Origin: Methanotrichaceae archaeon
GTDB lineage: Archaea > Halobacteriota > Methanosarcinia > Methanotrichales > Methanotrichaceae
Assembly: GCA_963803145.1 (NCBI GenBank)
Contig: CAWDLW010000027.1
Coordinates: 83,786-147,785 of the forward strand
Direction: 5' to 3'
Length of the DNA stretch: 64,000 nucleotides
This document shows positions 1-64,000 of this stretch, piece by piece; within the stretch, counting starts at the first letter, position 1, and each line of letters opens with the position of its first letter. The translations under genes were made by a program, and so were the position numbers. Below the pieces are notes generated by a model. It searched no databases. It saw only the letters and a list, made by a program, of their open reading frames with translations, and was not told the origin of the DNA.

Positions 1-1
1 C

Positions 2-535
2 CGATTGAACCGGCAGAAAACCGCTCAGCCTTCTTCTGCCGCCCCAGCGTATTATTAAATCAACCCTTGATACATCCGAAGATTGAATCTTCTCCACAAA
101 GCGCTCCTGCTCTCCACCTTCGACCATGGCGCGGCCCAGATCCCACTGCCAGCCATAATTCACCAGAAAGTTAATCTTAACTGCACCGGAGCCGAAGATG
201 GTCCTTCTGGTATAGGGAAGAAGCTCCTTGGGAAACATCGGCGATTCCGAGTTGCCTACTATGAGAAGAGCTGCATCCTCGCTTGATATAATCTTAACAG
301 CCTCTACACAAGCCTTTTGGAAGGATAGGGTCTGCTCCTTTGGCCTCTTGGTATTATCCTGCGTGAATCCATAGAAGGTTAGTTCCTTTATTTTCTCCTT
401 CTTACATAGTTTGTATAGAGATAAACCCGGAAATAGGCCTGCCTTATATCCTTCCTCCCTAGACAGTCCTCGCTCCTCTGCCCACCTTCTATTGCCGTCG
501 GGAATAATTCCTATATGCTTCGGTAATCTTTTCAT
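2..535 (-). CDS. uppS: cis-prenyltransferase (undecaprenyl diphosphate synthase family), 3' end runs off the window
   Basis: Manual translation from ATG 535: MKRLPKHIGIIPDGNRRWA...LTFYGFTQDNTKRP...INFLVNYGWQWDL...DLIIRWGGRRRLSGFLPVQS. It carries the HIxxIxDGNRRW and RLSxFL motifs. Absent from the ORF track because it is open-ended. Confidence 0.9.
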   Translation of the reverse strand, partial: MKRLPKHIGIIPDGNRRWAEERGLSREEGYKAGLFPGLSLYKLCKKEKIKELTFYGFTQDNTKRPKEQTLSFQKACVEAVKIISSEDAALLIVGNSESPMFPKELLPYTRRTIFGSGAVKINFLVNYGWQWDLGRAMVEGGEQERFVEKIQSSDVSRVDLIIRWGGRRRLSGFLPVQS

Positions 536-923
536 GGTTTTGATAACTACCTTAGAGCTGCATAATTTACAGGAACTGAGTAATTTGCAGGAACTAGCAT
601 AATCTGCAAATCGAAGTGGCATGCTGCCACACATTACTAAAATTGTATATGTTCTCTGAGGCTTTAAGCCTTTTCATACTATTAGTAGTAGAACTACTGT
701 ATTATCAATAGTAGTAATAATATCGTATTCTATAAGAGCTGTCTTATCTGCTTCAGATGAATACACGTCATTGTTATTGAAAATCCGAATTGTAGGGCCG
801 AGATTATCGACTAAAAACATATCAGCCTTTTTATAAGCCCTTGAAGGATCCAGGCAAATATCATGATAAGTCACCATCTCAATAAGCAAATCACCATGTG
901 AGATTATATCATCATAGAGCCAA

Positions 924-1685
924 ATGGATGAAGTGATGCATGAAGGCCGTTTTTGGGAGCTGGACCTGATCAGAGGAATAGCTGTTGTAATGATGGTGCT
1001 GTTCCATCTGGCCTATGATCTAAACTTTTTCGGCGTATATGCATTGGATATCTACTCTGGATTTTGGTTCTATTTCGCTCGCATAACTGCTGGCATCTTC
1101 ATCCTTCTGGTCGGAGTCTCGCTTGCCCTTTTTGCATCAAGGTCTACACACCGGAGGCAAGCGGACCTCCCCTTAAAGTTTTTTAAAAGAGGCACTGAGA
1201 TATTTTCCCTAGGTCTAGGAATTACGGCTGCCACCTATTTTCTAATTGGCAAAGGGTTCATCATCTTCGGAATCCTCCATTTCATTGGACTTTCTATAAT
1301 ATTGGCATATCCCTTCCTGAATTTTAAGACATTGAACGTGATAATTGGAGCAGTAATAATAGCTGTGGGCCTCTATCTGCAGAATCTTGCCTTCGATTTT
1401 CCATGGCTGCTTTGGCTAGGGCTCGCTCCGGCGGACTTTTATACCCTGGACTACTTCCCTCTGCTTCCATGGTTTGGACTGATACTTATAGGGATATACA
1501 TGGGCGATGCACTCTACGGAGGGTATAAGCGTAAGGTAGAACTGCCCGATCTGTCGAGCTATGCCTTCATGAAGCCCATGATACAACTGGGCAGAAACTC
1601 GCTTGCAATCTATATTGTTCATCAGCCATTGCTGATCTTAGCTCTTTATCTTTTAGGGACAAAAATTTCAATCCCGCTTCAATAA
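924..1685 (+). CDS. DUF1624 / heparan-alpha-glucosaminide N-acetyltransferase-like membrane protein
   Basis: RFWELDLIRGIAVVMMVLFH, FGILHFIG, DYFPLLPW and LGRNSLAIYIVHQP motifs; multiple TM segments. Confidence 0.85.
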   Translation: MDEVMHEGRFWELDLIRGIAVVMMVLFHLAYDLNFFGVYALDIYSGFWFYFARITAGIFILLVGVSLALFASRSTHRRQADLPLKFFKRGTEIFSLGLGITAATYFLIGKGFIIFGILHFIGLSIILAYPFLNFKTLNVIIGAVIIAVGLYLQNLAFDFPWLLWLGLAPADFYTLDYFPLLPWFGLILIGIYMGDALYGGYKRKVELPDLSSYAFMKPMIQLGRNSLAIYIVHQPLLILALYLLGTKISIPLQ

Positions 1686-1799
1686 GACAGATATATTCAT
1701 GTATTGCTACTATTGTGGTTCCCAATTAGAGTTGAATAAAAAATAGTTAAGGCCCTTCAGATAAATCACTAGCCCTGCGGCTGTCTACTCAGGCATGAT

Positions 1800-2705
1800 T
1801 CACTGGGCATATAGACCTGCGCCCAGCCACCAGCCATTGTCCACCTTCTCGACATAGCTTAGCTTGAGCCTCGGCGTCATATTCTGTGATGGATCTGGAT
1901 AGATATAATATGCGAATCCTTTTCCCTCCATAGCTGCATCCATAGTGTCTCGAACGAATTTAACGCCATTTGGATCCGTTGCATTGATCCTGTTAGTGCC
2001 TATCAGATTCGGCTGAGTCGGGAGTGCGAGGGCGTTGCCGTTAAAGTCATAAGCGAACACATATAGGCCTCCTTTGAAGAATGCGCCGTTCTTATCGTTG
2101 AATTCCTTCAAAGCTCTCTCTTTTCCATTCTCTTTGGCATATTTAACAGCAGAATCAACGAAACTGACCAGATCATTCCTGGCTGTCTGACTAAAGTTGG
2201 CCGACATATTGGATAAATAGATTCCAGAGCCTAGCCACCAATTGTCGTCCACTTTCATCGCATAGCCAGTCTTGAACTCATTTCTGTTGCCGTGAGCTGG
2301 GTTTGGAAAGATGAAGTAAGTGAATCCCTCTCCACCTTTGGCAGCCTTGATAAGATTCTTAATGTAGGGAATGCCGTTGGAATCGGTCATATTCAGCTTG
2401 TTCACACCAATCCAATCGGGCTTGAATGGGTGTGCGATATTTGTTCCCTGGAAATCATAGGCATAGATGTAGAGATCTCCTCTAACAAATGAGCCGGTCT
2501 TATTGCTGAACTCCTTCAGAGCCCGATCTTTGCCGTTTGCATGAGCATAAGCTACTGCTTCCTCTACAAAGTTGACGAGATCATCATGAGGCATGCCAAT
2601 TGGCGATGATATGTTAACAGCCGTGCTGTAATTTCCATGGGCGGTATCGGCATGAACGCCGATTGGAACTACTAATAACAAAAATATAACTAGAGATGCC
2701 TTCAT
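1800..2705 (-). CDS. Secreted stand-alone tandem Cache-domain protein
   Basis: Signal peptide from ATG 2705 (MKASLVIFLLLVV). Two copies of the motif LVxFVxxAVxYAxxNGKxxALKEF...YxYAYDF.G...D.NG..WWLGxGxY. Confidence 0.85.
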   Translation of the reverse strand: MKASLVIFLLLVVPIGVHADTAHGNYSTAVNISSPIGMPHDDLVNFVEEAVAYAHANGKDRALKEFSNKTGSFVRGDLYIYAYDFQGTNIAHPFKPDWIGVNKLNMTDSNGIPYIKNLIKAAKGGEGFTYFIFPNPAHGNRNEFKTGYAMKVDDNWWLGSGIYLSNMSANFSQTARNDLVSFVDSAVKYAKENGKERALKEFNDKNGAFFKGGLYVFAYDFNGNALALPTQPNLIGTNRINATDPNGVKFVRDTMDAAMEGKGFAYYIYPDPSQNMTPRLKLSYVEKVDNGWWLGAGLYAQ

Positions 2706-2898
2706 TAGCTCCATAAGTACCATGATTTTTGATGGATATTTAAAGATTCTGTAGCATACGCTTAAAAGGGATTTGTCCTCATCTTTATCGCAATCCACAT
2801 ATTTATTCACATTTATATTTGATCTTTTTCTTATAAGCTTTTTTGGAGGTTTTACCTTATCGATTAAGACCCTATAAAATGGAAAGGGTCCATCTTAT

Positions 2899-3900
2899 CT
2901 ATTCTCCTGGCGTGTTTATAAAATGCTTGAGCCAGATAGTCACATACACCGCTCCTACCAGAAGACCCATAAAGTAGGTTATTAACCTCCATAATGCCAC
3001 CAGAATTCCCAAGAGATAGGTGGGAACGAACTTTCCATAAATATAGCTCATGCTGAACTCAGCTATGCCGCTGCTTCCGGGTGTCAGAGGCAGTAAACTG
3101 ATTATTGTTATTATTATTTGCGCAGTGATCGAATACAGTAAGCTGGGACTCTGATTCAGCCCAATTAGAAGGATGGATGGAATCAGGAACTCGCATGTCC
3201 ATATAATCACTGTGACTGCTGCCATTGCAGGCATCTCTTTCCTTGCTTCCTTGATAAGATTGATATCCGCCTCGCGGAAAAGCCATGCCTGCTTCTCTAT
3301 GAAGTCGATAGTCTTTCCATTGCCTCTTTTTCGTCTAATCCAATCAAATAATCGCGATATTCTATCTGGCCTTTTTATGAGCTCCCAGAGAAAGATCATG
3401 AGAAGAATGATCAGCACCAGGAAAATGCCGCCAATTTCAAGCCCAACACCAATAACGAAGTTCGTGAGCAAGAGGCAAGCTGCTAGAGCAGCCAAAAAGA
3501 GAAAGCTGTCTAATAGCCTCTCCGCCAAGACGATAGTCATAGCGGAGCCATAACTCATGCCATTATCGGCAAGCATTTTTATTCTAACAGGTTCACCCCC
3601 GGCAGTGGAAGGTGTCAATGAGGCAACAAAGAGGGAAGCAAGAGTGGTCTGCATAGCCAGACCAAAGCTCACCTCTTGAGCAACCAATTTTGACAGGATC
3701 TGTATCCTCAGAGACCAAAAAACCCAGGAGAGTGCCTGGAGGATGATTGCCAAGATTACGAACGCTACATTGATGCTTGAAAGAGCCTGGTAGGTTACAC
3801 TAGTATTTGTGAATTTGAAAATGATGGTTATAGTAACTAGGCTGATAAAGATGGCTAAGATCATCTCTCGAGCTATATTTTTCTTTAAGTCCAAGAACAC
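2899..3900 (-). CDS. UPF0104 / lysylphosphatidylglycerol synthase TM-domain (flippase-like) protein
   Basis: LTPSTAGGEPVRI, ERLLD, PLTPGSSGIAE and LWRLITY motifs. Confidence 0.85.
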   Translation of the reverse strand: MFLDLKKNIAREMILAIFISLVTITIIFKFTNTSVTYQALSSINVAFVILAIILQALSWVFWSLRIQILSKLVAQEVSFGLAMQTTLASLFVASLTPSTAGGEPVRIKMLADNGMSYGSAMTIVLAERLLDSFLFLAALAACLLLTNFVIGVGLEIGGIFLVLIILLMIFLWELIKRPDRISRLFDWIRRKRGNGKTIDFIEKQAWLFREADINLIKEARKEMPAMAAVTVIIWTCEFLIPSILLIGLNQSPSLLYSITAQIIITIISLLPLTPGSSGIAEFSMSYIYGKFVPTYLLGILVALWRLITYFMGLLVGAVYVTIWLKHFINTPGE

Positions 3901-4618
3901 CTTAACTCATCCTCCTCAAGTCATCCTCCTCAAGCCCAAATAGCTTATCTCCGTCGATGTATTACGCTTCATAACCTGCAAAGGAGAGATATTCCCTCGA
4001 AAGGAGTTCCGACTGCCAGGTTATCCAAAAAGTTGAAATCTATTGTCTCATCGCCCGCAAGGCTTTTGATGATCTGGAGAGCATTAGTAATCATACTGTT
4101 ATGTATACCTACATAATACTGAGCAATCGCAATATCTATAACTGCTGATGCAACAGATATTGATGGAGATATCGCTGGAAGAATAGCAAATGTCGTTATT
4201 GAATAAATCATAGCGATATTATTGGTTTTGAGCGAGTAAATATCTTATGCCGGAATTTCAAAGTGAAGCTTCATCAAGCTTCAGAGATTACGTATAGACG
4301 TATAGGTCCTATGATATCGTCTCGAAGTTGAGGGATATAGCTATTATGCTTTCAGGGAATACCTCTCCGGAAATTTGGCAAGATCTCCTAAGCTCCACGA
4401 GCTTTGTAATATTTCCATCCACTCTGCTTCTAAACTCATCTTTCGATCGTGATGATGACATGAGAGTTATCGGCACTCTTATCATATAATCCAAAGCTCT
4501 AAGCATATTAATTATTTTTTTAAGAACTTATCAAGGTAATTTTAATTGTTGAAAAGATATAAGTAATATTAGATACAATAGTATAAGGGTCAGGTTTTAT
4601 CTGACATCTTTAAAGGAC

Positions 4619-4804
4619 GTGATAAATATGATGCAGAAAGGAGAAGAAACAGACGAGTCCGAAATGGAAGGCGACTGGGGCTGGTGGAAGAATGTTCCCG
4701 AAGATAAGAAGAAGGCCTTTATGAAGGCTAAAATGGATTTTAAGATAAAGAAAGTACAAGCAAAACTGGATTTCCTGAAGGAAATTCAGAGAATCTTCGG
4801 ATAA
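4619..4804 (+). CDS. Small hypothetical protein, acidic N-terminus and basic helical C-terminus
   Basis: Protein-like composition, AT-rich upstream region, and a hairpin terminator directly downstream. Confidence 0.6.
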   Translation: MINMMQKGEETDESEMEGDWGWWKNVPEDKKKAFMKAKMDFKIKKVQAKLDFLKEIQRIFG

Positions 4805-4816
4805 GGTATAGTATTA

Positions 4817-4860
4817 AAAGCTTCGAACATAAATATATTCGAAGCTTTCTTGTATTTTCT
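4817..4860 (+). terminator. Hairpin plus T-rich tract
   Basis: AAAGCTTCGAA (4817-4827) pairs perfectly with TTCGAAGCTTT (4838-4848), followed by CTTGTATTTTCT. Confidence 0.65.
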
Positions 4861-5271
4861 GAAGACCTTTTGTCAGCTCTTTATCTCCATTTTTCAGTCT
4901 TGAGGAGCATCGCCGCTTCCAGGAGAGAGCCATAAGGGCTCTTGCTTACGGTCCAGCAGAAGCTAAGTCATAAGGAGCAACAATAATCTATTTCCATGCC
5001 CAAGCCTACATAGTTATTGCCATATTGTTCTACGCCAAGGGGTCGATCCCTTAGGAATTAAACTCATTTTTAAATACTTTACATGTCTGTTAATATTAAC
5101 TATCATCAAAATAGAAATGTGGCGCAGATCAAACCACAATTTGAGGATGTAAATTGAAGGCAGCAGTTTCGTCGATTTAAATTCCAGAGATTAATGATGG
5201 CACTATAATCACTGATGTAAATAATTATTGCACGTTTTCGAAGCACTATATAGGGAACGCCTGGGTGATAG

Positions 5272-7641
5272 ATGGACCGAATGGAAAAGCTCGGAGTATG
5301 GATAGCCAAAAACCCCCTGGTAATAGCAGCTGTGGTTATCCTCATGACTATCGCCTCGGTGAACTTTGCGAGCCAGATAGAGATGCATGGCTTAGACACC
5401 GAGGACTTTGTAAGTACAAATTCTCCGCTTTACGAAGTTTACAATCACCTTTACCTTGAAAACTTCGGCACCCAGTCCATAGCCATCCTGGTCGAGGGCA
5501 ACGACGTGACCAATGAGGACGTCCTCAAGGCCATGTTGCGCCTCACCGACCGTATAAAAACCGAACCAAATGTCGTAGACGCGGTGAGCGTTGCTGACTT
5601 AGCGGCAGATGCCGAGGCAGAGCAAAGCGGCGTTCGCCAGATCCCATCCCAGGATGAGATCGATGCCATCCTGACAGAGGTCAGCCCAAATCAGCTCCAA
5701 AGCATCATGCCCGACAGCAGGCACACCCTGATATCGGTGGTAGAGCCCAGCTATTTGAACGATGCACAGCAGAAGGACGTGCTCACCGAGACCCAGGCTG
5801 CAGTTCAATTTGCCGATTTTCCTCCTGGATACAACATCATAGTCACAGGCTCGCCTGCTCTCACGGTAGCGATCACCAACACCATGAGCAGCAGCCAGGT
5901 AGAGCTTCTGGCTTTATCCGGAATTCTCATGGTAGTGGCTCTCCTCCTGGTTTTCAGACACGTCAAATGGCCGCTGCTTCCCATACCCACAGTCTTTCTC
6001 GGAATTATTTGGACATTTGGAGCCATGGGACTTTTAAAGCTGCCCATTACCTTGATCTCCTTCTCAGCCTTTCCCATCCTCATTGGGATTGGCATAGATT
6101 ACGCCATCCAGTTCCACAATCGCCTCGATGAGGAGTTCGTCAAGGGCACTCCGCCTGTCCAGGCCATGGCCAATACTGTCAACCATGTGGCTATGCCGGT
6201 GTTGATTGCCCTGACGGTGACTGGTGCTGGCTTCATCTCCCTCATCAGCTCCTCTGTGCCCATGGTGCGCCAGTTCGGGATACTATGTTTTATGGGGCTC
6301 ATCATGTGCTACCTCTCTGCCCTCTTTGTGGGTATGACTGTCCTTTACAGGGTGGAAAAAAGTAGAACGGACAAGAGTGGCCTTGATAAAAGGAACTCCG
6401 ATAAGAAGAGCCCTGATAAGAGGAACCAGTCCGAGAAAAAGAATGGCGAAAGCCGTGAAGTTAAAGGGTCTTCGATTGGATTATTCCTGGCCAGGATCGC
6501 CGACTTCAGCATACAGCGGTGGCAGTTGGTCCTTGCTGTAGCTCTGCTCCTGGCCCTGGCAGGCAACTATGCCGACACCAAGGTGCAAGTGGAAACCAAC
6601 ACCAACAACTACATTCCCCAGGATCTGCCGCCCCTTGTCCAGTTCAGACATCTGACGGAGATCTTCGGAGGCACCGACTCTCTGCAGTTCCTAATCCGGG
6701 CTGATGACGTTACAGATCCGTCTCTTCTGAAATGGATGGACGATTTTGGAAACTATATTTCCAGGACCAAGCTTGAGGTTTATGGCGTGGATGATTTGGC
6801 CACTGCAATAGAGCAGGCTAACGGCGGAGAGCTGCCTGACAATAGGACTGCCATCAGGGCCATAATCAACTCCATGTCTGCAACCACCCGGGATAGGTAT
6901 CTCAGCGGCTATACATTGACGGTGATGAACGTAAACCTGGGAAACGCACAGGCTAACCTCGGATCTGAGGGTATCGACCTTATGATAAGGAATTTCGACA
7001 GAGACCTGGCATTCATGCCCCCACCGCCGAGGGTCTCAGTAACGATAACAGGTCAGCTGGTAGTTTTTTCTACAATCATTGGCGCCCTTACAACAGGCAG
7101 AACAGAGACCACGCTTATTGGCCTTGCACTGATTTTCCTCCTCCTCTTCTTGATCTACAGAGGCGACCTCATCAAAGCTCTCCTGCCGGTCCTTCCAATG
7201 CTGGTGGTCATAGGCTGGATAGGCGGGGTCATGTATCTAGCAGGCCTGAAGTACACGCCTCTGACTGCAACCCTTGGTGCATTGATCCTGGGCGTTGGAT
7301 CGGAGTACGCCATACTCATGATGGGACGGTTCTATGAGGAGCTGCCGAAGGAGCACGATCCTCTTAGAGCTCTAAATATCACCGCCAGCCGAATAGGATC
7401 GGCCCTGATCGCATCGGGAATGACGGTGGTCTTCGGCTTTGCCGCCCTTATAACCTCGCCCTTCAGCATCACCAGCAACTTTGGATTAGTGACGGTCATG
7501 GCGGTGCTCTTTGCCCTTCTGACCACCTTCACCGTCTTTGTGGTGCTCATGGTAAACTTGGAGGAAAGGCGCAGCACCTGGGAGAAGGTCAAGCTCAGAC
7601 TTCAAAGAGCCCTCAAGCTCACCAGCCCGGGAGGAGATTAA
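5272..7641 (+). CDS. RND superfamily (MMPL/HAE3) transporter
   Basis: Two-fold repeated topology with GIGIDYAIQFHNR and GVGSEYAILMMGRFYEE signatures and two large extracytoplasmic loops. Confidence 0.92.
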   Translation: MDRMEKLGVWIAKNPLVIAAVVILMTIASVNFASQIEMHGLDTEDFVSTNSPLYEVYNHLYLENFGTQSIAILVEGNDVTNEDVLKAMLRLTDRIKTEPNVVDAVSVADLAADAEAEQSGVRQIPSQDEIDAILTEVSPNQLQSIMPDSRHTLISVVEPSYLNDAQQKDVLTETQAAVQFADFPPGYNIIVTGSPALTVAITNTMSSSQVELLALSGILMVVALLLVFRHVKWPLLPIPTVFLGIIWTFGAMGLLKLPITLISFSAFPILIGIGIDYAIQFHNRLDEEFVKGTPPVQAMANTVNHVAMPVLIALTVTGAGFISLISSSVPMVRQFGILCFMGLIMCYLSALFVGMTVLYRVEKSRTDKSGLDKRNSDKKSPDKRNQSEKKNGESREVKGSSIGLFLARIADFSIQRWQLVLAVALLLALAGNYADTKVQVETNTNNYIPQDLPPLVQFRHLTEIFGGTDSLQFLIRADDVTDPSLLKWMDDFGNYISRTKLEVYGVDDLATAIEQANGGELPDNRTAIRAIINSMSATTRDRYLSGYTLTVMNVNLGNAQANLGSEGIDLMIRNFDRDLAFMPPPPRVSVTITGQLVVFSTIIGALTTGRTETTLIGLALIFLLLFLIYRGDLIKALLPVLPMLVVIGWIGGVMYLAGLKYTPLTATLGALILGVGSEYAILMMGRFYEELPKEHDPLRALNITASRIGSALIASGMTVVFGFAALITSPFSITSNFGLVTVMAVLFALLTTFTVFVVLMVNLEERRSTWEKVKLRLQRALKLTSPGGD

Positions 7642-8823
7642 ATGGTTATCAGAACAAATCCCAGAATGAATCCCAGAACATACCTCAGAATGTTTCCAAG
7701 AATCGATTCCAGAATTGATCTCAGGATGGATATCAGAACAGTTCTTTGTATCTGTTTAACATGTCTTCTCATACCTGCAGCCACAGCCCAGACACTGCCC
7801 ACTACTGCGGCCGAGTCCGCTCAGGCATATAGCACATATATACCGATTACAGGCGGCCAGAACTACTACAACTTCTACGGCGGTCCAGAGATTGATGCCA
7901 GTGTTAGTGGCAACGATATGTTCAATCGAGGGGATACCGTAACTCTTCTGGTGAGCCTTGCCAACTACGGCCGAGTTACCGGGTTTCAGCAGGATAAGAC
8001 GCCCACTACTCCAACTGAGTATGCTCTGGCCAATGCCGAGCAGCAGGAGGAGGGGAAGATCACCAATGCCATAAACATCAAGGCCACACTCATATCCAAT
8101 ACAACCCAGATAGAGGTCCAGTCAGGGGATCAGGTGGTTCAATCTCTGATGGCAGGTCAGACAGCCACAAGCCCCCTCAGGTACACTCTCCAGATAGCCA
8201 ACCACGCCCCGGCAGGGCTGTATCCTCTGACCCTCAGAGTAAGCTACGATTACCAGTCCAATGTGGAGGTCTATGCAGCCAATCTGGCCAACATCCAGGG
8301 CCTTCCCCCGGTTTTCGTCAACGGTCAGTGGTCTTACTTCTACAGTCATGTCGTTAAGAACCTGACAGTGCCAATAGAGGTGAAGAAGGCTGCAGATTTC
8401 CAGGTGGTTTCAAGCGAGGCCAACACTACTGCAGGCGCAACCAACGGCCCTATTGTTGTGACTTATAGAAATATTGGCAATCAGCCCGTTACGGACGCTG
8501 TAGCCAGGCTCAGCTTCTTCACTCCCTTCTCCTCAACGGATGACCAGGCGTATCTCGGCAATATGACGCCTGGAGAAGAAAAAACAGTTCTCTTCAGGGT
8601 AGACGTGGCCTCGGGGACTACGGCCAAAGAGTACGGGGTAAACAGCGAGATCAAATACACAGATATAAGGGGAGCTACCGCCCTGTCTGAGGTCCTGATG
8701 GTGCCCGTAACCGTCAATCCATCAGGTTCTTCCATCCTAATACCTGCGATCATCGTTGTAGTCTTGATCGTCGCCATTGGAGGATATTGGTACTTAAGGA
8801 GACGAAGAGGAAAGAATACGTAA
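7642..8823 (+). CDS. COG1361 S-layer-like membrane-anchored protein
   Basis: Signal peptide, Ig-like repeats (APAGLYPLTLRVSYDY; PFSSTDDQAYLGNMTPGE), C-terminal TM plus RRRRGK. Abuts the RND gene, a usual pairing in methanogens. Confidence 0.85.
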   Translation: MVIRTNPRMNPRTYLRMFPRIDSRIDLRMDIRTVLCICLTCLLIPAATAQTLPTTAAESAQAYSTYIPITGGQNYYNFYGGPEIDASVSGNDMFNRGDTVTLLVSLANYGRVTGFQQDKTPTTPTEYALANAEQQEEGKITNAINIKATLISNTTQIEVQSGDQVVQSLMAGQTATSPLRYTLQIANHAPAGLYPLTLRVSYDYQSNVEVYAANLANIQGLPPVFVNGQWSYFYSHVVKNLTVPIEVKKAADFQVVSSEANTTAGATNGPIVVTYRNIGNQPVTDAVARLSFFTPFSSTDDQAYLGNMTPGEEKTVLFRVDVASGTTAKEYGVNSEIKYTDIRGATALSEVLMVPVTVNPSGSSILIPAIIVVVLIVAIGGYWYLRRRRGKNT

Positions 8824-9021
8824 AAAGTCTCAAAAGATTCGTCTAGCGCATAGCTGTTCAGCCCCATGGGCCTATATTGCCCTTCTTTTCGCTTTTAATT
8901 ACAACACATACTTAACTTTGCATTGTATGTCCGCTCATGACGTGCTGTTAGTAAACTATATTCCTACAACTTTATTATAAATACTGCATAAACCTTTCTA
9001 AAAATTACAAGAGAGGAGAAT

Positions 9022-10221
9022 ATGAGGTACGTAGCGGTATTTTTGGTAGCCATAGCCCTCATTGCACTTTCAAGCAGTGCGTTTGCAGAGGATGCAAAGG
9101 CTACAAATGATAATTGCCCGATTAAACCGACAACCTCCTGTATGCCTACAGGTGCAGATTGCCCGACAAGTAGTGGCTGTCCAACTGGACACCATTGCAC
9201 AACAGATAGCAGTTGTCCAACAGGATCAGGATGTCCGACTGGTTGTGGCTGTACAACAGGATCTGGATGCACTAGCGGTTCGAGCTGTCCAACTGGCTCA
9301 GGCTGCACAACCAACTCTGTCTGTGCGTCATGTAGCGGCTGCATAACCAACAGCGGTTGCCCAACCGGCAGCGGCTGTACGACAGGCTCTGGTTGCCCAA
9401 CAGGAACAGGCTGTATTACCGGCTCTGGCTGTACAACTGGCTCAGGCTGTACAACGGGTAGCGGATGCCCAACAGGTTCTGGATGTGCAACTGGATCAGG
9501 GTGTGCCACTGCCAGCAGATGTACAACTAATTCATTCTGTCCGACTAGCTGTGGCTGCGTGACAGGCTCAGGCTGCCCGACAGGGACAGGCTGTACAACT
9601 GGCACAGGCTGCCCGACTGGAAACCTCTGCACGACCGGCTCAGGCTGTACAACAGGCTGTGACTGCGCCACAGCATCTATTTGTCCAACAGGTAGCGGAT
9701 GCCCAACAGGTGTGGGTTGCTCAACAGGATCAACTTGCCCAACAGGTTCAGGCTGCTCAACCAATACGGTATGCCCTAGCGAAACAACCTGCGTAACCAA
9801 TTCATTCTGTCCGACATGTTCAGGATGCTTAACAACATCCTCTCGTCTGACAGGAGCTACATGTCCAACTGGCTCAGGCTGCACAACCGGCCCCAACTGT
9901 CCAAGCGGCACATCATGCATAACAGGTACGGGCTGTATAACTGGCACAGGCTGCACAACAGGAGCAGGGTGCACCAGCAGCACATCATGCCCGACTGGAA
10001 CGAGCTGCACCACAAATTCAGTCTGTCCATCCTGCAGCGGCTGCATAACCAATGCCAAGTGCCCGACAAGTACGGGCTGCACAACAGGCTCAGGCTGCAC
10101 AACTAACTCGTGCTGTCCAACAAGCAGCGGCTGTGTTACAACCCGTAACTGTCCCACCGGTAGCGGTTGCCCATGCAGTGGATGCAGGTGTCCGACAGGC
10201 TCATCTTCGCCGAAACATTAA
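9022..10221 (+). CDS. Secreted Cys/Thr/Gly/Ser-rich hexapeptide-repeat protein, function unknown
   Basis: GAGGAG RBS, an upstream TATA-like TTTATTATAAATA, signal peptide MRYVAVFLVAIALIALSSSAFA, then 56 C-x-T/S-x-x-x units. Confidence 0.85.
   Translation: MRYVAVFLVAIALIALSSSAFAEDAKATNDNCPIKPTTSCMPTGADCPTSSGCPTGHHCTTDSSCPTGSGCPTGCGCTTGSGCTSGSSCPTGSGCTTNSVCASCSGCITNSGCPTGSGCTTGSGCPTGTGCITGSGCTTGSGCTTGSGCPTGSGCATGSGCATASRCTTNSFCPTSCGCVTGSGCPTGTGCTTGTGCPTGNLCTTGSGCTTGCDCATASICPTGSGCPTGVGCSTGSTCPTGSGCSTNTVCPSETTCVTNSFCPTCSGCLTTSSRLTGATCPTGSGCTTGPNCPSGTSCITGTGCITGTGCTTGAGCTSSTSCPTGTSCTTNSVCPSCSGCITNAKCPTSTGCTTGSGCTTNSCCPTSSGCVTTRNCPTGSGCPCSGCRCPTGSSSPKH
9160..10167 (+). repeat. 18-bp degenerate coding tandem repeat, 56 units (consensus CPTGSG/CTTGSG)
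   Basis: Cys codon every 18 nt, with a single exception (CGT, Arg, in unit 39). Synonymous positions vary. Confidence 0.9.
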
Positions 10222-10450
10222 ATAGCTCTACCGGACCCGCATAGCTGAACCAGCGCTTCATAGTCTAAAGGACGCTTGGTTGATATGCTCTGCATGCATA
10301 CACATGAAGCCACTGGTATGCATGCAGTCGGTTATTTTTCTATTTTTAAGAAGGCTATTTTAGTTATTAATAGGCTGTACTTACTGGAAAATCAATTTTA
10401 TATAGTCTAGCCGCCAGTTAATAGATGTAATTGATTTTAGGAGGAATTGA

Positions 10451-10664
10451 ATGAGCGTAGAAGAAAACCCAAGGTTAATGAAAACGTTAGATGATGCTTG
10501 GAATGCAGGACCTGAAGGGCCCTGATGGGAAAATGATTCCTCCAACAAACAAGAAATTCCATATCGAGTTCTGTACGGTAGCTACATGGAAGGATGGCCA
10601 GATTGTCGAGGAAAAGCTGTTCTACGATTTGTTGGGAATGCTGAGGCAAATTGGCGTGATGTAA
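10451..10664 (+). pseudogene. SnoaL-like ester cyclase pseudogene with internal deletion and frameshift
   Basis: GGAGG RBS, then MSVEENPRLMKTLDDAWNAGPEGP*. A second frame gives KGPDGKMIPPTNKKFHIEFCTVATWKDGQIVEEKLFYDLLGMLRQIGVM*. These are the two termini of a SnoaL-type protein with the middle missing. Confidence 0.75.
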
Positions 10665-10694
10665 GGAGATAAAACTTACAAACTTTAATTTGAA

Positions 10695-12254
10695 CCTTAA
10701 CTCCGCGAATATGGGGAATAAATTGGGCTTTTAAGTGGTTATTTCGGCTCTAGATTCTTATTTGAGCGAAAGCTTAATTAACCTTTATTCCCCATATGGT
10801 GAATATGGAGACTTGGGCTAAAGAGTGGTTAGAGGATCAAAGAAAGAAAGGAGTTAAATGCCTTGAAATAAAACAGCATGGCGCTAAGCATTATGTTTAC
10901 CATTCCACGACACATTGGGATAAAACTCAAAATAAAGCGATAAAGACCTCAAAATATATTGGTAAACTTGATCAAGAGCGCGGTTTAATAAGGTCCCATG
11001 AAGAAGATAGCCAAAATGTAAAGGTTGAAAAGTCAACAAAGGTTAGAAGCATTACCGAGTACGGCAATGCCCTTTTGCTTCACGAAGCCATGAAAGACAT
11101 AAAACCGCTATTGATGGAAGGTTTTCCTAACAATTGGTCGGAAATTTATTCGCTTTCTATGTTGAGAGTTATGGGAAATGTCCCTTTAAAAAGAGCTGAA
11201 AGCGCATGGCAAAAGCTCTATAATGTGGAATCCATTGAACCTAATCTCAAGTCTCAACATCTCTCTAAAGTAATGCAAGATATTGGCGGCAACCGCAAAG
11301 GTCAGAGCATATTATTTAAGGGCCTTCTCGATCAAAGTGAACAGCTTGTATACGATTTAAGTTATATATTTTCGCGTTCTGTAAGCATACGTCAAGCAGA
11401 AAAGGGCTATAATAAAGATAAAATTCAATTACCTCAAATTAACATAGTGCTACTTTGTAACGCTGAAACTGGGCTGCCAACTATGATAAGATCCCTTCCA
11501 GGCAGTGTCAAAGACATAGCAACCCTGAGAAAATCCCTTTCTGAATTTGATATCCAAAACAAGATGCTCATATTGGATAGAGGTTTCTCCTCAGAAGATG
11601 TCTTTTCGGATTTAAATGAACTTGATATCTCATACCTTATTCCGGCGAAAAGAAATAGCCATTATTATGATACGCGCATTCACCTAAATAGTCACTTTCG
11701 CTACCGTAAGCGGCTAATTCGATGTGGTAGCAGAATGTGCAAAGACAAGTATCTCTATCTATTTGAAGATCAAGAACTCTTGCTTGAAGAGCGTAATACC
11801 CTTTACGATAAACTTGATAAAGGTGAGATTGATAGAAATCACTTTGATAAAAATTTTAAAAAAGCTGGAAGGATTTTAATTCTGTCAAATCGAAAGATGT
11901 CTGAGCAGGAAGCTTATGAATTCTACAAGAAAAGGGACGTTGTCGAGAAATTATTCGATACCTATAAATCAACTTTGTATGCAGATAGATTATACCTACA
12001 TAACGATGAAAGCGTTTTCGGACATGTATTTATTGGATTTTTATCTCTCTACGCATATTGTAAAATCGAATCTCTATTAAAGAAAGCCAATCTAAATAGA
12101 ACTATGATACCAATGGATTTACTATTTGAGTTTAGCAAAATATATCATATCGACTTTGGTGAAGAGGACGCTATTATGGAAATTCCTAAGAAAGTTCGTG
12201 ATCTAGATGTAAGGCTTAAACTAAATCTATTCCCCACGTAATGCGGAGTTAAGG
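10695..12254 (+). mobile_element. IS1634-family insertion sequence
   Basis: Terminal inverted repeats CCTTAACTCCGC...TGGGGAATA and TATTCCCCA...GCGGAGTTAAGG. 6-bp target duplication TTTGAA at 10689-10694 and 12255-12260. Confidence 0.9.
10796..12241 (+). CDS. IS1634-family DDE transposase
   Basis: YDLS, GYNKDK..LPQIN, PGSVKDI, ILDRGF and YKKRDVVEKLF motifs. Confidence 0.9.
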   Translation: MVNMETWAKEWLEDQRKKGVKCLEIKQHGAKHYVYHSTTHWDKTQNKAIKTSKYIGKLDQERGLIRSHEEDSQNVKVEKSTKVRSITEYGNALLLHEAMKDIKPLLMEGFPNNWSEIYSLSMLRVMGNVPLKRAESAWQKLYNVESIEPNLKSQHLSKVMQDIGGNRKGQSILFKGLLDQSEQLVYDLSYIFSRSVSIRQAEKGYNKDKIQLPQINIVLLCNAETGLPTMIRSLPGSVKDIATLRKSLSEFDIQNKMLILDRGFSSEDVFSDLNELDISYLIPAKRNSHYYDTRIHLNSHFRYRKRLIRCGSRMCKDKYLYLFEDQELLLEERNTLYDKLDKGEIDRNHFDKNFKKAGRILILSNRKMSEQEAYEFYKKRDVVEKLFDTYKSTLYADRLYLHNDESVFGHVFIGFLSLYAYCKIESLLKKANLNRTMIPMDLLFEFSKIYHIDFGEEDAIMEIPKKVRDLDVRLKLNLFPT

Positions 12255-12352
12255 TTTGAAATGAATACATGCAGCTTGCGGCGAAGAGTCAAACGGTTGC
12301 CACACACGGGCAACAGGGTATTACGTTTAAATGTAAAAAAAAATCTAAAGCC

Positions 12353-13978
12353 CTAGGTGGGCTCCGTGGAGTTAAAAATCTCAATCCTACCTTCCTCCTT
12401 TGGAGCCACAGGGCTATTTTTCTTGATATAGGCTGCCAGAGGGTCAACGTCGTTCACAGTGGTATCATACTTTCTCTCTGCCAGCATCTCAGCGAAGAGA
12501 TAGAAGCCATCTCCACCCGCGGCAGTAAAGCTTGGAACCACAGCCTCGTACCTCTTTAGCACATCGAGCGGCTCCCATGTGCCGTTCCTCTGCACAAAGA
12601 TCCCCGATACTCTTCTGCCTGGACTTATCATCTTTTTTAGCTTCCGTCCGTCGTAAGTGGCAGCAAAAGGCTCTGCGTTTCTATCAATCTTGAATTTGAT
12701 TCCGGCCACCTGCAGAAAACCACCCTCCTGGACCCCTGTAACCTCTGGATCAAGTGCTGCAGCGCTCACCTCTAGCATCTTCTTGATATCCTCGCCAGTC
12801 ATATTGATTAGAACGAGAGTGTTGCCGAATGGGAGGATGGCCTTAATGGTCTGGTATGAGATGGGTCCCTTAGGATAAATCCTGTCTCCACGTATTCCTC
12901 CTCCATTGGTTACAGCAATATCGGCCTTTGGGAACCAGGCAAGAGAGGCATCCGATATGAGGTTACCGAGCGGCATTTCTTGGCTTCGCACTAACTTACT
13001 TCTGGCATCCAGATCCACTGCAGTAGATCCTATCTCCTGAGATAGCTTTTTCTGGTAATCCTCAACAAAGGGTGCAAGATAGTCCCGGATGGCTGGATTA
13101 TAGCCGATGCTTTCGTTAAGGGGCACTGCTTGCCAGTGAGGACTCTCGATTCCTCTTCCTGTATAGGTGAAGCTCAAAACGCCCACGCGCACGGCGTTCA
13201 TACCATCCTGGACAATCAGCGTCCGCCAGCTATCGGGGCCATTTATGGAGGTATTAACGTAGGTATGATCATGTCCTCCCACAATCAGATCGATGCCAGA
13301 AACATTTCTCGCCAGATCTTCATCCTGGGCAGATCCCATATGGGAGATAGCTATGATTAGATCAGCACCCTGGCTTCTCAAAGTTTTGACCTGCTCTGAT
13401 GCTACAACCTCAACATCAGTTTTAACAGAGATGCCCCCTCCAGTATTGGCAAGCCTGTCAAGATCAGGGGTCATCAACCCGAAGAGGCCGATTTTAACAC
13501 CTGAGATATTTAGTAAGATCGAGGGTTTGATGGCTGACTTAAGCTCCGGATCCTTGACCTCAAGGTTGGCACAAAGAATAGGGAAGCCGACATGCTTAGT
13601 CGCATTCAAGTAAACAGGCCAGCCCATATCGAACTTGTGGTTGCCAGGACAGGCTGCATCGTAGCCAGCCATAGTCATGGCCTTCATCTCCGGCTCGCCC
13701 TGGAAGAATTCATAGAATGCCCCCATCAGGTCATCACCCGATGAGAGGAGCAATGATCCATCTGTGCTTGCTCTCACGCTTTTGGCAAAGGCGCTGATCC
13801 TTTCCAGACCGCCTTGCGATGGTCCTCCAGGGGTAGCGTTGAAGGGCACAACCCGGCTTTGCAAATCTGATGTAGTCATGACAGCCAGCTTTAGAGGAAC
13901 ATTGGCGGCATGGTCCATAGCAGGGCTTGGTGCTATCATAATGATACAAGCAATAATCCAAAAGAGACTGTTCTTCAT
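12353..13978 (-). CDS. Secreted bifunctional metallophosphatase / 5'-nucleotidase (UshA-like)
   Basis: Signal peptide, TSDLQS, SGDD, PGNHKFD, GGHDHT and NGGGIRG motifs, and a C-terminal 5'-nucleotidase domain. Confidence 0.9.
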   Translation of the reverse strand: MKNSLFWIIACIIMIAPSPAMDHAANVPLKLAVMTTSDLQSRVVPFNATPGGPSQGGLERISAFAKSVRASTDGSLLLSSGDDLMGAFYEFFQGEPEMKAMTMAGYDAACPGNHKFDMGWPVYLNATKHVGFPILCANLEVKDPELKSAIKPSILLNISGVKIGLFGLMTPDLDRLANTGGGISVKTDVEVVASEQVKTLRSQGADLIIAISHMGSAQDEDLARNVSGIDLIVGGHDHTYVNTSINGPDSWRTLIVQDGMNAVRVGVLSFTYTGRGIESPHWQAVPLNESIGYNPAIRDYLAPFVEDYQKKLSQEIGSTAVDLDARSKLVRSQEMPLGNLISDASLAWFPKADIAVTNGGGIRGDRIYPKGPISYQTIKAILPFGNTLVLINMTGEDIKKMLEVSAAALDPEVTGVQEGGFLQVAGIKFKIDRNAEPFAATYDGRKLKKMISPGRRVSGIFVQRNGTWEPLDVLKRYEAVVPSFTAAGGDGFYLFAEMLAERKYDTTVNDVDPLAAYIKKNSPVAPKEEGRIEIFNSTEPT

Positions 13979-14264
13979 GGCTATATCTCCATGTAGGCTG
14001 ACTTGTCATCACAGGCTAAAAATCTTTTCGGTTTGCATAATTATGCGATGGACGTCAGTCCCATCCACAGATCAATAAAAATAAGCTGAAGGCACCTGGA
14101 CATGTAGGTGCCCTCCTTTCAAGAGTGCATACCGATTGCTATATCAATCCATACTGATTAGTTCAATCCGCCAAGGCTATTTTGTATCTGGGGTTACTAC
14201 TATGAATATATATATGGATGTACGTTTTTGCAATTAAAACTGATTCAACAACCACTAACTACCC

Positions 14265-16409
14265 TCACTTTAAACCTTTAAAATGAATCCCACATCTAGT
14301 TCCATTGATTGTATCGAGACTCATCTTGCCATCGATCTGCTTAACAAGGGTATCTATCAGTCTGAACCCCAATGTCTTCGAGTCTTTGATATTCAGGTCC
14401 CCCTTGATCCCTATCCCGTTATCGCTTATAACAAGCTTAAAGCAGTCATCCTCAGAACTGAGATCTATACGGATCTCACCGCTCCTGCCACCTGGAAAGG
14501 CGTGCTTAATAGAGTTGGAGACCAGCTCGTTTATGATCATGCCGCAGGGAATAGCTGTGTTTATATTCAAAAAAATATTATCTGAATTAACTTTAAAGTC
14601 GATCTTGCGTGAGAGATCCCCATAAGATTGAGATAAATAGGCAATCAGCTGCCTTATGTATTCATTGAAATTGACCTTTCCTAGATTTTCAGATTTATAC
14701 AAATTTTCATGAATGAGCGCCATGGATTTGATCCGATTCTGGCAATCTTTGAAGATTTTTGTTATATTATCATCGACAAGCTCCGATGACTGTAGAGAAA
14801 GAAGAGCAGAGATCACCTGCAGGTTATTCTTGACACGGTGATGAACTTCTTTTAGCAGTAACTCTTTCTCAGCAAGGGACGCTATAACCTTTTCCTCGGC
14901 CTGCTTGCGCTCAGTTATGTCCAAAAGAGATGCGACACTTCTCTTTGTCCCAGGGATATTATCAATACGCAGTAGTATATCACTAACATGGCCATTCCTA
15001 TCTTTGGCTCTAAACTCGTAGCTCCTCAGGGCTGCATCGGGATCTATTCTTCTCAATTTGTGCTGCTCCATCATCCTTTTAAGGTCTTCTTCTACAGCGA
15101 ACTCTGTCCAGCTAATCTTGCCCTCAATCTCCCCTTTGCTATATCCAACAAACTTTTCGAACTCTGAATTGGCCAGCGATATGATAGTGTTCTCCTCAAC
15201 AATTATCGTTGCAGTGCCCGTATTCTCAAAAATGGCCCTGTACCTATTCTCCGATTCCAGCAGTGCCTTCTCTGCCACTTTGCGTTCGGTAATATCTTCG
15301 CCAGAGCTGAGGGTTCCGATAATGCAACCGTTTTCATCTTTGAGGATTGTAGTGTGCCACGCTATAAAACGCTTTTCACCTTTTTTAGTAAGAACGTAAT
15401 TCTCATAATATTCGAAAGCATCGATTTCACCTGAGTTGATTTTTCTGTTGACCTCATGAACTTGCTGGTGCTCTTGGGGAAGTAGACAGGTATGGATCCA
15501 ATCTTTGCCTATAAGTTCGCCTTCTTCATATCCAAGCACTTGATGGCCCTTCCGATTTAGGAGGGTTATTCTGGCATGGGTGTCAAGGGCCACAATGATG
15601 ACTTCCACAATGTTAAGGTATCTTTCTGCCAGATCTCGTTCTGCCCTGAGAGCTTCTTCTGCCAGCTTACGTTCTGTAATCTCTTCGGATAACATGGCAT
15701 TCTTTGCTCCCATCTTAGCAGTGCCTTCTCTGACGAGTTCTTCGAGGTGATCCCTGTGCTTTGCGAGCTCAGCTTCGGCCCTTTTGCGTTCTGCAAGTTC
15801 GTTGTCGGCACGTTCCAATGAATTATGCACGGATTGAAGTGCGGAAAAAGTAAGGCTGCCGGCTCCGCCAAAGATAGCTGTGTATGTGACCCACTGGCTG
15901 ATGGTGATTGAATAATTAGGAGGCGGCAATAGTCCCATAGTTTCTGCCATCATCAGTCCGCCGACCAAGAGAGAGCTGACGGCTGCCGTAACAATCATTC
16001 CCCTGAGGTCAAATAGCAAGCCCGCAGTAATTATCAGCAGCAAGTACATCGCTGTAGTGGGCACACGGATGGTGCCTAAACCTGCGATAATTGCTGTGAC
16101 ACCAATCAACCCCAAAGCTATCAGACTGATGCTCGTTAGATTTACTCTGCCATGACGCAGCCAGTAGTACAAGATTAAGCATAATATAAAACCCAGAGCA
16201 TCCATCCCAATCACAAATACCGGAATCTTGCCGCTAAGGAAATTGGCGATAACGATGACAGGTAGGACCACCAAAAGGTTAATCAATGCGAGGTTGAGCA
16301 TATTTGCTCGCCGCGTTTTGTCTTCCTCGTCTGGGAAAACTGGGGGCTCGAGCCATTGTTTGATTCGGAGATTCAGTTCTTCTCTTGGGATGGTTTTTGA
16401 AAATCTCAT
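14265..16409 (-). CDS. Membrane-bound PAS-PAS sensor histidine kinase (HisKA_2 type)
   Basis: N-terminal TM bundle, two PAS/PAC domains ending DITERK, EVHHRVKNNLQ, NELVSNSIKHAF and DNGIG. Confidence 0.92.
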   Translation of the reverse strand: MRFSKTIPREELNLRIKQWLEPPVFPDEEDKTRRANMLNLALINLLVVLPVIVIANFLSGKIPVFVIGMDALGFILCLILYYWLRHGRVNLTSISLIALGLIGVTAIIAGLGTIRVPTTAMYLLLIITAGLLFDLRGMIVTAAVSSLLVGGLMMAETMGLLPPPNYSITISQWVTYTAIFGGAGSLTFSALQSVHNSLERADNELAERKRAEAELAKHRDHLEELVREGTAKMGAKNAMLSEEITERKLAEEALRAERDLAERYLNIVEVIIVALDTHARITLLNRKGHQVLGYEEGELIGKDWIHTCLLPQEHQQVHEVNRKINSGEIDAFEYYENYVLTKKGEKRFIAWHTTILKDENGCIIGTLSSGEDITERKVAEKALLESENRYRAIFENTGTATIIVEENTIISLANSEFEKFVGYSKGEIEGKISWTEFAVEEDLKRMMEQHKLRRIDPDAALRSYEFRAKDRNGHVSDILLRIDNIPGTKRSVASLLDITERKQAEEKVIASLAEKELLLKEVHHRVKNNLQVISALLSLQSSELVDDNITKIFKDCQNRIKSMALIHENLYKSENLGKVNFNEYIRQLIAYLSQSYGDLSRKIDFKVNSDNIFLNINTAIPCGMIINELVSNSIKHAFPGGRSGEIRIDLSSEDDCFKLVISDNGIGIKGDLNIKDSKTLGFRLIDTLVKQIDGKMSLDTINGTRCGIHFKGLK

Positions 16410-16479
16410 TAATCTTCCCCGGCTTATGACATTCTTGTTGGTAGAGCGCTGAAATTTCGGTAAATACCATGGTTTTATT

Positions 16480-18010
16480 GAACATGCTCAATAGCAGGTA
16501 AAATTAGCCGACCTTTGGGATCATATCGGCTAATCTTGGCATAGAAAAGCTATTAGAATAAATATCCTTGACATACAAATAGAATCTAACCTTTTGCTTT
16601 CTGCAAGTATCAAGCATAGAAAGCAAATTCCCCCAGGCTGCTTTGCCTAACTCAGATCTAGTGCCATAGCTGATCTTTCTTTTTAGCACACCCTCGCGAA
16701 CAGCTATTTCAGATCCATTGTTGTGAAGAGGGATCTCCGGAAAATCGAGCATAAGGAGCAACTTATCTCGATCGCTATGGGTCGATGCTATCCGCTTGTC
16801 CAGTTCGAAGTATCCTGTAGTCGTTGTAAACAGGGATTCAAACCTTCGTTCAATTAACCTTCTGAGATCAATCTTTGGTTGGGATTTGAATTTCTTCAAT
16901 AAATCGTAGAACTTCCAAAGACTGGCAATGAATTTTTCCAGAATTGATCGGTGAAGGTCCAAATAAGGTTTCAACTTAATGTAATGCTGTATCTCGTGTA
17001 ACCAGCAGTGACCATGATGGCAAGCTATGCCGTCATATTGATGAGCACTATCGGTTACCATCGGAGTAGGCGTCAAGACTCCATCCAATAATCCGAGCAG
17101 GTCTCTAATTGTTTTTCGCTTCCTGTTTTTCTCGATAAAATAAGTAGAAAATTCTTCATTGCCGATATAATGCATATCGCCATTCTTGGCTGAATGCCTT
17201 GCGCCAGTACTATCGGTTTGGAAATACTTGGCGCACCTCATACCGGTTTCAAATATTGCTGATTTCTCAGCTGAGAAGACTCCGCTCTTCTCTTTAGTCA
17301 GTATATTTGAGATTTCGCCTTCTGAGATGAAGATACCAAAATCAGTTAAGATACTATGGATCTTGTTTTCAGTCACTCTGCCTGCATAATAAAATGTAGC
17401 AATGAGCGCCTTTAGGTCGCTGCCAAATTGGGTGTTCTGAATTTCCTTTGGAAGCTCAGCATAATAATGCTTGTCCAGTGACTTGGAATAATAGTGTCCT
17501 CGCCGATATTCGATATTATCAGTCTGTAGCTTGATATTTTGGATTATTACAGGTTCATACCCACGGTATACAGCATCCGGCGGCAAGATATCGGACTCGA
17601 TATCTAACCAAACTACTCGATTGATCTTTATCTTGGGATTCTTCGATCCCTTTGACCATTTCTTAGACTTCTCTGCTGATGCTTGTTTTGGTTCCAGATT
17701 AGGGATGTTTGGCGCGATCTTCGGTTTGCCCTTCAAACCTTTTAATCTTGCTATTTCATCACCTTGTTGTTGGATTATCTCATTTTGCCGCCGTATCACT
17801 TGAGCTTGATATTCTATAAAGTTGAGCAACTTTCGGAATAGCTCTTTAGTTGCCTCCTTGTCATCGAAGTCGATCTTATCGATATCAAGGGTTATTATTT
17901 CTTCTTCAATTGCCTTATCCACAAGTATACTTATTTAGTTTTCTCAGCATTTTTAATTTCTGAACGATACGTCTTAATCTGCTGATCTGAACAAGCTATT
18001 GAGCATGTTC
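16480..18010 (-). mobile_element. IS66-like single-ORF insertion sequence
   Basis: Perfect 16-bp inverted repeats GAACATGCTCAATAGC (16480-16495) and GCTATTGAGCATGTTC (17995-18010). 8-bp target duplication GTTTTATT at 16472-16479 and 18011-18018. Confidence 0.9.
16504..17922 (-). CDS. IS66-family transposase
   Basis: N-terminal coiled coil; QTDSTG, VTDS..QY, HGHCWLH and PLHNNGSEIAVR..V.KRKISYGTRS motifs. Confidence 0.85.
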   Translation of the reverse strand: MDKAIEEEIITLDIDKIDFDDKEATKELFRKLLNFIEYQAQVIRRQNEIIQQQGDEIARLKGLKGKPKIAPNIPNLEPKQASAEKSKKWSKGSKNPKIKINRVVWLDIESDILPPDAVYRGYEPVIIQNIKLQTDNIEYRRGHYYSKSLDKHYYAELPKEIQNTQFGSDLKALIATFYYAGRVTENKIHSILTDFGIFISEGEISNILTKEKSGVFSAEKSAIFETGMRCAKYFQTDSTGARHSAKNGDMHYIGNEEFSTYFIEKNRKRKTIRDLLGLLDGVLTPTPMVTDSAHQYDGIACHHGHCWLHEIQHYIKLKPYLDLHRSILEKFIASLWKFYDLLKKFKSQPKIDLRRLIERRFESLFTTTTGYFELDKRIASTHSDRDKLLLMLDFPEIPLHNNGSEIAVREGVLKRKISYGTRSELGKAAWGNLLSMLDTCRKQKVRFYLYVKDIYSNSFSMPRLADMIPKVG

Positions 18011-18369
18011 GTTTTATTAAATAAATGTATCGGACTTAAAATGAGCAAGGTTAATTCCTATGAAATGTATTTGATAATGATATTGCGAGGGAATTTATAA
18101 AAACCACGGTTCGGCCATAAATTTGAGATGTATAATTATGTTTCAATTATAGTATGTGTTTAGCTCACTTCAATCAACATCAGTAAACCATTTTTATGTA
18201 TTTCACATAGCCGGTTCCAAAGAGCTAACTTCAAGTAACTTCGGTTACAGATGTTGTTTTTCTATTTTGCGCAAGTTGCTGGTCGGCGTTCCTTCATCGA
18301 CCAAGATCGAGATCAAGCGAACGATTCTAGGAGAGCTAAACACATACCAATTACAATAGTTACTATACC

Positions 18370-19558
18370 CTAGTGCAGCATAACACAAGTTTTTTATCCT
18401 AGCAAGTCCTTATGATCGCTAATCATGTCGAGGAAAACAATATTCGTCGTAAAATTGACAGATGAGGATCGGGAATATCTGAACCAGTTTATTCGCCATG
18501 GAAAGGCATCTGTAAGAAGCGTGACTCGTGCCAGGACACTGCTCATGGCAGACGAAGGTTACTCCAATAAAGATATCGTAAAGATTCTAAAAATAACCAG
18601 ACCTACGGTTAACAGTGCAAGGAAAAGGTACTGCCAGGAAGGTTTGGACTCTGCAATAAACGATAAACCAAGAAGCGGCGCACCTCCAAAGATAGATGGA
18701 AGGATTGAGACACAAGTTACCCTTCTTGCCTGTTCGAAACCACCGGAAGGCAAATCGACCTGGACTCTGAAGCTTTTAGCCGATAGGCTCGTGGAAATGG
18801 AGGTAATAGAATCCATATCTACCATGACCGTTCAGAGGATCTTAAAAAAAGCGAGACCAAGCCTTGGCAGAAGGTTAGATGGTGTATTGGCGAGATAACA
18901 AGCGATTACATCATGCATATGGAAGATGTGCTGGATCAATATGAGCAACCCTATGATCCTAAGCATCCTTTAATCTGCATGGATGAGATGCCATGCCAAT
19001 TGATAGACAACGTTTTAGTTCCTATTCCTCCTAAACCTGGAAAATCACAAAAAGTCGATTTTGAATATCGCCGTAATGGTACATGCTGTGTTTTCATCGC
19101 CTTTGATCCACATGCCCGTTGGAGAACAATATCTGTTGAAGAACACCGGACGAAAATTGATTATGCCCATTTTATGAAAGGGCTTTCCCAGAAATATCCT
19201 GAGGCAGAATACCTTAAAGTTGTCCAGGATAACCTTAACACTCACTCATCTGGTTCATTTTATGAAGCATTCTCGCCTGAGGAGGCGTTCCAGCTTGCCA
19301 AGAAGTTTGAGTTCCATTTTACTCCAAAGAAGGGTAGCTGGCTTAACATGGCTGAGATTGAGTTCTCGGCTCTTTCAAGGCAATGCTTGAACCGACGAAT
19401 TGGCGATATCAAAACTTTAGCCAAGGAAGCGAAAGCTTGGGAACAGGATCGGAACAGGGCTAAAGTAGCTATTCGATGGAAGTTCACCAAAGCCAATGCA
19501 AGAGAGAAGTTCTGTAGGCATTACCTTAAGATAAAGAATTAATGTTATGATGTACTAG
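18370..19558 (+). mobile_element. IS630-family insertion sequence
   Basis: Ends CTAGTGCAGCATAACA and TGTTATGATGTACTAG (14/16 complementary) with CTAG/TA at both junctions. Confidence 0.88.
18425..19542 (+). CDS. IS630 transposase in two frames joined by a -1 frameshift
   Basis: HTH ORF 18425-18898 and DDE ORF (CMDE, VQDNLNTH, TPKKGSWLNMAEIE). An A7G run at 18844-18851 shifts into KKSETKPWQKVRWCIG, which is contiguous with the DDE ORF. Confidence 0.88.
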
Positions 19559-19749
19559 TCTTCATCGGCCGCTGATGGGGCCAGAAAAGAAATAACAGCA
19601 CCAGAAAATCCAAGATTATGAGTTTCTTCACGATCAATCCCCTCCTTAGGATCTTCCGGGTATGGGCATGCTTTGGCTTAATTTCCATGAACTTATCTCA
19701 CTGCTCTATGGTCTTAGCGAAGTAAGCTTCCGGATCTTTTGATTGCTTT

Positions 19750-20718
19750 TTATACCCCCAGCTTCTTAAGAGCATCTGTAGCTCTCTTCCGGACATCACT
19801 ATCTTTATCCTTCTGAGTTTGAGTCAAAGGATCAATGGCTAAGGGAGATCCTATACTTCCTAGAGAATCAGCAGCAGCCATTCGAACATACTTATCATCA
19901 TCCTTCAAAGCTTGAATTAATGGATCAACCGCAGAAGGATCTTTGAGATTTCCGAGAGCAAACGCAGCACTCTGGCGGACAAGACCAGAGTTATCTTTTA
20001 GAGCTTTAACCAAGTGATCTACGGCGCGGGTATCATTGATTTCTCCAAGAGCCTTTGCAGCTTCGTTTCGAACCCAATCATATTTGTCATTTTCAAGAGT
20101 ATAAATCAATGGCTCTATAGCCTTACGAGCTTTGATTTTTCCCAGACATTCGGCAGCCCCACTCCTGATCATGCCATCTTTATCATATAAAGCATCTATT
20201 AATGGATCTACCGCTTGCTCTCCCAGATTCACAAGAGACTTTTTGGCATTTATTTGGACATCTACATTATTATCCTTTAGAGCCTGAATTAATGGGGTTA
20301 TCGTCCTGCTATCATTGAGATTTCCCAAGGACTGAGCCGCTGAAGCTCTGATGCTACTATTCTCATCAGTGAGACCCTTAATTAACAAATCAACTTCACT
20401 CGACGGAGAATAGTTTGGAATCTCATTGCTATTGAGGTTGCTGTTCAGGTACTTGCTATTTGTACCTTCTTGCCCTAAATTTTCATTTCCAAGCTCAGGG
20501 TTATTATTCACTTCACCGATCGGACAGAGTATTTGATTGAAATTCACATAATAAGCACTTCTGCAGACAGGACAGACATAGTTATAGGGATTGGCGACAA
20601 CTTCCGCCACTTCAGAAGAGGTTAACTGGAATACGGAACCACATACTGGACACTGCCAGCAGGTCAGTCCCATCGTCTGCCCAAAGGATGTGGTAGACAG
20701 CGCAACCATTATTATCAC
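19750..20718 (-). CDS. HEAT/PBS-lyase repeat protein with N-terminal CxxC...CxxC zinc-ribbon-like segment
   Basis: About 7 LIxAL.D....VR..AA.ALG repeats; WQCPVCG and YVCPVCR; hydrophobic N-terminus. Confidence 0.85.
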   Translation of the reverse strand: MIIMVALSTTSFGQTMGLTCWQCPVCGSVFQLTSSEVAEVVANPYNYVCPVCRSAYYVNFNQILCPIGEVNNNPELGNENLGQEGTNSKYLNSNLNSNEIPNYSPSSEVDLLIKGLTDENSSIRASAAQSLGNLNDSRTITPLIQALKDNNVDVQINAKKSLVNLGEQAVDPLIDALYDKDGMIRSGAAECLGKIKARKAIEPLIYTLENDKYDWVRNEAAKALGEINDTRAVDHLVKALKDNSGLVRQSAAFALGNLKDPSAVDPLIQALKDDDKYVRMAAADSLGSIGSPLAIDPLTQTQKDKDSDVRKRATDALKKLGV

Positions 20719-20802
20719 AGTGAGAACGAACTTTATACTAATAGTAATACCTCCCAGACATAGTATAATTATTGACCATTAAAAGCTTACGTTGAGAGGA
20801 AT

Positions 20803-21360
20803 ATGATAATTAGGTCGCCTTTTCTAGTTGAATGGAGATGGTATTCTCTAGAGGGCAGTCAATATTACACAGGTTCAGTTGATATCCCAGCTCCAGCAAG
20901 TGGAGCTTACTGGGACATCTACAATGTCTGGTATTACATCCCTATTGCCAGAAGCGATGCAGCTAATCTGCCAGGCAACTGGCATGTGGATGTCTTCCTC
21001 AATGGCAACAAACTTCTAACAGAGCAATTTTCCATAGGCATTTCAGACGGCACTTCAGCGAGGCTCTCTGTAGAGGTCCCAAAAACCCTGAATGAATGCG
21101 AAACGTATGATACTCAGATTTGCGGCACGTGGACACTTGTTGGCGATAATTTCAATGCAAACTGGGGTACAAACAATAAAGGAACAGTTAAGATACAGCG
21201 CTGGGATGCTGGAGGCGTAGTTCTAACCCGCAACGACGTAAAGGGATTATCTGTACGCTACGATGGCAACATCAGCGGAAATCAGATAGTTAACGGCGTG
21301 ATCACATGGACTGGCACAACAAGTATCTGGAGTGGAACTTGGAGCGCAGAGTGGACATAG
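20803..21360 (+). CDS. Hypothetical beta-rich extracellular-type protein, probably 5'-truncated
   Basis: Trp/Gly/Thr-rich Ig-like sequence (PGNWHVDVFLNG..LLTEQFSI) with no signal peptide. Confidence 0.55.
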   Translation: MIIRSPFLVEWRWYSLEGSQYYTGSVDIPAPASGAYWDIYNVWYYIPIARSDAANLPGNWHVDVFLNGNKLLTEQFSIGISDGTSARLSVEVPKTLNECETYDTQICGTWTLVGDNFNANWGTNNKGTVKIQRWDAGGVVLTRNDVKGLSVRYDGNISGNQIVNGVITWTGTTSIWSGTWSAEWT

Positions 21361-21373
21361 CCCACTGATCTGA

Positions 21374-21580
21374 TCAGCATTTTTTGGCTCCTTTGTCCGA
21401 GGGAGGAGGCAGAGACAAGCGACACCGATATACTTGTGGAGTTCGAGGACCCAACCTACAGGAACTTCATGAGCCTTGCCTTCTTCCTGGAGGACCTAGG
21501 CCGGGGGTTTGATCTTTTGACTCCTGAAGGAAATAGCCATAGATTAGGCCTTTTGTGGAGAAATAGGTGGTCTGGGCTGA
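21374..21580 (+). pseudogene. Minimal nucleotidyltransferase (MNT antitoxin) remnant
   Basis: Across frameshifts: FGSFVRG-E..ETSDTDILVEFEDPTYRNFMSLAFFLEDL-GRGFDLLTPEG, with the GS...DxD motif. Confidence 0.75.
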
Positions 21581-21672
21581 TTAAGGACCACCCCGTATCC
21601 GGGCCACATATGCGGGTCGAACTTTGGGCGAAAAAGCTTTTGGTCGCTTCTACGACCTAATTGGAAAGAGAC

Positions 21673-22026
21673 TTAGGGTGGATGGCACAATCCACAAGGC
21701 ACATAGCCATGTGCATGGGCATCCTCAGAGCTTGAGAACCAAATCTCGTTCTCAGGCTTAATTTTACGGGCGGCACTACAGCTTGGATAATGGTATTTAT
21801 CCGACTTTATAGAGCCAACGAATACCTTTTCGGAAGCAAGAGTGCCATTAAAAGTGAGAGTGCTGTCTACGGAACCTTGATTGATTTGAAGACTCGGTAC
21901 TACAGCACTGAGGTTAACTTGGTGGCTTAATTGACCTCCAACAACTAGACCCATCGATACCAAAACAAGGATTGATATTAAGATCTTCCATCCAGTTTGC
22001 GTAATATCCACCTTGATTTTAATCAT
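21673..22026 (-). CDS. Membrane-anchored Ada-type metal-binding domain protein
   Basis: FVGSIKSDKYHYPSC...IKPENEIWF.S...A...GYVPCGLCHP after an N-terminal TM segment. Confidence 0.8.
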   Translation of the reverse strand: MIKIKVDITQTGWKILISILVLVSMGLVVGGQLSHQVNLSAVVPSLQINQGSVDSTLTFNGTLASEKVFVGSIKSDKYHYPSCSAARKIKPENEIWFSSSEDAHAHGYVPCGLCHPP

Positions 22027-22398
22027 TAATCATACACGATGAAAAAGCTTTTGGTTAATCAGTGAATCAGCAGCTTACTCATATCATTTTGGCGTTAGCA
22101 TCACAATCATCGTCCTCCCAGTCATCACCTACACCGTTCCAATATCCTTCATCTCGTCGGCGGCCGATGCCTCAACAGATCGATATCTGGGCGCAGGTAA
22201 GCCATTATTACGTCATCTATATCCATTAACTCAACTTAGGTAGGCTACCAGAGAACATGCTTCTAGGAAGCGATAAGATAGAAATGCTCCGTATATCGTC
22301 CGTCTGGCGTGAATTGAGGAAATAATAAAAAGATAGACTGCACAATAACAATAAATGATGAACTCAGAAATTTGAGAATCGAGATGCGAGGCTTTCGA

Positions 22399-23004
22399 AT
22401 GGACAAAACAATATATCGAGTCGGTTTCTGGCTGGCGCTTATCGCATTTATTGCAGCAATCGGATTCTCTATTGCTCAAATTCTGCAGGTTATAGGTATT
22501 ACCAAGCCTCCATGGGATGCAATTCTTATCTATTTATTTTCCCTTTTTATTGCAACGCCATTTATGCTTGTACTACTAGCACTTCATTATGTGACACCGG
22601 CCGAGAAGAGGTTTTGGAGCCATGCGGCGGTTCTCCTTGCCCTAATGTACGCCACATACGTCACTTTGAATTACGTTGTTCAATTGACAGCCGTGATCCC
22701 TTATGCCGCCCCGAACCCGGTTCTTATACAAACACCCCACTCTCTTTTCTGGACTGTTGATGCATTAGGATACATAGCACTGAGTTTAGCGACTTTATTT
22801 GCAATTCCAGTGTTTACGAAACAGGGGCTGCAGAAGTGGATCAGATGGTTTTTCCTTGCTAACGGCTTAATTATCCCACTGTTTGCCATAGTATATTTCT
22901 ATCCGAACTTTTCAACGACATTACTGCTTCTTGGTTTGCCATGGCTAGTTACTGCTCCAGGATCGATGTTATTATTGGCACTCTTCTTTAAGAGAGGCCC
23001 CTAA
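22399..23004 (+). CDS. Hypothetical integral membrane protein (about 6 TM)
   Basis: Long hydrophobic ORF with a GAGG RBS before ATG 22399. Confidence 0.7.
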   Translation: MDKTIYRVGFWLALIAFIAAIGFSIAQILQVIGITKPPWDAILIYLFSLFIATPFMLVLLALHYVTPAEKRFWSHAAVLLALMYATYVTLNYVVQLTAVIPYAAPNPVLIQTPHSLFWTVDALGYIALSLATLFAIPVFTKQGLQKWIRWFFLANGLIIPLFAIVYFYPNFSTTLLLLGLPWLVTAPGSMLLLALFFKRGP

Positions 23005-23336
23005 TAGCTGATGGCTCGGCATATCTGCTGTGACTGCTCAGCCTGCAGCGGCTTCAGTAGAATAATAGTCGTCCGCTAAACAATCCACGGGCTAAAGCAG
23101 CACATATATTTCACCCTGATATGGATAGGATTCATAGCCTTCAACCCCGGATTGATATCAATTATACTACTCCTGAATGCGGGTTCTCTATATTCCCCCG
23201 GGAGTATAGAGATTCTAGAAGAATAAGGGACATTCTATATATAATCAGGCAAAAATTTATAGAAAAAATTAATTATCCTAGGCGATATACGTTTAATAAT
23301 AACTTCAAATGTTGTAACCAAAAAGAGTGTGAAGAT

Positions 23337-24119
23337 ATGCGGTTAAAATTAGTGCACATTGGATTAATGGTGCTAGTCATCGCACTATTGCTTGGAAATC
23401 TCGCGGTATGTGTGGAATCAACAAAGAATCCTCAAGTATGTCGAGGGTCAAAGCCAGACGAATGTAATGGCCATTGTGTTAACCTTCAGAATGATAGGCA
23501 AAATTGCGGAAGCTGTGGAAATGCTTGTAATCACGATGAAGTCTGCCAAAAAGGTGAATGCATTAAAGGTTCCAATAATAACAATAACGGTATCAATGCT
23601 AACAACAAAGCAACGTGCACCGACAATGTGAAGAACGGCAAGGAGACGGATATTGACTGCGGAGGATCGACCTGTTCAGCCTGCGCCGATGGCAAGACCT
23701 GTAGCAAGAACACAGACTGCTCGAGCCACTTATGTACAAATGGTATCTGCCAGGTATCCTCGGAGCAGCCAGTCACGACGCAAGTAGGCTCCCAGTCGAA
23801 CAACCAATCAGCAACCAATAATACAAAGCTCCTAAAACTAAAGTCGCCCGGTGGCATCAGCGGAGTAGGCGGAATCAAGACGGCTGGGTATTCATGTGAT
23901 GGGTTGAGTTGTGACTGCATAGGTGATGCAGATTGCAATGATATGTTCACTAATGCTGGCTGTGGAGATATTTCATCGTGCAATACAGATGCTAATGGCG
24001 TAGTAACATGCTCTTGTCTTACTGTGGCATTTTCACGAACTAATAATACAACTCTTAAAGGTCCAAAATCTCCTGTTGGACTGATTCCTGTCAAACCAGT
24101 AAATATAGCACCTCAGTGA
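23337..24119 (+). CDS. Secreted modular cysteine-rich protein
   Basis: Signal peptide from ATG 23337. Modules CVNLQNDRQNCGSCGNAC (STIG1-like), CTDNVKNGKETDIDCGG..C..C and a third Cys cluster. Confidence 0.8.
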   Translation: MRLKLVHIGLMVLVIALLLGNLAVCVESTKNPQVCRGSKPDECNGHCVNLQNDRQNCGSCGNACNHDEVCQKGECIKGSNNNNNGINANNKATCTDNVKNGKETDIDCGGSTCSACADGKTCSKNTDCSSHLCTNGICQVSSEQPVTTQVGSQSNNQSATNNTKLLKLKSPGGISGVGGIKTAGYSCDGLSCDCIGDADCNDMFTNAGCGDISSCNTDANGVVTCSCLTVAFSRTNNTTLKGPKSPVGLIPVKPVNIAPQ

Positions 24120-24134
24120 CCGACCTAGCCGACC

Positions 24135-24387
24135 TATAAATTTGTGCTTGATAGCCTTAGGATCACAAATACGAGAGCATTTCATGAGGATACAGATTAT
24201 GCTAATGCGGGTGTGGCAATTGATAACGGGATGGTCCCTGGTGCCCTGCAGACAAAGTCCTCCAGTAACTTAAACAATGGCGTACATACAATCGACCTTG
24301 AGATTGGGGCCAATATATGTAGCTGATGATCCCAACACTCCTGTCACAATTGCCTCCCAGATCGTGAAAAGCGGCAATTCAGACTAA
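24135..24387 (+). pseudogene. Degenerate fragment of an unknown extracellular protein
   Basis: Protein-like YKFVLDSLRITNTRAFHEDTDY...QTKSSSNLNNGVHTIDL continues in another frame (DDPNTPVTIASQIVKSGNSD). No good start. Confidence 0.4.
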
Positions 24388-24473
24388 AGTACAATCGTCG
24401 ATGCTTTGAGTGCTGGTACTGGTACCCATACCCTCATTGACTCCGCTGTTCCAGGAGCGGGGCCTGAACAAGT

Positions 24474-24715
24474 TTATTCGACAACTGATACCGGCTCCGT
24501 CGAGACATCAATCGTATGGCCATCTATCGATGGTATGGGTTGGCCCATCCTAAGTCCTAGGACTATCCAACCCTCGATAGCCGAGATAAGCTCCTTACGG
24601 CACTCTTCGAAAGTCTTGCCTGTCACCCACACTCCTGAAAGACCTGGGACATGAGCATAATATGGGCTCAAGATCATCGATTATCTCGTATTTGGCTCGC
24701 TCTAAGACAGCCTGA
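24474..24715 (-). pseudogene. hicB: HicB-family (UPF0150) antitoxin, frameshifted
   Basis: AVLERAKYEIIDDLEP in one frame and YYAHVPGLSGVWVTGKTFEECRKEL..IEGWI..GL..G.PIP in the next; shift near 24665. Confidence 0.75.
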
Positions 24716-24907
24716 TTCTGCAACCATGTCAAATTCCTCGATGTAAATGAAAGGATTTGAACATGCTTGCACGATGCTCGCTGGCAATCCATCTACAAGC
24801 ACCTCCAACCCACATCGGATTCAGTCATTATCACCAATAATCCTCCAGCTGCTGCAGAATACAGAATATTTTGAATAATTCATAAATTTTTATGAAAAAA
24901 TATATGA

Positions 24908-24932
24908 GTAGGTTAGGCTAAAGCCTAGACCT
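24908..24932 (-). terminator. Hairpin downstream of the collagen-like gene
   Basis: TAGGTTAGGCT-AA-AGCCTAGACCTA, with T-rich sequence downstream on the minus strand. Confidence 0.45.
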
Positions 24933-24957
24933 AATTTTTCTCTATAGCTGGCTAATT

Positions 24958-25656
24958 TTATCCTTGGTTGCAATCGCATGTTCCTGTAGCTCCTGTAGCC
25001 CCTGTAGCCCCTGTAGCTCCTGTAGCTCCTGTAGCCCCTGTGGCTCCGGTTTCGCCTTTGTCTCCTTTAAGTCCCTGTAGTCCTTGTGGTCCTGCGGGTC
25101 CTGCTACTCCTGCTGGTCCTTGTGGTCCAGCTGGTCCTTGAGCTCCTGTAGCCCCAGCATCGCCTTGGTCTCCCTTAAGCCCCTGTACTCCTTGTGGTCC
25201 CGCGGGTCCTGCTACTCCTGCTGGTCCCTGAGGCCCTTGTGCCCCAGTAGCTCCGGTATCACCCTTGTCTCCTTTAAGTCCCTGTAGTCCTTGTGGTCCT
25301 TGAGCCCCTGCTGGTCCTTGCAGTCCTTGAGCTCCTGTAGCCCCAGTATCGCCTTTGTCTCCTTTAAGTCCCTGTAGTCCTTGGAACCCTCGTTCTCCTG
25401 TATCACCTTTAGGTCCAGGCGGTCCTTGAGGTCCTCTCATCAATATATTAAAATTCCCATTAAACCCTGTGAGGTTACCTGTAGCACCGAACGTTAGGTT
25501 TTTAACTAATTCATCAATATTTGTATTAAGATCTACAACAAAAATGACATATTTAACGTCAGTATTATTGATCACCTTTATTGGTTGGCCATCCTGAGCC
25601 GTGACTGCTACGGTTAGGCAGATTATTAGCGCCAACAGCAAACACCAGATTTTCAA
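24958..25656 (-). CDS. Secreted collagen-like protein (about 51 uninterrupted Gly-X-Y triplets)
   Basis: GGAGGGAG RBS, TTG start, signal peptide, short N-domain, GPQGPP...GATGAT, C-terminal CDCNQG. Confidence 0.9.
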
Positions 25657-26177
25657 GGTTCTCCCTCCTGCTTATCAGTGAAGTATCTAAAACATGGATA
25701 TCCCATATTTATACGTACTGACCCTTCTAATAATTTAATTAAAGATTTAGTTAAAAATAATTTCCATGTTTATCTAAATCTAAAGAGGGCACTTAAAATC
25801 TCATATTTTAACCTATAATATCACTATGAATTTAAATTTACTCTCATGTAATTCTTTTATTCGGAGAATAATCACAACCAAAGATCAAAGTTACTAGTAA
25901 TTTATGCTTACCTAGCGAATAGACATCCTATCAACATCACTTCTACGTAAGCACCATAACCACCGTCTCCCCAGGTGCAACCAATACCGTTCTCAAATCC
26001 TTTTTGCTTTCCAAAGTCGAAGGCCCAATATTCTGACTTATGCACACTTTAATCCAGATCTTTTTTATCATCCTTTGTGACTTTGCGATGAGAGTCAGTA
26101 TTGTATGACCACAAAAATACAAAGAAATGTTTCGAAGCACGGCTCTATTTTGCAATGAAAAGGCAAAAGAGTCCGAC

Positions 26178-27416
26178 CTATGCCGTCAGCCTCTCAAACC
26201 TCTCCTGCGCCTTCTCCAGTATCTGCTCCTCGCCTGGAATCACTCCATCTCGCATGAGTATTTTTCCGTTGACGATTGTTGTATCAACGCCTCCCGGCAT
26301 TGCATAGACGAGGTGAGAGATCATGTTGGTCTCAGGGCTGAACCAGGGACGTCTCAAGTTTATGAGTGCCAAATCAGCGAGTGCTCCTTCGTATAGGCCG
26401 AGGTTCAATCCTAAGGCCTCATATGCATTTTCCGTCGCCATCTGCCATACTTCCACTGCCTTTATGGCATCCGGCCTGCAGAGTGCGTTCTTATGTACGA
26501 TGGCTGCAACCTTCATCTCCTCGAATATATCGAGATTGTTGTTGCTAGAAGCGCCATCTGTTCCGATGCAGACGTTGGCGCCACTATCCAGGAGCTTTTC
26601 CAGCGGCGCTATTCCTGAGGCCAGCTTGAGGTTGCTCACAGGACAATGGACCACATTTACTCCTCTCTTTGCCAGAAGGGATATGTCTCCATCGGACAGC
26701 CAAACACAATGGGCGGCCATAACCCTAGAGGAGAGCAAACCTAGAGAATCCAAATACTCCACAGGGCTCTTTCCGTGCTTCTTCATAGATTCCTCTACCT
26801 CACCTTGCGTCTCTGAGAGGTGAATATGAAGCATCACATCATTCTTCTCGGCAGTCTCTTTTGCCCACAGTAGAGTATCATCGGAGCAGGTATAGATGGC
26901 ATGTGGGCCTACCGCCGGGTGAATAAGATCATCGCCCTTCCACCGCCCTATGAAGTCCTCTGTCTCCTTCTTGAACTCCGGCCTGAAATCGAAAACGACT
27001 TGCGAGAGGAAGGCTCGCAGTCCCATCTCTTTGGTAGCTGTTGCTGTCTCCTCCATGAAGAAGTACATATCGTTGAAGCAAGTGATCCCGAAGCGTATCA
27101 TCTCCAGACAGCCGAGCTTCACACCCCAGCGGATATCCTCTCCTGTTAATCGTGCCTCGAGTGGCCATATCTTCTCCGTTAGCCAGGGCATGAGGGGCAT
27201 ATCATCTGCATAGCCCCTGAAAAGCGTCATGGCCAGATGAGTATGGCTGTTAATAAGTCCTGGGATGGCCAATTTTCCGCGGCCGTCAATGATTTCATCA
27301 GAAGATTCCGCTGGCAGATCGCGGCCGACTTTTTTGATCCTATTCCCCTCGATGAGTATGTCGTAGCCTTTGAGAAACTGGCCTAAGTGTATGAGTGAGA
27401 CATCTTTGATAAGCAT
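26178..27416 (-). CDS. 5'-deoxyadenosine/MTA/SAH deaminase-type amidohydrolase
   Basis: PGLINSHTHLAM, HIHLSET, AAHCVW, HCPVSNLKLASG and GTDGASSNN motifs. Confidence 0.9.
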   Translation of the reverse strand: MLIKDVSLIHLGQFLKGYDILIEGNRIKKVGRDLPAESSDEIIDGRGKLAIPGLINSHTHLAMTLFRGYADDMPLMPWLTEKIWPLEARLTGEDIRWGVKLGCLEMIRFGITCFNDMYFFMEETATATKEMGLRAFLSQVVFDFRPEFKKETEDFIGRWKGDDLIHPAVGPHAIYTCSDDTLLWAKETAEKNDVMLHIHLSETQGEVEESMKKHGKSPVEYLDSLGLLSSRVMAAHCVWLSDGDISLLAKRGVNVVHCPVSNLKLASGIAPLEKLLDSGANVCIGTDGASSNNNLDIFEEMKVAAIVHKNALCRPDAIKAVEVWQMATENAYEALGLNLGLYEGALADLALINLRRPWFSPETNMISHLVYAMPGGVDTTIVNGKILMRDGVIPGEEQILEKAQERFERLTA

Positions 27417-27720
27417 AAGCGCTAGAAGGCTGAGCTGAATTTAAATTTTCCTTAGGCTAAGAAATATATCGCCGATCTAAAATTATTGGTTAGAATTATG
27501 GCATCTGATCTAAGATCGGGCTGAGGTAGCCAAGTAGCATAGAGCATATGCATTTGAGGTCGTATGCAGGTGAATATCATTTTGTTTGACTTCTTAAACT
27601 TAAACGGAAAAAGAATGCATGAAGCAGGAAGCAAATTGCAGTTTTAAGTTCTTGAAATTAGGTCTACTTTAATTTAAAAAATGATTCCTTCTGAAGGAAT
27701 CGGGTGAATTTGCTTTATGT

Positions 27721-28464
27721 TTATGTCGTGTATGTGAAATCCCACCAACCCGACTTAAGGCCAGTGTTGTTTGAAGCATCCACAGCCCAAACTCTCCATC
27801 GGCCAGGCTGGGCTCCAAGGAAGTCAAATGTATAGTTTGTACTGTATATTCCTGGAACGACCTCTGAGACCTGCCCTTCATCATTATACCATTTGCTGTT
27901 TACACTATCGAAGGGGTCGATCTCGACGGTGTAGGATGAAGCCCCTGCTACTGGCATCCACTCTAAAGTCGTAGTTCTGGGGAAGTAATTGAAAACCGAG
28001 CCAGAGGCAGGAGATACTTGTATAGGTGCTGTAAGCTGCCCTTGCGGATTTTCTCTTTGAAAGATGTATTGATTGACATAGTTGGCTCTGCTTCCATTAT
28101 CAGTGAATATATGATAGGAGTCTACCATCAAATTCTGTCCAGAAGGCTTTATGATCAATGTGGTGACAGAAAATCCAGAATCGAAAACGGCCATTAATGC
28201 TCGCGCAGTGCTCGAAATATCAGAGGATACATCTGGTGCAAAGACATAAGCATCAACAGTTCCCCAATCACATGGAGTTGGTGTACAGGATCCCCAAGAG
28301 TGGACCCTGACTGAGTTTCCGGATACGGAAATATCCAGAGTAGGTATACCTCTCATATTGGGATCTATATTGGTCCATGTGCCTGCGAATTGGCTTAGGC
28401 TTGCACAAGCGTTTAAGCTCAATAAAATTATACACATTGCTACAATGAACAATATCTTAGTCAT
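27721..28464 (-). CDS. Secreted two-domain protein with C-terminal FN3-like domain
   Basis: Signal peptide; WGSCTPTPCDWG domain; APIQVSP...LEW.PV.GA.SY.VE...GRWRVWAVD. Confidence 0.75.
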   Translation of the reverse strand: MTKILFIVAMCIILLSLNACASLSQFAGTWTNIDPNMRGIPTLDISVSGNSVRVHSWGSCTPTPCDWGTVDAYVFAPDVSSDISSTARALMAVFDSGFSVTTLIIKPSGQNLMVDSYHIFTDNGSRANYVNQYIFQRENPQGQLTAPIQVSPASGSVFNYFPRTTTLEWMPVAGASSYTVEIDPFDSVNSKWYNDEGQVSEVVPGIYSTNYTFDFLGAQPGRWRVWAVDASNNTGLKSGWWDFTYTT

Positions 28465-28825
28465 TCTACCCCTCCCTGGAAGGTAAATAGGCTGTCAGAT
28501 ATAACTATTTATAATCTTTTGTTTAACTTTTATACCTAAAGGACCGCCATTAAATTAAAAGGATGTAAAATTGCATATATCGTGAATGAAAGATCTGCAA
28601 AATTACTCTCTTAAAACTTGTTCTAAAATAAATGCTATGCAGCCGGCTGCGAGATGCGTATATTGATTAAATTATTGGTCATAATAATGATCATAATCCT
28701 ATAGATATAAGAACAAGGTGGCTGCCGGTAAGAGGTCATTAGGGGAATTAATAAGCAAATATTTCCAGGGCCGTCTCAAGAAATACTATAAAATAGGTAG
28801 CCAAAGCATATCGAATAGAGGTTAT

Positions 28826-29032
28826 ATGGTACAGGCAAAAAATGGCCAGAATCGTTGTGACATCCACCTAGGTCTAGAGGTCGATGTTATTCTCAAGAAA
28901 GATCAGCGCAGCAATAAGAGAACCCGTGGAATAGTTGAGGAAATCCTTACCAACTCCTCATATCATCCTCACGGAATCAAGGTTCGCCTGAAGAGCGGCC
29001 AGGTCGGCAGGGTTCAGGAGATAATTCAATAG
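28826..29032 (+). CDS. YwbE (DUF2196) family protein
   Basis: VILKKDQRS.K.TRG.V.EILTNS..HPHGIKVRL.SGQVGRV. Confidence 0.9.
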   Translation: MVQAKNGQNRCDIHLGLEVDVILKKDQRSNKRTRGIVEEILTNSSYHPHGIKVRLKSGQVGRVQEIIQ

Positions 29033-29101
29033 CTTCAAGAAAGTCTTAAGCTGCTTAAGCAACCTGCAGCTATTAATATTGCCATTAACATCTCGATCCA
29101 T

Positions 29102-29386
29102 ATGGTAAAAGAGATTCATGCATGCCATATACTGGTCAAGAACGATAAGAAGGCAAAGGAAATTATGGAGAGGCTCGCCAAAGGAGGCGAAAGCTTTTCG
29201 GAGATGGCTCGAAAGTATTCCATATGCCCGTCCAGCAAGAACGGTGGAGATCTTGGCTGGTTCGCCAAAGGAAAGATGGTTCCTGAGTTCGAGAAGGCAG
29301 CCTTTGAGGGTGAAAAAGGCAAGTTAATCGGGCCTGTGCAAACAAAGTTTGGATACCATCTCATTAAGGTACTGGAAAAGAGATGA
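29102..29386 (+). CDS. ppiC: Parvulin-type peptidyl-prolyl isomerase
   Basis: HILVK, F..MARKYSICPS..NGGDLGWF..GKMVPEFE.AAF, TKFGYHLI. Confidence 0.92.
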   Translation: MVKEIHACHILVKNDKKAKEIMERLAKGGESFSEMARKYSICPSSKNGGDLGWFAKGKMVPEFEKAAFEGEKGKLIGPVQTKFGYHLIKVLEKR

Positions 29387-29476
29387 CTTGAAGATATGAG
29401 GACTATCCGCCTTCTCATCCGCTCTTCGTTCCTCTCTTCGGGACTTTGTTTTTCTTTTCAGACTCCCTCCAGCCCT

Positions 29477-30091
29477 TCAGGATAAGTTATCGCGGCTTAT
29501 CATGCTCTCAAATATCGGCCCTGCCTCAGCGAGCTTACCATGGGCCTTCGTGAGCTTGCCCATTTGAATATCATCTCCGGATATACCTATAATTGCAGTT
29601 AGGTTCTTCATGTCTCCTGTGAACCTGTCATCAAATTTGACTGCAAGGGGCCTGTATCCCGAGTACTTATCATTAAAGGCTGTAAGGGCAGTTGAAAGGT
29701 TCTGATAGCTATTGACAGATTCCTGGTTCATTCCCTTACTGGTGTAATCGAGCGTCAGGTTGTAAGGGTTCCTCATATCCATGATATCCTTTGCGAGCAT
29801 ATCCTTTGTGAGAACTGCACTTGCATAACTCCCTGCAACAGCAATCACAATTATGACAGCCAGCGATGCTCTGATCAGGTTCTTATTGCTTCTTCTTACC
29901 TTCTCACATGTGTTCAATCTTAGCATATTGTAAATGCCGCATACGCCCGTCGCCGCCTGGAAGACCATGACTACAGCTATTAGATAGAGAAGGATCTGCC
30001 ATTCTGTGCTTACCCAGAAGAAGCCCGCAATGAAGCAGACCTCTGCCAGAAAGACTCTAAGAAGCCTGTCAAGAGTGCCTACGTTTTTCAC
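29477..30091 (-). CDS. DUF2892 (YgaP-like) membrane protein with helical C-terminal extension
   Basis: KNVGTLDRLLR...G.C.IY.ML.LNT motif. Confidence 0.8.
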   Translation of the reverse strand: MKNVGTLDRLLRVFLAEVCFIAGFFWVSTEWQILLYLIAVVMVFQAATGVCGIYNMLRLNTCEKVRRSNKNLIRASLAVIIVIAVAGSYASAVLTKDMLAKDIMDMRNPYNLTLDYTSKGMNQESVNSYQNLSTALTAFNDKYSGYRPLAVKFDDRFTGDMKNLTAIIGISGDDIQMGKLTKAHGKLAEAGPIFESMISRDNLS

Positions 30092-30458
30092 GACCTGGAG
30101 GTTAAGTCGCGATTATTTAAGGCTTTGTTATTGCTGTACTATCCGATATGTATTGATGCATTGGAATGCTGATGTCGCAAGATACTTACGCAGTAGAATA
30201 TTGATGTTATGGACTCTCACCCCATCTATCTCTTCTATGGCTCTTTTCATACATGGCGTTAACCTCTGGATCTTGGACAGTGCATAAATAGCTTTTAAAT
30301 CCAAAGCTAACGCAGCACATACCACTACTATTCTGTTTATTCTTGATACATAATGCTACAGACCGGATTTAATTAAATTTAAATGAGGGAAATTACGTGG
30401 ATTGACGAAGCAAAATACAGCCTATGGGCTGATCCTGAAGCCTCGCTAAGTTTACAGG

Positions 30459-31391
30459 TCAAGACAAACTTTTGACCGATTCGATCATCAGCTGCCGCTC
30501 GACGACGCCGTACGTCTTAACAGGCGCGATGGGAAGTGTTGTTTCGCTCACGATGAACTCAGTCATCTCGACCTTCCTTACCCAATTTGAGTCCAGATCG
30601 ATGAAAATATCTCCTTTGTAATGTGAGGCTCCAACCGTCCTCGTTTCCAGGTTCGGCAGGGGATTCATAATCATCGTGAACAAGCTCTCTCCGGAATCGA
30701 ACATCACGACAGCGCAGGGCCGCTCCTTGACTAGACCTAGGCCTTTGAAATCCAGTATCACTTCGCCGTTCTTGAATGTCGAACCATTGGCGACATTGCT
30801 CCCCAGATTAACTGGCGGTTCGGAAAATGCGGTCTGGTGGACGAGCTTCTGCCCTACATCTTGCAGGTCCTGAATGCCCCGGCCGCTCGATGTCGGGCGT
30901 GCGAATACGTCACAAAAACTATGAAAATCAACAAAGGAGTTATAGACCAAATAAGCCGTGCCCGGAGGCAGGATCTTGCCGTTGTCGTCTAAAAGCTTTT
31001 CGAATTTGGCGTGGTCGATTCCGAGCACCTGTCCTTTTTCGTCACGGCAGTTAGCGGTCTTCCTGAAGATATATGTCCAGCCTTTAAGGGCGGGAATCTC
31101 TGCCGATGCTTCATCGTTTTGTACTAAGAACATGAGGCAGGTATACTCGTCGCCGTCCTTGCCTGTCAACGCAGCAGGGACGCATTTCAGGTCTAGGACA
31201 AGAGTATCGACACCGGAATGTTTCCCGTCAGGAGCGAATCGAATTACTTTGGTTTCCATGTGATAAAACTGGATCTCAGGGGCCCGTTTTCCGCCCAGGT
31301 TAAACTTCTGGTTTAACAGAAAGGCAGATGTGCCTTGAGGCGCGTTTTGCCCCGCATGTGTGATGGGTCCGCAGAGGCCATGAGGTTTCAT
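30459..31391 (-). CDS. Hypothetical protein
   Basis: 310-codon ORF with no family recognised; more GC-rich than its flanks. Confidence 0.65.
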   Translation of the reverse strand: MKPHGLCGPITHAGQNAPQGTSAFLLNQKFNLGGKRAPEIQFYHMETKVIRFAPDGKHSGVDTLVLDLKCVPAALTGKDGDEYTCLMFLVQNDEASAEIPALKGWTYIFRKTANCRDEKGQVLGIDHAKFEKLLDDNGKILPPGTAYLVYNSFVDFHSFCDVFARPTSSGRGIQDLQDVGQKLVHQTAFSEPPVNLGSNVANGSTFKNGEVILDFKGLGLVKERPCAVVMFDSGESLFTMIMNPLPNLETRTVGASHYKGDIFIDLDSNWVRKVEMTEFIVSETTLPIAPVKTYGVVERQLMIESVKSLS

Positions 31392-32143
31392 GAATTTTAT
31401 CTGCCGTTAGGTTAGAAATAGCTTACTATCAATATGACCGAATAGCTCATGGTCACTACCGGCAAATTATATTGAATTGCTCTCGATTCCGGTGCCCCCA
31501 TATCGATCTATTTTGATAATTTATTCACGCTGAAATTTTGGGTAGTGCCTATCTTGAAAATACGACATATAATATAAAACTTAGAGTATCTCTGGCCCTG
31601 CCTATTGATCCAATAACACTGCGATTAGAAGGGCTATACACTTTATGTTATCTCAATCGTCTATATCTAGTATAGATTCAAGTTGTTATTACTGTGTTTT
31701 TATTGTATGTGGTAGTCTCTGTGATAAGAGGCGAAAGCTAAATTGAGGAACTGCCATACTCTTCCTCTGATTAAAAATTTATACGTGCTGCAATAGCTAA
31801 TTTACTAAATAGCTAATTTACTATATCGATAGTCTATCCCATATTCCGCAGTATTGATTTTCAAAATCTATAATTTTCATGAAACTTAGGTCAAATTAAT
31901 ATTTACAATTTGCTGGCCAAATCGTTATTTCACACAAAAAAGAGGTGCCGAGATAACTGGCTGAAATAGTTTCTATTTTTCAAGTTGTTTACTTAAATTC
32001 GTTATTAGGATTCAATGTGCAAATTTAAATTAGTTTGAAAATTATTTTTGCTTGAAATGAAAGTGCGGAATGTGGGGTCTATGATTAGCTTGTATTACAA
32101 ATCTGAAAAGACACTAAAAATTGGATAGCTGAGCCTTGAAGGC

Positions 32144-33376
32144 TCAGGTATATTGCACCCCGAGATCCTCGGGCTCGCTCATATTTCTCTCTTTATGCAG
32201 GATCTTGTTTATCGCACTCTCAAAATCGCTCTGGTAGATTGTGGTCCGCTCCTCACGGATCGCAAACATGCCGGCTTCAGTAGATATTGCCTTGAGATCT
32301 GCTCCACTTGATCCTTCAGTTAGATCCGCGATTTTGCCCATATCCACATCGTCGTCCAAATTCATATCAGAGGCATGAATCATCAGTATAGTCTTCCTAG
32401 CATCTTTATTCGGTATGGGAATCTCTATTACTCTATCGAATCTCCCTGGTCTGAGCAACGCGGGATCAAGCATATCCAGGCGGTTTGTAGCAGCAATAAG
32501 CTTTACCTCTCCGCGAGGGTCAAAGCCATCCATCTCTGCCAGAAGCTGCATCAGCGTCCTCTGAACCTCACGATCTCCGCTTGTCGCGCCATCCATCCTG
32601 CGTGCGCCAATAGCATCCAGCTCATCTATGAATATAATCGCCGGTGCCTCGGCCTTCGCCAGCTCAAACAGCTCGCGGACAAGTCGAGCGCCTTCACCAA
32701 TATACTTCTGGACGAACTCGGACCCAACGACTCTTAGGAAGGTTGCCTCTGTGCTATGTGCAACAGCCTTCGCAAGAATTGTCTTTCCTGTCCCAGGCGG
32801 CCCATGAAGGAGAACCCCTTTTGGCGGCTCAATCCCTACTGCCTCGAATAGGTCAGGCCTTTTCAGCGGCAGCTCGACAATCTCTCTGATCTCGGATATC
32901 TGAGTATCCAGGCCTCCGATCTGGGCAAAATCCACATTGGGAGCTTCCTCGATCTCCATGCCGAAGACTGCAGGATCGCGCGGCGATGGCAGGACGCACA
33001 TTACCGCAAATGATTGCTGATTAAGGCCAACTTGTACACCAGGCTTGATCTCTTCTTCAATGAATTGTGATAGGTTAACAACGAATCTTGGTCCAGTACT
33101 GCTTTTAACGATGACCCTGTTCTCGTCTAGGACATCGATGATGGTGCCCACGATCATGGGACCTACACGTAATCTCTCAAGCTCGCTTCTAAGTTTTCTG
33201 GCCTCCCGCTCGAATTTGAGCTTCTGGTTTTCAATGACTCTTTTCTCACCTTCTACTCTATCCTTCTGCTCTCTAAGTGCCAGATTGCGTTCCTCAAGCT
33301 GACGCATGCGATCCAGGATGTAGCGGGAGAAATCCGCGCCACCCTGGGGCTCGTTTAAACCATCTCCGCTGTCCAT
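32144..33376 (-). CDS. pan: Proteasome-activating nucleotidase
   Basis: Coiled coil, OB domain, [31 protein letters not shown] and a HbYX tail (QYT). Likely start ATG 33376. Confidence 0.96.
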
Positions 33377-33421
33377 ATCTACAAAGATTATTAAACTCCG
33401 ACCCCTATAAAGGTTTCCGAA

Positions 33422-33910
33422 ATGAACGAGAAACAATGCGAAATATGCGGCGCTCAGATTCAAGGGAGTCCCAATCGGATAGTGATTGATGGATCTGCTC
33501 TAGAAGTCTGCAAAGGCTGTGCGCGCTTTGGAAAGCCTGATGACAAATGGTCTCCGGTTCCAAGAAGAATGGTCCCGACTGAGAGAGCATTTACTGCCAG
33601 ACGGCCCAAACCACGCGACCATTTCAAGGATTTAGTAGAGTTTGTTCCCGAATATGGGCGAAAGATAAGAGATGCTCGTGAGACCCAGGGCCTCACACCT
33701 GAAGAACTTGGAGCGAGAATTAAGGAGAAGGCTGCGCTTATCAAGAAGATAGAGCGCGAGGAGATTGCTCCAGAAGATGATATTCGGAAGAAGCTGGAAA
33801 AAGAGCTGAAGATAAAGCTCACAGACGAGGTATCTGAAGGAAGGGTTAAATCTATGGGCGGAGCAAAAGGCCTGACTCTAGGAGACATTGCCAATATCAA
33901 ACGGAAATGA
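33422..33910 (+). CDS. mbf1: Archaeal multiprotein bridging factor aMBF1
   Basis: CEICG...VC..C zinc ribbon, HTH and LTLGD motif; divergent from pan. Confidence 0.93.
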
Positions 33911-34485
33911 CAGAGAATGTAAGCCGATTAATCATCGGCGGCGGGGTAGTGGTCTACCCAACTGAAACTATTTATGGACTTGGAGCGAATGCGCTCGACG
34001 ACCAGGCCATAATGAGGGTGTTCCAGATCAAAAGAAGACCCCTCACAAAGCCTATCTTCCTAGCAGTCTCCAGCTTCGAGATGCTCGAAAAGGTCGCGGA
34101 GATAAGCAAAGAGGACTTAGTCATCTTAGAAAAGCTTCTTCCTGGACCAGTATCGGTGCTGGTAAAAAAGAGAAGCATAGTGCCTGATATTCTGACCGCC
34201 GGGTCCCCAATGGTAGGAATTAGGTTCCCTGATCATGAAATTGCACTTAAGATAATAGACCGAGCCGGGCCTATAACCTCAACTAGCGCCAATAGAACTG
34301 GAGCGCCATCTCCAACAAGCGCATCCGAGGTTTCCAATGAGATAGAAAGCCGCGTTGATGCTGTTTTAGATGGCGGAAAGTGCAAATATTCTCAGCCTTC
34401 GACGCTTCTTGACCTGGCAAACAGAAGGATACTCAGAGAGGGGGCTGGCCTGGATAAAGTGAGGAGCATTCTCGCGGAGCTGTAA
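33907..34485 (+). CDS. L-threonylcarbamoyladenylate synthase (Sua5/TsaC/YrdC)
   Basis: YPTETIYGLGA, KRRP..KP, PGPVS and TSTSAN. Confidence 0.92.
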   Translation: MTENVSRLIIGGGVVVYPTETIYGLGANALDDQAIMRVFQIKRRPLTKPIFLAVSSFEMLEKVAEISKEDLVILEKLLPGPVSVLVKKRSIVPDILTAGSPMVGIRFPDHEIALKIIDRAGPITSTSANRTGAPSPTSASEVSNEIESRVDAVLDGGKCKYSQPSTLLDLANRRILREGAGLDKVRSILAEL

Positions 34486-35414
34486 TGAGGGCCAGGATCC
34501 GCGATTTTTTTGAGTCAAAAGATAATTGGATATTCGCCGTTGCTGATTATCATCATACCGATGGCATAAGATCAATGCTCAGGTATGTGCCTGACCATTG
34601 CGGAGAGCGTACCGCTAACGGTATAAAGTACAGAAAGCTAGATTTTGATGACGCTTTTGCTTTTCTCCGGAAAGTTAGGCCGGATTATGTCCAGGATTTA
34701 CATGTTGTTCCTATAGAGGATGTAAAACGTCTTTACGATCCGATTGTTGGCCTAAGCAGAGTTATGGAGCAGGACTCGAGAGTAAACAGGATAGCTACTA
34801 CTTTAGCCGATGAGGGCATTCCGCTGCAGAAAATGGGTATCACAGGCTCGATGCTTCTGGGTCTACATGGCCCATCATCAGATATCGATTTTGTTGTCTA
34901 CGGCCCCTGGTGGTGGAAGGCCCGCGATGTATTATCCAGTGCAAAGTTGGATGGACGAATCCAGGAGCTTGACGTGGCAATGTGGCGCCGGATTTATGCC
35001 AAAAGGAAGCCTGAGATCAGCTTTGATGAGTTTGTCCTTCATGAAAAGAGGAAGGGCAACCGCGGGATGATCGATGGGACTTATTTCGATCTCCTTTTCA
35101 CACGCGATTGGAGCCAAATCGGAGAGGCTCAGAAGCGTGGTAGAACTCTAGGAACGCGAAAGATTGTAGCCAAAGTTAGAAATGCAGAGTTTGCTTTCGA
35201 CAGCCCCGCAATATTCGCGCTGGAACATGAAGAGATAAATGAGATTTTCTGCTATTCCCACACCTATGCCGGCCAGGCTCTGCCTGGCGAAACCATTGAA
35301 GCCTCGGGCATAGTCGAGGAAACTCGAGAAGGACGTAGACTGATCGTGGGAACAACACGCGAAGCGAAAGGCGAATGGATAAGATCGCTCACGCTGCTTG
35401 AGGGCGGAAGATAG
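34485..35414 (+). CDS. Predicted archaeal nucleotidyltransferase (Pol-beta fold)
   Basis: GITGSMLLG....SDIDFVVYG motif. Confidence 0.8.
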   Translation: MRARIRDFFESKDNWIFAVADYHHTDGIRSMLRYVPDHCGERTANGIKYRKLDFDDAFAFLRKVRPDYVQDLHVVPIEDVKRLYDPIVGLSRVMEQDSRVNRIATTLADEGIPLQKMGITGSMLLGLHGPSSDIDFVVYGPWWWKARDVLSSAKLDGRIQELDVAMWRRIYAKRKPEISFDEFVLHEKRKGNRGMIDGTYFDLLFTRDWSQIGEAQKRGRTLGTRKIVAKVRNAEFAFDSPAIFALEHEEINEIFCYSHTYAGQALPGETIEASGIVEETREGRRLIVGTTREAKGEWIRSLTLLEGGR

Positions 35415-35469
35415 AATAGATCCATAACTACTACTACTAATCAGATTACCACCAAAAGAGGTCCTTTCT

Positions 35470-36984
35470 ATGTTGGAAGTTCATCCATTTGATATCGAGA
35501 TCGGCCAGCACAAGGTCATGCTCAATATAAAAGATGCCAATGAGCATGGATTGATTGCCGGGGATCGCGTAAGGGTCAGGACAAAGGGAGCTGCAATAAC
35601 AGCTATATTAGACACGACGACTCAGATGGTCAAACCCGGGGAGATAGGCATATTCACAGAGGCTCTCAAAGAGCTAAAAGACGCTAGAAGCGTTGATATC
35701 ATGCCTGCTCCAAGGCCACTCTCTCTCTGCTACATAAAGAAGATGATGGATAATGAGAAGCTGAATGAGGAGCAGATAAGGTCGATTGTGCAGGATATAG
35801 TAGATAATAATTTGAGTGAAATTGAGCTTTCCGCATACATTACGACCTCGTACATTTATAAAATGGACTCTCAGGAGACCGAATGGCTGACGAAGGCAAT
35901 GATCGAGACAGGAAATAGAATTCACTTTGATACGCATCCTGTCATGGATAAACACAGCATAGGAGGCGTTCCAGGAAACAAGGTTTCTTTGCTGGTTGTT
36001 CCAATTGTTGCAGCTTCAGGCCTCCTTATCCCCAAGACCAGCTCACGTGCGATAACAGGGGCCGGGGGAACTGCAGATCTTATGGAAATACTTGCACCAG
36101 TTGAATTCAGCGCAGATGAGATCAAGGAGATAACCGAGCGCGTTGGCGGAGTCATAGCCTGGGGCGGCGCGACGAATATCGCCCCGGCAGATGATAAGCT
36201 TATCAAAGCCGAGTATGCCCTCTCAATCGATCCCTACAGCCAGATGCTTGCGTCCATTATGGCCAAGAAGGGTGCCGTCGGAGCTGATGCTGTTGTTGTT
36301 GATATGCCGGTTGGGCCCGGCACAAAGCTGCCGACGCCTGAATCCGGGCGTTCCCTCGCCAAAGATCTCATAGACCTTGGAGAACGGATTGGCATCCGCG
36401 TGGAATGTGCGATGACTTTTGGAGGATCGCCTGTGGGGAGGACCATCGGCCCGGCGCTTGAGGTCAAGGAAGCGCTCACACTGCTGGAGAATAAAGGAGG
36501 TCCGAACAGCTTAAAGGAGAAGAGCTTGTCCCTGGCAGGGATACTGCTGGAAATGGGCGGGGTCGCAGGTAGAGGAGACGGCTATAAGGTAGCTGAGGAG
36601 ATATTGACCAGCGGAAAGGCTCACAAGAAGCTGATGGAGATAATCGAGGCGCAAGGAGGCAATCCCAATGTCAAGAGCGAGGAAATCCAAATCGGAGAGC
36701 ACTCTGAGGCAATCCTTTCCCCAAGCAGCGGCTATATAGTGGCCTTCTTTAATAAACGACTTGTTGAGCTGGCGAGGATGGCCGGTGCTCCCTCTGATAA
36801 GTTAGCGGGCGTATTAATCCATAAGAAGATGGGCGAACAGGTCAAGAAAGGCGAGCCTCTCATAACGATCTGCTCAAGCTCTGATTGGGAGCTTGAAAGT
36901 GCTGTGAAGGATGCCAAGAAACAAATGCCCATCGTCGTTGAAGGCATGCTCCTGGAGAGATATCCCAGAGTCACAGAAATATAA
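35470..36984 (+). CDS. AMP phosphorylase
   Basis: DKHSIGGVPGNK, PKTSSRAIT...GTAD and GGATNIAPADD, plus the archaeal N-terminal extension. Confidence 0.93.
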   Translation: MLEVHPFDIEIGQHKVMLNIKDANEHGLIAGDRVRVRTKGAAITAILDTTTQMVKPGEIGIFTEALKELKDARSVDIMPAPRPLSLCYIKKMMDNEKLNEEQIRSIVQDIVDNNLSEIELSAYITTSYIYKMDSQETEWLTKAMIETGNRIHFDTHPVMDKHSIGGVPGNKVSLLVVPIVAASGLLIPKTSSRAITGAGGTADLMEILAPVEFSADEIKEITERVGGVIAWGGATNIAPADDKLIKAEYALSIDPYSQMLASIMAKKGAVGADAVVVDMPVGPGTKLPTPESGRSLAKDLIDLGERIGIRVECAMTFGGSPVGRTIGPALEVKEALTLLENKGGPNSLKEKSLSLAGILLEMGGVAGRGDGYKVAEEILTSGKAHKKLMEIIEAQGGNPNVKSEEIQIGEHSEAILSPSSGYIVAFFNKRLVELARMAGAPSDKLAGVLIHKKMGEQVKKGEPLITICSSSDWELESAVKDAKKQMPIVVEGMLLERYPRVTEI

Positions 36985-37000
36985 ACGGGAAAGAGAAGGC

Positions 37001-37846
37001 ATGAAGGTCGCTATAACCTATCACGAGGATTTCGGGAAGCACGGATTCAGCGTCCTCAAAGAGAGGATCAGGCCATCCTTTGAAGCGCTGATGGAATCAG
37101 GCATAGTTGATGGCGAGGAGATCCAGATTTTTAAGCCAAGCCCTGCTCCATTGAGGCTTGTTAGGCAGGCGCACACTAAGGAACATATGGATAATATGGC
37201 TACAGATCCCTACAGAGATGTGGCCATATTATCTGCAGGAAGCGTTATTATGGCAGCCGAGCTTGTATGTGCAGGCCAGGCGGAGTCAGCTTTCGCATAC
37301 ACAGGAACTGCAGGCCACCACGCCTCCAGAGGAAGCTGCTGGGGATTTTGCTACTTCAACGATGTAGCAATAACAATCTTAAGGCTTAGGGAGCTGGGTT
37401 TAACGCGTTTTCTTATTGTGGATGTTGATCCCCATTTCGGCGACGGGACACGCGACTTCTTCGAAGAAGACCCTGATGTGTTTCATATAAACTTTTACAG
37501 CGGCACAGAGGAGAAGCACGACCCTGAGAGAAACAACTATGATATAGGCCTCGGCTTCGGCGCGAGTAATGATCAATTCCTGAGCGCACTCGTTAGTGCA
37601 CTGGAGCTTGCCAAAGACTTTGACTTCCAGTTAGCCTTCGTCATATTCGGCCATGATTCGCATCAGGACGATTATGGAGGCTTTATGCTGACGTTCGATG
37701 CCTATCCAGAGATGGCTAAATTGATCAAGGATGCAGTCGGGGATAAAGGACTTATCTTTGTTCTTAGCGGTGGATCATGCATCCATGTTGCAAAGCAGGT
37801 TATACCTAATGTCATAAAAGTCCTGGCAGGGCGGTGGCCCCCTTGA
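37001..37846 (+). CDS. Histone deacetylase / acetoin utilisation (AcuC) family protein
   Basis: AGHHA...GFCYFNDVA, DVDPHFGDGT, GHDSHQDD and LSGG. Confidence 0.9.
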   Translation: MKVAITYHEDFGKHGFSVLKERIRPSFEALMESGIVDGEEIQIFKPSPAPLRLVRQAHTKEHMDNMATDPYRDVAILSAGSVIMAAELVCAGQAESAFAYTGTAGHHASRGSCWGFCYFNDVAITILRLRELGLTRFLIVDVDPHFGDGTRDFFEEDPDVFHINFYSGTEEKHDPERNNYDIGLGFGASNDQFLSALVSALELAKDFDFQLAFVIFGHDSHQDDYGGFMLTFDAYPEMAKLIKDAVGDKGLIFVLSGGSCIHVAKQVIPNVIKVLAGRWPP

Positions 37847-38709
37847 AAATGGCTTCAAACTGTTACCCCTGCATCCTCGACAGAGCGAAGTTCGAGTGTG
37901 ATCTGGTATTCTCTGATGAGCCGGCGAAGAAAGCTGCAATGGAAGAGCTACTGGACTACATGGCATGTCATAAAGGCGGTGTGCCGGCCCTTGTAGGAAC
38001 TGAAAGGGAGCGGATAATAAAGAGACGAAGCGGGTGCCCAGATCCTTACCATGGCCTGAAGGATGAGAGCAACCGTTTAGCAGAGAGGATTCTTCCGATT
38101 GCAGAGCAGTTTTATTCAAAATCGGAGAATAAGCTGGAGGCACTGATAAGAATTGCAGCCGCAGCCAATTCAATGGAGTTCGGTGTCAAGGGGCACGACT
38201 TCAGCAATTCGACCTTTGGAAATTATTTCGCAAAAACACTGGAGGAAAGGCTCGAAGGGGATCTGGAGAAGGTAAAAAACCTATTAGACGGCTTTAAGAA
38301 CATCTTCTACCTCACGGATAACTCGGGAGAGGTTATATTCGATCTCTTTGTGATATCTAAGCTCAATGATATGAATAAAAGAGTGATAATAGGATCGAAA
38401 TCCGAGCCTATACTCAATGATGTCACTGCTGATGAGCTTCGCGGTCTGACCGATAATGAAATAATATCCACAGGCTCAGTCGTTGGGACATCTCTCGAGT
38501 GTATCAGCCCTGACGCTCTCGCGCTTTTGCTCGATAAAGACTGGCTCATAATATCCAAGGGTATGGGAAATTTCGAGACCATGTCGGAGTTTCAAGGAAT
38601 GCTGAAGGGCAGATTGATCTATATTCTGCGCGCCAAATGCGAACCGGTTGCCGATAAGCTAGGGGTGCCAAGGGGAACGCTCGTAGCAAGGACTATCGAT
38701 CAGCGATAA
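37834..38709 (+). CDS. DUF89 (ARMT1-like) damage-control phosphatase
   Basis: CYPC, DPY...K, LTDNSGE..FD, PILNDVT, ISKGMGNFET and AKC.PVA. Confidence 0.9.
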   Translation: MAPLKMASNCYPCILDRAKFECDLVFSDEPAKKAAMEELLDYMACHKGGVPALVGTERERIIKRRSGCPDPYHGLKDESNRLAERILPIAEQFYSKSENKLEALIRIAAAANSMEFGVKGHDFSNSTFGNYFAKTLEERLEGDLEKVKNLLDGFKNIFYLTDNSGEVIFDLFVISKLNDMNKRVIIGSKSEPILNDVTADELRGLTDNEIISTGSVVGTSLECISPDALALLLDKDWLIISKGMGNFETMSEFQGMLKGRLIYILRAKCEPVADKLGVPRGTLVARTIDQR

Positions 38710-39356
38710 TACATATCGCTTTCCTCACAGGTAGGCACTACAGGCAGATCAAACTCCAGGGCCTCCAGAGAGAAGTTCAGGCCGGTGAGGGATTGTACCG
38801 CCACTAGAAGATTCTTGGCTGCCTCGAGGTCCACAGGATCATCGCCTGAAGTTGTTCCAAGAAGACAAATGCCGTTTATCCCGTATAGTGGGGCAAGCCC
38901 TGCAAGGAGGCCGTTTATTCCACCGATGGCCCCAGTACGCAGCAGAGTAATTCCCAATTTTTCCAATTTTTCAGCCGTTTCAATATCACTGGCAACACCC
39001 AGGACGTTCTCCCTAGTATCTCCAACGTAAGCAGCGAGAGTGATGATATCTGTAACTTTAAGATCTCTTGCAGCTCCAAGGATCTCGCCCGCGAGAGCAT
39101 GCATCTCCCTGATCTCCAGGGGCTGGGCATCACCAGAAAGCACAAGAATATCCTCTCTGCTTTGAGAAGCCTTCAGCTCAGCATGTAGTAGGTATGAAAT
39201 GCCATCCTCAACCATTACTTGTGCAGGAAAGCCTGATGAAAAAAAGGGCTTGACAGTGTGGCATTCGAGGGCAGTAGCCAAGAAATCTGCCGCCACCTTG
39301 CCAACGCTTCCGATTCCTGGCAGGCCGCCGATACAAATGGTGCCGGAGCTAAACAT
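38700..39356 (-). CDS. PAC2-family proteasome assembly chaperone
   Basis: GLPGIGSVGKVA, GDAQP and G.CLLG.TSG...D..AA motifs. Confidence 0.85.
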   Translation of the reverse strand: MFSSGTICIGGLPGIGSVGKVAADFLATALECHTVKPFFSSGFPAQVMVEDGISYLLHAELKASQSREDILVLSGDAQPLEIREMHALAGEILGAARDLKVTDIITLAAYVGDTRENVLGVASDIETAEKLEKLGITLLRTGAIGGINGLLAGLAPLYGINGICLLGTTSGDDPVDLEAAKNLLVAVQSLTGLNFSLEALEFDLPVVPTCEESDMYYR

Positions 39357-39421
39357 CAACGGAAGGTTTTTCGTACATGTATAACATCCTTTCGGAAGCT
39401 GCGGCAGATTGAACGATAAAT

Positions 39422-40096
39422 CTATTCTCCTGCGGCTCTTATTATCCAATTCACAGGGATTGTCGTATTTTTGGGCGTGGATATAAGTGCACGGTATAGC
39501 CGACCTGTAGATTTATCATAGTAATATGAGTTGCCTGTTGCATTTTGTATCTCCGTCAGCAGAAGGAGCTCCGAGTAGCCATAGAAGCAGACGAAGAAGT
39601 TATCATTTACTATCATTGCAGGTATTTCTATATCTGCCCACTTGATCTCTTTAGTTCCTTGCGGATGGGTGAAGTACGGTAGCTGGGTATCCGAATAATG
39701 ATACAGAAGCCTGCCCTCTTTATCACGAATTTCGATGGCAAACGGCAATGGCACTGGATTTCTTTTACTGCTCAAATTCCATCCATCTGTAGCCATTACT
39801 AAAACATGTTCGAGCTTCCATCCCGGCTTTGGCGGCTTGAACTCAACCGTCTGAGCTGTGGCGACGAGGGGTGATGCTTGAAGGGTAACATTCATCTTTG
39901 TGAAATTGGTTCCGCTGTCTTGCTTCAATATAGTAATATTTTCTACAGGTGCAGTTGCCAGCTTAGTATTACCGATGGGTGATGGTATGGGTGGTGGTGT
40001 CTTTATCGGTAACTTAGCAGGCGTATTTACAACTGGGGCACCATAACAGAGGGCTATGCAGAGTAGCATTGCTATAATTAAGATCATCTTTTTCAA
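39422..40096 (-). CDS. Secreted hypothetical protein (paralogue of 40338-40958)
   Basis: Signal MKKMILI; shared F..PK.G.KL..V....DG.N, A.E.RD....LLY...DTQ.PY, F..CF and PVNWI. Confidence 0.75.
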   Translation of the reverse strand: MKKMILIIAMLLCIALCYGAPVVNTPAKLPIKTPPPIPSPIGNTKLATAPVENITILKQDSGTNFTKMNVTLQASPLVATAQTVEFKPPKPGWKLEHVLVMATDGWNLSSKRNPVPLPFAIEIRDKEGRLLYHYSDTQLPYFTHPQGTKEIKWADIEIPAMIVNDNFFVCFYGYSELLLLTEIQNATGNSYYYDKSTGRLYRALISTPKNTTIPVNWIIRAAGE

Positions 40097-40337
40097 GAGA
40101 TCACCTAAGTATAGAAGTAGCGCCTATCAATATATAGCTAGTGCTAAAAGGATAAGGTTATTAGCCCTTAAAATCGCAACCACAGAAACTGAAAGATAAT
40201 CAGAATCGGATAATCTCGTTGCAGGAAATGATGCTGATGCAGATTACAACAGAAGATAACAGAGAAAAATATCAGCGACAGGCTGGCGTAAGATATCCTC
40301 TTTTCGCCAACCTGGCCTGCAGGCTATTACCTTAGCC

Positions 40338-40958
40338 TTAGCTTCCGACAACAGACATTATCCAGTTTACAGGCGCTGTCTTGGTCGCGCTTACCGGTAG
40401 ACTGGCCGGGCCTAATGTTACTTCTGCCTCATTGAAGATAAAGGAGCTATTGGTCGATTTATTCTGTAATTCAGAGCCCACTGCGACGGCTCCTCTATCG
40501 AAGAAGCAGATGTAAAACTCACCGCTTACTGGCACAGATGGCAGCTCAATACTGAGCAGCGTCGGCACAGTGAGGTTGAGCAGGAAGTTTGTATAAGGTA
40601 TCTGAGTATCTGCGAACCTATAAAGCAGATTAAACTTACTATCTCGTACTTCAAGGGCAATTATCCTTTGCGTTGGTATAGAGCTAGCTGTACCATTGAA
40701 CCCATCATAGCCCAAAATATTCACTCTAGTCAATTTGTAGCCAGACTTTGGTGCTGTGAACTTGGTTACTTCAGCTGTAGCAAGTCCGGGTACACCTATA
40801 TACCTAACTAAAGTTGTGTAATTGATCTGGTTTTCCAAGACCATTTGAGTAAGATTTCCTTCATATGACTTTAATACCTGAGCTTCGACGGCGGGAGATA
40901 TGCTGATCAAAGATAACATTGCAAGACATAATATAGCTATTAAGATCATTTTTTTCAT
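40338..40958 (-). CDS. Secreted hypothetical protein (paralogue of 39422-40096)
   Basis: Same motifs as its neighbour; ATG 40958 follows a GGTGA RBS. Confidence 0.75.
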   Translation of the reverse strand: MKKMILIAILCLAMLSLISISPAVEAQVLKSYEGNLTQMVLENQINYTTLVRYIGVPGLATAEVTKFTAPKSGYKLTRVNILGYDGFNGTASSIPTQRIIALEVRDSKFNLLYRFADTQIPYTNFLLNLTVPTLLSIELPSVPVSGEFYICFFDRGAVAVGSELQNKSTNSSFIFNEAEVTLGPASLPVSATKTAPVNWIMSVVGS

Positions 40959-41278
40959 ATGATCACCCCAGCAAGGGATTATTTGCCAACCCATATATAG
41001 ATAATGGCGCAATGTTTATTTAGCGGATTTATCCTGACTAAAATAGAATCTTAGATATAGCTTAGCAGCAACTCTATTGGTATTTATTAAAGGTAAAATT
41101 AGTAAGATATTTTCCATAGCGAATGCGCGACCAAAAGATTATTTTAATTCGATATAAAATATTTTAGGGTGCTTGGCATAACTTTTTGTTCAATAGTAGC
41201 ACTTCCTCATAAAAGATAAGGTTTATTAACCTGTAGACCAAGCTTATCTTGGTCCAATTATATCCTTGTGGAGACCTG

Positions 41279-42217
41279 ATGATACCCGAATGGATGAAGG
41301 ATGTGGATAATGGCCCTTGCAGATGCAGCGCAGTATCGGGCGGCAAGAAGAGCTTTATTCAGAAGACGCTCGACGGCATATTCTCCTTTTTCCTGGAATC
41401 GTTTACGGCCTCAGGCTTCTCCCAAAGGGACGGGCTGCTTCAAGGCATTGATCCTAGGGTAAAGCTTGTCTCTATACTTGCTCTGGTCTTCGCATTAAGT
41501 TTGACCAGGGATATAAGAATATTAGTAATAGTATACTCTTCAGAGCTTGTGCTCTCTTTTGCAAGTAAAATAGAAATTGGGTTCTTCATTAAGCGCGTCT
41601 GGCTATTTATACCACTTTTCACTGGTGTAATTGCAGTGCCCATGATCTTCAACGTATTCCTGCCGGGGGACCCACTTGTTATAATAACGTATCTCGGTAC
41701 AGGCGCTCACCTTGGGCCTATAACGCTCCCTGAAAGCATTTACATAACAAGGCAAGGCACTCAAGCGGCAGCAATATTTATTATGCGTGTTGCCGCCTCA
41801 GTCTCGGCGGTGGTGCTGCTTTTCCTCACAACCAGGCAGCAGCTTCTCTTCAAATCATTGAGATCTGTGGGAGTTCCAAAGCTCTATGTCCTCACGCTTG
41901 AGATGGCCTATAGATACATCTTCCTGCTCATGGATCTTATAAGGGAGACCTATGTTGCAAAAAGGGCAAGGACGATAAAATCGAGGTCTATGTTTGAGGA
42001 GCAGAAATGGGTTGGAGGAAGAATTGGATATATTCTCATGAGATCTTTAAGCATAAGTGAAAATGTTCATTCAGCAATGCTTTCAAGAGGCTTCAGTGGG
42101 GATGCGAAGATGATAGAGGACTTTCACGTGAAAACAGGGGATTATATTGCAGGCATATCCACATTATTGCTGAGCTTACTACTGCTGCTGATATCTCAGA
42201 ACGTAATTATGATATGA
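41279..42217 (+). CDS. cbiQ: Co/Ni ECF transporter T component
   Basis: LQGIDPRVKL, YRYIFLL, A..ART and AMLSRGF motifs. Confidence 0.88.
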   Translation: MIPEWMKDVDNGPCRCSAVSGGKKSFIQKTLDGIFSFFLESFTASGFSQRDGLLQGIDPRVKLVSILALVFALSLTRDIRILVIVYSSELVLSFASKIEIGFFIKRVWLFIPLFTGVIAVPMIFNVFLPGDPLVIITYLGTGAHLGPITLPESIYITRQGTQAAAIFIMRVAASVSAVVLLFLTTRQQLLFKSLRSVGVPKLYVLTLEMAYRYIFLLMDLIRETYVAKRARTIKSRSMFEEQKWVGGRIGYILMRSLSISENVHSAMLSRGFSGDAKMIEDFHVKTGDYIAGISTLLLSLLLLLISQNVIMI

Positions 42218-42254
42218 TCAGGACGTGATTATGATACAATCAGAACGAGATGAC

Positions 42255-43088
42255 ATGGACGACGCCATTTTTGATCTGAGAAATGTTTCCTACTCATATC
42301 TTGGGAAGATCGATGCACTGAAGGATATCTCCTTAGAGATACGCCAGGGTGAGCAGGTTTGCATCATGGGGGCTAATGGCAGCGGCAAGTCAACCCTTCT
42401 ATGGATACTTGATGGCCTCGTCTTTCCTACGTCCGGCGAATACCGAGCTTTTGGAGTCCCAATAACTGAGAGTATCTTCGATTCCATAGAGGATAATGAG
42501 TTCAGGCATTATTTCAGGAAAAAGGTGGGCTTCGTCTTCCAGAACTCCGATGTGCAGCTATTCTCTCCCACAGTCTTCGAGGAGATAGCCTTTGGACCGC
42601 TACAGCTCGATCTCTCAAAAGAGGAGGTAAGGTCTAGAGTCGAGGCGATCATGGGGATGATGGATATTGTCCGCCTTAGAGACCGTGCGCCCCATACGCT
42701 GAGCGGCGGAGAGAAGAAGAAAGTCTGCATAGCCTCTGTGCTTGCAACAAATCCCGACGTTCTTCTTCTAGATGAGCCAACTGCTGGCCTCGACCCAAGA
42801 ACAGAGCTCTGGCTAATTGAGCTACTCCAGGAGCTCGGAAAATCTGGAAAGACTATCATAACTGCAACACATGACTTGGATATCATAGAGCAGATCAGCA
42901 GCAGGGCTGTAGTCATGGGAGAAGATCATAGGATCAAGGTAGATAGAGAGACTCAGTCCGTCCTCAACGATCTTGAGCTTCTGCTTGCAGCAAACCTGAT
43001 CCATAAGCACATGCATCGACACGGCGCGATAGTTCATCAGCATCTTCATTCACACGAGATGGAGCACAGTCATGAGCATATGGCATAA
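42255..43088 (+). CDS. cbiO: Co/Ni ECF transporter ATPase with His-rich tail
   Basis: GANGSGKST, VFQNSDVQLF, LSGGEKKK and LLDEPT; tail HKHMHRH...HQHLHSHEMEHSHEH. Confidence 0.9.
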   Translation: MDDAIFDLRNVSYSYLGKIDALKDISLEIRQGEQVCIMGANGSGKSTLLWILDGLVFPTSGEYRAFGVPITESIFDSIEDNEFRHYFRKKVGFVFQNSDVQLFSPTVFEEIAFGPLQLDLSKEEVRSRVEAIMGMMDIVRLRDRAPHTLSGGEKKKVCIASVLATNPDVLLLDEPTAGLDPRTELWLIELLQELGKSGKTIITATHDLDIIEQISSRAVVMGEDHRIKVDRETQSVLNDLELLLAANLIHKHMHRHGAIVHQHLHSHEMEHSHEHMA

Positions 43089-43187
43089 AACTGATACTAT
43101 GGGTATCAATTAGGTCGTACAAAATCTACAAGACGAAAAGTTTTTTATTTCTCGTAAGCCAAGTCGCAGGGAAAGGAGGTATCCGGC

Positions 43188-43856
43188 ATAAAATCCCCCG
43201 CGTTTTTAACGATAGCTTCCGCGCTATTGTTATTGGCTACCAGCGTATCGGCATCAGGGAATAAACCAGCAGTCACGGCTGAGCAGGCAGTTCAGAAGCT
43301 CATGGAAGGCAATGCTCGATTTGTTTCAGGAACGGCAACACACCCAGATCAATCTGCAGAGCGCAGGGCTGAGGTCGTTTCTTCACAGCATCCATTTGCA
43401 GTCATCTTGAGCTGCTCTGATTCTCGAATTCCGCCTGAGGTTGTCTTCGACCAGGGGCTAGGAGATATATTCGTGGTCAGAACGGCAGGGCAGGTCATAG
43501 ACAATGTCGCTTTAGGCAGCATTGAGTATGCAGTTGAGCACTTGAGCGTACCACTTATCGTAGTTCTGGGCCATGATTCTTGCGGCGCTGTCAATGCTAC
43601 AGTTGCTGGAGGAAAGCCAGAAGGCCATATAGGAAGTCTGGTTGAGGCCATTAGGCCTGCCGTTGATGAGGCCAGGAATAAAATCAAATCTCAGGACCAG
43701 CTCCTAAATGTATCCATCGATAACAACACAAGAAACATAGTCAAATCGATCAACTCATCGAAGCCGATCCTCTCAGAGTATATCAAAAACGGCAAACTGA
43801 AGGTCATCGGGGCGCGCTATCATTTGGATAGCGGCAAAGTCGAGCTGATAACGTAG
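43188..43856 (+). CDS. Beta-class carbonic anhydrase with signal peptide
   Basis: LMEGNARF, CSDSR, GDIFVVRTAG and GHDSCGAV. The RBS-positioned codon is ATA at 43188; the first canonical start is TTG 43227. Confidence 0.88.
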   Translation: MKSPAFLTIASALLLLATSVSASGNKPAVTAEQAVQKLMEGNARFVSGTATHPDQSAERRAEVVSSQHPFAVILSCSDSRIPPEVVFDQGLGDIFVVRTAGQVIDNVALGSIEYAVEHLSVPLIVVLGHDSCGAVNATVAGGKPEGHIGSLVEAIRPAVDEARNKIKSQDQLLNVSIDNNTRNIVKSINSSKPILSEYIKNGKLKVIGARYHLDSGKVELIT

Positions 43857-44114
43857 GCATTTACTGAGCCCTGAAGGCCAACAGGCGCTCAGGCCTTTCA
43901 TTTTTGCAGCATTATAGATATAACCCGCGTATAGGGCGATATCCACCCCTATCTTTTTACCATATGGTTAATCAATGAAGATACAGAGCCGATTTGAAGA
44001 TATTCAGATCACCAACTCTTAAATAATTCCAGAGCCCTTTTATCCAGGAGGAAAGGTCCAAGGCTCGCTGCCAAATACCAAGAGCGCTTGGATATTCCGC
44101 CATGGAGTCACCTA

Positions 44115-45437
44115 ATGATCTATGAGATAGTGATCATACTGCTGCTGGTTCTGATCAACGGCATATTTGTCATGTCCGAGATCTCAATCGTTTCGGCTCG
44201 TAAGTTGAGGCTCCGGCAGCGCGCAGATGAGGGCGATGAGAATGCTAAAGCCGCTTTAGAGCTTGCAAGCTCACCCAATCGTTTCCTTTCTACAACACAG
44301 ATAGGCGTAACCTTGATCAGCATCCTTGCAGGCGCGTTCGGCGGTGCCACTCTTGCAAAACAGGTTGCTACCAATCTCGATATGATTCCTCAGGCCGAGC
44401 CTTACAGCGGCGTTCTGAGTGTAGCAATCGTAGTATTGGGGATAGCTTATCTAACTCTCGTCATAGGGGAGCTGGTTCCAAAAAGGATCGGTTTAAACAG
44501 CCCTGAAAGGATTGCATCCATGATGGCCACACCAATGAACATGATATCGAAAATAGCCTCACCTGTGATATTTATTCTCAGTGGATCTACAGACCTGATT
44601 CTCAGTATCCTGAAGGTAAAGCCTTCTGTAGAGCCTCCCGTAACCGAGGAGGAGGTCAAGATCCTGATTGAAGAGGGAACTCGTGCAGGCGTATTCGAGG
44701 AAACCGAGCAGGACATAATGGAGCGGGTATTCCGTCTGGGGGACAGGAGAGCAGATACAATTATGACGCCTCGCTCTGAGATCGTCTGGTTAGATGTAGA
44801 AGATACCCCAGAAGATGTCCAAAGAAAGATTGCCAGTGGCCCTTACTCCCTATTTCCAGTATGCAAGAGAAGGCTCGATAATGTTCTCGGCATCGTCCAG
44901 GCAAAGGATCTTCTTTCATGCAGCATTATGGATCTGAAGGTTGACCTGAAATCCTCGCTTCTTCCCCCGCAGTTCATACCTGAAAGCATGCGTGCACTTA
45001 GGGTCCTGGAGAGGTTCAAGCAGACAGGAATCCATCTTGCAATCGTCCTAGATGAATATGGCTCGGTAAGGGGAATAGTAACGCTTACCAATATTCTCGA
45101 GGCGATAGTCGGAGACATACCTCACATCCAAGAGCTTGCAGAGCCGCAGATTGTTCAGCGTGAGGATGGCTCATGGCTGGTTGATGGTATGCTTTCAGTT
45201 GAGGAGTTCAAGGAGGCTCTAAATATAGAGGAGCTGCCTGGGGAAGAGAACGGGTTCTACCAGACGATGGGCGGATTCATGATGGCACGCTTGGAGAAGA
45301 TTCCTATAACGGGAGACCTCTTCACATGGAATGGATATCGATTTGAGGTCGTCGATATGGACGGCCACAGGGTCGATAAGCTGATGGTTATGCCACTAAG
45401 CAAAGTAGATGGCCAAGAGGAAAAAAAATTAGATTGA
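44115..45437 (+). CDS. HlyC/CorC (CNNM-CBS) family transporter
   Basis: FVMSEISIVSAR, QIGVT, GELVPKRI, IMTPR, a CBS pair and a CorC_HlyC tail. Confidence 0.92.
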   Translation: MIYEIVIILLLVLINGIFVMSEISIVSARKLRLRQRADEGDENAKAALELASSPNRFLSTTQIGVTLISILAGAFGGATLAKQVATNLDMIPQAEPYSGVLSVAIVVLGIAYLTLVIGELVPKRIGLNSPERIASMMATPMNMISKIASPVIFILSGSTDLILSILKVKPSVEPPVTEEEVKILIEEGTRAGVFEETEQDIMERVFRLGDRRADTIMTPRSEIVWLDVEDTPEDVQRKIASGPYSLFPVCKRRLDNVLGIVQAKDLLSCSIMDLKVDLKSSLLPPQFIPESMRALRVLERFKQTGIHLAIVLDEYGSVRGIVTLTNILEAIVGDIPHIQELAEPQIVQREDGSWLVDGMLSVEEFKEALNIEELPGEENGFYQTMGGFMMARLEKIPITGDLFTWNGYRFEVVDMDGHRVDKLMVMPLSKVDGQEEKKLD

Positions 45438-45643
45438 ATCGGATGAAAAATGATCCGTTCTGACAAAATGATGTGACCGGATTTCCGATTGATAAATAGA
45501 CCCGATTCAATATCCTCAAATGGTTTGCTATAACCTTCAACATTAATTCAATTCTGTTGATAACACAAATCGATATAAGTATCGCCCATAAAATTCATAT
45601 ATTTTGGAACGTCATATAAGATGGATTAATTTTTAATAAGGAA

Positions 45644-45931
45644 GTGGTATCCTTGACAGGTAATTTTGAGCAGTACAGGAGAATGTTCAGACAATCGCAT
45701 GTAGAGAATCAACAGGCGCTGCTGGGCATCCATTTGTTGATATATGCCATAGTAAATACATTCTGGGTAATTCTGAATTTATCCCATGTGCCCCGAAGAT
45801 ACCGCTGGCTGATGCTTTATCCGATTATTGGATGGGGTGGATTGATATTCGTTCACTGGTGGTTCTATGTCAGGAACGCTGACCGGCTCTGCAAGCTCCG
45901 AGAAGAGATGGCAATCAGAATGGCCAGATGA
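45644..45931 (+). CDS. 2TM-domain small membrane protein
   Basis: IHL.IY..VN......N......W..YPIIGWG.....H motif. Confidence 0.8.
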   Translation: MVSLTGNFEQYRRMFRQSHVENQQALLGIHLLIYAIVNTFWVILNLSHVPRRYRWLMLYPIIGWGGLIFVHWWFYVRNADRLCKLREEMAIRMAR

Positions 45932-45976
45932 GGCCTGAGCCGAATAAGTTATTTTATAGATCCCAGAGGTGATTTT

Positions 45977-46276
45977 ATGCCAGGAGAGTTCGAGAACTAT
46001 AAGAGGTTTTTCAGAGATGCCCATGTAGACGCAGAGGAGAACCTCTTGGGTATACATGTGGTGATATACCTAGCTGTGAATTCATTATGGGTTATATTAA
46101 ATATGCTCTTTGTGCCTTCTAGGTATAGATGGATTGTGCTCTATCCCATCATAGGCTGGGGGGCAGTGCTCTTTGTACACTGGTGGTTCTATGTCAGAAA
46201 AGCCAGTATGCTCTGCAGGATGAAGGAGGCACGAATCGAGGAGCAGGTGGGATCAGGAGCTACCAAATCATCTTGA
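45977..46276 (+). CDS. 2TM-domain small membrane protein (tandem paralogue)
   Basis: Close match to the upstream ORF (LLGIH..IY..VN..WVILN...VP.RYRW..LYPIIGWG...FVHWWFYVR). Confidence 0.8.
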   Translation: MPGEFENYKRFFRDAHVDAEENLLGIHVVIYLAVNSLWVILNMLFVPSRYRWIVLYPIIGWGAVLFVHWWFYVRKASMLCRMKEARIEEQVGSGATKSS

Positions 46277-46423
46277 GATGGCTTTGTAACCCACTATTTA
46301 AATCCTTTATCCTGAAACTCCTTTTATCAAATCAATTACGGGATAAATCATCTGATCGATTTTCAATTTGTAGTTCCACAAAATTATTTATCTCTTGAGG
46401 TTCAGTTTCACTAGTGTGGTAAT

Positions 46424-46702
46424 ATGAAGTTTGAGCATATTGAAGGCAAAGATAAAGGCAAGATTATCCTCTATGCACTGAGCACCTGTCAATGGTGCAG
46501 GATGACCAGAGATCTTCTTTCGAGCTTAGGAGTGAAATATGATTATGTTTATGTTGATCTTCTGAAAGGAAATGACAGAGAGGAGGCCATAAACGGAGTC
46601 AAAAGCCTTAACCCAAGCTTATCTTTTCCAACAGTTGTGATAGGTGATAAAGCTATTGTTGGCTTCAGGGAGAAGGAGATAAGGGAGGCATTGGGTGCAT
46701 GA
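46424..46702 (+). CDS. Glutaredoxin/NrdH-like redoxin
   Basis: [18 protein letters not shown] and IVGF. Confidence 0.9.
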
Positions 46703-47220
46703 AGGAGGATGACTGGGCTCCATCTGATGAGGCGGTCGATAAGCTCTATGCAAAATTGAATAAGGACGCAGAAAAGGGCGGATACCATCTGAATCCAAGT
46801 GTTCAGTTTACAAAGGCTTTAGTTAGAGGGCTCCTGGTAAATGAGCACAGATATGGCTATATGTGCTGCCCCTGCAGGCTTTCTTCCGATAACAGAGAGG
46901 AGGATCTTGATATCATCTGCCCCTGCTACTACAGGGACCCAGATGTTATCGAGCATGGAGCCTGTTATTGTGCCCTCTATGTTTCAAACGATGTTCTCAT
47001 GGGCAAGAAAGAGCTTGGTCCTGTTCCCGAGAGAAGGCCGCCTCTAGAAGAGCGGCAAAAGCTAAAGGCATCGAGAGGAGAAGCATCGTCTATGCCGCAG
47101 AAGTTATCAGTGCCTGTCTGGAGATGTCTTGTCTGCGGCTATCTCTGCGGAAGGGATGGCCCGCCTGAGGTATGCCCAATATGCAAGGCTACTAAGGATA
47201 GGTTCAAGAGATTCATGTAG
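46699..47220 (+). CDS. Ferredoxin:thioredoxin reductase-like ferredoxin-disulfide reductase with C-terminal rubredoxin
   Basis: CPCR, ICPC and CYC motifs plus WRCLVCGY...PPEVCPIC. Confidence 0.9.
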
Positions 47221-47639
47221 CAGAGCTTTTTTATTTTTAAATGAATACCCCGCAGCTTGCAGCATAGGATAAATTACCGGTACTATACTCGTTTCAGCTT
47301 TGACCCTTCATCTTGTTTGTACGTTGAGATGGGAAACGCGAATTCCACCCGACTTTACTAGTTAGCTTTATACCTTTCATGGTTCCTTCCCCATTTAATG
47401 AATTTACAATAGTCGCTATAACATCATTCATTCCTTACTTGTTAATATTTCTATGAGGTAACCTAAATATTCTTCGATCGTTCAAAATTTGCATGGTGTA
47501 ATTTCATTATACATAAGCTGTGTTTGAAAATAATAATTGTTTTGACATAAGGTGTAATTAACAACATGATTAAAGGATTAATGAACAGAGATTTACAATA
47601 AAAAAATGTTTATATCGGCAGTAACAATAATCTATATCT

Positions 47640-49586
47640 ATGGCAGAATTTCCAATATTATTTTCTTCTGGTAAAATAGGTACACTTGCGACTAAAAACA
47701 GAATTGTTATGCCGCCCATGGTCCGCAACTATGCAGATGAAAACGGCTTTGTCACACAAAGGTACATTGCCCATATAGATCGCATAGCTCAAGGGGGTGT
47801 TGGGACCATGATTTTCGAAGCCTCTTTTATTCGACCAGACGGAAAGGGCTTTTCTCATGAGCTAGGCGTTTATACGGATGAGGCTATCCCAGGGCTCAGA
47901 CAGCTAGTAAATGCTGCCCATGCTTATGGAGTTGTGGTCGGACCGCAGCTCTTCCATGCAGGCAGACAGACCTCATCAAAAGTTACCGGCGTTCAGCCAA
48001 TTGCTCCTTCAGCAATACCCGATCCTACGACAAATGAGATTCCGAGAGCTCTGAAAGTTGATGAGATTCATGAAATTGTGAATGATTTCGCCTCAGCTGC
48101 CAGGCGCTCAAAGGAAGCGGGATGTGACTTCGTGGAGATTCACGGAGCCCACGGCTATCTGATAACGCAATTCCTATCTCCTTTCAGCAACTCCAGGAAC
48201 GATCAATATGGAGGCTCCGAGGAAGGCAGGATGCGCTTCATGTCAGAGGTGGTGCAGGCTGTAAGGAAAGCCGTCGGATCGAAATTTCCTATAATTATGC
48301 GCATATCAGCTAATGAAATGGTTGCAGGTGGCTTGACCCTTGAGGATAGTGCACATATCGCTAAGAAATTGGAGGAGCTTAGAGTGGCGGCCATTGATGT
48401 ATCATCGGGCAACTATGCATCCTTCAACCGCGGATACCTGATTGCCCCCATGTCAATGCCCGATGGACTACAGGTTCCGTTTGCGGAGTGGATCAAGAGC
48501 TGTGTAAAGATTCCTGTAATCGCTGTCGGGAAAATCCGGTCACCTGCCATGGCTGAAGATATCATCCGTACAGGCAAGGCAGATTTCGTGGCATTAGGTC
48601 GATCCCTTCTTGCTGATCCTGACTGGCCTAAAAAGGCGCAAGATGGCCGCGTAGATCTGATAAGAAGTTGCATTGCCTGCAATGAGGGCTGTATCACAAG
48701 ATTGTTTTCGAATCAGGATGTCTGGTGCACAGTTAACCCAGAGACGGGTCGTGAGAAGGAGTTCGCCAAACCTCTACCTGAGGTTAAAAGAAGCGTGATT
48801 ATTGCCGGAGGGGGGCCCGCTGGAATGGAGGCGGCAAGGATTGCAGCTTTAAGGGGCCATAAGGTGACGCTCTTCGACGAGCATGACCATCTGGGAGGCA
48901 CTCTCCTCCTAGCTGCTATGTTACCTAACAGACCCGGATGGTCTGAGCTGCGCGATTATCTGGTAGGAGAGATGAAGCGGCTAGGCATAAATATTCGCTT
49001 AGGGACAAAGGCTACGGCTGAGCTTGCAAAAAAAGAAGATGCTGAGGTCGCAATAATTGCCATTGGCGCCTCGCAGAATCCTCCAAAAATACCTGGGATC
49101 GAATTGAAAAACGTTGTATTGAGCCGCGACCTGCTTGATGGTAAGGCCAGAATTCGGGGCGAGAAAGTGGTCGTAATGGGTGGTGGCGCTTCAGGGGCTT
49201 TAATTGCAGATTATCTTTCTCACAGAGAATACGATGTCACCATTGTGACGTCTGGCAGAGAGATAGCTAAGGATGCCCCAGCTGTAATCCGTGATCTGCT
49301 ATTAGATCGGCTGCAACAGCGAAGAGTGAAGATGCTCACTAATACAAAAATACTAGGCATCGAGAAGGACAAGGTACTTATAAAAGGTCCCGGCGAATCG
49401 GAGGAGTTGCCTGGAGAGTTGCCAGCTGATACAGTGGTTGCAAGCACTGGTGCCAAATCCAATAACAGTCTTCCGGATGAGCTGCGAAAGTTCTTACCAC
49501 AGGTATTCGTAGTAGGAGATGCTGTGCAGCCACGAGATGTGACTTTTGCCATGGTTGAGGGAGCATTGTCCGCATTATCCATTTAA
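47640..49586 (+). CDS. NADH:flavin oxidoreductase (OYE / 2,4-dienoyl-CoA reductase-like)
   Basis: KNRIVMPPM, QLFHAGRQ, EIHGAHGYL, CIACNEGC (Fe-S) and GGGPAG. Confidence 0.92.
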   Translation: MAEFPILFSSGKIGTLATKNRIVMPPMVRNYADENGFVTQRYIAHIDRIAQGGVGTMIFEASFIRPDGKGFSHELGVYTDEAIPGLRQLVNAAHAYGVVVGPQLFHAGRQTSSKVTGVQPIAPSAIPDPTTNEIPRALKVDEIHEIVNDFASAARRSKEAGCDFVEIHGAHGYLITQFLSPFSNSRNDQYGGSEEGRMRFMSEVVQAVRKAVGSKFPIIMRISANEMVAGGLTLEDSAHIAKKLEELRVAAIDVSSGNYASFNRGYLIAPMSMPDGLQVPFAEWIKSCVKIPVIAVGKIRSPAMAEDIIRTGKADFVALGRSLLADPDWPKKAQDGRVDLIRSCIACNEGCITRLFSNQDVWCTVNPETGREKEFAKPLPEVKRSVIIAGGGPAGMEAARIAALRGHKVTLFDEHDHLGGTLLLAAMLPNRPGWSELRDYLVGEMKRLGINIRLGTKATAELAKKEDAEVAIIAIGASQNPPKIPGIELKNVVLSRDLLDGKARIRGEKVVVMGGGASGALIADYLSHREYDVTIVTSGREIAKDAPAVIRDLLLDRLQQRRVKMLTNTKILGIEKDKVLIKGPGESEELPGELPADTVVASTGAKSNNSLPDELRKFLPQVFVVGDAVQPRDVTFAMVEGALSALSI

Positions 49587-49617
49587 TTCTCAATATAATT
49601 TTTCAGGAAGTTTTGGG

Positions 49618-49734
49618 ATGAATCTTGAAGAGATGTCTGAAATAATGAAGAATGCCCTGGGAATAGAGGATAACATTGTGGGCGTGACCCTGTTCAAACG
49701 CGAGGAGGATATACCCAAGGATCTTATATCCTGA
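49618..49734 (+). pseudogene. DUF169-family N-terminal fragment
   Basis: MNLEEMSEIMKNALGIEDNIVGVTLFKREEDIP, then a stop after 38 codons. Confidence 0.55.
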
Positions 49735-49801
49735 CCAAAAAATCCATTTTAAACAATATATTTTTGAGCATAGAAAGTGATATTATTTATAAGGTGGTCA
49801 T

Positions 49802-49963
49802 TTGAGTGTCATAGATCCAACGTGCAAAATGGAGCTAGATGACAGGGAAGCTAAGTACAAGAAGGAATACCGCGACAAAACATACGTTTTCTGCAGCCTT
49901 TCCTGTAAGAAAAAGTTCGAGGCGAACCCGGAAAAATATCTTGGAAATTTAAGGGGGATCTAA
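49802..49963 (+). CDS. YHS-domain protein (53 aa, not in the ORF track)
   Basis: TTG start: SVIDPTCKMELDDREAKYKKEYRDKTYVFCSLSCKKKFEANPEKYLGNLRGI. The stop overlaps the next ATG. Confidence 0.85.
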   Translation: MSVIDPTCKMELDDREAKYKKEYRDKTYVFCSLSCKKKFEANPEKYLGNLRGI

Positions 49964-50991
49964 TGAAGATTGTAGTAGCAGATCCCATATTCTTGCCGGA
50001 AGAGTACAAAACCAGGCTTGAGGCTCTGGGGGAACTCGAAATCTATGATAGCATACCTGAGTCGATGGATGAGTTCCTGATGAGAGTTAAGGGTGCAGAG
50101 ATCATCATAGTTGGGAGATATGGCTTTAAAGAGGATTCATTCCGCGCTGCATCTAAGCTAAAAATGATATCATTATGGCAGACAGGGTACGATAATGTTG
50201 ATTTGAAGGCTGCATCGGAGAAAAAGGTCGTAATTTCCAATGTGCCAAATTATTCATTCGATTCGGTGGCGGAGTTCGTCTTTGCCCTGTCCTTGATACT
50301 GCTCAGAAAAACATGTATAGCCGACTCGATGCTGAGGACGCCATCAGGCCGACCGCTCAATTGTCCTATTATATTTAGAAACACCTGTACTGTAGACCCC
50401 AGATTTGTGAAGGGCAGATTCGACTGGAGATACTATCTGGGCAGCGAACTAAAAGGCAAGACTCTGGGCGTGATAGGGACCGGCAATATTGGGAAAAGAG
50501 TGATACAGATCGCACACGGATTCAATATGAACGTTCTTTCGACAACCGCCCACCCCAGTCCTGAAAAGGAGAAGAAGCTCGGAGTATCGTTCGTGGACCT
50601 CGATACCCTTCTACCCGAATGCGATATTCTAACATTGCACGTTCCGCTTACCCCGAAAACTGAACGCATGATCGGCTCGTTCCAGCTTGCCAGGATGAAA
50701 ACCACATCAATCCTGATCAATACATCTAGAGGAAAGGTAATCGATGAAGCTGCATTGGTCAATGCAATACGAGAGAAGAGGATAGCTGGAGCAGGGCTCG
50801 ATGTATTTGAGATTGAGCCTTTACCCATAGAAAGCCCACTAATGAACCTGGATAATGTTGTATTGACTCCGCATATAGCCTTTCTGACAGAGGAATCTAT
50901 TGATGAATGCACCTATGTATGCATTGAGAATATCGAAATGTTCTTGAAGGGCACACCTCAGAATGTGGTGAACCCATCTGTGCTTAAGTGA
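49963..50991 (+). CDS. D-isomer-specific 2-hydroxyacid dehydrogenase
   Basis: TGYDNVD, GVIGTGNIG, LHVPLT, INTSRG, LDVFE.EP and TPHIA. Confidence 0.92.
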   Translation: MKIVVADPIFLPEEYKTRLEALGELEIYDSIPESMDEFLMRVKGAEIIIVGRYGFKEDSFRAASKLKMISLWQTGYDNVDLKAASEKKVVISNVPNYSFDSVAEFVFALSLILLRKTCIADSMLRTPSGRPLNCPIIFRNTCTVDPRFVKGRFDWRYYLGSELKGKTLGVIGTGNIGKRVIQIAHGFNMNVLSTTAHPSPEKEKKLGVSFVDLDTLLPECDILTLHVPLTPKTERMIGSFQLARMKTTSILINTSRGKVIDEAALVNAIREKRIAGAGLDVFEIEPLPIESPLMNLDNVVLTPHIAFLTEESIDECTYVCIENIEMFLKGTPQNVVNPSVLK

Positions 50992-51360
50992 AATAATATG
51001 TTCCAGCGATAAATTTTAGCCTGCCTTTCGAATCATGGATGATACCAGTTCACTTTTGAAGGCGTCAAGCAAAGAGAGATTTACTGGTAATCTCCAGCCT
51101 CTACAATCTAGGATACTGCCTAGAGATGTCGGTTCTAAATTTGCGGTTACGTGCGAGAGATGAGAATTCACCATTCCATAGATAATCCAAAGGTGGCTTC
51201 GCTACAAAACCTCTTTTCTTGACTGCTTTTGCAACAGAAACACCATAGATTATACAGCACTATTCAATATAGCCTAACTAAATCATTATTACTATCTTTG
51301 TATCCAAAAGTATATGCCCTCTGGTAAAGCTTAAGAGTAAAGAAGGAGTTTTTAGCAAAT

Positions 51361-51546
51361 ATGGCAATAGATCCAGTATGCAAGATGACTGTTGATGAGA
51401 AGACGGCCAGGATCACGAGCGAATATAATGGAAAAAAATACTACTTCTGTGCTCCAGGATGCAAAAAGGCGTTTGATGAGGACCCTGTAAAATATGTCAG
51501 CGGCTCTGCTCATGCAGGAAAGGGCTGTGGATGCGGTTGTCGTTAA
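51361..51546 (+). CDS. YHS-domain protein with CGCGC tail
   Basis: DPVCKM.V...Y.GK.YYFCAPGCK..F..DP.KY. Confidence 0.9.
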   Translation: MAIDPVCKMTVDEKTARITSEYNGKKYYFCAPGCKKAFDEDPVKYVSGSAHAGKGCGCGCR

Positions 51547-51682
51547 AGGCATAGCCCTTTAATCCGTTCTTCAACCTTTTCATTCCAGATATTCAATCAA
51601 TCTATGTTATTAATATTACATGTATTGTAAAATCATTAATAATATCGGCAGAACCCACGAAAAAATTTGAGGGTTTCATCTC

Positions 51683-51952
51683 CTATCTTCTGGCTTCACC
51701 TTCCAGGGTTTGAACCCGCCTCTCAAGGGTATCCGTTCTCTGGAGTAACTCCGCCAACATGCCCTCCATGCGTGCCAGCTTATCCTCATCGATGATGAGG
51801 CGATTCGCCGACTGAGATGCAAACGATGGCTTTTGCAGAAGATCTTCCCTAAACTCTTCGGCTATTGGGTCATCCGATTCACGAGGAGATATAGGGCGGT
51901 GTTTGTTCATATCATTCTTTTGATTTGTCATGTCTTTCATCTCACAGACCAA
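51683..51952 (-). CDS. Small hypothetical coiled-coil protein
   Basis: Charged heptad-like C-terminus; start uncertain. Confidence 0.55.
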   Translation of the reverse strand: MVCEMKDMTNQKNDMNKHRPISPRESDDPIAEEFREDLLQKPSFASQSANRLIIDEDKLARMEGMLAELLQRTDTLERRVQTLEGEARR

Positions 51953-52521
51953 CCTGAATTTCAGTAAACTCCATAATGAGATATCACTCTAAAGGATTTC
52001 AATTAGATGGTAGATCTCCAAGCGATGCTGGTAATCTTAGATATCTACCATGCTCAGATAAAACGACGTTAAGTGATGACATTTATAACTATCTGAAGTA
52101 GCTATACCAGAAAAATTTTTGATTGGACATCCCGTAAGTTTTAATACAGATTACAGGAGAAATATACTACACCATAGTTCCTGAAAAGTCACCCCAGATC
52201 ATCCAAAAATACGGCGCTTGCTAGTATATCCGTTCTGGGAAGATCGAGATAATAGTGCCAACTAATCCAGTTGCCACTATCTATTGCTAAAATGCTATGG
52301 AATTTTTTAGGGATAATGGCAGAAAAGAAAAGATCGATCAGCTCTAGAGAAGGACAAGGTGGAAGAATACAGGAGGGCGGGATGGGGTACACAGGGTCAG
52401 GTAGCGACTATCTCAGCGACAGTGTAACTAGCGCCAGTAGATCAAGTATTGTTGAAGAGCCCACAGAGACGCTCAGGATAAGGGAAAAGGAAAAAATCCA
52501 CAAACAAATTGAGGTAATTAT

Positions 52522-52797
52522 ATGGCCGAAGAGACCAAAAGATCAGATGTTAAAACTCGTGAAAAGGGCAGGGAAAAGGAAAACCTGGAAGGACCTATGG
52601 CGAGCCGCCAAGGAAGCCAGATGGGAATGGGCGGAAGCACAGGCCTTGAAGGCAGCTATGTTCAGGGTGCTGGAAACAAAAGCGGGATGACTAGTGTCAG
52701 CAGCGGGTATGAGGCAACGCCGGAGAGAGGCAGCGCCAGCAAAGGTACTGGAAGCAAAACCAGAAGAACTGGAGATCAAACAGAGCCCAATAGATAG
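52522..52797 (+). CDS. Small hydrophilic Gly/Ser/Glu-rich protein
   Basis: GAGGT RBS before the ATG; no Cys or Trp; highly polar. Confidence 0.65.
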   Translation: MAEETKRSDVKTREKGREKENLEGPMASRQGSQMGMGGSTGLEGSYVQGAGNKSGMTSVSSGYEATPERGSASKGTGSKTRRTGDQTEPNR

Positions 52798-52897
52798 CAT
52801 CATCCTCTATAGAGTTTGTAGAAATTTCGGCTAATTGAAATGAGAATATTCAGCCCTGATGACTCCAGGACTGAATATTTTCCAGGAGAGTAAAGGA

Positions 52898-53053
52898 ATG
52901 CCTATAGATCCCGTATGTGGAAAGGAAATAACCGACACTATAGATGCTGCAAAGACGGAATATCAGGGCAAGCTTTACTATTTCGATTCTGCAGAGTGCA
53001 AGAGAGCCTTTGAGGATGATCCCAGAAGGTATACGTCTGGAGAACGAAAGTGA
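52898..53053 (+). CDS. YHS-domain protein
   Basis: MPIDPVCGKE...EYQGKLYYFDSAECKRAFEDDP.RY. Confidence 0.88.
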   Translation: MPIDPVCGKEITDTIDAAKTEYQGKLYYFDSAECKRAFEDDPRRYTSGERK

Positions 53054-53292
53054 TAAACGCGGCCAGATCTTCTGGCAGCAGAGATGCCAATTTAAGGGAT
53101 GTCGAGGCTATAGATAAGGCTGCCAGAGATTTCGAATTATCATCGAATCAAGCCGACGCAGAAGGACGTGAAGGCAGGACAGGAGTTCAACAGTTCTATA
53201 AGGGAGAGACCATCGGTTCAACAGAGACGCTTGTGGGCTGGCCATCAACCTCCAGGGGAAGGACAACAAGTAGAGGCAGAACGATCAAATAG
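53050..53292 (+). CDS. Small hydrophilic hypothetical protein
   Basis: GTGA overlap with the YHS stop; polar composition. Confidence 0.55.
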   Translation: MINAARSSGSRDANLRDVEAIDKAARDFELSSNQADAEGREGRTGVQQFYKGETIGSTETLVGWPSTSRGRTTSRGRTIK

Positions 53293-53432
53293 TTATAGAC
53301 ATCCGGTTGCTGCCTTTTAAAAATTTTATCATTGGATATTTGCTGTATTAAAGATCTTTTTTGTGCATGGCATAAAAGAAATTATCTAGTATTAAATGCT
53401 AGTTTTTATGAGGATCTATTCAAAGTGGTGTC

Positions 53433-54884
53433 ATGGATCGATTCGATCTTATAGTGATCGGTTCGGGAGCGGGGACTCATATAGCCTCTATGGCTGTAAA
53501 AAATGATCTGAGCGTTGCACTCATGGATCGCGGCCCTATAGGTGGCACATGCCTCAACAATGGGTGTGTCCCTTCTAAGATGCTTATTTATCCTGCTGAT
53601 GTCATCAGAAAATTGCAGGATGCCAAAGCAGTGGGCGTTGAGGGCAACATAGTTAATGTAGATTTCCAGAAAATAATGGGCCGGATGCGCTCGGTTGTTC
53701 TGAGCAGCAGACTAAGCCTCGAAGCAGCAATCGAATCCAAGAAGGGCCTAGTCCTCTATAGAGATACTGCAGAGTTCGTAGGAGATTATACTCTTAAATC
53801 TGAAGATAGAACGCTGACAGCCCCTAGAATTGTAATAGCCTCAGGTGCAAGGCCTTTGATCCCTCCAATACCCGGCCTCAAGGAGGCTGGCTATTTGGAT
53901 AATATCTCTCTTCTTGAGCTAAAAGAGCCTCCCAAGAGCCTGATTGTAATAGGAGCAGGATATATCGGATGCGAATACAGCCATTTCTTTTCGGCCATTG
54001 GCATCGAGGTTACGCTTCTTGGAAGAAGCCGTAGAGTATTGGATAATGAGGACCCTGAGATATGCAGAATAGTGAAGAGTGTTTTATCAAGCTATGTGAA
54101 GCTTTACACAAGCTATGAGGCTGTTAATGTTAAGGTCGAAGGCAAGAAGAAGGTAGTCTCAGCTAGAAACCGATTGGATGGCAAGATCTATAGTTTCGAG
54201 GCAGATGAGATTCTTGTTGCAACCGGCAGAAGACCAAATTCCGATAGCTTAAAGCCTGAGAAGACAGGAGTCGAAACTGATGAGCATGGGTGGATAAAGG
54301 TAAATGATTACCTTGAAACCACTAAGTCTGGGATTTGGGCTATTGGCGATGCCATTGGGAAGTATATGTTCAGGCATACTGCAAACTATGAGGCGGAGGT
54401 TGTAGCTCATAACCTTTTCATCGCCAAAAACAAGGATAAGAAAGCGAAGGCTGATTTCCATGCTGTCCCCCATGCAGTTTTTACTCATCCGCTTGTTGCA
54501 GGAGTGGGCATGAAGGAGGCAGAGGCCGCAGCCGCAGGATACAAAATTCTAGTAGGCAGGGCCAGATATACAGATGTATCGAAAGGAATCGCCATGGCTG
54601 AAGAGAACGGATTTGTGAAGGTTGTTGTTGAGGAAGAAACCGGCCGAATTCTTGGATGTTCGATTGTCGGCTCAGAGGCAGATACTTTAATACAGCAGAT
54701 CGTTTATCTGATGAATACAGAATATCAAGATATGACGCCTTTAATAAATTCTCAGGTGATTCATCCCACGATAAATGAGGTGATAGTCAATGCCTTTTCG
54801 GAGTTGGAGCACCCATACGATTTTGACGATGGCGAGGACAAAGTGCAAAGGGATACAGATAAAAAGAAGATTATCAGTGGTTAG
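53433..54884 (+). CDS. Class I pyridine nucleotide-disulfide oxidoreductase (Lpd/mycothione reductase-like)
   Basis: IGSGAG, GGTCLNNGCVPSK, GAGYIGCE, WAIGD and HPTINE. Confidence 0.9.
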   Translation: MDRFDLIVIGSGAGTHIASMAVKNDLSVALMDRGPIGGTCLNNGCVPSKMLIYPADVIRKLQDAKAVGVEGNIVNVDFQKIMGRMRSVVLSSRLSLEAAIESKKGLVLYRDTAEFVGDYTLKSEDRTLTAPRIVIASGARPLIPPIPGLKEAGYLDNISLLELKEPPKSLIVIGAGYIGCEYSHFFSAIGIEVTLLGRSRRVLDNEDPEICRIVKSVLSSYVKLYTSYEAVNVKVEGKKKVVSARNRLDGKIYSFEADEILVATGRRPNSDSLKPEKTGVETDEHGWIKVNDYLETTKSGIWAIGDAIGKYMFRHTANYEAEVVAHNLFIAKNKDKKAKADFHAVPHAVFTHPLVAGVGMKEAEAAAAGYKILVGRARYTDVSKGIAMAEENGFVKVVVEEETGRILGCSIVGSEADTLIQQIVYLMNTEYQDMTPLINSQVIHPTINEVIVNAFSELEHPYDFDDGEDKVQRDTDKKKIISG

Positions 54885-55045
54885 AGCGATAGCTTTGTAG
54901 TGCAGGCTAATTTTATATTAAAAACTCTAAACTTTCAAGTGTGTATCTCGGTCTAAATTCTTCTATTGCATCAATTCGGAAGGCATCAAAAAATTTATAT
55001 ACGTTGAACGTCTTATTATATTTAATAAGTATTACGGTGATTGTC

Positions 55046-55453
55046 GTGAAGATTAGAGTAGTTAGTTCAAGAGAAGAAATTGACTCGTTGAGCCCAAGAG
55101 AGAAGATGGTGCATCTGGCATTCAGAGCCTCAAATGTGGATTTCGTTCAGCTGATGCAAAGATGCCCAAGGCTGCAAGCAGTTCAGATGCCACCTTCTTA
55201 CCAGAAGACAATGTCCAACGCCCTAAGCGGATTCCTGCAGATGCAGGGCGTTGATCTGATTGAGGGAGACGTCTGGGGCCACAGAAAGGATATCGATGAG
55301 TACTTCACAGTCCCTGAGGAGACAGTTGCCACGATCAGATCAATGACCGAGAAGGGCATCACACCTGAGGAGACCGCAAAAGAGGTACGAAAGACAGCCA
55401 AGCTGGGAGATGGCCTGATCAGGTACATCGCTCGAACAAACGCGACAGCCTGA
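55046..55453 (+). CDS. DUF1699 family protein
   Basis: KIRVVSSREEI...VHLAFR.SN.D...CP...EGDVWGHRKDI.EY. Confidence 0.9.
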   Translation: MKIRVVSSREEIDSLSPREKMVHLAFRASNVDFVQLMQRCPRLQAVQMPPSYQKTMSNALSGFLQMQGVDLIEGDVWGHRKDIDEYFTVPEETVATIRSMTEKGITPEETAKEVRKTAKLGDGLIRYIARTNATA

Positions 55454-55732
55454 GTTCCATCTGAAACCCCATGCTGCCCCGAAAAGTGCACATACTGCTC
55501 GCAGACCTGCTGCAGCTATGGTGCACTTTTAGCTAAAATCCTTAGTGCATAAACCCCATATGTTTAAAAGATCGGAAGATTTCACTCTTATGCAGATAAG
55601 AAGGATCAAAGGCAAGTATAGAGCATCAGTTAATCTATCCGGCAAACTACCATACCTTAAAGATAAGAGGATTCCAGCTCCGCTCTCAGATCCACAAGCC
55701 AACTTTTTGGTTTACCGGAATACTGTACAATT

Positions 55733-56668
55733 CTAAGTATCGAAGTTTGCGCAAGAAGTTTCGTTTGATTTTGTATACCCCATGCTTTTGGCTTTTCCTA
55801 AGGCTGCCTGGGCTGCGCTATCAAGGCCAAGCTTATCGAAAGCAATGCCCTTATAGTACCACGCTGCTGCAAGGGATGGCTCCAAATTGAGGGCTTTATC
55901 GTACGCGTTTACTGCTTCATTATAATTCCCAACGCCCGCGAGAGCCTTGCCGTTATTGAACCAAACATCTGCGTCTTCGGGACCGATTTTTGTGGCATTA
56001 TCATATGCCTGGGTAGCTTCTTGGTATCTGCCCATCTGGTAGAGAGACAAGCCTTTGTCATACCAGGCCAACATATACTTAGGATCTGTCTCAATGGCTT
56101 TATCATACGCTTGTAAGGAGTCGTTATATCTGCCCATGATGTAGAGGACATTGCCTTTGTTTCTCCAGGCGGCCACGAATTCGGGGCTTATATCTGTGGC
56201 CTTATCAAATGAACTGAGTGATTCATCGATGTATCCAGCTATGCCCTGCTCATCTTTGTTCATGCCCAGGTCTATGCCTGATCGCATTGTATCCACTCTA
56301 TCTCTTAGAGTGGTTCCTTTGTAGTACCAGGCATTTGCGTCGTGCGGATCTCTTTTGATAGCATCGTCATACAGAGCTATTGCCTTATCGTAATCTTCGA
56401 GCGATTCGTTGAGCTCGTCCGCATTCTTTTCAGATATGGCTAAAGATCCAAGGGCACTGGCTCTTCCAGCCCATGCACCGGCATTATCCGGGCTTAACTG
56501 AAGTGCGCTATCGAATGCAGAGATAGCTTCTTTGTAATGCCCATCTCCTGCAAGTCCAAGGGCCCTTGCATACCAATAATCCACCGTATCCTGGGCATTT
56601 GCAGATACACATAGGGCTGTCAACACTATCGCAATAATAGTAATCGCTACAATAAGCTTTGTTTTCAT
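55733..56668 (-). CDS. Secreted TPR protein
   Basis: Signal peptide from ATG 56668 (GGAGG RBS) and multiple AW.NKG..L...GRY.EA..AYDKA repeats. Confidence 0.9.
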   Translation of the reverse strand: MKTKLIVAITIIAIVLTALCVSANAQDTVDYWYARALGLAGDGHYKEAISAFDSALQLSPDNAGAWAGRASALGSLAISEKNADELNESLEDYDKAIALYDDAIKRDPHDANAWYYKGTTLRDRVDTMRSGIDLGMNKDEQGIAGYIDESLSSFDKATDISPEFVAAWRNKGNVLYIMGRYNDSLQAYDKAIETDPKYMLAWYDKGLSLYQMGRYQEATQAYDNATKIGPEDADVWFNNGKALAGVGNYNEAVNAYDKALNLEPSLAAAWYYKGIAFDKLGLDSAAQAALGKAKSMGYTKSNETSCANFDT

Positions 56669-56935
56669 TAAATAACTCCTCCGAGCATTCCATTGATTTC
56701 GAAAGAGGCTTGAGACGATGCCTTGGCTCTCCGGCAGGGCTTCACATCCAAACATCCAAATAGCGGATACATTGATTGCGATTTTTGTACATTTCCTGCC
56801 GTCAGATTGGGACCGGGGTTATGTCTATTACACTGGAGCCTTATAGATAGCCCTATCTGCCTAAATGGCATTTTTATACTCATTACATTCCTCATATCCG
56901 CCAGCTTCCTTATTCATAATTCATTCTATATAAAA

Positions 56936-58078
56936 TCAAGCCTTTTTATAGGCTGACTCAGGTTCGTTATACCCCATTTCCTTGGCCTTTGCAAAGGCTA
57001 CATCTGCTTCGGAGGTGCGACCAAGTGCCTTCAGTGCAGTGCCTTTGAGGTACCAGGTTTCTGCATCAAATGGGGACTTCAGAAGAGTCTTATCAAGATC
57101 ATTGAATGCTTTCTCATATGCCTTGACAGCTTCGTCGTGTCTATCCATTTCATCAAACGCCTCGCCTTTTCCAATATCTGCTTTGGCTGATGCGAATTCT
57201 GATGGCGCCATTTCAATAGACTTGTTATAGGCTCCGACAGCTTCCTCGTATTTTCCCATATCAATGAGGGCATTGCCCTCATCGTTCCATGCCTGGAAAG
57301 CATCCTCTGGGTACAGCTCCATGGATTTATTAAAAGCTTCTAATGATCCGTTGTATTGTCCCAGTCCAGCAAGAGCACTTCCCATGCCTCGCCAAGACCA
57401 GGCTGAATAGAATCTGTCAATGTCAGCTGTAGAGTTCAGCTCACTTGTTTTGTTATAGGCATTGTAGGCATCTTCAAATCTGCCCATCTTCAGGAGGACA
57501 TCGGCTTTGGATACTTTGGCCGACGCTCCAATTTCTGGCATCTGAGATGGAACTCCTTCGATGGCCTTATCATATGCCTGCAGAGACTCATTATACTGGC
57601 CTAGATTCTTGAGGGAATCGCCCTTCCAAATCCAGGCATCAAAGTTTTGAGGATATATCTTGAGGGCTTCATAGTATGCCTTGAAGGCCTCTTTCGGCCT
57701 TCCCGCCAATTGAAGGGTGCTGCCTTTGAATACCCAGAGTTCAGAGATCCTCTCAGTATCATTGGCTGGCCAGGTATCAATGGCCTTGTCATAAGCGACC
57801 AAGGACTCGTTATATCTCCCTAGAATGGATAGAGCAGTTGCCTTACCTCCCCAGGCCATGCCATACTGGGGATTAAGCTCGATTGCCTTATCATATGCTT
57901 TAACGGCCTCTTCCTTAGACCCGTTCCTGAACAGCTCCTGGCCCCTGTTGAACCAATCCGCTGCGGTATTCTCTTGGGCTGCAGCTGAAATAATCAGCGC
58001 GGCCAGAGCCATCAAAGCAAGAAAAAGCTTTGCATCTATTCTTCCAGGGATATCCCCAGCTTCCTCAACAACCTGCAA
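56936..58078 (-). CDS. Secreted TPR protein
   Basis: Hydrophobic signal segment, TPR repeats and a KAKEMGY tail like its neighbour. Confidence 0.9.
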   Translation of the reverse strand: MQVVEEAGDIPGRIDAKLFLALMALAALIISAAAQENTAADWFNRGQELFRNGSKEEAVKAYDKAIELNPQYGMAWGGKATALSILGRYNESLVAYDKAIDTWPANDTERISELWVFKGSTLQLAGRPKEAFKAYYEALKIYPQNFDAWIWKGDSLKNLGQYNESLQAYDKAIEGVPSQMPEIGASAKVSKADVLLKMGRFEDAYNAYNKTSELNSTADIDRFYSAWSWRGMGSALAGLGQYNGSLEAFNKSMELYPEDAFQAWNDEGNALIDMGKYEEAVGAYNKSIEMAPSEFASAKADIGKGEAFDEMDRHDEAVKAYEKAFNDLDKTLLKSPFDAETWYLKGTALKALGRTSEADVAFAKAKEMGYNEPESAYKKA

Positions 58079-58595
58079 TTATTGCCATCTCCACCCTGAA
58101 CACCCTATGCCGTTTCTCCTAACGGCGTTTGTCGTGGTACGACGTTTAACGAATATAAATCTTTCGGGTGTCGTGAGTATGTCTATAATCAGGAGCGGTC
58201 TACATTAATTTTCAATAATATTCTTAGCCTGCAGGCTCATTTGTATATCATCGTATACAATATATTTTTACGAGTTCTATATGGCTGGGAGGGCAGAGAT
58301 ACTTAGAGACTCCCGAGGCGAAATGATCTGAGCAGCCCTAAACGCCTCTATATCGGCTACAGCCACCCTTGCCACAAGAACGGCATATTCCCAACCATGA
58401 GAATAGTATTCCAGGAGCAGTTGATGACATAGGTATCCATCTTCACTCTGCCGAACTGATAGTTATGCCAAAAGAAGTTTGTGCCAAGCGTTTTATGATG
58501 CCTCCAATAAAATTAGGCGTCAGTGATATTACCGAAAAAAATTTGCCAAAAAAAATTCTATAGGCCCAATACCGATATTACTATTATCTCTTGAA

Positions 58596-59462
58596 TTATG
58601 CTGTACCAGTCTCAAGATACTCTATCAGCGCCTTAACAATATCCCTATCCCTCAGAAGCCCCATGAGCTTCTGGCTCGATGTCACAACTGGAATCTGATC
58701 AATCCTATTTTTAGTCATAATAGCAGCGCACTTGCTCACTTCAGTATTTTTCGCAGCCGTTATCGCCGGAACCATAGCCTCGCTTACCAAAATGTTTCGG
58801 AGCTGGATACGAGAGACCTCATAGTACTTGTTTGTGGTCTGCATGACCCTGTCCCACATCCAAGCATCTTCGCCCGCATCGACGGAGGACATATCAGTTT
58901 TCGAAACGGATTCCTCGATGATACTTGCTTTTATTAGGTCTCTATCTGAGATGATCCCCACAAGCATCAGGTTTGTGTCAATGACAGGGCATGCTTCTGC
59001 TGCAGCATACTCCATTACAAATCCTGCAACAGGCAAAGGCATCTCGCTCCAGAGAGCAACGATCTCCTTCTCGATGAACCTCTCGATATCCGTATCTATA
59101 GCCAAGTCTGCTGCAATCTTAATTATATCCGCTATTGTGATAATACCGATAAGCCTCTTGCCTTCAACGACTGGAAGCCTTCTTATCCCATGCTCAAGCA
59201 GCTGCTTCGCTGCCTCAACCAGGGTGCTATCGGGGCTTACAGTTATGGGATCTCTGGACATAACAAGGGCAATTTGATCCTCTTCCCTGTTCCTCAGGAG
59301 GTCTGTCCTAGTTATCATACCCACAACCTCGCCCTTCTTTACAACGGGAAGCCCTGAGACCCTTCTCTCCTGCAGGGCCTTCAGGACATCATCCCTGTTG
59401 CCAGGAACGCTGACATATGCAACGTCCTTGACCATTACATCCTTCACAGATATTGGATTCAA
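58596..59462 (-). CDS. CBS-domain protein (four CBS motifs)
   Basis: VSGLPVV, IRRLPVV and IDQIPVV motifs. Confidence 0.9.
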   Translation of the reverse strand: MNPISVKDVMVKDVAYVSVPGNRDDVLKALQERRVSGLPVVKKGEVVGMITRTDLLRNREEDQIALVMSRDPITVSPDSTLVEAAKQLLEHGIRRLPVVEGKRLIGIITIADIIKIAADLAIDTDIERFIEKEIVALWSEMPLPVAGFVMEYAAAEACPVIDTNLMLVGIISDRDLIKASIIEESVSKTDMSSVDAGEDAWMWDRVMQTTNKYYEVSRIQLRNILVSEAMVPAITAAKNTEVSKCAAIMTKNRIDQIPVVTSSQKLMGLLRDRDIVKALIEYLETGTA

Positions 59463-59896
59463 GCAGACTCCCTCGGAACTGTAAGCACAGGCACCTTGGA
59501 GCTTCTGACCACCTTCTCGGCCACGCTTCCGAGCAGGAACTTATCAAGGCCAGTACGCCCAACACTGCCTATCACTATGACGTTCATGCCAGCGTTATAG
59601 GCAAATTTGGTGATCTCCTCAGCCGGATTTCCCTCAATTAATTTTTTCTCGAAGGCCACGCCGGATTCCTCTGCCATCTTCCTAATAGAATCAATTGCCC
59701 CATTTCCTTCCTTGATTAAAAGCTCCCTTATGCTAAATAGAAGCATATCGTCTGGCAAATGGCTCATTCTGCTTGTATCTGTTACATATAGTGCAGTTAC
59801 TGTGCCACCGGAGAGTTTAGCAAGTTCTACGGCCTTACGTGCAGCACGCTCGCTATGCTCTGACCCGTCAGTGGCGACAAGAATTTTCTCGAACAT
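59459..59896 (-). CDS. Universal stress protein
   Basis: ILVATDGSEHS and GRTGLDKFLLGSVAEKVVR. Confidence 0.93.
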   Translation of the reverse strand: MFEKILVATDGSEHSERAARKAVELAKLSGGTVTALYVTDTSRMSHLPDDMLLFSIRELLIKEGNGAIDSIRKMAEESGVAFEKKLIEGNPAEEITKFAYNAGMNVIVIGSVGRTGLDKFLLGSVAEKVVRSSKVPVLTVPRESA

Positions 59897-59904
59897 GATA
59901 ACAC

Positions 59905-60952
59905 CTAAAATACTGCTATAATATCTGAGGGCTCTGCTCTCCTAACCAGGCTGGCAATTGGATCTGCTGATCCCCACATATTATCAGATTTCCTATCTAT
60001 CACCATCACTCTGCCTTCTTTGCCCTCAGATATGGAGCCGACCTTCTGGTCTATTCCCAAGATCTTTGCACCATTTAGCGTGCACATTTTAAATACCTGT
60101 CTATCGTCGTGCAAAAGGACTTTACACACGAACTCCATCTCGTTGAACATATTCGGCGAGTTGAGCATGACATTATCGGTACCTACACCCACAGTAATTC
60201 CAAGTTCGATCATCTTTTTTACATTCGGCAATCTCGCACCTGTGATCAGATTAGACCTGGGACATACGGCTACGGGCACTCCTAAGGCCGCCACCCTTTC
60301 AAGCGCCTCATCTGAAGCGTTACAGAGGTGCACGAGGAAATCTGGCTTAAGGCGAAGCGCATCCGATATATCATCACTTTCAGCCTCACCTGCGTGAACA
60401 GCCACAGCTTTAAGGCCGTTCTTTGCAGCCTCGACACTCCTCTGGATCTCCAACGGATCATGGTCTCTGGTGCTGCTCACACCCAGTCCCCAGCAATTTG
60501 TATGTATCTCAGCAGATCCCTCGTAGGGCCTGCCAAGGATCCTCGGAAGTATTGGCATGCCTTGTAGAGCCTCCAGTAAAAGCTCAACGCCCTTCAGGCC
60601 ACCCTCACGAAAATCTGCAAATGCGAAGGTACCAGTGTCGATCATATACTTTAGCGTCCTTCTCATGCCGCTGATGATAATCTCCCTTGGAGTTTGAGCG
60701 AGTATTCTGTGCTTTAATCCTTCAGGGCCAACTAGATCCGATAATGGCATGAATGGTGGGTCCTTGAATACAGAGTCTCCAATATGCGTATGGGAGTTAA
60801 TGAAACGAGGGACAATTAATCCCTCGAAATCGGCATCTACCCTGCCTACGCCAACCTCTTTTATCAAATCATTTTCAATACAGAGGTAGCCATCTATTGG
60901 CTCAAAATCATCGCCATAAATTATCGTTCCAGAAAGCAGGGTCTCCTTGTCA
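59905..60952 (-). CDS. Amidohydrolase-family protein whose start is separated by an insertion
   Basis: NSHTHIGD, VHAGE, VCPRSN and GTDNVM. The frame extends to DKETLLSGTIIYGDDFEP at 60952; the matching start MIMMLSSH lies at 61451-61473. Confidence 0.8.
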
Positions 60953-61450
60953 GGTACGACAGCTTTACCTATACTCAGACAGGCTTTTCCCTGAAACCTG
61001 GAAAACTCTGGCTCTCAAAGATAGGCGATATCAAAATCAAGCTACATCGAGCTATCCTCGGAGAAATTCAGAGGCTTAACATCAGGAGGATGCCAACAGG
61101 GAAATGGTTTGTCTCCTTCTTTGTGAAAGTTGAACCGGACGAACCTCTTCCAAAGACTGGATTATCGATAGGCGTTGACGTTGGTCTGAAAAGCTTCATC
61201 ACTCTATCTAACGGAGAATATATCAATAATCCAAGGTTCTTTGTTCATGAAGAAAAGGCCCTGGCAAAGGCTCAAAGGGAGCTATCCAGGGCGGAAAAAG
61301 GAACGCCCGAAAAAGCAAGAGCCTTGAAAGTGGTTCATAGGGTTCATGAAAGAATCACCAATAAAAGGGATGACTTTGTTCAAAAGCTATCCTTGAAACT
61401 TGTGAAATCATACGACCTGATTGCCTTTGAAGATCTGAATATCAAGGGCA
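60953..61450 (+). mobile_element. tnpB: Internal fragment of an IS200/IS605 tnpB gene
   Basis: YDSFTY.Q.GF...LSKIG.IKI.LHR...GKWFV...IGVDVGLKSF...NPRF...L.KAQR.LSR...I.FEDLNIKGM. It has no N-terminus, zinc finger or RuvC-III. Confidence 0.88.
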
Positions 61451-61526
61451 TGAGAAGAGAGCATCATAATCATATTCGTAATAATCTATTTAGCTTCTCC
61501 TGATTCTTTATGACAAAGGTGAGCCT

Positions 61527-62192
61527 TTGAAGCCTTTCGTCTTCATCAACAGCGCAATGAGTGCTGATGGAAAAATAAGCACATTTGCCCGCGAGCAAGT
61601 GAGAATATCAGGCCCCCAGGACAAGTCTCGGGTTGATGCTCTTCGAGCAGGAAGCGATGCTATCATGGTGGGAATAGGAACGGTTCTGTCTGATGATCCG
61701 AGCCTTGTGGTAAAATCTGAAACTCTTCGAAGGTCGAGGATTGATAGAGGATTGCCTGAAAACCCGCTTAGAATCGTTGCTGACAGCATGGCAAGAACAC
61801 CGGCTGATGCGAAGGTTCTAGGAGACGGCTGCATAATCGCAATCTCGAAATCTTCTTCACCCAATAAGGTGGCCAATCTCTCGGGCAAATGCGAAATTAT
61901 GAAATGCGGAGAGACACAGGTCGACCTCGAAAAGCTGATGTCCGCGCTCTATATTAAGGGCGTAAGAAGGCTAATGGTCGAAGGGGGTGCTACCCTTAAC
62001 TGGTCGCTGATAATGGCCGGGCTTGTGGATGAGATTTATGTATATATCGGAAATATGCTTATCGGCGGCAAAGATGCGCCTACGTTAGTTGATGGCATTG
62101 GATTCTCTGAGAATTTTCCCAGGCTGAAGCTGACCGCTATCGAGAGAGTTGATGAAGGTGCGCTTCTCAAGTGGAGCATTACAAAGGTGTGA
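61527..62192 (+). CDS. arfC: 2,5-diamino-6-ribosylamino-4(3H)-pyrimidinone 5'-phosphate reductase
   Basis: AMSADGKI, DAIMVGIGTVL.DDP.L, LMVEGGATL and IGG.DAPT. Confidence 0.9.
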   Translation: MKPFVFINSAMSADGKISTFAREQVRISGPQDKSRVDALRAGSDAIMVGIGTVLSDDPSLVVKSETLRRSRIDRGLPENPLRIVADSMARTPADAKVLGDGCIIAISKSSSPNKVANLSGKCEIMKCGETQVDLEKLMSALYIKGVRRLMVEGGATLNWSLIMAGLVDEIYVYIGNMLIGGKDAPTLVDGIGFSENFPRLKLTAIERVDEGALLKWSITKV

Positions 62193-62342
62193 ACTTTCGT
62201 TTCCTTTGTGATCTTTGCGGTTGAATCTCGTTCGTCGGCAGCAATAAAACAAAATTAAATTGCCCCAAAGGTTACAAAGAGCACAAAAGCGTTCAAAACG
62301 CACAAGACCCTCATACCCCAAAGGAAATAGCGAGAAGCCGAT

Positions 62343-62795
62343 CTAATCACCATGAACTATAAGCACAGGCACCTTGGAGGCTCTGACTACCTTCTCGGCC
62401 ACGCTTCCGAGGAGGAATTTTTCAATTCCTGTTTTGCCGATGCTTCCCATAACTATGACATCCATTTTGGAATCCTCTGCCAGCTTTATGATGTCCTCAG
62501 CAGGACGGCCTTCAATTACCTTCGACTCAATTGGAACTCCAGCATTTTTCGCGATATCCTCGATACTCTTTAATGCAGTCTCGCCGCCTTTGATTATAGA
62601 GCTCCTTATGCTATCCATAACTCCGCTTGATAGATTGAAGCCTGCATCGCTAATAGGCACAAAATATCTTCCTTCATCCGCGACATAAATTGCCGTAACC
62701 TTTCCTTTAGATAGCTTCGCAAGCTCTATACCCATCTGAGCAGCATGTTCGCTATGCGTTGAGCCATCGGTGGCTATTAGAATGTTCTCAAACAT
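62343..62795 (-). CDS. Universal stress protein
   Basis: MFENILIATDGS...GKTGIEKFLLGSVAEKVVR. Confidence 0.92.
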   Translation of the reverse strand: MFENILIATDGSTHSEHAAQMGIELAKLSKGKVTAIYVADEGRYFVPISDAGFNLSSGVMDSIRSSIIKGGETALKSIEDIAKNAGVPIESKVIEGRPAEDIIKLAEDSKMDVIVMGSIGKTGIEKFLLGSVAEKVVRASKVPVLIVHGD

Positions 62796-62978
62796 AGACT
62801 TCACAGAATTAGTCCTATCCATACGGTAAATACTTTCTGGGTAGTCATAGAATCTGCCACAGATCCTTGAGTTGTCTTTATTCACGCAAATCGTTTCTAG
62901 TTCATATGAATAAATCGGTTAAACAGTGTATCTCGTGGCAAGCTTCAGAGTCACTTAAAATAAATGATGGGATAAGAT

Positions 62979-63944
62979 TCAGCTCTGGATCTCAAGGTTA
63001 AACGACTCCATCAATACATCTGGATTAACTTTGCCCGCAACAAGTGTCCGCCTGGAGTTCAGCTCGTTCATGACCACTTTGGCAGGCGCAAATACGTTGT
63101 GGTCCACCTTGAAGAAATCGAAGCCTGCAGCCTTAAAAGTCTTGTAGAATGGCGTTCCATAATCTCTTGAGGCAGCTGATGGCATGCTCTTTAGATACTG
63201 CTTCAGCTCATCGATATTATCATATTCTATTGTATAATATGTCTCTCCGCCATAAATTATAGAATCGTTCGATGAGCCCATGCACATTACTGCATCTCCG
63301 ACTATCGGAGAGATAGGCGCTCTTCCCCAGCCGCTCTTGATTGTATTAATATCGAAGCCTAGTGTGAACAGCTTGTGCAGTCCCGTTTCGACAACTCGCG
63401 CCGAGACCTGAACAAGTCCTGCAACCGAATCCGTAGGCGCGACTGCCAGCCTCAAATCTGCAGGATCTATACCGCACTGCTCTGCGATTTTTGCTGAAAC
63501 CGCGGCATCCGGCAGCTTGTTCGATTCGAGAACGAGCACTCCAACATCGGAGTATTCTTCTAACCCTATCTTCTCGTAAAGATCCTTTGTCTTTCTAGCG
63601 AGAACACGTGCTGGACCGCTTCCCATTGCGAAATATTTATCCGCCTTTATCTGCCACATGGCGCACTGCGATGCCATGCAGGCCACGACTGGATGATCGG
63701 TAGCTATCTGGATGCCGGGGAGCAGATTGCCCTTAATATCAGTGGGCGTGATCTGTACATCCGCTAGATCTGCCATGCAGAGGCGGCTTAAGTATATGCC
63801 TGCCCATAGCCCTCCTCTCGCCTCCACTCCGGCATCAACTACAACCGTTCCATTATCAAGCTCAGAGACATTGACATTTAGGTCATCTGCTAAGTCCAAC
63901 ATCTCCTCAAATACCTCGAATCCCATCTCGTTTATTCCCATCAA
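62979..63944 (-). CDS. mch: Methenyltetrahydromethanopterin cyclohydrolase
   Basis: DAGV...GG..AG, CMASQ, MGSGPAR, QVSARVVETG.HK and DF.KVD...FAPA. Confidence 0.96.
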   Translation of the reverse strand: MMGINEMGFEVFEEMLDLADDLNVNVSELDNGTVVVDAGVEARGGLWAGIYLSRLCMADLADVQITPTDIKGNLLPGIQIATDHPVVACMASQCAMWQIKADKYFAMGSGPARVLARKTKDLYEKIGLEEYSDVGVLVLESNKLPDAAVSAKIAEQCGIDPADLRLAVAPTDSVAGLVQVSARVVETGLHKLFTLGFDINTIKSGWGRAPISPIVGDAVMCMGSSNDSIIYGGETYYTIEYDNIDELKQYLKSMPSAASRDYGTPFYKTFKAAGFDFFKVDHNVFAPAKVVMNELNSRRTLVAGKVNPDVLMESFNLEIQS

Positions 63945-64000
63945 GCCAGGTCACCTTCCAGCCACAGAGCCAGGAGCCAATATAAATATGACGATGAGGA

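Follow-up and report, generated by a model that had tools for sequence, protein, structure and literature searches.

An undescribed family of exported cysteine-hexad proteins in Methanotrichaceae and its possible beta-solenoid fold

Introduction

An open reading frame in the genome of a Methanotrichaceae archaeon (9022..10221 on the plus strand of the window, i.e., the whole 64,000-nucleotide stretch of DNA that was analysed) runs from ATG to TAA, stop codon included, and translates into a 399-aa protein in which cysteine recurs every six residues. The locus raises the question of whether so regular a sequence is a gene, how its product might fold and what role it might have at the cell. The initial annotation had read it as a secreted protein forming a long beta-solenoid and had named ice binding, a metal-thiolate polymer and sheath cross-linking as candidate roles. 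Little is known of the surface of acetate-using methanogens of the Methanothrix group besides the sheath, and the Cys-hexad family adds a candidate component to it. New here are this undescribed family of exported proteins and a dedicated three-gene membrane module.

Results

The hexads keep one register

Residues 47-382 (9160..10167, plus strand) form 56 hexads with zero indels. The first position is Cys in 55 of the 56, the exception being an Arg (codon CGT) in hexad 39, and the third is occupied by Thr (50) or Ser (6) throughout. Pro (23) and Thr (17) lead at position 2, and Gly (34), Ser (34) and Gly (33) at positions 4, 5 and 6, so that the consensus reads C-P/T-T-G-S-G, with the hexads arranged in 12-residue pairs. 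When the residues of the repeat region were shuffled 20,000 times, the best Cys register averaged 14.1 and reached 23 at most, compared with the 55 observed. The whole protein contains 68 Cys (17% of residues), 88 Thr, 70 Gly, 61 Ser and 30 Pro, with only three His and two aromatic residues; N-x-S/T sequons are absent, i.e., it has no N-glycosylation sites. Cysteines are mostly spaced as C-x5-C, with a minority as C-x-C (5), C-C (1) and C-x-x-C (7). Five copies of a longer sub-block, C-[TV]-T-N-S-x / C-x5 / C-[IVL]-T, begin at residues 95, 167, 257, 329 and 359. The description in the initial annotation of an indel-free, in-register array behind a signal peptide, with a recurring higher-order sub-block, was reproduced by these counts.

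The underlying DNA is considerably less uniform than the peptide. Among 47 pairs of hexads with the same peptide, mean nucleotide identity was 75%, and one pair was identical in DNA; Cys is encoded by TGT 32 times and by TGC 36 times, and the 18- and 36-nt arrays reported by Tandem Repeats Finder match at just 67-82%. This divergence, together with the substitution bias described below, agrees with the earlier proposal that the pattern is conserved at the protein level.

The plus strand encodes a selected, exported protein

A 397-aa antisense ORF (8964-10157, minus strand) overlaps the Cys-hexad gene, and on a Gemmatimonadales contig DNA of the same periodicity indeed codes, on its opposite strand, for a P-Q-P-V-A-Q linker. 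Both observations favour a reading in which there is no real gene here, either because the Val/Gln/Pro-rich antisense ORF is the true product or because the DNA is non-coding and of low complexity. Comparison with an orthologue (83% identical; 337 aligned codons) argues strongly against it. Differences fall 37, 27 and 129 times on codon positions 1, 2 and 3 of the plus frame, indicating that this frame is under purifying selection, and the codon changes comprise 106 synonymous and 58 non-synonymous ones. In addition, the plus frame opens with a signal peptide, the globular C-terminal domains of paralogues share a reading frame with the Cys hexads, the promoter-like and ribosome-binding-like flank is conserved, and the family is kept across nine genomes and 11 metagenome loci. 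We consider it extremely unlikely that no gene is present; the antisense ORF is a mirror artefact. The orthologue alignment contains 55 Cys-Cys columns against two of Cys versus another residue, and its internal indels measure 48, 12 and 6 residues, so that the 6-residue Cys register is preserved in the homologue, as the initial annotation had expected.

The first 22 residues (9022..9087, plus strand) read as a signal peptide: a basic start and a hydrophobic stretch lead to A-F-A, followed by E-D, between which cleavage would occur. Residues 2-23 form a confident helix (pLDDT 87-93) in the AlphaFold2 model built with the family alignment, and the N-terminus is conserved in the paralogues and the orthologue. 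The mature protein would have 377 aa and about 35 kDa, with charged and aromatic residues almost absent. Its C-terminal tail (residues 383-399; 10168..10218, plus strand) carries a 4-Cys cluster and is without a membrane anchor or sorting signal; such tails vary among paralogues. From its sequence, we read the product as a Sec-exported, non-enzymatic repeat protein, and the earlier call of a real gene with a secreted product is supported.

The flanks were compared in a three-way DNA alignment of the window copy, a paralogue on contig C20 of its own genome and a same-genus orthologue. The ~150 nt 5' of the ATG (8870..9021, plus strand) are largely invariant, and farther upstream the window copy diverges. 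Inside the invariant block lies a TATA-box-like element, TTTATTATAAAT (8971..8982, plus strand), ~40-50 nt 5' of the start codon, which is probably an archaeal promoter element. A purine-rich, ribosome-binding-like stretch with GAGG (9010..9019, plus strand) lies directly 5' of the ATG and is invariant in all three copies. On the 3' side, a 12-bp inverted repeat hairpin followed by two T-runs (10290..10347, plus strand) may serve as a terminator; folding of the RNA from 10280-10350 gave -21.7 kcal/mol (z -3.2 vs 200 shuffles), and the window copy and the orthologue have the 3' flank up to this element in common.

An IS4 transposase gene adjoins the window copy, which is a detached duplicate lying away from the membrane module described below, with promoter-like and terminator-like flanks of its own. 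A tie to the HAE3 transporter pair upstream in the window was rejected because the orthologue and paralogues sit in other gene contexts.

The family is multigene and patchily distributed

The gene is one of eight paralogues in its genome. Homologues exist among related genomes, and they are sparse: members turned up in 8 of the 105 genomes at the level of Methanotrichaceae, representing 4 of 16 genera, and in only 1 of the 388 further genomes that sampled the phylum, counts in which related genomes are not independent samples. Because this distribution is patchy, the family is an accessory trait rather than a general feature of the group. The 11 metagenome loci were found with a 4-sequence family alignment as the query. 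The locus in the Gemmatimonadales genome (L019) was rejected as a member, as it is really the P-Q-P-V-A-Q linker gene on the opposite strand; besides this false hit, the profile scan of genome contigs gave one true locus.

No named family accounts for the protein, consistent with what had been read from the sequence at first. Zero Pfam families matched the 399-aa protein, even at E up to 1, and no NCBIfam family did, the hits being weak ones only (LpxD, E 0.11). Its exact sequence is absent from a collection of 15 billion proteins, a word-indexed protein search, saturated by low-complexity candidates, gave two hits, the ESM Atlas gave no usable hit, and full-text searches of the literature returned no paper on a protein of this kind.

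Several members join the hexads to other domains. In paralogues, the hexads lie N-terminal to a LolA/LppX-like domain (a sub-threshold match). Elsewhere in the family, one protein combines a membrane anchor, hexads and a NosD beta-helix (P0002), another continues from the hexads into a hydrophobic, Arg-rich C-terminus (P0003), and a third places a Peptidase_C92 domain and a Pro linker before them (L048).

A membrane module accompanies the family

The family shares its nine genomes, with no exception, with a module consisting of a ~270-aa single-pass membrane-anchored partner and two ~700-aa polytopic GldG/GIFT-like membrane proteins. Among the 105 genomes of the taxonomic family, the partner was found in eight, precisely those that carry hexad genes. 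In the phylum sample of 401 genomes, a 9-sequence partner profile matched two, which are also the two matched by the hexad protein. The first GldG-like protein has orthologues (58-100% identity) only in the eight family genomes. In six of nine genomes the partner is immediately preceded by a hexad gene, and in three of nine the second GldG-like gene is immediately followed by one; some of these neighbouring homologues are single-copy and shorter (230-250 aa). At least one hexad gene adjoins the module in seven of nine, and in the other two no hexad gene was present within the flanks examined around it. Surface proteins of the NosD and Lipoprotein_15 type also adjoin other paralogues. The single ectodomain Cys of the partner is invariant in all nine orthologues (52-90% identity), and the conserved cluster is without a transporter ATPase, permease or metallochaperone. 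By co-occurrence and adjacency, the hexad protein, the single-Cys partner and the two GldG/GIFT-like proteins appear as a four-gene unit, which is a concrete target to express, localise and delete.

The repeat has a period of 12 residues and suggests a thin solenoid

We examined how Pro-containing hexads follow one another in 802 family hexads. The probability of Pro given Pro at hexad lags 1-6 was 0.28, 0.61, 0.35, 0.57, 0.37 and 0.57, against a base rate of 0.48; that is, the period is two hexads. A 21-sequence family alignment gave the consensus CPTGxxCxTGxx, and in 256 family 12-mers the first hexad begins with C (100%), P (100%), T (88%) and G (70%) and the second with C (100%), a variable residue (T 29%, A 20%, I 15%, V 14%), T (91%) and G (55%). 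The 36-nt arrays seen by Tandem Repeats Finder agree with this period. The repeating unit is thus 12 residues long (C-P-T-G-x-x-C-x-T-G-x-x), a length that it shares with the coil of the beetle antifreeze beta-helix.

Structure prediction was of low confidence. Mean pLDDT was 36.1 from the single sequence and 42.8 with the 21-sequence family alignment, values that would be equally compatible with disorder. In the family-alignment model, the only non-helical secondary structure consists of seven beta-bridges at residues 121, 133 ... 193, which recur every 12 residues in the stretch that scores best (pLDDT 51-59). Foldseek found zero matches to this model in the PDB, and VIA-align against 48,161 chains found none at Z 5 or above, the best being generic LRR solenoids (Z 3.6); the beetle antifreeze protein 1EZG scored Z 2.3 (rmsd 4.0 over 77 residues), and all of these scores are within noise. 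At the sequence level, the family profile ranked 1EZG first in the PDB and kept the Cys in register over the full 81 residues, at a non-significant E of 0.62 (12 bits, high bias), and a PDB search with the single sequence found no AFP. A collagen-like reading was rejected, since it was P-T-G triplets that produced the match to BclA (E 1.3) and glycine does not occupy every third residue.

The long beta-solenoid with a Cys ladder put forward in the initial annotation was therefore upheld in part: the 12-residue superperiod, the 1EZG match and the 12-residue spacing of the bridges favour it, and the low pLDDT and the outcome of the structure searches speak against it. A beta-solenoid with an internal Cys ladder nevertheless appears to be the most economical fold for such a sequence and model. 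We assign a probability of roughly 40% to our main reading, in which the protein is a thin, cysteine-braced beta-solenoid rod of an accessory cell-surface structure. The rod would be very thin, with one turn per 12 residues; two Cys per turn would face each other in the core, Gly would occupy the other inward positions and Thr would line the outside. About 28 turns would give a length of roughly 13 nm, taking a rise of ~4.7 A per turn. The facing Cys may stabilise each turn by a disulfide, on the model of the beetle beta-helix, or else as stacked thiols. In other family members, the rod would act as the stalk that carries a LolA-like, a NosD-type or a papain-like amidase domain. The membrane module would receive the rods and hold them at the cell surface, forming an accessory envelope structure, with tethering possibly through a disulfide to the lone ectodomain Cys of the partner.

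A left-handed hexapeptide helix fits less well

The period of the repeat also bears on another solenoid, the Hexapep-type left-handed triangular helix, in which three hexads (18 residues) would make a turn, with Thr replacing Leu/Ile/Val and Cys at the small inward position. The strongest hits in a library of 1.84 billion proteins were indeed C-x-L-G-D/N-x repeat proteins (E 4e-15 to 1e-10), and among 14 library hits scanned, four (P0004, P0006, P0007 and P0009) exceed the Pfam Hexapep cut-off (E 2e-11 to 2e-29). The hexapeptide rule is [LIV]-G-x-x-[STAV]-x, an aliphatic inward residue followed by Gly, onto which T-G-x-x-C-x can be fitted, and hexapeptide transferases are among the weak hits in the PDB (4n27, E 0.11) and, as LpxD, in NCBIfam. 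However, the 399-aa protein itself matches no Pfam Hexapep model at E up to 1, and the only residues in which it agrees with the Hexapep hits are the Cys and a single Gly in every hexad. The would-be aliphatic position, before the conserved Gly, is Thr/Ser in 56 of 56 hexads. The Pro periodicity peaks at lag 2 and not at lag 3 (0.61 vs 0.35, base 0.48), and the bridges in the AlphaFold2 model recur every 12, not every 18, residues. We regard the left-handed helix as unlikely.

The threonine array does not resemble an ice-binding face

A rod built like the beetle protein might bind ice or gas hydrate through a flat array of Thr hydroxyls. The Cys at every sixth residue, the 12-residue unit, the top PDB rank of 1EZG and the 88 Thr among 399 residues are all in favour of this role. 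According to passages of PMC8038014, the beetle repeat is TCTxSxNCxxAx, in which T-C-T is the defining motif and forms the ice-binding Thr ranks; the 12-residue coil has Cys2, Ser5, Cys8 and Ala11 inside and a Cys2-Cys8 disulfide. Mapped onto the Cys-hexad protein, this pattern puts Cys, Gly, Cys and Gly/Ser/Asn inside. The T-C-T motif, however, occurs zero times. Around the Cys of the non-Pro hexad in the 256 12-mers, the preceding residue is Gly in 41% and Thr in 7%, and the following residue is Thr in 29%, indicating at most one interrupted Thr rank. Fusions of the enzyme and lipid-binding type and a membrane module are also ill-suited to a soluble antifreeze, and the 1EZG similarity, as stated above, is not significant. 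The regular, antifreeze-type Thr face suggested at first was thus not borne out, and ice or hydrate binding is disfavoured as a very improbable role.

The cysteines may be oxidised or reduced

We then considered the state of the cysteines. No VKOR, DsbB or DsbA-like (Thioredoxin_4) oxidase was found in the 99%-complete genome, in which the only thiol-redox membrane proteins found were of the DsbD_TM/CcdA type, usually reductive. The organism is a strict anaerobe, and the Cys may therefore stay reduced. Cys totals are odd in several family members (61, 57 and 101), so that not all Cys pair within the chain. Passages of PMC11576556 do describe disulfides outside the cell in sheathed methanogens. 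In the relative G183, a thioredoxin-like gene (a weak DsbH-like match) and CcdA continue the cluster on the same strand, which fits reduced thiols as well as disulfide shuffling; a recurrent thioredoxin/CcdA neighbourhood was rejected, as it is present in one of nine clusters only. Genes for Cys-Thr cross-linking of the RiPP/lanthionine type lay beside none of the copies inspected, and a search of the genome for the LanC-like family gave no match but is uninformative, since its control gave none either.

These data bear on the main rival to the solenoid rod, metal or sulfur binding by an extracellular poly-thiol that is floppy or folded by its ligand. In such a protein, ~60 regularly spaced thiols would bind thiophilic metals (Ni, Co, Fe, Zn, Cu) or sulfane sulfur in the sulfidic surroundings of a methanogen with a high demand for metals; in short paralogues, His residues of C-N-A-P-T-G-H hexads would add to the thiols, and the module would hold or unload the protein. 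The high and strictly arrayed Cys content, the low AlphaFold2 confidence, the DsbD_TM/CcdA proteins found in place of an oxidising Dsb/VKOR system and the genes that continue the G183 cluster agree with this role, as do the His- and Cys-containing hexads at both ends of short paralogues and relatives. On the other hand, the invariant Thr/Ser, the Gly, the alternating Pro and the register-keeping indels point to a fold defined by the backbone and not by a ligand. Classical metal-thiolate spacings are few, the 399-aa protein has merely three His, the conserved cluster offers neither transporter nor metallochaperone genes, and eight of the nine clusters are without thioredoxin/CcdA neighbours. 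We therefore consider a poly-thiol binder rather unlikely, while ranking it first among the alternatives. If the thiols were free, the protein would be a candidate extracellular metal or sulfur binder in a metal-limited, sulfidic habitat.

In a further reading, the Cys ladder could be a continuous row of thiolates in place of disulfides, ~two per 4.7-A turn over ~13 nm, templating a metal-thiolate chain of Fe, Ni, Co or Cu outside the cell and docked to the membrane by the single-Cys anchor and the GldG-like pair. We consider this reading improbable; if true, a cytochrome-free methanogen would possess a novel type of metal store or electron-conducting wire outside its cell. The electron conduit as such, a thiol/disulfide relay or metal-thiolate chain running along the ladder of a methanogen without multihaem cytochromes, is in our view highly doubtful. 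A solenoid would place stacked Cys about 4.7-5 A apart, the genome encodes DsbD_TM/CcdA membrane electron carriers, a CcdA gene adjoins the cluster in G183, and Methanothrix is without surface multihaem cytochromes, its electron-uptake route still being called speculative (passages of PMC10470525). Yet the protein has almost no aromatic residues, and the papers on electron uptake that were searched mention no such cysteine/thiol protein. Moreover, it cannot be a general electron route, because the family is present in just 8 of 105 genomes.

Discussion

The Cys-hexad proteins are an undescribed, selected, lineage-restricted multigene family of exported proteins. With respect to their place in the envelope, the cross-linking of sheath or matrix suggested in the initial annotation lost ground: a core sheath or cross-linker role is disfavoured and unlikely, because the family occurs in so few genomes of a group whose studied members are sheathed. 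Passages of PMC11576556 state that what the plugs and the sheath accessories consist of is not yet settled.

If the proposed fold is true, archaea would have arrived independently at the thinnest beta-solenoid known and lengthened it to about 28 turns; such a rigid, nanometre-thin rod would be of interest to structural biologists and protein designers.

The sheath (SH / MspA) proteins, which passages of PMC11576556 describe across sheathed Methanotrichales with an amyloid-like two-sheet core, differ from the Cys-hexad family in distribution, the latter being patchy (8/105 genomes, 4/16 genera). Among metal-thiolate proteins, the metallothioneins offer the obvious comparison. They are cytosolic, under about 10 kDa and about 30% Cys, in C-x-C, C-C and C-x-x-C clusters; the Cys-hexad protein, in contrast, has a signal peptide, would be 35 kDa when mature and contains 17% Cys, mostly as C-x5-C.

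The Cys-containing Hexapep (PF00132) metagenome proteins have in common with it long, gap-free arrays of hexads with one Cys and one Gly each. However, their hexad, C-x-[LIF]-G-[DN]-x, has an aliphatic core residue where the Cys-hexad protein has Thr/Ser, their turn has 18 residues in place of a period of 12, and most of those inspected are without a signal peptide. The LRR solenoid of Listeria InlJ (3bz5), a weak structural match to the AlphaFold2 model (Z 3.3, within noise), has Cys at one inward position of every repeat, and stacked Cys can thus line a core; the ladder Cys of InlJ is reduced. Unlike the Cys-hexad protein, InlJ is a bacterial adhesin with a ~21-22-residue repeat, a hydrophobic Leu core and one Cys per turn.

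The hyperactive beetle antifreeze proteins (Tenebrio molitor TmAFP, 1EZG, and its Dendroides and Dorcus homologues) are also among the closest known systems. Like the Cys-hexad protein, they are secreted, with Cys every six residues in a 12-residue unit, and are small/polar and rich in Thr/Ser/Gly without a hydrophobic core; their pattern of inward and outward residues maps onto C-x-x-G-x-x. The sequences are nevertheless not significantly similar (1EZG, E 0.62), and the fold and disulfides, which in the beetles are a right-handed beta-helix with one disulfide inside each coil, are only proposed here. The T-C-T motif is missing from all 399 residues, and Gly stands at the inward positions where the beetles have Ser and Ala. 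The archaeal proteins would extend to 28 putative turns, compared with 6-11 in beetles, and they form a multigene family that includes domain fusions and is tied to a membrane module.

The Cys-hexad array and its coding strand

The gene at 9022–10221 (+) is an ATG-to-stop open reading frame encoding a 399-aa protein (the window protein), whose residues 1–22 resemble a signal peptide ending in A-F-A before E-D. Residues 47–382 consist of 56 hexads (C-x-T-x-x-x units) with no insertions or deletions. Cys occupies position 1 in 55 hexads; hexad 39 alone has Arg there, encoded by CGT. Thr (50) and Ser (6) account for every position 3, position 2 is most often Pro (23) or Thr (17), and Gly, Ser and Gly predominate at positions 4, 5 and 6, respectively (34, 34 and 33 of 56). 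Total Cys content was 68. When the repeat region was shuffled 20,000 times, no register contained more than 23 Cys; the 55 observed are far beyond chance. Hexads encoding the same peptide showed a mean nucleotide identity of 75%, only 1 of 47 pairs was identical in DNA, and Tandem Repeats Finder reported arrays matching at just 67–82%; therefore, the array does not derive from recent DNA slippage. A higher-order sub-block occurs in five copies, at residues 95, 167, 257, 329 and 359. Our recount agrees with the initial annotation on the hexads, the Cys content, conservation at the protein level and the recurring sub-block.

An antisense open frame of 397 aa at 8964–10157 (−), composed of V-V-Q-P-E-P-type hexads, mirrors the Cys-hexad gene; we rejected it as a true gene and regard it as a mirror artefact of codon periodicity. 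Over 337 codons aligned to the 83%-identical orthologue from another genome of the genus, plus-frame differences at codon positions 1, 2 and 3 numbered 37, 27 and 129, with 106 synonymous and 58 non-synonymous changes. In several paralogues, a globular C-terminal domain continues in the Cys frame. Approximately 150 nt 5' of the ATG are conserved across three copies, including a TATA-like box at 8971–8982 (+) and, immediately ahead of the ATG, a stretch that contains GAGG (+). A 3' flank of approximately 130 nt, common to the window copy and the same-genus orthologue, ends in a stable hairpin (−21.7 kcal/mol, z −3.2) and T-runs. Codon-position bias, in-frame paralogue domains and conserved flanks thus indicate that the plus strand is coding. 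Gene callers could choose the wrong strand in this family. A candidate relative on a Gemmatimonadales contig was false, as its P-Q-P-V-A-Q linker is coded on the opposite strand; the real product there (L019, 5685–7535 (−)) is a 616-aa secreted protein with a long linker of this type, whose antisense frame mimics Cys hexads.

The initial annotation had staked its proposal on homologues that conserve the six-residue Cys register. The same-genus orthologue conserves it, with Cys retained in 55 alignment columns and replaced in 2; its internal indels are 48, 12 and 6 residues long, and hence the register survives.

An undescribed family with varied architectures

No Pfam family matched the window protein at E up to 1, NCBIfam returned two rows, both non-significant, and a PDB sequence search returned a single row (E 0.11). 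ESM Atlas gave no match, and the exact sequence was absent from a 15-billion-protein collection. HMMER, run exhaustively over 1.84 billion representatives, detected 183 proteins at E ≤1e-3, 13 at ≤1e-10 and none at ≤1e-30. Of 152 proteins inspected, 149 came from the HMMER run; 96 had 8 or more hexads within C-x5 runs, and nearly all of these 96 carry a different hexad, C-x-L-G-D/N-x. Hexapep scored above the cut-off in 4 of the 14 proteins scanned with Pfam, and these 4 have only Cys and one Gly per hexad in common with the window protein. Full-text literature searches found no paper describing such a protein. That no named family was recognised initially is therefore borne out; the exported Cys-hexad family is real and undescribed.

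The window organism's genome holds eight copies of three types: pure hexad proteins resembling the window protein; long proteins (705 and 972 aa) with 53–75 hexads followed by a domain of approximately 250 aa, with sub-threshold matches to LppX/LolA-like and DUF6612 families; and short proteins of approximately 250–320 aa, whose terminal Tyr-/His-rich hexads lack some Cys and keep P-T-G. Members were detected in 8 of the 105 genomes from the taxonomic family (4 of 16 genera) and in none of 16 genomes of two sister families; in a phylum-wide sample they occurred in 2 of 401 genomes, the window organism's own and one from another family (G183). Further members were found at 11 metagenome loci. 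One incomplete member (L039, 2–3406 (+)) has at least 1135 aa, at least 102 in-register hexads and 139 Cys, its hexads forming higher-order repeats of roughly 100 residues ahead of a LolA-like C-terminal domain. Another carries a Peptidase_C92 amidase domain and a Pro linker ahead of the hexads, and the library protein P0002 combines a membrane anchor, hexads and a NosD-type beta-helix. From these architectures, the array is therefore a unit that makes up some exported proteins by itself and serves as an extended connector in others.

Co-inheritance with a membrane module

The window copy, which has its 5' and 3' flanks in common with the same-genus orthologue, is a detached duplicate. On one side it has an HAE3 transporter pair unrelated to it and on the other an IS4-type transposase; its immediate neighbours are therefore uninformative on function. 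The HAE3-family RND transporter (5272–7641 (+); TIGR00921, E 1e-187) is directly followed by a 393-aa secreted protein with an NPCBM_assoc-type domain and a C-terminal membrane helix (7642–8823 (+)), and the two resemble an operon pair with no link to the Cys-hexad gene. The region downstream looks rearranged: the IS4-type DDE transposase gene (10796–12241 (+)) begins 575 nt past the Cys-hexad gene, with a short ORF-like stretch containing an apparent internal stop between them (10452–10664). An ordinary secreted 5'-nucleotidase/metallophosphoesterase (PF02872, PF00149) is encoded at 12353–13978 (−).

In a genome of the same genus and on another contig of the window's own genome (C20), we found a same-strand order of hexad gene, partner, two ~700-aa proteins and second hexad gene. 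The partner has approximately 270 aa, a signal peptide, a beta-rich outside domain and a C-terminal membrane helix; as a lead only, its Atlas model resembles DUF2207-type beta-sandwich domains. The two ~700-aa polytopic proteins match ABC_transp_aux/GldG, IFT52-GIFT and DUF4350. G183 shows the identical gene order, with a partner 56% identical. The partner was found in exactly those 8 of 105 genomes that hold the hexad family, and its profile matched the same 2 of 401 genomes in the phylum sample. Orthologues of the first GldG-like protein (58–100% identity) occur in the same 8 genomes; matches in 15 others were weak (27–45% identity) and lay mostly in longer open frames. In 6 of 9 genomes the gene just upstream of the partner encodes a hexad protein, one of these genes being truncated by a contig end; in 3 of 9 a hexad gene directly follows the second GldG-like gene. 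At least one copy adjoins the module in 7 of 9, counts whose independence is overstated because the genomes are related. In the three genomes with a single hexad gene, that gene adjoins the module; one of these genes is split across two contigs. The association spans five genera and two families. In the minority of Methanotrichaceae-level genomes that carry it, the hexad family is thus linked to a three-gene membrane module; this co-inheritance is the main new result and makes the finding larger than first read.

Secreted proteins of approximately 270–290 aa with no Pfam match are encoded first or early after the module in five genomes (C20 141779–144033 (−); L071 6312–7181; L072 507–1379; L074 3532–4344; L075 6222–7025) and may represent a further recurring component. 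They have 5–6 Cys in the four relatives and 1 on C20, where the gene follows the second hexad gene.

Possible states of the hexad cysteines

VKOR, DsbB and Thioredoxin_4 (DsbA-like) had no match in the window's own genome (99% complete, 6.8% contamination), which encodes DsbD_TM/CcdA-type proteins at four loci and thioredoxin-fold genes. Portions of PMC11576556 describe methanogen sheath hoops joined by disulfides and Dsb-type proteins in Methanotrichales. In G183 (L058, contig C57, 1849–4463 (−)), the module is followed by genes for a thioredoxin-like protein (weak DsbH-like match), DsbD_TM/CcdA, an archaeosortase-B-like protein (below cut-off) and a small membrane protein, after which a CARDB/Ig-type surface protein is encoded. 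This extension, not seen in the other 8 clusters, is possibly a thiol-redox and sorting addition in this genome only. All 9 orthologues of the partner retain its sole outside Cys. The hexad Cys could brace the array through disulfides, tether it to that lone Cys, or be free or metal-bound thiols; the last would suit the main rival reading, an extracellular poly-thiol binder of metals or sulfur, which we consider rather unlikely. Of the sheath and electron-transfer roles raised initially, a core part in the sheath and a general route of electron uptake are disfavoured.

A 12-residue unit and comparison with beetle antifreeze proteins

Successive Pro-hexads in the window protein are separated by 22 gaps, half of which (11) span two hexads. 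Among 802 family hexads, the probability of Pro given Pro at lags 1–6 was 0.28, 0.61, 0.35, 0.57, 0.37 and 0.57 (base rate 0.48), and the family consensus is C-P-T-G-x-x-C-x-T-G-x-x, position 8 being Thr, Ala, Ile or Val in 256 12-mers. This periodicity indicates a structural unit of 12 residues. The same 802 hexads gave no lag-3 Pro signal, which disfavours an 18-residue Hexapep-type turn.

The initial annotation had proposed a long beta-solenoid. AlphaFold2 mean pLDDT was 36.1 from the single sequence and 42.8 with a 21-sequence alignment; in the best stretch of the latter (residues 120–205, pLDDT 51–59), beta-bridges spaced 12 residues apart, the first at 121 and the last at 193, were the sole non-helical secondary structure. 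Foldseek found no match for the model, and VIA-align gave generic solenoids at Z ≤3.6 and 1EZG at Z 2.3. The 12-residue period and, weakly, the modelled bridges favour a beta-solenoid with 12-residue turns, whereas the low pLDDT, the empty Foldseek search and the low Z scores do not; we infer this fold with that qualification. The most likely reading, at a probability of about 0.4, is that the hexad protein would form a Cys-braced, 12-residue-per-turn rod of an accessory surface structure.

The top PDB match of the family profile was the Tenebrio antifreeze protein 1EZG, with Cys aligned throughout (E 0.62). As outlined in part of PMC8038014, this protein is a right-handed helix of 12-residue coils (TCTxSxNCxxAx), with residues 2, 5, 8 and 11 inward and a Cys2–Cys8 disulfide per coil. 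Transferred to the hexad family, this pattern would have Cys, Gly, Cys and Gly/Ser/Asn facing inward, with the invariant Thr on the outer surface. However, T-C-T has 0 copies in the window protein, and in family 12-mers the residue before the Cys of non-Pro hexads is Gly in 41% and Thr in just 7%. We therefore rejected an antifreeze homologue, and the ice-binding role suggested initially is disfavoured. The likeness to beetle antifreeze proteins most plausibly reflects convergence upon a shared minimal scaffold.
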